64,000 nucleotides of DNA from positions 28,024,001-28,088,000 of the forward strand of contig OX597839.1 of NCBI GenBank assembly GCA_951406725.2. Reading direction: 5' to 3'. The DNA is from Octopus vulgaris. Its lineage: Eukaryota. Positions within the stretch are counted from its first letter, which is position 1; each line of letters starts with the position of its first letter. The notes under the pieces are model-generated. The model was not told the origin of the DNA and ran no database searches. It was given only the letters and a program-made list of their open reading frames with translations. Below are positions 1 to 64,000 of the stretch, piece by piece. Both the position numbers and the translations under genes were made by a program.

Positions 1-25439: not shown

Positions 25440-25471
<32 letters not shown>

Positions 25472-25493
25472 ATATATATATATATGTATGTAA

Positions 25494-25534
<41 letters not shown>

Positions 25535-25684
25535 ATAGGCTTCGTTCAGTTTCTCCACTCACAAAGCTTTGGTCAGCCTGAGGCTATAGTAAAAGACACT
25601 TGCCCAAGGTGTCATGCAGTGGGACTGAACCCGTAACCATGTGATTGGGAAGCAAGCTACTTACCACACAGCCACCCCTGCACC
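25248..25684 (-). mobile_element. OK-like SINE
   Basis: Similarity to 781-1182; expanded internal TA tract. Confidence 0.8.
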
Positions 25685-25974
25685 ATTCCAACTTTTATAA
25701 AATAAATGGCAATCAAGAAATAAAATCAAGCAATTGATTAATGTGACTAATACTACTACTACTAAACACACACACACACACACACACAACTCATTACCCC
25801 TCGTTACCCTTGTTATGCTCAACCCACTAATAACAAGCTCTCTCTGCATTATACCGAGGACCAGATCTGTATTATGTGAAGGTGATCAACTGGACTGGGT
25901 TACTATGGTCTTATTCAATCCGGTCGCCATATTCCACTGTGATCGTTACATGACAACAATGTTTATAATCATCA

Positions 25975-26322
25975 TCGAATTGAACCAGCCAGGACCCCTG
26001 GACTGGTGGTACGTAAAAAGCACTATCCGACTCGTGGCCGATGCCAGCGCCACCTCAACTGGCTTCCGTGCCGGTGGCACGTAAAATGCACCAATCCGAC
26101 CGTGGCCGTTGCCAGCCTCGCCTGGCACCAGTGCAGGTGGCACGTAAAAAGCACCCACTACACTCACGGAGTGGTTGGCGTTAGGAAGGGCATCCAGCTG
26201 TAGAAACATTGCCAGATAAGACTGGAGCCTGGTGCAGCCTTCTGGCTTCCCAGATCCCCTGTCGAACCATCCAACCCATGCTAGCATGGAAAAACGGACG
26301 CTAAATGATGATGATGATGATG
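25975..26322 (+). mobile_element. RTE 3' UTR fragment
   Basis: Subrepeats and (GAT)n tail. Confidence 0.75.
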
Positions 26323-26620
26323 TTGTAACCACAGAAGCAGCTACAGCAGCAGCCATGTGGTTAGAATTCCACAACAAGGTGGTACCAAGAAGTTCCAGGA
26401 TAATTTAGGTTTAATAAAAAAATAACTTATTTCCCTTAGTTTTAACATCATCTCCTTCGAAACAGTCACCTTGCACAACAATATACTAGTCTCTGTGTTT
26501 CTGGCTCTTTTGGAAACTGGCCTGGAAGTTGTTTTTGTGAGGGGGTTAAGGACCCTTCTGCGATTCACTCTGGATCTTGGCAACAGTGTTAATATGGCAA
26601 CTTTTGAGCAGCATTTTCCT

Positions 26621-27040
26621 CTTATTTCTTTATTGCCCACAAGGGGCTAAACATAGAAGGGACAAACAAGAACAGACAAAGGGATTAAATCAGTTACATC
26701 AACCCCAGTGCATAACTGGTATTTAATTTATCAACCACGAAAGGATGAAAGGCAAAGTTGACCTTAGTGGAATTTGAACTCAGAACATAACGGTAGACGA
26801 AATACTTATTTCTTTACTACCCACAAGGGGCTAAACACAGAGGGGACGAACAAGGACAGACAAAGGGATTAAGTCGATTATAATCGACCCTAGTGCGTAA
26901 CTGGTACTTATTTAATCAACCCCAAAACGAGGAAAGGCAAAGTTGACCTCGGCGGAATTTGAACTCAGAACGTAACAGCAGACGAAATATGATTACGCAT
27001 TTCGCCCGGCGTGCTAACGATTCTGCCAGCTCACCGCCTT
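26621..27040 (-). mobile_element. SINE D dimer inserted in the mariner
   Basis: Same architecture as 16116-16537. Confidence 0.85.
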
Positions 27041-27249
27041 CATCTTGCAAAAGAGATGGAAGTCTGCAGGTGCTAAATCTGGTGAATAGGTCAGGTGCAG
27101 AAGTGGTGCCATGTTGTTCTTTGGTGAGAAATTCACGAGCTAGGAGAGCTCAATGACAGGGTGCTTTGTGCTCTTGAAGAGTCCAATTCTTCATGCTCCA
27201 CTGATCCGGTTGCTTCCGCTGAATGTCCTCCCTCAAACACTTCATAATA

Positions 27250-27507
27250 TTACAGTAGAAGTCTCAATTGACAGTCTTGCCCTGGGGGACAAGTTCTCAA
27301 TGCACAATACCACATTTCTGGGGGTGGGGTGATGCTCATGGCAGGTCTTCTAGGTCGCTCATCATCTTGCAGGTATGTTCTTCCACTTTTGAAGCACCTG
27401 TGCCACTCAAAACACTGCATACGACCCATTGCCTCATCACCATAAACTTGCTGAAGCAGGCTCAATGTCTCTGTAGCAGACTTCCCAAGTTTGACACAGA
27501 ATTTCAT
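27250..27507 (-). pseudogene. mariner (Mos1-like) transposase N-terminal HTH remnant
   Basis: MKFCVKLGKSATETLSLLQQVYGDEAMGRMQCFEWHRCFKSGRTYLQDDERPRRP matches the mariner HTH and D.RSGRP pattern; further fragments (YSPDLAP-like) near 27080-27100. Confidence 0.85.
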
Positions 27508-27562
27508 GTTGGTTCCTTGTTCCTGTCCATCACAAAAATCACAGACTACAACATAGATGTGA

Positions 27563-27946
27563 TGGAAGCACTCCGTCGGTTACGACGACGAGGGCTCCGG
27601 TTGACCCGATCAACGGAACAGCCTGCTCTTGAAATTACCATGTAAGTGGCTGAGCACTCCACAGACACGTGTACCCTTAACGCAGTTCTCGGGGATATTC
27701 AGCGTGACACAGAGAGTGACAAGGCCGGCCCTTTGAAATACAGGTACAACAGAAACAGGAAGTAAGAGTGAGAGAAAGTTGTGGTGAAAGAGTACAGCAG
27801 GGATCACCACCATCCCCTGCCGGAGCCTCATGGAGCTTTAGGTGTTTTCGCTCAATAAACACACACAACGCCTGGTCTGGGAATCGAAACCGCGATCCTA
27901 CGACCGCGAGTCCGCTGCCCTAACCACTGGGCCATTGTGCCTCCAC
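27563..27946 (-). mobile_element. OR1-like SINE with 15-bp TSD
   Basis: ACAA(C/T)ATAGATGTGA at 27548-27562 and 27947-27961. Confidence 0.9.
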
Positions 27947-28231
27947 ACAATATAGATGTGATCACCAGAACACAAATTTCACAACTTGCAAAGTAAACAC
28001 AGCAATGTCACTCAGCACACTTCTGCCTCATGAAGGTCACTGCTAGCTCTCACTGTGCATGCAACCGTGTGCTGCCATCTGTTGGCATGCTACAGAACTA
28101 GTTCAGGAAGATATTGATACCACCTCATATGTAACTATATGGTTCCTAGTTCAATCCCACTGCACAGCACGTTGAGTTATTTTTCAAAGTGATCTCATGA
28201 AAAAGTTCTGAGGTCCCACATTATGGCGGCA

Positions 28232-28466
28232 GTGGTGGTGGTGGTGATGGTGACAGCGTAGGTGCTAGTTGCGGCAGCAGTAGTGGTGGTGATGCTATTA
28301 CTGATGCGGTGGTGGTGGTAGTGGTGATGGTGACAGCGTAGGTGCTAGTTGCGGCGGCAGTAGTGGTGGTGATGCTATTACTGATGCGGTGGTGGTGGTA
28401 GTGGTGATGGTGACAGCGTAGGTGCTAGTTGCGGCAGCAGTAGTGGTGGTGATGCTATTACTGATG
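28232..28466. repeat. 80-bp tandem repeat, 3 copies
   Basis: TGACAGCGTA at 28251, 28331 and 28411. Confidence 0.9.
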
Positions 28467-29232
28467 ACGTGATAGACAAGGCGGCAGTGGTGGTCATGGT
28501 GGTGGTGGTGAGGATGACGATTGCAACGCTGCAGCTGCGGTTGTAGCAAATAACAAAGAAATAAAAGACATCTAATTAATTAATTGCTTCTCCACCTCTC
28601 AAGCCCCCTCCCCCCCATTCCTCCCCTCCACTCCACTCCATCATATCTTCCCCCTGGGGTGTCTACTTGTCTGACATACTTCTTACGAGTGGGGGGCAAC
28701 GGCGGCGGCCCCGGGGTGGAGGGAGCCTTTATATATATCGTTTGCTGAATCCGCTATAAATAGCAGCTAAACATCCCTTAAATCACAAACTACAGTTTTT
28801 AAATTGTATGGAAAAAAAACAGAGTCACATCAACACATGCATTCATGGGTATCCTTGAAAAGACTGGATGGCCACGAATGGAATGGCTAAACAACAACTT
28901 ATGAGTGGGAGGCTTTATATATTTATTTATTTATTTATGTTGCATTTTATCTGACATTGTTGTAACCCCAGGTCACCCTTAAGTGCCACTTCCTACTCTG
29001 CCACTAGAGAGACTAATTACACATCTGTCAGAATCTCTTTTTGTCAGGAGCCCTACGTCACCCACCCCACCCCCACCCCGGTCGTGCCCACCCATCCTCT
29101 TATTCATTCCCTCATTTCTTTTATTTATTATAGTTAACTGCACCCACATACACACCTACATGCATACCCTGGCACACATAGACATACCTATGCACACACA
29201 CACACACACATATCTATATAGATATCTATCTA

Positions 29233-29282
<50 letters not shown>

Positions 29283-29394
29283 TACACACATACATACATA
29301 CATACATACCTACATATATATATATATATGTACATACATATATATATATATATACATATATACACATACATACATATATCTATATAGATATCTA

Positions 29395-29450
<56 letters not shown>

Positions 29451-29545
29451 TACACACATACATACATACATATAGATAGATGGATATATATATATGTACA
29501 TACACACACATATATATATATACATATATACACATACATATATAC

Positions 29546-29617
<72 letters not shown>

Positions 29618-29999
29618 ATGTGTATGTATGTATGTATGTATGTATGTATATATATATATCCTTCCTCGTGCTCAGACAATTGCTGTTTTTCTTTAATTAT
29701 CAGAAGTATTTCCTCCACCTTTGTTGTCTATTGTTTTGTTTTTTTGTTTGTTTTGTTTTGTTTTGTTTTGTTTCTTTTTTCAAAGCAGGAAGAGTTTCTA
29801 GTACAGGAGTGGATTTATATTCACATAATGCCCTAATTCTCTGAAAGTGTGTTTTGAGGAACCCCCCCCCCCCGACATTCCATCAACAAAATCTGAACTC
29901 CCATATACATATATGTGTGTGTGTGTCTGTCTGTCTGTTTCTCCCCCCCCATCCCCCCTTTATTCGTGCATTTATCCTACGTTTTTAAAGTCATGTTCA

Positions 30000-30385
30000 T
30001 TGCCACTTGAACATAACTGTTCCGCAGGAAGCCATGTTACTACCATTGTAACCTTGGGAGAACGCCTCCCCCAGCTGGTTATTTGAAGCAACCTGCACCT
30101 GATATATATTTCAAGCAGGGGAGCGAACCCCTACAAATCTTCCAGCGACAGGACCACCAGACTGTACAGTTTCAACCTCTTTGTGCTCATCCTCAGTGGT
30201 GGATAGTCGTTCGCTATTGTTATGGAGTTACATGTAATTTGAACCAGTCCCTCGGGTGCTAAATACTCATAGGGGTGGTTTTCTCTGTGTACACAACTGA
30301 AGTATCCTATCTGATATTTTGATTCTCACCAACCATAGCCAGGACCACATAAATTATTCAACCCTACCTGACGCATAGCTTTTCT
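30000..30385 (-). mobile_element. Second hammerhead-bearing element, diverged relative of 14910-15324
   Basis: Hammerhead at 30154-30202 plus an ~85-nt 3' motif alignable to 15236-15320; upstream boundary approximate. Confidence 0.6.
30154..30202 (-). ncRNA. Type I hammerhead ribozyme motif, canonical core, decayed stem II
   Basis: Minus strand CCACCA-CTGAGGA-TGAGCACAAAGAGGTT-GAAA-CTGTACAG-TC-TGGTGG. Confidence 0.75.
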
Positions 30386-30734
30386 AGTACCTGATTCTAT
30401 TGAAATCCTCATCTTAATTCTTATGTATGTATGTATGTATATAAACTTTTATGTATATTTAGCAGAAGCAACAGAGTGACTCGAGGGCCAAGAGTTTTAT
30501 CTGTACATACAGGCATCTCCTTTATGGTCATGCCCCACCCAAGAGGTCTTTGTCTTGCAAATGCTGGTGGTGCACCAAATTCACTCATGCCAGTGCTGCA
30601 TGAGTGCATATACATACGTACATACATACATCCATGCATACATACATATATATACAAGTGCAGGTTGTGTGGTTAAGAAGTCTACTTTGGAACCTTATAT
30701 ATGCATCAGCCAAAGAATATTTCACAATAGAATT

Positions 30735-31165
30735 CCCAAAATGGAATAAATTTGAGTTCTGTAAGGTAAAGAGGGTGCCAGCATTTTGGATGAGGCATTA
30801 CATGGAAGAATTAAGCATTTAGAATCTCTTATCTTTTTGGCACACATTTTGCCAAAACGGAATAAATTTGTTGTGTTTGTTAAAGAGGGTCCCAGTATTT
30901 TGGGTGAGGCTCTACATGGCAAATTGAAATATGAGGAATCTCATATCTTTTTGGCACACTTATTCCCAGAACAGAATAAATTTGGGTGCTGCAAGGAAGG
31001 AGGGTCCCAACATTTTGGGTGAGGCCCCTACATGGCAGAATGGAAAATGAGGAATCTCTTATCTTTTCTGCACACTTATTTCCAAAATGGATTCCGGTAT
31101 CTTGGGTGAGACCCTACATGGAAGAAGAACAAAACATTAGGAATCCCTTATCTTCTCAACACACT
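30735..31165. repeat. ~115-bp diverged minisatellite, about 3.7 copies
   Basis: Recurring GAATAAATTTG...TACATGG...GAATCTCTTATCTTTT. Confidence 0.85.
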
Positions 31166-31603
31166 TGTTTTTTTTATTTGGAATTTATTTAACTGCTTGT
31201 TTGTTTATTTGTTTTTTAAGATGCAAATTCTGAATGCTAGTTGTCTTGAATTCAAGTGTTTTCCTTCACCACTTCCACACACACTTGCTCACACACACAC
31301 ACACTCCTACACAGTCACAAGTTTTCTGTCATCTTTAGAAACGAGGACATTATGTTTGTAAGTGTTAAATTTCAAAACAGTTTGCCATCAGAAAAGATTG
31401 AATGTTGCCCTCGTTTCAACTGCTTCATTTCTTTAAACAAATGGCACCAGAAACATATACGAACTCTACACGATTCCCCATTTACCATTTACCATTCCTC
31501 TTGCAATCCTTCACTTCTCATGCTGCCAACCTATTGTCATTTTTCTTATTTTATTTATATTTTTGAAATTGCAGAAGAATTTCACCCAAATCTGCGCATT
31601 AGC

Positions 31604-32320
31604 TTAACTCTTTGGCATTCAAACAATTCCATTAAAGGCAATGTTTATTTATTCACATTGTTTTCAAATTAATCCTGCATTATCTTGTAACTTTGAGATT
31701 TTGGTGTCATGGTTGTTTATTATTAGAATGACATTGATGGGTAGGTGTGAGAGGTTGGATCTGGCAGAGCAGGTTTCATTCTTTAGCATCCGGATTATCC
31801 TGTCAAATGTAATGCTTGTTTGTCAACATTGTTTTGAATTAATCCTGCTTTAGCTCATAGCTTTGAGATTTCAATGATGTGATTATTTATTTTTAGAAAG
31901 ACATTGTAGGGCGAGTGTGAGAAGCTGGATCTAGCTGGTCTGAACACAAAAACAGAAGATTTGGGCCCCGGGCATGGCTAGTTTAACCCTTTAGCATTCA
32001 GATTACTCTGGCAAATGTTATGGTTATTTATCGACATTGTTTACTTTTAGAATGGCATTGTAGGATAGGTGTGAAAGGTTAGATCTGACCAATTTGAGCA
32101 TAAAACAGGCAAAATATTTGGGGTCAGATATGCCCTTTAGCATTCAGATTCCTCTCTCAAATGTTATGCCTATTCATTCACATTGTTTTGAATTAATCAT
32201 GCTTAATCTTGTAGCTTTGAGATTTCAATGATGGGATTGTTTACTTTCAGGATGATATTGCAGGGTAGGTGCAAGAGGCAAGATGTGACTAGTTTGAGTA
32301 TAAAACATGTAGAATATTTA
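31604..32320 (+). mobile_element. Tandem array of four piggyBac-type MITE units
   Basis: Units start near 31604, 31781, 31983 and 32133 with CTTT(A/G)GCAT; homologous to the monomer at 37339-37566. Confidence 0.75.
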
Positions 32321-32335
32321 ATATATGTATATATA

Positions 32336-33025
32336 GATGCAGGAGTGGCTGTGTGGTAAGTAGCTTGCTTACCAGCCACATGGTTCCAGGTTCAGTCCCA
32401 CTGCGTGTCATCTTGGGCAAGTGTCTTCTACTATAGCCTCAGGCCAACCAAAGCCTTGTGAGTGGATTTGGTAGAAGGAGAATGAAAGAAGGTCACTGTG
32501 TGTGTGTGTGTGTGTGTGTGTGATGTGCATCCGTGTGTATGGTGTGTGCGTCTGTGTGTGCATGTGTAGTGTGTTGTGTGTGTGCATATGTGTGGTGTGT
32601 ATGTGTAGTGTGTGTGTTGCGGTGTGTGTGTGCATATGTGTGTGTGTGGTGTATGTCTGTGTGTGGTGTGTCTGATGTTGTGTGTGTGTGTATGGTGTAT
32701 GTGTGTGTGTCTGTGTGTGGTGTGTCTGATGTTGTGTGTGTGTAGTGTGTATGTGTGGTGTTTTATGTGTGTGTGTATGGTGTATTGTGTATGTGGTGAG
32801 TGTGATGTTGTGTGTGTCATCCTTGTCTTGATATCACATGACAGCCGTAAGTGAGCAATCGCCATCATACAAGCAGTGCCATTTGTCTCCAATCTTCCTT
32901 GTCCAGCCACAAGAAAATACTACCTTACTCGGAAACAGTCAAGGGTTGGCAACAGAAAGGTCTTCCTTAACAAAGTCTGTTGTCTGACCCATGCAAGCAT
33001 GGAAAAGTGGACGTTAATATGACAA
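32336..33025 (+). mobile_element. OK-head SINE with expanded TG tract and RTE-type tail
   Basis: OK head 32336-32495; tail ends ACCCATGCAAGCATGGAAAAGTGGACGTTAA; the same 3' half recurs at about 37000-37230. Confidence 0.65.
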
Positions 33026-33040
33026 CGAGACAGATAACCT

Positions 33041-33366
33041 GGCACTCCGTCGGTTACGACGATGAGGGTTCCAGTTGATCCGATCAATGGAACAGCGTGC
33101 TCGTGAAATTAACACGCAAGTGGCTGAGCGCTCCACAGACACACATACCCTTAAAGTAGTTCTCAGGAAGGTTCAGTATGGCACAGAACGTGACAAGGCT
33201 GGCCCCTTTTTAATTACAGGTACTGCTCATTTTAGCCAGCTGAGTGGACTGGAGCAACGTGGGGAATAAATTGTCTTGCTCAAGGCTACAATGCGCCGCT
33301 AGGAATTGAAATCACAATCGTAAGGTTGTGAGCCAAATGCCCTAGCCACTAAGCCATGCACCTTCA
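33041..33366 (-). mobile_element. CORE-like SINE with OR1-type tail
   Basis: Sister copies at 57760-58070 and 63481-63812. Confidence 0.75.
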
Positions 33367-33399
33367 CTATGAGACAGGTAGACAAACAGACAGACAGAC

Positions 33400-33660
33400 G
33401 GACGGACGGATGGATGGATGGATGGAGGGAGGGATGGATGGATGGTTGGATGGATGGATGGATGGATGGATGGTTGGATGGATGGATGGATGGATGGATG
33501 GATGGTTGGATGGATGGATGGATGGTTGGATGGATGGATGGATGGATGGATGGATGGATGGATGGATGGATGGATGGATGGATGGATGGATGGATGGATG
33601 GAGAGAGATAGATTGAAGGAAAGAAGGATGGATTGATGGATGGATGGATGAATGGATGGA
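33400..33660. repeat. (GGAT)n microsatellite
   Basis: Direct inspection. Confidence 0.95.
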
Positions 33661-34734
33661 GAGACAGACAGACAGATAGGTAGGTAATGTGTGTGTGTGT
33701 GTGTATGCAAGTATACACCCCTCTTATGATATATATTTGCATCCCTCTGGCCTAAAACATATTTAATCATTCAGTGACATTTTTTCCCACAAAGTCAGTT
33801 CTCAGTTGGATTTTTCTAGGAGCCAGATGTGGCCCCTTTTCTCAGCAGCTTCTGTTAGACAAACATTTTGCCTGTAACTCGATCTGCCCAGTCAACAACA
33901 AACATTACAAAATCAAAGACGGGGCTTTTCTTTCGGTGTGGGAGGGAGGTGGTGTGGGTTTGGAACAAGCAGGCAAGCCCCGTGTTTGATGTTTTCTTAC
34001 TCTTGTCCTTAATCTAACACATACTTGTTAATTGGCAAAAAAAAAAAAATTAAAAAATATAATAAAAAAACATGACAAAAAATTAAGAAAGGCAAAATAA
34101 GTAAATTTTCAAGCACTTCTTTCCTCTCTGAATGGGGTGAGATCTGCGACAAGTTTATATTCTGTAAAACATTTGTTTGTTTTTGTGTCCAATTTTGCCA
34201 AAAACAGCTGGTAGAGCTTGGTACAATCCCCTGGCTTGCCAGCTTCTGTCAAACCATCCACCATATCATGCTACCTGGAAAGTTGATGAGTGAATGAGTT
34301 GAGTTAACATTGCTTGAATAGATGTGGGTAAGGGCTGGGTTAACAAGGATCGGATTCATGAGAAACCCCAAGTGCAAATCCTCACTGCCTTGGGAAAGGT
34401 AAAGTCAGGGGAGTCAATCCTGACAGCAAATTAAGCAATGGATACCATTCTGGCAACTCTAAGGTAGGTGGAGCTCTCCAGCCCTGTAAGACAATCCACA
34501 TGGGAGAAGGCCACTCTAATGTAGAACCTATAGTTTGTTGGTCACCACAGGTGTCTCAGCCTGCTGAGCCTCTCTGGTCAGGCTCCAAGTCTAAAGAGAG
34601 TCAGATCGGATTGTGTGGACTGGCTCTTTTCTGCAGGCCAGAAGAAAAGCCTTACAGCATCAAGGATCAATTTATATGGGCCCTTGTGGGGAATGTTGCT
34701 CTCTTTCATGATCTTCGGACATGAAGAAACTACC

Positions 34735-35225
34735 ATCATCATCATTGTTTAACATCTGCTTTCCATGCTGGCATGGGTTGGACGGTTTGACTGAGGACTG
34801 GCGAACCAGATGGCTGCACAAGGCTCCAATCTGATCGGGCAAAGTTTCTACAGCTGGATGCCCTTCCTAACGCCAACCACTCTGAGAGTGTAGTGGGTGC
34901 TTTTACGTGACACCAGCACGAGAGCCAGTCAGGCAGTACTGACAGCGGCCACACTGAAATGGTGCTTTTTATGTGCCACCTGCACAGGAGCCAGTCCAGC
35001 GGCCCTGTCAACGACCTTGCTCGAATGTTTTTTTCACATGCCACCAACACAAGTGCCAGTAAGGCAACACAGGTAACGATCACACTCGAATGGGGCTTTT
35101 TACATGCCATCAGCACGGAGGCCGGCTTGTTGCTCTGGCAACGATCTCACTCGTATGGTACTCTTAGCGCTTTACTAGCACAGATGCCAGTCATCGAATT
35201 TGATTTCGATTTCACTTGCCTCAGC
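34735..35225 (-). mobile_element. RTE 3' UTR fragment
   Basis: Collinear with 4666-5100. Confidence 0.8.
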
Positions 35226-35378
35226 CCATCTTGTAATCAATAATGTAATTGGTTATAGGTCATAATGGCTATCACTGGTTCTTAACCTTTATGACAGTAT
35301 GAATGATAAGGGATTGTCTGTGTCAATTGGGCAGAACAAATATTGCAGAGGACTTCTTTGTAACACTCTAGTTTATTT

Positions 35379-35637
35379 GGCAGGGGATGGTGGTGATCCC
35401 TGCTGTACTCTTTCACCACAACTTTCTCTCACTCTTACTTCCTGTTTCTGTTGTACCTGTATTTCAAAGGGCCGGCCTTGTTACTCTCTGTGTCACACTG
35501 AATATCCCCGAGAACTACGTTAAGGGTACACATGTCTGTGGAGTGCTCAGCCACTTACACGTTAATTTCACGAGCAGGCTGTTCCGTTGATCGGATCAAC
35601 CGGAACCCTCATCGTCGTAACCGACGGAGTGCTTCCA
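35379..35637 (+). mobile_element. OR1-like SINE, 5'-truncated
   Basis: Near-identical to the 3' part of 22541-22925. Confidence 0.85.
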
Positions 35638-36032
35638 AAAGTTTATTTAAGGTTGTGGGAAGGGGCGTTCTCTCACAGAACTTTACATCATTCCTTGATT
35701 GCATTTTGGATTCATTACATTATGTTACACTTTTTTTTCTCACTTAAAGATTTGTTATATTTGTCTTCTAAGACAATTCCATTTACATCTGACGTGAGAG
35801 ACACGTTAGATGTGAGTGGAATTAGTTTAGAGAGACAGAACGGTGCCAATCAAGCCGAACCGTCAGCACACCAGGCAAAGTGCTCTGCGCCGTTTCATCC
35901 ATCCATACTTTATCTTCTGGGTTTGAATTCCGCTGAGGTCAACTTTGCCTTTCATCCTTTTGAGGTCGATAAATTAAGTACCAGTGAAATACTGAGGTTG
36001 TTGTAATGTTTTAGGCCAGAGGGCTGCATATG

Positions 36033-36091
<59 letters not shown>

Positions 36092-37338
36092 GCATACATA
36101 CAAACATATATGTACGTACCTACATCTACATGTATATATACATGCATATATAAGTAAATATACGCGAGTACAATATATTGTGGAGGGGTTAAGGTGATTG
36201 CATCAACCCCAGTGTTTAACTGGTACTTATTTTATCAACTCCAAAAAGATGGAAAGCAAAGACAGTCTTAGTGGAATTTGAACTCAGAATGTAAAGATGG
36301 ATGAAACATTGTTAAGTATTTTCCCCAATTTGTTAATTATTCTACCAGCGCACCACCTTAATTGTTGACTAAATATTGCTAAGAATTCTGTCCAATGTTC
36401 CAACAACTCTACCAATCCCTTGTTGCGTTCTCAACCAGGTTAGTTTGTTTTCTGATTTTTACTTAGAATTTAAGATCTGAAGACAAGAAAAAAGAACAAG
36501 AAAAAGAATCTGCCAAAGTCTAAAATGATTCTGCTTTGGAAGCAGTGACTCATCTTCAGATTTAATAAACTGAGATTGACCTGAAACTGGATGGGGGTGG
36601 GATGGGGGGGAGAAAGAGAGGGAAGGTAGGAAGAAAAGCAAAAAAAAAGAAAAATAATAATAATAAAAATTGTTCAGCTGGTAATTAACTGACATTGAAA
36701 CCTTCACAGAAAGGTTTAATTTACCATTTTCACACCTTCCACTCCCACGAATCTCTTGGATTCCTTCTGATGCATGTGTATGGAGTCGAGCAAAAATATT
36801 ACAAGAATTTTCCAGATAACACGATAGAGAAAAAAAAATATATACAGAATAGGTGAAGGGGGAGAAAAGGAGAGACAGGAACTGGTTTAAAGATGGGGGG
36901 AAGACAAGTCAGAAATGGGACAGGGAACAGCCCCAGATTAAAGCATTGAAGCACATGTTTAGAACACCAAAGAAAGGGAGCACCATAAGGTTTCTCTTTC
37001 ATCTGTGTCTGTGTGTGTGGTTCCCTTGTTTTGATATTGTGTAATGTTTGTAAATGAGTGTCCCTGTTAAACAAGCGGTGTCTTCCGTTTCTGATCTTCT
37101 GGGAAAACATATCCAGCTGTGAGAAAGTACAACCTTGCTTGGAAACAGGTGAAGACATTTGACCATAGCAAATCTGCTGCAATAAATTCTGTCCAACCCA
37201 TGCAAGCATGGAAAAGTGGATGTTAAAATGAAACAAAGATGACATTAGCAATTCCCAAAACTGGAGTCCATCGGTTGAGTTCAGAATTTGTTGGTTTGAC
37301 AGACCTTTCAAAAGGTTGGTGTCTGTGGAAAAATTCAT

Positions 37339-37566
37339 TTAACCCTTTAGCGTTCAAATTAATATGTCAGAAGTAATCCTTATTCATTTACATTTTAAAA
37401 AATTTATTTGATATTATCTTGTAGCTTCAAGATTTGAAAGATGTAATTGTTTATTTTTAGAATAACATTGCAGGGTAGGTGTGAGATGCTGGTTCTGGTC
37501 AGTTTGAGCATAAAATGAGTAGAATATTCGGGCCGGATATAGCCGGTTTAAACACTAAAGGGTTAA
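37339..37566 (+). mobile_element. piggyBac-type MITE
   Basis: TTAA|CCCTTTAG...CTAAAGGG|TTAA. Confidence 0.85.
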
Positions 37567-38299
37567 AGAGGGTCTGTTGAAACGAAAAGGTTGGTTACCG
37601 GTTGTCTATTTTATCCTATTTTTTTCCTCTGTTTTTAAAGATGCTAAGGCATGACATTAAACTGCATCCAGTGGTAAGGCTCCAGCTGGGGTATTCTGAA
37701 AATTTGGGGAGCATGAAGTCACCCCTTAATTACTTTTACTCTCAGGTGTGTGTTTGGAATCCTGTCTATGAACTAAATAGATTTTTGTAAAGGTAGATTG
37801 AGCTCCTTAGCTGCAGTGAAAGCAATCAATCTAGAAGGAAATTAATACCCTCATTCCTCATCCAACACACCTGAAGCCAGGACAGAAGAATATGGCTGAT
37901 GACACTAACATCAGGTATGGCCAATAATACAGATTCATCATGTTCAACCATTAATCCCTATACATTTTTCTTCCTCTCCATCCTTTCTGTCGAAGAGCAT
38001 ATGCTCAAAACATCCAAAACTTTTTCATTCTTTTCAAGCATTAAACTAATACACCTGTTCGTTGTTCCTTCACCTGTCTTCATCTTTTGTTTTCTGTAAA
38101 TTTGAACCCAATCTAGGTTCATACTATGGCAGTAACTATCTCGTGTTACTGCACACGTTTTCATGCTCAGAATTGCTGCAGCATGGACTGAACTACCTGC
38201 ATCAGTTGTCAGCTGTTGAAACGATACTGCATCCTTCAGAACTTCCATGCTTCCTGAAACTCACCAACAGTACACCTGACGCTCCATATCCCCATTTTT

Positions 38300-38626
38300 G
38301 TTCAGTCCCACCCCATGGTACCTTGGGCAATTGTCTTCTATTCTAGTCTTGGGCCAACCAAAGCCTTGTGAGTGGACTTGGTAGACGGAAACTGAAAGAA
38401 GCCCGTCGTATGTGTGAGTATCTTTGTGTGTGTTTGTCCCCCACCACCGCTCGACAACCAATGTTGGTGTGTTTACAACCCCATAACCTAGCAGTTCAAC
38501 AAAACAGACCAATAGAATAAGTACCAGGGTTTTTAAAATATAAGTTCTGGGGTCGATTCATTCGACTAAAGATTCTTCTAGGCAGTGCCCCAGCATGACA
38601 GGAGTCTAGTGACTAAAGTAAGTAAA
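38300..38626 (+). mobile_element. OK-like SINE, 5'-truncated
   Basis: Similarity to 781-1182. Confidence 0.8.
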
Positions 38627-38672
38627 AACAAAAAAAAAAAAATAACCTGTTCAACTTTTTTGACATTCCATA

Positions 38673-39067
38673 TCTCTCTATATAAAGCTGAAGTTGTCTG
38701 TTTATGGCAGGTTTGGTAGCCTTCAACTAACACTTATCTCCCTCAAGACCCTGTGGCACAAGTTGACCAAAATTGAGAGTATGATAGAAGAAAGCTTGCT
38801 CTTCCTTCCGTAGAAAAAAAAATTCAAATCGGACCATGTTAACACCAAAAATTATTTACATCAAAAAGGTGCTTTTTTTTTGTATGAAAATCCCTATTTT
38901 TTACGATGTTTTTACTGCTGTGTCGCCATTTTTCGGTGTATTTCAACCAGAAAAATGTTCACTGAAAGAGAATAACTAGCTACATAATGCAAAATTTTTA
39001 CTTTTCAAAAATTCCAATTCTAAAGGGTCGAGAAACAAACCCCAGCAACGCCGGGTGATACTACTAG
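38673..39067 (+). mobile_element. Non-autonomous Helitron
   Basis: A|TC start, hairpin CCCAGCAACGCCGGG, CTAG|T end. Confidence 0.8.
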
Positions 39068-40851
39068 TATATTTATGTATCTGTACAAAGAAGGAATTTC
39101 GACAATAGAACCTTCGGTTCCTCGAAGAAAAAAAAAGGGTAGGAATGGATGTTATCTGAACAGGGCACATCGCTCTCTCGCCTGTCGTTCTATGATTATT
39201 TTTCGTCTTGGAACAAACACATGCTGCAGCAGTTCCACCTTCTCCAAGAGGCAGAGAACGAAGCGAGGAGGACCAAATTTTCTTACATTTCCATTCTATT
39301 GCTAAGCAACGGCTTTGACAGTCACGTGAGCAGAAGCATAGACGTGCGTGCGTGTGACGGTGGGGGGAGGAGGAGGGGTAGTTAGTTATGCACACGTGTG
39401 TTTAGTTCCCTTTTGCTGCACGTGGTGGCGGCGGCGGCTTCGGTGGTGGTGGTCGCGGTATGTGGAAGAGAAGGAGGACGAGAAAGAAGGAAGGAAGGCA
39501 GGCAGGAAATGTCGTTGTAGACAAGGTATTTTGATGGAAAATAAATATCTGCACCTCTATGGAACTCTCTCTCTCTCTGTCTCTCTCTGCCTTATATCAT
39601 TGCCGCCTTTGCGGTAAGAAGCCGAAAGTCTAGCTATAAAAAGGCAGTCATCCTATACTTACGCCGACGTAGTACGGTAGTCGTTCGGCCAAAATGTAAG
39701 AGGGGAAGGAAGAGGTAGCTTCCGAAAGGGCAGTCATCCTTTCCATTCACTCGCCCTTCTCTCCGCCTCTGTCCTTCCTTCTCACCCTCGCACACAACTC
39801 TTTCCTCTCTTTACGTCCCTCTCAAACTGTTCTTCATCTTTTTACACTTTCTATTTCTCCTTACTTCTCTTCCTTCCCTCCCTTACAGTCACTTAGTCTC
39901 TTTTTTTAAACACTCCCACCTTTCCCTCTCGTTTGCTCCTTCCTCTCTTTCTCTCTCTCTCTCTCTTACTACTGCGTCTCATCATCCACTGCCAACTTTT
40001 TGTCTCTCCTACCATCCTCTCACACAACTGCTTAGTCTCTCTCTTTCTCCTCCTTTCATTCTTTCTGTCAACTCACTTTCTAACTCTTCCTGTCACTCCT
40101 GCTCTCTCATCTAAACACCCTCCCTTTACTCTTAGACCAGCCGGTGCCGATTCTTCCTCTCTTTTATTCTTCTCCCTCTCCCATTTCCTCTCCTACCACC
40201 CCTCACTACTTGTTCTCTCTCTCTCTCTCTCTCTCTCGCCTAAGTTACCGCTTCTTTCCTCTCTCTCTCTCTCCCGTCCTTTAAGTTACCGCTTCTTTTT
40301 CTCTCTTCCTCTCTGTTATTCTTCTCCCTCTCCCATTTCCTCTCCTACCACCCCTCACTACTTGTTCACTCTCTCTCTCTCTCACGCCTAAGTTACCGCT
40401 TCTTTCCTCTCTCTCTTTCTCTCTCCGTCCTTTAAGTTACCGCTTCTTTTTCTCTCTTCCTCTAAATTTACTCTCTCTCTCTCCTCCCCTTCTTCCACGA
40501 TAAAAACTACAACAAATTACAAAACAATAATAACAGTTTCAAATTTTGGCACGAGGCCAGCATTTGTAGCGTGAGGGTAAGTAAGTAGTCGATAATATCG
40601 ATCCCAGTACTTGACTGGTATTTTATAAAAGCTAACTTCGACGGGGGAGCTTTGTGTCACATCCACCCCACCCCCACCCCACCCCCACCCCACCCCCTCA
40701 CCATCTCTAAATCCAGTGAAAAAGAAAGAAAGAAAGAAAATGTCTATCCTTCTTCGTTGAAGCTCGGAGGAACCTCTCGTGTGTCCGGCAGCCACATCCG
40801 ACCGATTTCTATAACTATAGCTTGCACTATCGATACGTCTGTGTGAGTGTG

Positions 40852-40883
<32 letters not shown>

Positions 40884-41043
40884 TATATATGTATATATAT
40901 ATATATATAAATTTAACAATTAAGGATAACTTCTTAATAAGGGATCTTAACAAGAAATTATCAGGTAGTTAGCGTGAAAAACCTCATAAGAGAAAAAAAT
41001 TCGAAAATAATTTTTTTTTCCTTTTGAAAATATTAATTTATAG

Positions 41044-41279
41044 TGTATAGAGGGCATTATTACACATAAATGCCTCACACTAAGAGGGACATAAGTCATT
41101 TCTACCAAAAATTTCACTAATCGTACCTAATGCAGTTTTTCAAAGCAGGACATTTAAATCATTTTTTAAATGTCCTGCTTTGAAAAACTGCATTAGGTAT
41201 GATTAGTGAAATTTTGGTAGTAATGACTTATGTCCCTTCTTAGCGTGAGGCATTTATGTGTAATAATGCCCTCTATACA
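41044..41279. repeat. Long inverted repeat (115-bp arms, 6-nt spacer)
   Basis: Arms 41044-41158 and 41165-41279 differ at about 5 positions. Confidence 0.95.
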
Positions 41280-41318
<39 letters not shown>

Positions 41319-41689
41319 ATAAGATAGAGAGGGAGACGGAGGGGTGGTTATAGTTACTTTGTCCGGCGCTTGGATACAGTTTCCCCTCAGAGGAGAGGAG
41401 TAGAATGAGGGGGAAAAAGAGATAAAGAAAGACTATGAATATAATAAAAGGAAACGGAGGAAGAGAAATTGAGAGAGAAAAACGAAAATAATATAGAAAT
41501 TAAAACAAAAACAAAACTCGCTTTGGAGGAATATTATTATTATTATTGTTTTTGTTTTTGTTTGAAATAAAAGGAATAATTAATTATAATTGTTTTAATT
41601 ATTTATTATTGGTGGGTTGGATGAATTAAAAATAAAAAAGAGAGCAGAAAGTAAATTAATAAACAAAACAGCGCCGTCGCCGTCGCCAC

Positions 41690-42035
41690 CACCTTTGAAC
41701 AACTCTAACACCACCACCACCACCATCGCCACCACCACCGGCACCACTACCACCGTCGCCACCACCTTTGAACAACTCTACCACCATCGCCACCACCTTT
41801 GAACAACTCTACCACCACCACCATTGCCACCACCACCGTCGCCACCACCTTTGAACAACTCTACCACCTTCACCATCGCCACCACCTTTGAACAACTCTA
41901 ACACCACCACCACCACCATCGCCACCACCACCGGCACCACCACCACCACCGTCGCCACCACCTTTGAACAACTCTACCACCTTCACCATCGCCACCACCT
42001 TTGAACAACTCTACCACCACCACCATCGCCACCAC
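41690..42035. repeat. Tandem repeat CACCACCTTTGAACAACTCTA with (CAC)n spacers
   Basis: About 7 units by inspection. Confidence 0.9.
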
Positions 42036-42458
42036 TGTCAAGAAGACGAAGGGGAGGAGGAGAGGGTAAAAGTAGAGAGAGAGAAAAAAGGCGCCGTTTA
42101 CATAGCGTTAACGTTGACATCGCTTTTCCCAGTTGGTCTCTGATACTTTTTCTCTTGTTGTTGTGGTTGTTGCTGTAGTTCTTGTTGTTGTTCAATGAAC
42201 AGACGGAAACTAAACTAGAGAGAGAAAGAGAGAGAGGATAACTGCAGTTATATTCGTCTCAGTCCCCGCCAGAACCACCACAGGAGGAATATATACACTC
42301 ATAACACCTAAATACAGATATTTATCTACACACAACCAGAGAATTCTATAGAAAATAACATTATATATATATAATATATACTTAGAATATAATTATATAT
42401 TATATATATATATTTGTTTGCACACATATATATATACACACCTTACAATTCATCAATC

Positions 42459-42485
42459 ATGTTTCAGAACGGTACGGACGAAGGA
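42459..42485 (+). CDS. Putative first coding exon (MFQNGTDEG) of an unidentified gene
   Basis: AATC-ATG context, phase-0 donor GGA|GTAAGT, within the CpG-rich region. Confidence 0.45.
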
Positions 42486-42696
42486 GTAAGTATTAATTAA
42501 TTAATTAATTAATTAATATATGGTCTTAATTTCGCCTTTTTACCTCTTGGTTTATTTCTCGGCTTTTGTTTCAATAAGTTGGTTGTGTTTTTTTTTCTTT
42601 AATTAGTTTCTTTCTCTGTGTGTTTTAAGCATGAATTTATATTATATATTGGTACAAGTACCTTATATATTGTTCGTTAAAAAAAAAAATTATAAT

Positions 42697-42767
42697 TTGA
42701 CAGTGACTTCGAAGTTTCCGTTTACTTGCTGGTGGAAACTGAGCCGAAACTTCGAAGTCGCTGTCAA
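42697..42767. other. 71-nt hairpin with 22-bp arms
   Basis: TTGACAGTGACTTCGAAGTTTC / GAAACTTCGAAGTCGCTGTCAA with one G-U pair. Confidence 0.85.
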
Positions 42768-44483
42768 CGTTTTCCTTGCAAGAATGTGGTGCTCCACTGA
42801 TGTATAATGTATGATGTTACAATTACAGTAGTAGAACCCAGGGAAAATGCCATGTTAATAGCAACTACTATATGTTAATAATAAATGTTGTCAGCACTAG
42901 AATTTTTCGTCGGGTCTTTCATCCCCTGTCGCCCATCTAAGCCTTTGTCATGGCACCTCGACCATAAATGGGTTTAATTCTCAGCTTTGTCTATTTATAA
43001 ATTGCAATCTGTCCAATTACATTAAATTTAATAGCCTTTTATTCCTCTTTCTCTTCGATGAGGGAAGCCGTAGCCCTCATGGATGGAGTCTCTCGACTCT
43101 GCATCGTCCAAGACATCTTCTTGGACCAATTCTTAAGGCTTCGTTGTGAAATTTAACCAAATAAAACATTATTTGAAACCGTCGGAGACGCCTGGACATT
43201 ACCAAATCCGGTTTCCGTTCGCCGAAAGGGAAACATTTAACTTTTATTTTCGTGTCTCCTTTTTAAAATCTATGTCGAGTCAACGAGACGGCTGCTACGT
43301 GGTTGTTCGACCTGTTAGAAATAGCAGCCGAATCTCGTTTCAAATCACACCCCTTCCCTACTGTGTTAAATAACGAAAGGACTACTTTGGATGGTGTAGT
43401 CCTATACGACCCTAAATAAGATCACTTTTTTTGAAAAAGGATCATTTCGGTTGGAATTTCTTTGATCATAAGTCTGTTGTCCAGACTGGATTAAGGGTGA
43501 CCTGGGGTTAAAAAAAAAGGACAGACAAGTTTATGTCGCAAAAGAAAGTGAAAAAAAAAGGGGAAGAAAATCCATATATTATTATTAACTACCCCGTGTA
43601 CCCGCCAATAACCAACTACCTTATCGCATACACACCCGTACATGCTTACACGAATTACTCATTATCATAGCGTACACGACCACCCTGATTTTTCCATTCA
43701 GTTTTTTTAACCCCCGCTCAGCTTTGACAAAAGACTTTTATGATCATAGGCATTCCAATCACGACCATCCACCTGAGTCTTTGTTTTCCAGTAGTGCTTT
43801 ATTCCAACACTACATTGTCCCCTTTCTAATATATTTGGCCATTGGAGTGGCGTTATCCCGTCTGATCTGAAAGAAAGATTTATAATTGTTTTAATGCGGT
43901 GGGGATTCAAAGGAGAATTGACTGCTGTTTCTACCAGGTCAAGCGACCATGTAAAGGCTCCCTTGTTGGGTCAGTTCGTTTGATACTGTAATTTATCACT
44001 TCATCCACGGATGTGGGTTTTTTCGAGGGATTTTTTAACCCTCCATTTCGTCTTGTCCGTATCCGTTTTTCCATTTACCATTGTCGGTATTTCAAACCCA
44101 CCACCGCCGCCGCCGCATAACCCACCGTGAACCCCCTTTTCATTTATTATATATATATGTATTACTAATTCGATCGAAGGGGATCTTCACCACACCGACA
44201 AGTACACACATATATATATATATATATATATTACATTGTGTGTGTGTGTGGTTTCCCCATGCAACGTAGGCTTTTATGTGGAAGCGAAACCGTCACCGAC
44301 TCCACCGCCGCCACCAGAAGAAGAAGAACGTTAAGTTATCCAAAATGTCCACTCTCTGGCTAATTCTTCTCTCATTAATTTGCGTTGTTACGGAAACTCC
44401 GAATCCGTTTTCGTTTCCCTTCCAAGATGTCATCTCGCACGAAACTTGTCCACAATCGCAGTCTTCATATCAACCCCAACCAA

Positions 44484-44552
44484 CATACACACATATATAT
44501 ACACACACACATATATATACACACACACACACATATATACACACACATATAT

Positions 44553-44583
<31 letters not shown>

Positions 44584-44860
44584 TATACACACACACACAT
44601 ATATATATACACACACACACATATATACACACACACACACATATATATACACACACACATATATATATATACACACACACACACATATATATACACACAC
44701 ACACATATATACACACACACACATATATATACACACACACACATATATATATACACACACACACACATATATATATATATACACACACACACATATATAT
44801 ATACACACACACATATATACACACACACACACATATCTATATATATACACACATACACAC
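44484..44860. repeat. (CA)n(TA)n compound microsatellite
   Basis: Direct inspection. Confidence 0.95.
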
Positions 44861-46147
44861 ATGCAAAAAAATGAGAAAATCTTAAATCCCGGCATATTTG
44901 TACTGTTAAGGCCCTTACTCTCCCTTTCTCTCTCTCTCTCCCCACACACACTGCTACCTCCTCTTATTTATTGATTCTTTCTTTCTTTCTTTCGTCTCTG
45001 TTTTTCCTTGCACGCACTTGACAAAAATCTACTTGACAAACATTAAAACATTTCTTTTTCCCTCCTCACCACCCTCTCTCATTACACACACTGGCTTATC
45101 AACACTCTTTCTACACACGCACATACGTATGCAATGTATGTGTGTGTATGTAGATAATTATATATATATATGCATGTAGTGTGTATATATATATATATAT
45201 ATATGTGTGAAATTTGCCTAATTTCTGCATCATTCTACGCTCAGCTTCCCGTTTTTATTTTCAACCTTTTTTGTTTGTTTGCTAATTATTTTTCATTTTA
45301 GTCTAATTAATACTTTCCACACTGTTTGTTGTCAGGGTATCATTATTATTAGTCTTTAACTGTTTCCTTCATGATTTAAGTTTCAAGAAGATTGTTATTG
45401 CCGTCGTTATAATTGTTTTTTCTTTTTTTTCCTCCTACCCCTATCCCCTTCGTATAAACACACACACACACACACACACACATAAAGTACTTCAAACTGT
45501 TACATGTTTAATAATTAATTGCCAACCACCACACACACACACATACAAAAGCATGGCAAACAATGGATGGATGCGAATGACTCGACTTAAAATTCCTCGT
45601 CTGATTTGCGCAGGAGGCGAAAACTGACGAGACACCAACGACAGACGAGACGTAAACAACCGCATGCAAAGACGCATATTTTTGTTTTAATCCAAGAACC
45701 GTTTCTTCCAACCCCAACCCCCTCCTCCTCCTTTCCCCTCCTCACCCCCTTCGCCAAACTCCATGGAATTTAATTATTCCCAGCTGGCTTTCTTTCCTTT
45801 CCACAGCCTCTACCTGCCATTCGGGGGTGTCCTGTTACAGGAACCAGCTGGAGATGGAATGGGAAAGGCAAAGGGACGATGGTATTGCTGTGTGTGGTGG
45901 CGGGGCCGTTCCTTCCATTCCATGTATGTAGCAGACATACATACCTTGAAGAACGGAATCGCTCGCCTTTCGAATAGGATTCTTTAAACTCTGCAGTTCT
46001 CATAGTTTTGCATCAATTCTCCCAGACTTGTACAGGAGGCGGCAGCTGTGTAAATTTATTAACGGCTCTGATTTGTCAGCTCTTGGAAATAAGTAAACAC
46101 AAGTTCGTTTCGTTTTTTTTCTTCCTTTTTATTTTACATGTTATTAT

Positions 46148-47003
46148 GGTGGCGAACTAGCAAAAAAATTGCTTGTGTTTTGGAAAAAATTGCTTAGCAT
46201 CATTTCTCCCAGCTTTCCACACGTTTTGAGTGCATTTCCTGCTGGGAATCAGCTTTGCTTTTCACCCATTCAGGGTCGACGAAATAACCAGGTCAGTGTA
46301 ATCGGCTTGCCTCTTCTTCAAGATTTCAGGCTTGGTACCTATAATAGAAAGGATTATTATTATTATTATTATTATTAGCAGAATCATTAGTGCATTGAAC
46401 AAAATGTTTTGGTGGTATTTCTTCCAATTCTTTAAATTTCTGAGTTCAAATCCTGCCAAGGCCAACTCTTGTCTTTCATCCTTTCGGGGTTGACGTAGTC
46501 ATCTGCCTTCTCTCCTCAGTGCTGGCCTTGAACCAGGCTCAGAAAGAATTCTCACGAAGGCGGCAAGTTAGCCGAACCATTAGCATGCCGGGCAAAATGC
46601 CTAACAGCATATCTTCCGGCACTTTACACTCTCGGTTCAAATTCTACTGAGGTCAACTTTTGCCTTTCATCCTTCCAGGATCAATAAAGTAAATACCAGC
46701 TGATCCCTGGGAGGGGTCAGTGTAATTGACATACCCTGAAATTACTGGTGTTGTTCCAAAATTTGATACCATTATTACAAAGGCAGCAAGCTAGCAGAAT
46801 TCTTAGCATGTCAGACGAAATACCTGGCAGCGTTTCTCCCGGATCTTTATATTCTAAGTTCAAATTCCACCGAGGTTGACTTTGCCTTTCATTCCTTCCA
46901 GGGTCGACAAAGTAAGTACCAGTTGAGTACTGGAGTCGATGTAATTGACCTACCCCCCGTCCCCTCTCCCAAAATTGCTGGCCTAGTACCAAACTCCGAA
47001 ACC
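46148..47003 (+). mobile_element. Four tandem old SINE D copies
   Basis: Repeated head/core/tail-2 pattern. Confidence 0.7.
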
Positions 47004-47077
47004 ATAATTATCATTATGAAGTACTACTAGTGTTCAAAGTTTGATAGAAGTTGGTTTTGTTTTGTATATTTCTGCAG

Positions 47078-47131
47078 CTTAGAAATGTCTGGAACATGTG
47101 TAAAGAATTTATATCAGCAAAGATGGGAACG
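47078..47131 (+). CDS. Putative internal exon (LRNVWNMCKEFISAKMGT)
   Basis: Acceptor TTTTGTATATTTCTGCAG, 54 nt open in phase 0, weaker donor ACG|GTTGGC. Confidence 0.4.
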
Positions 47132-47424
47132 GTTGGCTGATGGGCGAAGGAGGCCTTCTTTATCTGTTCTAATAACCACCAGACCAGACCATACTGTGAT
47201 TCTGTTTATTTATATTTATATCAATATATTCCGTTATTTGGTTGTGAATATCCTATTTCTCTATGCTAATCTCTCTAATCTCTCTCTCTCTCGCTGCAAA
47301 ATGTTAATATTTACATTCATTTCTTTCCTTCCTGAAACTCCATCAAGACCTTTATCAGTTCAACAGATTTACTGTTTTCCTAACATCTGACATCTGAACC
47401 ATCTTAGTCACCAATTCATATTTT

Positions 47425-47900
47425 AAGGCGGCAACCTGGCAGAAATGCTAACATGCTGGGCAAAAAATGCTTAGCAGCATTTCGTTCATCATGTTCTGAG
47501 TTCAAACCCTCCGAGGTTGGCTTTGCTTTTTATTTTTTCAGGGTCAATAAAATAAGTACCTATTTCTTTACTGCCCACAAGGGGCTAAACACAGAGGGGA
47601 CAAACAAGGACAGACACATGGATTAAGTCGATTACATCAACCCCAGTGCGTAACTGGTACTTAATTTATCGACCCCAAAAGGATGAAAGGCAAAGTCGAC
47701 CTCGGCGGAATTTGAACTCAGAACGTAACGGCAGACGAAATATGGCTACGCATTTCGCCCGGCGTGCTAACGTGTCTGCCAGCTCGCCACCTTAAATAAA
47801 TAAATAAATAAAATAAGTACCAGTTGCGTACTGGGGTTGATGTGATCAACTATCCCACTCCCCCAACTTTCAGGCCTTATGCCTATAGTAGAAAGGATTA
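47425..47900. mobile_element. Old + strand SINE D interrupted by a young - strand D copy (47561-47793)
   Basis: TSD AATAAAATAAGTACC at 47546-47560 and 47807-47821. Confidence 0.85.
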
Positions 47901-48013
47901 TTATTATTAATAATAATAGAGGTTAAAAAAAACCACCTTAAGAGGTAGAAAATGTTTAATGAATTAGGGTTAGGGTTTGTTACATATTATTTTGTAATAT
48001 TCTTGAAATAGGT

Positions 48014-48242
48014 TTAACCCTTTAGTGTTCACATTATTCTGCCAAAATTAATGCTTCTTCATCCACATTGTTTTGAACTAATCATGCATTATCTTGTAAT
48101 TATGAGAATTTGATAAGGTAGCTGTTAATTTTTCAAACGATATTGTAGGGTTGGTGTGAGAGACCTGATCTGGCCAGTTTGAACATAAAACAGGTAGAAT
48201 ACTTTTGGCCGGATATGGCCGGTTTAAATGCTAAAGGGTTAA
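48014..48242 (+). mobile_element. piggyBac-type MITE
   Basis: TTAA TSDs and CCCTTTAG TIRs; near-identical inverted copy at 56880-57108. Confidence 0.85.
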
Positions 48243-48800
48243 ATATAAATCCTGGTTTATAAATATTCGAATTAAAATCCAGAAAATGGAGAAGTAGCAT
48301 TAACATAATTTATTCAGTGCAAAAATTCAACAAGTTCTCTTACAGCTGTTTCGATTTTGCCCAAAAGAATTAAATTCCAGGAATTGAAACAAAAGAGGTG
48401 AACTGGCAGAAACATTAGCACACTGGGTGAAATGCTTAGCAGGATTTCGTCCTTCTTCACGTTTTGAATTCAAAACCCTTCTGAGGTTGGCTTTGGCTTT
48501 TGTTATTTTGGGGGTCGATAAAATAAGTACCAGTTGTGTACTGGGGTCGATGTATCAAATGACGTATGTGACAACATAAACTGCGAGTCCTCTGACGTGC
48601 CGTTTATATGATGAACAACAGAAATGGATGGTGTTGTAGGAATCTGTACAAGCAGCATGACCGGGTGATGATGATATCTGTAACACAGTCTCAACCAGAC
48701 CATCAGATGTTGTTATACATTGCTGATCACAATGCGCTTCCAATTCTTTCTTGAATGTACCATTCTTTTCCATTTTAGCCCAAATTGCTTACCTAAGCCA

Positions 48801-48854
<54 letters not shown>

Positions 48855-48909
48855 TAATGGATTTGTTTTGCAAGATTACTGATGTGGAACCATGTGTTGG
48901 GACATTTAT

Positions 48910-49187
48910 TGTTATATTTCAGGATAGTCATTTTCTTTTTTCTTGCCAAATAATCACATGCACTATATATATTCGTTGTTCACTCGTTTGGACTAACCAG
49001 AATGGGAGGATACACATGGGATAGCAGAGTTGCTGAAGAGGTCACAGATGTGTGACAAAAGATTTACAGATGATGGACACAAGATAAGAACAATAACAAA
49101 CAAGTTAAAAACAAATATATATATATATATATATAGTGTGTGTGTTTTATTTGGCAAGAAAAAAATGGGCCATTTTGAAATATGACC
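48910..49187. mobile_element. Penelope-like relic with inverted ends and a degenerate hammerhead
   Basis: 48913-48975 is inverted relative to 49112-49185; CTGAAGA-G-GTCACA gatg TGTGAC-AAAA at 49033; homologous to 4296-4450. Confidence 0.45.
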
Positions 49188-49189
49188 AT

Positions 49190-49975
<786 letters not shown>

Positions 49976-50075
49976 AGCCATACTTTATTCTATTAAATTT
50001 GGAAGGATGAAAGGCTAGGAAGGACTCAAGGTGATGAAATTCGGTGAAGAAAGCAACCAAGACTACTGCAAGGCG

Positions 50076-50460
50076 TTTTACTCATTTCAGCCATGTGGCT
50101 GTGGTCATGCTGGAGCACCACCACGATCTTTCTGATTTCTTCAGTCTACGGTGTTTCACATCACCACTCCTGTATGTTCCTTTGTCCCAGCTGTTGGCCC
50201 ATTTGGTGTATAAGGGAGTTTGATTCCGCTGCTCCCATCTGTCCCTCATGTCGGGCTGTTGGTTCATCGAGTATTGTGGAGAGGACGATGTCGAGTTCCT
50301 TTTTGGAAGACATATCTACTTCCCCCTTATGCAGATTTCTTGGTTTTTGTGGGAGGGCATTTTGTCCAGCATTCCAAAGAAATACCATTCTGCTGCTCTG
50401 ACAATTGTCTTCAACAGAGACTCGGAGTAGCAACAAGAATTGGTTCCAGCTCTTCAATAA
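50076..50460 (-). mobile_element. Decayed CR1/L2-group LINE 3' fragment related to 17761-18211
   Basis: NALPQKPRNLHKGEVDMSSKKELDIVLSTILDEPTARHEGQMGAAESNSLIHQM aligns with NILPKSLRNLHKVDVAVFKSKLDIFLSRVPDEPTSRQEVQMRVAVSNSILHQV. Confidence 0.8.
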
Positions 50461-50886
50461 ATATGACAGTTCAGTTCATGGTTCCAGGTTCAGTTCCACT
50501 GTGTGAAACCTTGGGCAAGTATCTTCTGTTATAGCCCCAGGCCAACCAATTCCTCGTGGGTGGGTTTGGTAACTGGAAACTGTACAGAATCTTGTGTTGT
50601 GTGTGTGTGTTTCTTTGTATCTGTGTTTACCCCCCCACCCCACTGCCTGACAGCCTGTGTTGGTTCGTTTACATCCCCTTGAATTGGTGGGTCAGCAAAA
50701 GAGACTACTAGACTCATAAAGAAAAATGGAAAAGTACCGAAGTTGATCTGTTCAACTAAAACCATTGAAGGTGGTGCCATAGCATGGCCAGAACCCAATG
50801 ACTAAATCAAGTAAAAAGTTTTTTAAAAATATCTTTATTTATTTATTTTTTTTTTTTTAATTTCTGGAATGTTCTAAAATAATCAG

Positions 50887-50922
50887 GAATCGTGTACAGA
50901 AAGTGTAACCCAACTGACAGTT
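50887..50922 (+). CDS. Putative internal micro-exon (ESCTESVTQLTV)
   Basis: T-rich AG-free upstream tract, AATCAG acceptor, 36 nt in phase 0, donor GTT|GTGAGT. Confidence 0.35.
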
Positions 50923-51499
50923 GTGAGTAGTTTTAAGATTCTTTTTTTTTTTTTCCTTTCAACTGCTTCACTGTTGAAATCTTATCAACGGCTCACTGAA
51001 CTCAGCTTGCGCTAGAATGGTGTGGCCATAGGCTTACTTGCCATTACAAACGCGGCTAAATTTATACATTACACACTTTATATATCTACATAGATATTTT
51101 ATTTACCTAGTATTTAAAAGTTAAGCTGGCAAACAACCTATATTCTCAGTTCCCATCACCACCACCACCCCCTCTTTTTCTCTCTCTCTCTCTCTCTCTA
51201 ACCTTCCTCTTCTGTGCTCTGACTATTTAAAGAACTATGTCAAAGATCTCAGAAAGAAAAAAAACAACTTTCTTTATCAGCTCCTGACAAAGTCTTTTAC
51301 TGATTTAAGTGCTTGCTGATTGGTCATGCAGTTTGGTGCTGATTCCACTGTAAACCATTTTTATTTTATTTATTTTTACTGTAAATAACAAGAAGCATAG
51401 TCGGGGTTGGGGGGGTTTTTCTTTTTTAATATTTTTTTTTTTTATCTCGCCCTTTCCATTTACAGAAGAATTTGTTTAAATGTCAAGATCTTTTGTTTT

Positions 51500-51727
51500 T
51501 TAACCCCTTTGATACCAACCTGCCTGAGAATGCCTCCCCCCCCTGGTGTTATGCCGAAAAGTTTGCTTTGAAGTGATCTAAATTCAAAAAGCTTCCATTG
51601 AAATTTCGTGTTAATTTTTGTTCCAAACACCAGCTTAATTATAACGAAGATGTTTTAATAAATCCTTCGTTATTTTTTTGTAATTAACTGAAACAAAAGC
51701 AATAGAAATATCGTAACAAAAGGGTTT
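51500..51727 (+). mobile_element. Second piggyBac-type MITE family
   Basis: TTAACCCCTTTGATACCA...CGTAACAAAAGGGTT; a split copy lies at 61690-62328. Confidence 0.6.
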
Positions 51728-51764
51728 GGTAGTCAGACATTTTAGTAGTCTAAATCATATTGTC

Positions 51765-51948
51765 ATTGGAATGTGGCCATGCTGGGGCACCGCCTTGAAG
51801 GGTTTTAGTCAAATTGACTCAGTACTTTTAGATTTTTAAGTCTAGTGCTTAATCTGTTGGTATCTTTTGCCAGACTGCTAAGTTACAGGAACATAAACAA
51901 ACCAATGCCATTTCAAGCAGTGGTGGGGGTGAGTCATAAAGACACGTG

Positions 51949-51992
<44 letters not shown>

Positions 51993-52520
51993 GGGTTTTC
52001 AGTTTCTCTCTACCAAATTCATTTACAAGGTGTTGGTCAACTTAGGGGCTATGGTTAAAAACTCTTGCCCAAGGTGCCACACAGTAGGATTGAACATGAA
52101 ACCAAATGGCTGTGAAACGAGCTTCTTAATTGCACAGCCATGTTGTAAGAGTGTTAAAGTATATTGCGTGGGTGTGGCTGTGTGGTAAGAAGCTTGCTTC
52201 CCAACCACCTGGTTCTGGGTTCAGTCCCACTGCATGGCACCTTGGGCAAGTGTCTGCTTCTATAGCCTCAGGCCGACCAAAGCCTTGTGAGTGGATTTGG
52301 TAGACAGAAACTGCAAGAAGCCCATTGTATGTATGTGTGTGTCTGTCTGTTCCACCACCATTGCTTGACAACCAATGTTGGTGTGTTTACATCCCTGTAA
52401 CTTAGTCGTTCAGCAAAAGCGACTGATAGAATGAGTACTAAGCTTACAAAGAATGTTTTGGGGATGATTTGTTCGACTAAAGTCAGTGCTCCAGCATGGT
52501 CTTAGTCAAATGACAAAGGA
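51765..52520. mobile_element. Divergent pair of OK-like SINEs (- 51765-52142, + 52165-52520)
   Basis: Similarity to 781-1182. Confidence 0.75.
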
Positions 52521-52887
52521 ATATGTATGCATAAGTGATCAGAAATTGGGGGATATTTCTAGCACTCTGCATGCTTATGTAGAAGCTCCACCCCCTCATA
52601 GGCTTGATCGGCCTTCAGCTGTAGCCATGGGGTGGTGGGCATCCAGCTGCGAAAACGTTTTGTTTTCAGCAATTGATGCTGATGTGAAAGTAGAACATTC
52701 GTCAACATTATCTGATAAAGAATTCAATACATTCATAGAATGGACAGGTATTTTTGTTTTATCAAAAGGTTGACCATCTTCCTTTCTGCATTTAACCAAT
52801 CTGGTAAAGAATTGTTTCCTTGGGCTTGGTAATCATGACAACAACACTCATCTCACCCTCAAGATATCTGTGTCTACACAGATATCT

Positions 52888-53251
52888 TAATGCTTAGCGG
52901 TATTTCGTCTGCCGTTACATTGTGAGTTCAAATCCCGCCGAGGTCGTCTTTGCCTTTCATCCTTTCGGAGTCGATAAATTAAGTACCAGTTACGCACTGT
53001 GGTCGATGTAATTGACTTAATCCTTTTGTCTGTCCTTGTTTGTCCTCTCTGTGTTTCGCCCCCTGGTGGGTAATAAAGAAATAGGTATTTCATCTGCCGC
53101 TACGTTCTGAGGTCGTCTTTGCCTTTCATCCTTTCGGAGTCGATCAAATAAGTACCAGTTACGCGCTGGGGTCGATGTAATCGACTTAATCCATTTGTCT
53201 GTCCTTGTTTGTCCCCTCTATGTTTAGCCCCTTGTGGGTAGTAAAGAAATA
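52888..53251 (+). mobile_element. SINE D dimer with TSD
   Basis: Flanked by ATATCTGTGTCTACACA on both sides. Confidence 0.85.
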
Positions 53252-53759
53252 TATATCTGTGTCTACACACCTTCCTTGTCAGAACCTAAATAATACTCTT
53301 TGCTTCAGCGATTCAAAACTTTGCTGAACCTAATTTAGCGACATTGCACTCACGAAAGTGTTGCAACGAAACAATTCTTTGCATTGTTTACCTTTGACTC
53401 ACAGGACTTAGTAACACACACACGTATGATATCAAGACTTTTCTATTGACTCACAACATGTACTAGCAAGGCACATAGTGTCGACAGTTCCTGGGTTCTG
53501 CTCTACTGGATTTCCATGTCAGTTAACAGTAATCTTACATCTGGGTGCTTATTAGAATACCACACATACACACACACACACACACACACATATGTATATA
53601 TTCTTTTACTTCAGGCGGCGAGCTGGCAGACACGTTAGCACACCGGGCGAAATGCTTGGCGATATTTTGTCTGTCGTTACGTTCTGAGTTCAAATTCCGC
53701 CAAGGTCGACTTTGCCTTTCATCCTTTCGAGGTTGATAAATAAAGTACCAGTTTCGCCA

Positions 53760-54266
53760 TAAAGGGTTTTTAGTCGAACAAATCGATCCCAGGACTTATT
53801 TTTTGTAAGCCTAGTACTTATTCTATCGGTTTCTTTTGCCAAACCGCTAAGGTACAGGGGCATATACACACCAACACTGGTTGTCAAACAGTGATGGACA
53901 CACACAAGACAAGCTTCTTTCAGTTTCTGTCTACCATATCCACCTAGAAGACTTTGGTTGGCCTGAAGCTATAGTGTAGGACACTTGCCCAAGGTGCCAT
54001 GTGTGTTTGTGTATCTGTATTTGTCCCCCCAACATCGCTTGACAACCGATGCTGATGTGTTTGCGTCCCCGTAACTTAAGGGTTTGGCAAAAGAAACTGA
54101 TAGAATAAGTACTAGGCTGACAAAGCAAATCAACCCCAGGACTTATTCTTTGTAAGCCTAGTACTTATTCTATCAGTTTCTTTTGCCAAACCCCTAAGTT
54201 ACGGGGACGCAAACACATCAGCTTCAGTTGTCAAGCGATGTTGGGGGGACAAATACAGACACACAA

Positions 54267-54309
<43 letters not shown>

Positions 54310-54470
54310 CAATGGGCTTCTTTCAGTTTCCGTCTACCAAATCCACTCACAAGGCTTTGGTCGACCCGAGGCTATAGTAGAAGACACTTGCCCAAGTTGC
54401 CACGCAGTAGGACTGTACCCGGAACCATGTGGTTGGTAAGCAAGCTACTTACCACACAGCCACTCCTATT
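53760..54470. mobile_element. Rearranged OK-like SINE cluster containing a fold-back
   Basis: 54001-54125 is an inverted duplicate of 54148-54272. Confidence 0.8.
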
Positions 54471-56879
54471 CCTACATATATATATATATATATAACGATT
54501 TGGTTTAGATATAAAACTGACACTCAGTTAAACGTGCAGCCCCGTCCCTTCCTTCCTCTGCCGCTCCATCCACCCAGCATCTTCCTCCACCCTTCTCCAT
54601 TTTTGTAGTTCTGCCAGAGAACTTCTTGCCATAATCATATGACTGGTTCTTTGTAACATTACAATCGATTCATTCAGAATATATTCATCTGAAACAAGCA
54701 GCCAACCACTCCTTCATCATTTCAGCCAGCTGACTCTGAATCACTTGTAAGCCACACACACATACACACACACACACACACACTGTATATATGGGTGCAG
54801 GCACGGTTGTGTGGTAAGATGTTTGCTTCCCAACTACATGGTTCCAGGTTCAGTCTCACTGCATGGCACCTTTGGCGAAGTGCCTTCTACTAGAGCCTTG
54901 TGAATGGATTTGGTAGATGGAAACTAAAAGAGGCCCGTTGTGTGTGTTTGTCATTTGACTGTGGCCATGCTTGAGCACCGTGAAGCAAATCGACCCCAGG
55001 GCTTATTCTTTGTAAGCCTTGTACTTATTCTATTGGTCTCTTTTGCCGAACTACTAAGTTATGGAGATGTAACACCAACATCGGTTGTGAAGTGATGGAG
55101 TGACAAACGCAGACGCACAAATACATACACACACACACACATATGTCAGGCTACTTTCAGTTTCTGTTTACCAAATCCACTCACAAGGCTTTGCTCTGCC
55201 CAAGGCTATAGTGGCACTTGTCCAAGGTGCCACGCAGTGGGGTTGAACCTGGAACCATGGGGTAAATATTAGGCGCATACCATAGTAGATAAAGACATTG
55301 GTTAATGCAGTGCAGTCATCTAGAGGTCCTGGGTTCAATCTTAGGCAAGGCACTAAGGTAAATTTCACAAGAAAGTCAACTAAAGCAAAAAAATGTTACA
55401 AAATGCAGAGGATGAAATGAAAAGAGTGGCTGCTCCCGTTTGTAGGTCACTTATGAGGCCAACCCTGCCCAAGTGCAGCAGGGGCCACGACGGCGGCCCT
55501 GGGACAAATTGGCTGTGCTATGAGGCCTCTACTTCTTGGATCAAATTAAGGGCTAGGTTCAAAATTCTGATACAATAACTGAGTTCAACAGAAGACACCT
55601 GTACGTGATAAGGTGCATCAAGCTAAGTAAAATTGCTATTTTCCACACATACAGACTGGTCCTTTCAGGTGCTGGTGTCACTAAAAAAGGAAGCACCAGT
55701 GTAGGTGTTATGTCAATGCAGCTGTGCTGGTACTGTGTACACACACCCGTGTTCGTGGTACATAATAAGTACCCAGCACATTCTTTAAAGTGGTTGGCCT
55801 TAAGAAGGGCATCAAGCCATAGAGACCATGCCACAACAGACCATTGGAGTTTGGATGGCCCCCAACTAGTCAGCTCCATGTCAACCCATCCAACCCATGT
55901 CAGCATGGAAAGAGGATGTTAAACAATGATTTGGCAACAGGAAAAGTACCTGAATGTAGAAAATTCTTCGAATTTACCTCCAGCTCATTGAAGCATGGAA
56001 ATGCAGGTGTAAGACCAACCCAGTTTAGGAATGATTCACATTGAAGTGGTTAGTCCACATACCTCCCTAAGGAGCATAAGGGCCAGTTTTCTGGTTTCTC
56101 TGGTGTATATGTTCCTTCTTGAACAGGACACCAGTCTGTTGTAGACAGGGCTGTGGAGTCGAAACAAAAAACTGACTTCGGCTCCTCTACTATTGGCACC
56201 AGTCCCCTTCCCGCAAATTTCAGGCCTTGTGTCTTTAGTCGCAAGGTTTATCTGGTCTTAGGTCAGCAATGATTCTGCAGGCCTATGGTCAAAGATGTTC
56301 CAGAAATGACCATCCCGTTTTCTATAGAAATACTATAGTTATTAAGTTTAGTGTCATTTAACAGAAATTGGGCTGCTATTTCTAGCACGCCGCCTGCTCA
56401 TGTAGAGGCTCCACCCCCTCGTACGCTTGATTGGCCTTCAGTCGTAGCCCCAGGAGGGGCATCCAGCTGCAAAAACATTTTGTTTTTTCAGCAATTCATG
56501 CTGATGTGTAAATCTGAAGATTTACTTGGTCTGGGTTTGAGATGGAATCAAATATGGAAAATAATAAAAAGAAAAAAAGGTTTTTATTTTTTTAATTTTA
56601 TTTTTTTCTTCTTAAAAACCAAAATATAGAATTATTTCAGCTTTTCTTCTTCCCAGTTGTTTTGAATGAAAACAACTTGGCAGATTATTCTGAAAGACAG
56701 AAACTGGAATATGAGAGAGGAGACGACTAACTCGGTTTTTTTATAAAGAAAGAGAGAGAGAGAGAGAGAAGTGCATGACTTTTATTTGTTTCTGCCATCT
56801 GACTGTGGCCATGCTGGGGCTCTGCCTTGAATTTTTAGTTGGACGTATCAACCCCAGTACTTTTTTGTTTGTTTCTGTT

Positions 56880-57108
56880 TTAACCCTTTAGCATTTAAAC
56901 CGGCCATATCCGGCCAAAAGTATTCTGCCTGTTTTATGTTCAAACTGGCCATATCTGGTCTCTCACACCAGCCCTACAATATCGTTTGAAAAATTAACAG
57001 CTACTTCATCAAAATCTCACAGCTACAAGATAATGCATGATTAGTTCAAAATAATGTGGATGAAAAAGGATTAATTTTGGCAGAATAATGTGAACACTAA
57101 AGGGTTAA
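56880..57108 (-). mobile_element. piggyBac-type MITE inserted in an OK-like SINE
   Basis: TTAA TSDs; SINE halves on both sides. Confidence 0.85.
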
Positions 57109-60094
57109 AGCACTTGGTACTTGTTTTATTGGTCTCTTTTGCCAAACAGCTAAGTTACAGGAATGTAAACACAACACCAGCTGTCGAGCAGTAGTGGGAG
57201 ACAAGCACAGAAAGACACATACACACACACACATGCACACACATACACACACACACATACACACACACACATACACACACACACACACATGCACAGCAGG
57301 CTTCTTTCAGCAATTACATACACATTCTTCCTTGCTCTTTGCTATCTCTCTCTCTCTCTCTCTCTTTTCTATTTTTACTTCAGTTGTGTCAAGACAATGA
57401 GATAAGGAAGACTCTATGACAAAGAATTCCAAAATGTGTCTCGTGACACCCAGTCTTTGAGAATATCTGGGTAGAAGCATGGCTGTGTGGTTCAACTCAT
57501 TACCGTTACCGTTTGACCCTCTAGCGTTCCTATTACTTTGCCAAATGTAATGCTTGTTTATTCGCCTTGTTTTCAATTAGCCATGCATTATCACAAACCC
57601 ATGAGATTTCAATGATATGATTGTTCATCTTTAGAATGACATTGCAAGGTAGGTGTGAGAGGTTGGATCCAGCCAGTTTTAAAAATAGAAAGACAGAATG
57701 TTTGGGTTGGATATGGCCAAATACTGGAATGAGGCAGATGTAGAAAGTGGAAAGGCTGGCACTGCACTGGTTGTGGTGATCTGATCAACAGAACAGCCTG
57801 CTCGTAAAATTAATGTGCAAGTGGCTGAGTACTCCAGATATGCGTACCCTTAACGTAGTTCGCAAGGAGATTCAGTATACTGCAGAATGTGGCAAGGGTT
57901 AGGGTTAGGCCCCTTTGAAATACAAATACCACTCACTTGCACCTGCTGAGTGGATGGGAGCAATGTGAAATAAAGTGTCCCGCTCAAGGATACAATGTGC
58001 TCCCCAGGAATCGAACTCGCTATGTTACAATCGTGAGCCAGATGCTCTAACCACAGTGACATGGCTTCGCTAAGTAGAAAGACAGACAAATGGTAACAGG
58101 CATAAAGAATGTATTTATATGGAAAGTTGCATATGCAATTGTATGCATGTCAAATGTATGCACACATTTTCATATAAATGCATACTCTATGCCTGATATC
58201 AATTTGTTTGTATTTCCACTTATATACACACACATACCTGTGCCAGCACAGAAAACCGATGTTAAAGGTTAATGGTGATGATGTCATTCATACAGATATG
58301 TATCTCAAACTTGGCCGTCAGTCACAAGCCGGCCTCACTCGATGCCATGTACCCTGCTTTTGCTAATGGTTCCGTGTGGCTGTGAGCAGACACCCTCTTG
58401 GCTCTCTCACTCAGTTCTCGACACAGTGAGTCATTGAGGATGTGACAACTGAAGGAAGATCGGAAATGCATCCGCAGGCATGGGTGTGGCTGTGTAGTAA
58501 GAAGTAAGAGCTTCCCCACCACATGGTTCTGGGTTCAGTCTCACTGCATAGCAGCACCTTGAGCAAGCGTCTTCTATTATCAGTCGTCCAAAGATGAAAC
58601 TATAACATCTCCATGTCGTAATTTTGATTCTGTGCAAAATATTATCAGCTGGTTGCAAATCCTCACTGAACCATTTTTATTTCAGAGATTTCCTTCTTTG
58701 AGATGGATTGTCTTCACAAGAACTGCCAAGCACCACCTACTCTTGGCAATATATGATGGTCTTTACCTTTCTTAAGTTCCTCCACCCTTTGATGGGTCTT
58801 GTTTCCCATCCTGCAGGGTATCCAAACATCACTCCTCACCAAGCAAGGTTGTTCTAGGATACATGTTGCCAGTAGCTCAAGAGCCACCTGACAATATATA
58901 TTCATGTAAATATATACAGATGTACATAGATTTGTGTGTTTCTTGTAGTTTAATTTTAAAGTTAGTGTTTTATCCTGCCTATATTTCATTAAATACTGTT
59001 GTTCATAGTGTAAATGTGTTAGAAAGTTTTTTTGGTATGTTTGTTCCCAAACAGTACTTCTTTTAGTGCTGTCACTGCCACCAAATTCAATGGTACTGCC
59101 CAGGTGTGTCGAAACCATAATGATATCCGTGGGGCAGCTGATGATGGAGATATGTTGGATTGTTGGTATGGCTGTTTGTGTATATGTGGAGTAGTGTTAT
59201 AACACATCCCTTTGATATACATCATCATCATTTAACATCCACTTTCCATACTGGCATGGGTTGGACAGTAAGACAGGGGGCTGTCCAGACTCCAACCGTC
59301 TGTTGCATGATTTCTACAGCTGGATGCCCCTCCTAACACACACCACTAAACAGTGTGCTGGGTGCTTTTTACATGCCACCAGCATGAGGGCAAGTATGCA
59401 GCACTGACACATGGGTGCCACAAGTGCCTTTCAAGTGACTCCAGCCCCTGAAAGGACCAGCTTGTATGTGTGGGAGACAGTGATTTTACTTAGCTTGATG
59501 TGTCTTTTATCAAGTACAGCAAATCGCCACCTCTCCCAGTCCCTTGTCATTTCCAAAGATCCTTCTTATTTTATCCCACGTGTAGGTTCTCAATATAAAA
59601 AAACATTTCGTATCGCTCACATGATTTGAACTTACACCATAAGTCTTTCACCGAGGAGGACCAAGTGAGAGGTTACGGGGACAGTGATGTATTGTCTATT
59701 TGCATCGTTGTCTCTATATTCCACATACATATACACAACAAGCTTCTCTCAGATTGTCTGCCTGAAGCTATTATGGACGACACTTTGCCCAAGGTTCCAC
59801 CTTGGGAATGAACCCTGAGTCATGTCATTGGGAAGTGGGCTTAATTCCTTTACCACACAGCCATGCCTGCACAAATGTCCCAAATCAGATTTTGATACAC
59901 CATTTTTAATATAGATCTTTCATTTCTATGAGAGACAGGCAGCTTGGAAGGGGATGCGTCATTGATATGCATATCCTGCTTCAGTTCTATGGGTTTGAGT
60001 TTTAAAGTTGCACTCACTGGCCTGGGTACCAAAAGCCACCCCAGCTTCCTAACCAGAAGTTATTAGAAGAAGAAGTTAAGCTAATAAAATTAAT

Positions 60095-60252
60095 AGGAGT
60101 GGCTGTGTGGTAAGTAGCTTGCTAACCAACCACATGGCTCCAGGGTTCAGTCCCACTGCGTGGCATCTTGGGCAAGTGTCTTCTGCTATAGCCCCGGGCC
60201 GACCAATGCCTTGTGAGTGGATTTGGTAGACGGAAACTGAAAGAAGCCTGTC

Positions 60253-60287
<35 letters not shown>

Positions 60288-60503
60288 TGTGTGTGTTTGT
60301 GTGTCTGTGTTTGTCCCCCTAGCGTTGCTTGACAACCGATGCTGGTGTGTTTACATCCCCGTCACCTAGCGGTTCGGCAAAAGAGACCGATAGAATAAGT
60401 ACTGGGCTTACAAAAGAATAAGTCCCGGGGTCTAGCTGCTCAACTAAAGGCGGTGCTCCAGCATGGCCGCAGTCAAATGACTGAAACAAGTAAAAGGGTA
60501 AAG
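60095..60503 (+). mobile_element. OK-like SINE, young
   Basis: Near-identical to 781-1182. Confidence 0.85.
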
Positions 60504-63480
60504 AGATGTTGATTAATATTTTATAATAAAACAATTTAAAGGCAAAGTGAATTGGTTTGATATGACAACCCCCGTTTATTTGCTACTGATTCAGATCATC
60601 AATGAATTTGTTCAGATCTTATTTTGTAGTCTGATTATTAACGGATGTGACTGGCCAATCCTTGAGTTTCAGGAAATATTCAACAGTATTCAATCTTTTT
60701 ATAGCAATCCTGACATTTATTGGAGCCGGGGACACGAGATGCAATGATAGGAAATGGTTCAATTATTCATCCTTTGTATTTAATGTTGCTTTCTTTCCAT
60801 CACGATTCATGTTGTAACTTGGAAATCCAGCCCAGATCTACCGAAAGGATTGGCAGATTCAAATTGCTTCACATAGCATTTAAACAACTGTCTCCAGCGT
60901 ATGAGCCAGCCTCTTCAAAGTCACTCCACCTAATAGAAACAGCAGCCAAATCCCCTAGTCACATCCTGATGTTTTTAACACTTTCAATACCGACTTCTCC
61001 ATGACCACCCAAACTGATTCAACTGTTTGGCATTCAGGTTACCACGTCAACTGTAATCCTTATTTATTCACATTGTTTTGAATTAATCATGCATTATCTT
61101 ATCGTTTCCAAGATTTCAATAATGGGATTGTTTTTGAGAATGACATTGTAGGGTAGGTGTGAGAGACTGGATCAGGCTCGTTTAAATATAAAAACAGTAT
61201 ATTTTGGCTGGGTTGTGACCTGTTTAAATGCTAAAGGGTTAAATATTCTTAAATATGCTTCAAGGTTTCAGTTTGTCAACATAAATTGCCTTGTCTTGAT
61301 TTGGTCCTCAAGTCCTGATGGAGCTTTAGAGGTGTTGCCATAACATACAGTATGTCTTGGGCATTTTCAAATCCAGCTGGAACCTGGTGCAGCTCTCTGG
61401 CTTACCAGTTCCAGTCAAGCCATCTAACCCATGCCAGCATGGAAAGCAGGCGTTAAATGATGAACATTTGACAGAGTAATCTTAATACTAAAGAGTTAAA
61501 CCATCCGTTTGTTAGAAATATAGTCATGCTGTTTTGTTTTTTGGGGTGGGGTCTGTTAAATAAAAGGATAGACCTATTGGTTTATGTAGTCCTAGATAGA
61601 CCATGAAAATATGACTAACACATATTTATTCATAGGTAGGTCTGCTGAATCAGGACTAAACACTGACTAAACTACAAGCATTATCTTAGATATTTGATAC
61701 TAACCCACCTGAAAACACTCCCATTTCTATGATGCTGACTTCCTGCTTTAAAGTGACCTAAATTTAAACCTTCTGCCATGGAAAAAGGAAGTTTAAATTC
61801 TCCTACTTTGCGGGTCCTGTTGTAAAGTTGCTCCTTTCCAGCTTGAATGTATCCATAGAAGCCCTACCTATTTCTTTACTACCCACAAGGGGCTAAACAC
61901 AGAGAGGACAAGCAAGGACAGACAAACGGATTAAGTCAATTACATCAACCCCCAAGGCGTAACTGGTACTTATTTAATTGACCTCTGGCCAGAACCTAAC
62001 CGCAAGTTCTTCTGACTCCCACAGCCACCATATCTGTCCTGAGTGACAGCCCTGAAGCAAGAGAGACCCATGCCAGTCATTCGGCACTCACATGACCCAC
62101 CCCTTCATTCTTCTCTCCTAGCAAGGCCCCTCCAGCTGTTTGCATAACATCACTGACCCTATACTTCTGACCCACCTCAGTCCCACAAACCTTCCATCAA
62201 AATTTCAAATTAATCTGTTCCAAACACCAGCTTAATTATGACAAAATTATTTTCCCAAATTCTTCATTATTTCCAAAATTAATTGAAATAAAAGTCTTTC
62301 AACAAAAGCATGGTAGGAAAAGAGTTAAATGGCACATCACTAGAGGCAATATTACCACATGGAACTAGAGAGTCCCTGGTTCTAAGTCTTGGAATTAATG
62401 GACATTCTTTCATTGGTTTAAGGAAACTAGTTCATGGGGTGCCTCGTTCAAGCTGTCCTGCACTAAACAATTTCTAGCTGTACCTTTTGACAGCAGAATA
62501 CACTCTTTCAAGAATTTATCTTTTCACACTGAGAATTATTGAAGCATGAAATAAACTATCCGCATCAGTTGTTAGCTGTCAGGACACAAATGTGTCCTTC
62601 TAAAATTCCATGCTTCCTTAAGTTCACCAACATTACTCCTGATGTACCTATGTGCCCTTTCTGTTTATTGGTTCCTTTAATGCTCATTTCTCTGTTTTAT
62701 TGTGTATTGTGCAGGTGCTTTTGAATCTCATTCCCCTCTTGTTCACCTCTTTTACCCTTTCTGTCCCCTCTTTCACCCTTTTCCACAAGTTGTAGTGCAC
62801 CTGAGCACTGTATGCAATAAGCTCATTATTACTAAGGGGGCAAGCTGGCAGAATCGTTAGCATGCTGAGCAAAATGCTTAGCGATATTTCACCCGTCGCA
62901 GTGTTCTGAGTTCTAATTTTGCCAAAGTCAACTTTTCCTTTCATCCTTTTTGGGTCGATAAATTAAGTACCAGTGAAATTCTGGGGTTGATGTAATCGAC
63001 TTGTCCCTTCCCCCGCAAATATCAGGCCTTGTGCCTATAATAGAAAGGATTATTATTCTGCCAAGGTCGACTTTGCCTTTCATCCTTTAGGGGTCAGTAA
63101 AATGGCTACCAGTTCAGTTCTGGGGTTGATCTAATTGACTCATCTCCACCTCCCCTAAGCTGCCCTTGTGGCAAAAATTTGAAATAATTATTGTTTTAAA
63201 TTGCCAATCTGTAGATGACTTCTTCCCCTTCCTCCCATCAGACAGGAAACCTCTAAAAAGGGGTCATGAGACCTGCTCTTTTGAGCTATAGACACAAAGA
63301 AGGTAAAAAAATTCATTCAACTATTGCTTTTTCTATTGTTAGCCCCCCATCTGTCTCCCTATTTATACAAACCTCATACATTTTGCTTCTCATTATAAAG
63401 AAACCCTTTGTTTTCTACAGAGACAACATTAATGGGACTGAACCTTTTCCATTGTTGTTTAAACTTAACCACCATATATA

Positions 63481-63812
63481 GGAGCACTCCGTCGGTTACG
63501 ACGATGAGGGGGGTCCCAGCCGATATGATCAACGGAAACAGCTTGCTCGTGAAATTAACGTGCAAGTGGCTGAGTACTCCACAGACACGTGTACCCCTCA
63601 CGTAGTTCTCGGGGAGATTCAGCATGACACAGAGTGTGACAAGGCCGGCCCTTTGAAATGCAGGTACATCTCATTTTTGCCAGCTGAGTGGACTGGGGCA
63701 ATAAAGTGAAATAAAGTGTCTTGCTCAAGGACACAACGCGTTGCTGGGAATCGAACTCACGACCTTACAATCGTGAGCCGAATGCCCTAACCACTAAGCC
63801 ACGCGCCTTCAC
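63481..63812 (-). mobile_element. CORE-like SINE with OR1-type tail
   Basis: A/B boxes, GTGTCCTTGAGCAAGACAC segment, tail CGTCGTAACCGACGGAGTGC. Confidence 0.8.
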
Positions 63813-64000
63813 AAACTTAACCACCACCACACTGAACTGTAACCAGCATGCCTGTGGCATGTTATGCCACGTGGGCCACAGTGAAGGAGCCCATAGATCT
63901 ATAATTCTCAATCAGGGTCATTATGACCCTTGGGGGTCCACGTAAGATTTTGTTAATATTTATCTGCAATAAATTTGTTACACTTCTGTGATACACAAAA

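Follow-up and report, generated by a model that had tools for sequence, protein, structure and literature searches.

The segment at 29988-30229 (minus strand) of the 64-kb stretch of Octopus vulgaris DNA analysed here (the window) is, judged from its sequence, what is left of an inserted non-LTR retrozyme, a tandem repeat that carries a hammerhead and codes for no protein. The motif that it shares with a second element in the window is the most strongly conserved stretch of a branched RNA domain predicted by our models, with compensatory changes between families. This domain is likely the platform on which the RT-endonuclease of a Penelope-like element (PLE), acting in trans, binds and starts synthesis. 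We put the probability of this reading at about 0.6. The retrozyme class and its link to PLEs were already known; the cross-family fold bracketing the start site was not found in print. For animals, the published proposals define no cis signal by which retrozymes would be recognised and reverse-transcribed.

Two hammerhead-bearing elements in the window

A type I hammerhead descriptor gave two matches in the window, with cores at 15128 (+) and 30196 (-), compared with one match in total in 30 shuffled windows, bearing out the earlier claim of a second hammerhead on the minus strand with the architecture of that at 15122-15166. The minus-strand hammerhead, belonging to a family designated F2, occupies 30154-30202 and has stem I CCACCA/TGGTGG, the core CTGAGGA (CUGAGGA in RNA) with an extra U, a stem III that is a perfect palindrome, and a predicted cut after 30160. 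Its stem II is damaged by one G-G mismatch and a G-U closing pair. By eye, stem II across 27 F2 copies is either AGC/GCT or ACC/GGT, two compensatory variants, and stem III is one of two different palindromes. Since the window stem II is a hybrid of the family variants and is mispaired, this ribozyme is probably impaired. Rfam searches of the window and four loci returned no hammerhead or other meaningful family, only microsatellite and hairpin noise.

The preliminary description placed the element at 30000-30385. We found the hammerhead element to extend over 29988-30229, and the sequence at 30225-30416 to be a different repeat on the plus strand. Read along the minus strand, the hammerhead is followed by the 5' strand of a predicted rod and the first hairpin of the branched domain (30082-30153, from the F2 family fold), and then by the shared motif (30002-30081), comprising a two-tier hairpin H1, the 5' strand of helix J and hairpins H3 and H4, as placed by the covariance models R1 and R2 and by pair counts. 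A last segment (29988-30001) ends at terminus 1 (T1), ~14 nt after H4, according to terminus clusters and R2. This F2 arm is 5'-truncated, covers ~0.67 of the ~358-nt unit, crosses the cleavage site and is identical to the family majority in 206 of 241 columns (85%). The 3' strand of helix J is missing from the DNA copy.

The plus-strand element (14913-15324) is an arm of 1.18 units of the young sister family F1. Its hammerhead (15122-15166) has the core CCGAUGA and a predicted cut after 15160, and the H1-J-H3-H4 motif was located by R1 and R2 at 15237-15317. An upstream partial repeat (14913-15018, plus strand; R2 match, 79.5 bits) reads through T1 and contains a complete helix J and hairpin H5. 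Among F1 copies, the core is either CCGAUGA or CUGAUGA (window 15128-15134; L062-L086). SINE-like repeats are very abundant in the window (14605-14895, 16116-16485, 26621-26989 and many more), some of them in 185-nt tandem pairs, and the F1 arm lies directly after one, behind a short (AT)n run.

The F1 and F2 regions (~520 nt each) aligned with a score of 136, beyond shuffled controls (mean 89.5, SD 9.3, maximum 126; 0/2000), and the shared motif matched in 56 of 85 columns with a score of 61, where the best unrelated tile of the window reached 44. The motif lies at a matching distance from the two ribozymes, as had been noted: the stretch from the cut to CCAG measures 79 nt in the F1 element and 81 nt in the F2 element. 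The proposal that similarity stops at TGGCAA was not borne out: F1 and F2 align over the whole unit with 58% global identity, above 200/200 shuffles, and the tail is homologous. Nor is there a single fixed terminus at TGGCAA; there are two termini, both further on.

A high-copy clade of motif-bearing families

The two elements had been described as subfamilies of one ribozyme-bearing mobile system, and the genome supports this: both belong to one clade of tandem, high-copy, non-coding type I hammerhead repeats with at least seven motif-bearing families, a lower bound obtained with covariance models run on local loci. R1 was the motif covariance model built from F1 and F2, and R2 a second model. 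F1 (352-nt unit) is young, with copies ~96% identical and arrays of up to 9 copies, and gave 2637 first-look candidates in the 2.8-Gb genome. F2, whose ~358-nt unit was derived from tandem overlap in partial repeats, is older (~87% identity to the majority) and gave 1047; a third family gave 2735. The models also detected families outside their training sets, namely F3 (362-nt unit, young, with a U3-A8 core; R1 match, 45.6 bits), F4 (R1, 51.9 bits), F7 (358 nt; R2, 81.4 bits), F9 (357 nt; R2, 48.7 bits) and F10 (R2, 53.3 bits). Cut-to-motif spacing was 73 to 82 nt in the families checked; for F1, F2, F3, F7 and F9, the motif begins 73 to 81 nt past the predicted cut. The F9 core is UUGACGA, and F9 and F10 (L334:6183-7476; L342:6852-7251) have inserted 3'-to-3' where Hydra-like PLE copies end in TA-rich sequence.

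At the sequence level, these repeats have features expected of retrozymes. Units of 352, 358 and 362 nt with a GC content of 0.42 to 0.46 fall within the ~170-400 nt and <50% GC of the tandem class, each unit carries a type I hammerhead (with stem II damaged in the F2 window copy), and the copies are dispersed and numerous. The longest ATG ORFs (30 to 101 aa) differ between families in strand and length, consistent with no protein coding. A PLE N-terminal coding segment was ruled out as the source of the motif, there being no ORF common to the families, and a tRNA-derived SINE was ruled out by conserved A/B boxes being absent and by ARAGORN predicting 0 genes in 6 loci.

A motif pattern gave 1136 exact matches genome-wide and 0 for the control. 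Among 30 of these that were sampled, 11 arms reached the hammerhead position and all 11 carried the core; a borderline twelfth also has the core, and 18 stop short. Conversely, among 30 loci picked by the hammerhead pattern alone, F4 was the only R1 match, so in this sample the motif goes undetected in most of the other hammerheads with a canonical core. Sixteen of these 30 loci were F5. The hammerhead pattern had 340 matches against 10 for its control, and several further hammerhead families with other 3' ends occur among the 340 (L166, L169, L177, L179, L181-L183, L187, L194). A pattern that required one H1 pair to carry a compensatory change had 0 matches, a U3-A8 pattern had 3 and revealed no new family, and a pattern scan of metagenomes had 0.

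F1, F2 and F3 are 53 to 58% identical globally, above 200/200 shuffles, and F5 is at shuffle level. The H1-H4 segment is the best conserved for F1-F2 (73%) and F1-F3 (61%); for F2-F3 it is the tail (66%, versus 57% for H1-H4). F5 and F6 had been taken by eye for motif carriers, and R2 detects neither. Both F5 (356-nt unit) and F6 (L196-L225, L176) are hammerhead retrozymes that resemble the others in predicted topology and in having two termini and in which the models detect no motif, and F5 is possibly an outgroup of the motif-bearing families.

A predicted branched RNA fold bracketing a terminus

Majority units read from the cut site were predicted to fold more stably than shuffled sequences (60 shuffles each), with z scores of -7.9 for F1, -7.4 for F2, -7.6 for F3 and -6.6 for F5. 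All four are predicted to form an interrupted rod of ~50 bp, with hammerhead helix I closing one end and a multibranch loop at the other. The loop of F1 and F2 holds a hairpin, the two-tier H1, the helix-J junction, H5 and further hairpins, and the junction itself encloses H3, H4 and a third hairpin; F3 takes the common topology at a cost of +0.9 kcal/mol. Pairwise fold tree distances (108-182) were below every control (means, 306-326; minima, 192-234). The abstract shape of F5 was exactly that of F2, which occurred in 0 of 400 shuffles, the leading part alone occurring in 4 of 400. When individual genomic copies of F7 and F9 were folded, they took up the common shape only in part.

The preliminary description had proposed stem covariation as a check. 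Over 21 genomic copies of F1 to F4 and 31 pairs, 92.3% of cells were paired (35 to 47% in slid controls). Two-sided change was seen in 13 of the 31 pairs, including 5 of the 8 pairs of helix J, and in 68 cells compared with 25.3 in shuffles, figures that represent 3 to 4 independent lineages and a pairing derived from these same sequences. Compensatory changes between families are thus present, whereas the number of pairs with two-sided change is within the shuffle range, being reached by 129 of 500. RNAalifold recovered the inner part of H1, J, H3 (2 pairs), H4 and H5, and placed the outer part of H1 in a different register. A short CTC-N5/6-GAG tail hairpin, and an 11-nt likeness of the Neptune-like PLE end to helix J, were set aside as post hoc, with alignments not above shuffles.

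The preliminary description had not recognised the motif as described. The class to which it belongs, non-LTR retrozymes, is in print; the conserved fold was not found there. Neither a conserved retrozyme fold bracketing a start site nor any cephalopod retrozyme was found in our searches of the openly readable literature, and the words ribozyme and retrozyme have 0 occurrences in the available part of PMC13282606.

Two termini and back-to-back arms

The 3' ends of arms cluster at two positions, and the 5' ends are scattered. The main F1 arms end ~4-13 nt (14/30) or ~56-63 nt (16/30) past TGGCAA. Counted from the cut, F1 termini fall at 170-174 nt in 16 of 42 arms and at 215-219 nt in 15 of 42, F2 termini at 170-174 nt in 12 of 40 and at 225-234 nt in 11 of 40, and F3 termini at 175-179 and 235-239 nt, so that terminus 2 (T2) lies 45-60 nt downstream of T1. 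The position of T1, ~14 nt after H4 and inside the junction closed by helix J, is kept in F1 to F3. Because the 3' strand of J lies beyond T1, a complete domain would need RNA that extends past T1. F5 shares the abstract shape and also has two termini without an R2 match, so the motif sequence itself is not needed for two-terminus insertion.

Back-to-back arms of the same family combined T1 with T2 in all 37 classifiable pairs (of 56), at loci that were partly selected for one terminus. Inverted arms and a one-sided tail are known for PLE insertions (PMC8557442), and for one PLE, reverse transcription in vitro begins at two internal sites in a stem-loop and depends on RNA lying 3' of these sites (PMC11167929). 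The insertions described here show the PLE-type footprint, with partial tandems, an inverted 5'-truncated arm, an optional tail and AT/TA targets, most termini abutting TA repeats.

A junction between an F2 arm and a PLE tail

The plus-strand repeat at 30225-30416 is an arm of a further family, F8, to which it is identical in 162 of 192 columns; the arm stops at the distal terminus of F8, next to a microsatellite. F8 is the 3' end, or tail, of a decayed Hydra-clade-like PLE. It meets the F2 arm 5'-to-5' at 30225-30229, the arm boundaries overlapping by 4-5 nt. A contig from an independent DNA run bridges this junction, so an assembly artefact is ruled out. F8 has a long-stem-II hammerhead, in which stem II holds ~55 nt, and termini ~45 and ~300 nt after the cut, with a tail of ~255 nt between them (L265, L287, L273). 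F8 twin arms combined proximal and distal ends in 11 of 11 classifiable pairs (of 16). In one contiguous copy, the end of the endonuclease lies ~1.35 kb upstream of the hammerhead. This endonuclease has a C-terminal GIY-YIG domain and a CxCX5C linker and lacks CCHH, in agreement with the Hydra criteria of PMC8557442; its Pfam score was 22.4 bits against a cut-off of 22.6. The DKT and RW motifs of the RT were seen only in a relative at L323, with ~48% endonuclease identity.

We consider the F2/F8 junction probably a single two-template insertion. The 5' ends abut with only the short overlap, no remainder of F2 or F8 was found in 26000-34000 (~4 kb on each side), the two arms are equally diverged (each 84-85% identical to its own family), and their ends obey the T1-plus-distal rule. 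The other two mixed junctions are 3'-to-3' and lie at microsatellites. A less favoured yet serious alternative is that F2 and F8 inserted independently and were made adjacent by deletion or target deletion, and for this speak the single occurrence of the chimera among the 68 back-to-back junctions at the loci examined, the age of both families, the high density of repeats and the 3' flank of F2, which is not a TA repeat.

Search for helper PLEs

An autonomous RT-encoding element carrying the motif had been anticipated, and none was present among the Neptune- and Hydra-like PLE copies searched. Young Neptune-like PLEs in the genome have a 781-aa frame with RT and GIY-YIG domains, a minimal hammerhead and two termini ~38 nt apart. 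Their clade was assigned from the cysteine linker (compare PMC8557442). The young copies at L121-L131 also show an upstream ORF or exon, repeated CCAAT/CRE-like boxes in the 3' region and a U3-A8 minimal hammerhead. Hydra-like PLEs are abundant (12,327 candidates, with ORFs of up to 1091 aa). Pfam finds no family in their intact ORFs, so Pfam-based screens miss this clade. The intact ~1090-aa ORFs (L323:3400-6672 (+), L324) bear an asparagine-rich insertion. One GIY-YIG match (L108:1501-1650) resembles an exon of a host SLX1-type nuclease rather than a PLE.

R1 and R2 were run over ~30 loci selected by GIY-YIG (nearly all Neptune-like, including 20 extended regions) and over 50 Hydra-like loci, and in both sets found only separate retrozyme insertions. 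Alignments of pLTR or tail regions of the sampled Neptune- and Hydra-like elements with retrozyme units were at shuffle level, with one marginal exception among 54 comparisons (F8 versus F1 scored 35, the highest of 60 shuffles 30.5). An origin of the units as solo pLTRs or direct pLTR derivatives finds no support, there being no significant match to the Neptune- or Hydra-like pLTRs sampled.

Proposed mechanism and alternatives

In the mechanism that we propose, tandem units would be transcribed and cut by the hammerhead into ~355-nt monomers able to circularise, as in the published class. The monomer is predicted to fold into the rod closed by helix I and then the multibranch domain, to which the PLE protein would bind before nicking AT-rich DNA. 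cDNA synthesis would start at two internal sites matching the observed termini, T1 inside the J-closed junction and T2 downstream, and the two DNA ends would be primed one from each, giving the back-to-back arms observed. As the F2 window arm crosses the cleavage site, its template was circular or an uncleaved multimer. The second arm at this locus was probably copied from Hydra-clade PLE RNA, to judge from the one junction, which makes the Hydra clade a candidate helper. The preliminary suggestion that the motif is an RT recognition or priming site is plausible, on indirect evidence: the fold brackets T1, and 18 of the 30 motif-selected matches keep the motif without the ribozyme.

The fold may instead be kept for what the RNA circle itself needs (ligation, stability, evasion of dsRNA sensing, export), the termini falling within it because an enzyme would start at whatever loop is accessible at a set distance. 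We regard this as unlikely, though it would explain why pairing is kept over the whole unit, rod included, why PLE pLTRs lack the motif and why F5 inserts alike without a detectable one, and published retrozyme circles are highly self-paired (PMC7229834). What it explains less well is that sequence conservation peaks directly upstream of and around T1, and that T1 keeps its constant distance from H4 in F1 to F3. Very improbable is a viroid-like replicon copied from RNA to RNA by a host polymerase, in which rod and branched domain would serve replication and the genomic arrays would be by-products; units of 352-362 nt with a rod-like fold (z about -7) and no shared ORF are compatible with it, but the antisense hammerhead core is absent in 4 of 4 units and the insertion footprints match those of PLEs.

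Schistosome hammerhead repeats have an internal Pol III promoter, and a comparison with the box consensus by eye shows a loose likeness of the H1 5' end to an A box and of the H4 loop to a B box. The motif as an internal Pol III promoter is nevertheless hardly credible, because the box positions differ among F1, F2 and F3 while the base pairs are kept, and ARAGORN found no genes in the loci noted above.

Counting against the platform reading are the lack of the motif in the autonomous PLE copies searched, the small number of lineages behind the covariation and the two-terminus insertion of F5 without an R2 match. Families of only 53 to 58% identity nevertheless share a covarying fold around a fixed start site, which supplies a defined RNA to work with and single helices to mutate. 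The genome itself encodes enzymes to try, in its intact Neptune-like (781-aa frame) and Hydra-like (1091-aa) ORFs, and a suitable in vitro assay has already been described. For PLEs in general, the mixed junction suggests that one insertion may draw its two arms from different RNAs. A more far-reaching and tentative version, which we hold to be doubtful, is that retrozymes are a long-lived clade of ~355-nt circular RNAs rather than pLTR fragments, with their own conserved adaptor fold that would recruit a Hydra-clade PLE RT-endonuclease. This enzyme would act as a dimer able to hold two RNAs, each half priming one DNA end from a different start site, and the locus would be the fossil of a two-template event. 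If true, the locus would identify the clade of the helper and give a portable cis element for trans-mobilisation.

Comparison with known systems

The closest known systems are the metazoan non-LTR retrozymes (Cervera and de la Pena 2020, PMC7229834), which likewise consist of non-coding ~350-nt units in tandem that carry a type I hammerhead, have less than 50% GC and self-pair as monomers. Mussel units are 350-390 bp, and PLEs were proposed there as helpers. Circles were demonstrated for those retrozymes, whereas for the families described here they are predicted, and the available part of that paper describes no cross-family structural domain and no fixed termini and makes no mention of octopus. 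In print, the animal PLE-retrozyme link is proposed from co-occurrence and pLTR similarity (PMC7229834; 10.64898/2026.07.22.740005). Li, Clavereau and Pollet (2026, 10.64898/2026.07.22.740005) similarly regard retrozymes as non-autonomous PLE derivatives mobilised by PLEs. As far as the accessible text goes, 24 of their 57 Xenopus families match annotated repeats, nearly all of them PLE pLTRs, and no molluscs were sampled. We did not find such pLTR homology, which points to structural mimicry or to a lost or unsampled parent.

The hammerheads also resemble the minimal hammerheads of PLEs (Cervera and de la Pena 2014, PMC4209133), which have a palindromic helix III for dimer cleavage and an unpaired base 5' of stem II. 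The U3-A8 core variant found in those ribozymes occurs in F3 as well. F1 and F2 differ from them in a longer helix III and in lying within tandem non-coding units rather than pLTRs.

For the insertion pattern, the nearest parallel is the PAc Poseidon PLE (Frangieh et al. 2024, PMC11167929). There too, RT starts at two internal sites, within a stem-loop that follows the hammerhead; the tail is optional, targets are AT-rich and the protein is predicted to form a dimer. That element is autonomous, with its sites inside the ORF and a tail of 30-40 nt, whereas the retrozyme RNA is non-coding and has T1 at ~170 nt from the cut and a 45-60 nt tail. F8 and its intact relatives, which differ from the retrozymes in their long-stem-II hammerheads, tails of ~100-260 nt and lack of the retrozyme motif, are like the Hydra-clade PLEs (Craig et al. 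2021, PMC8557442) in the C-terminal GIY-YIG domain, the CxCX5C linker, the missing CCHH, (TA)n targets and the presence of a hammerhead, and the intact Hydra-like ORF shares the DKT and RW motifs with that clade.
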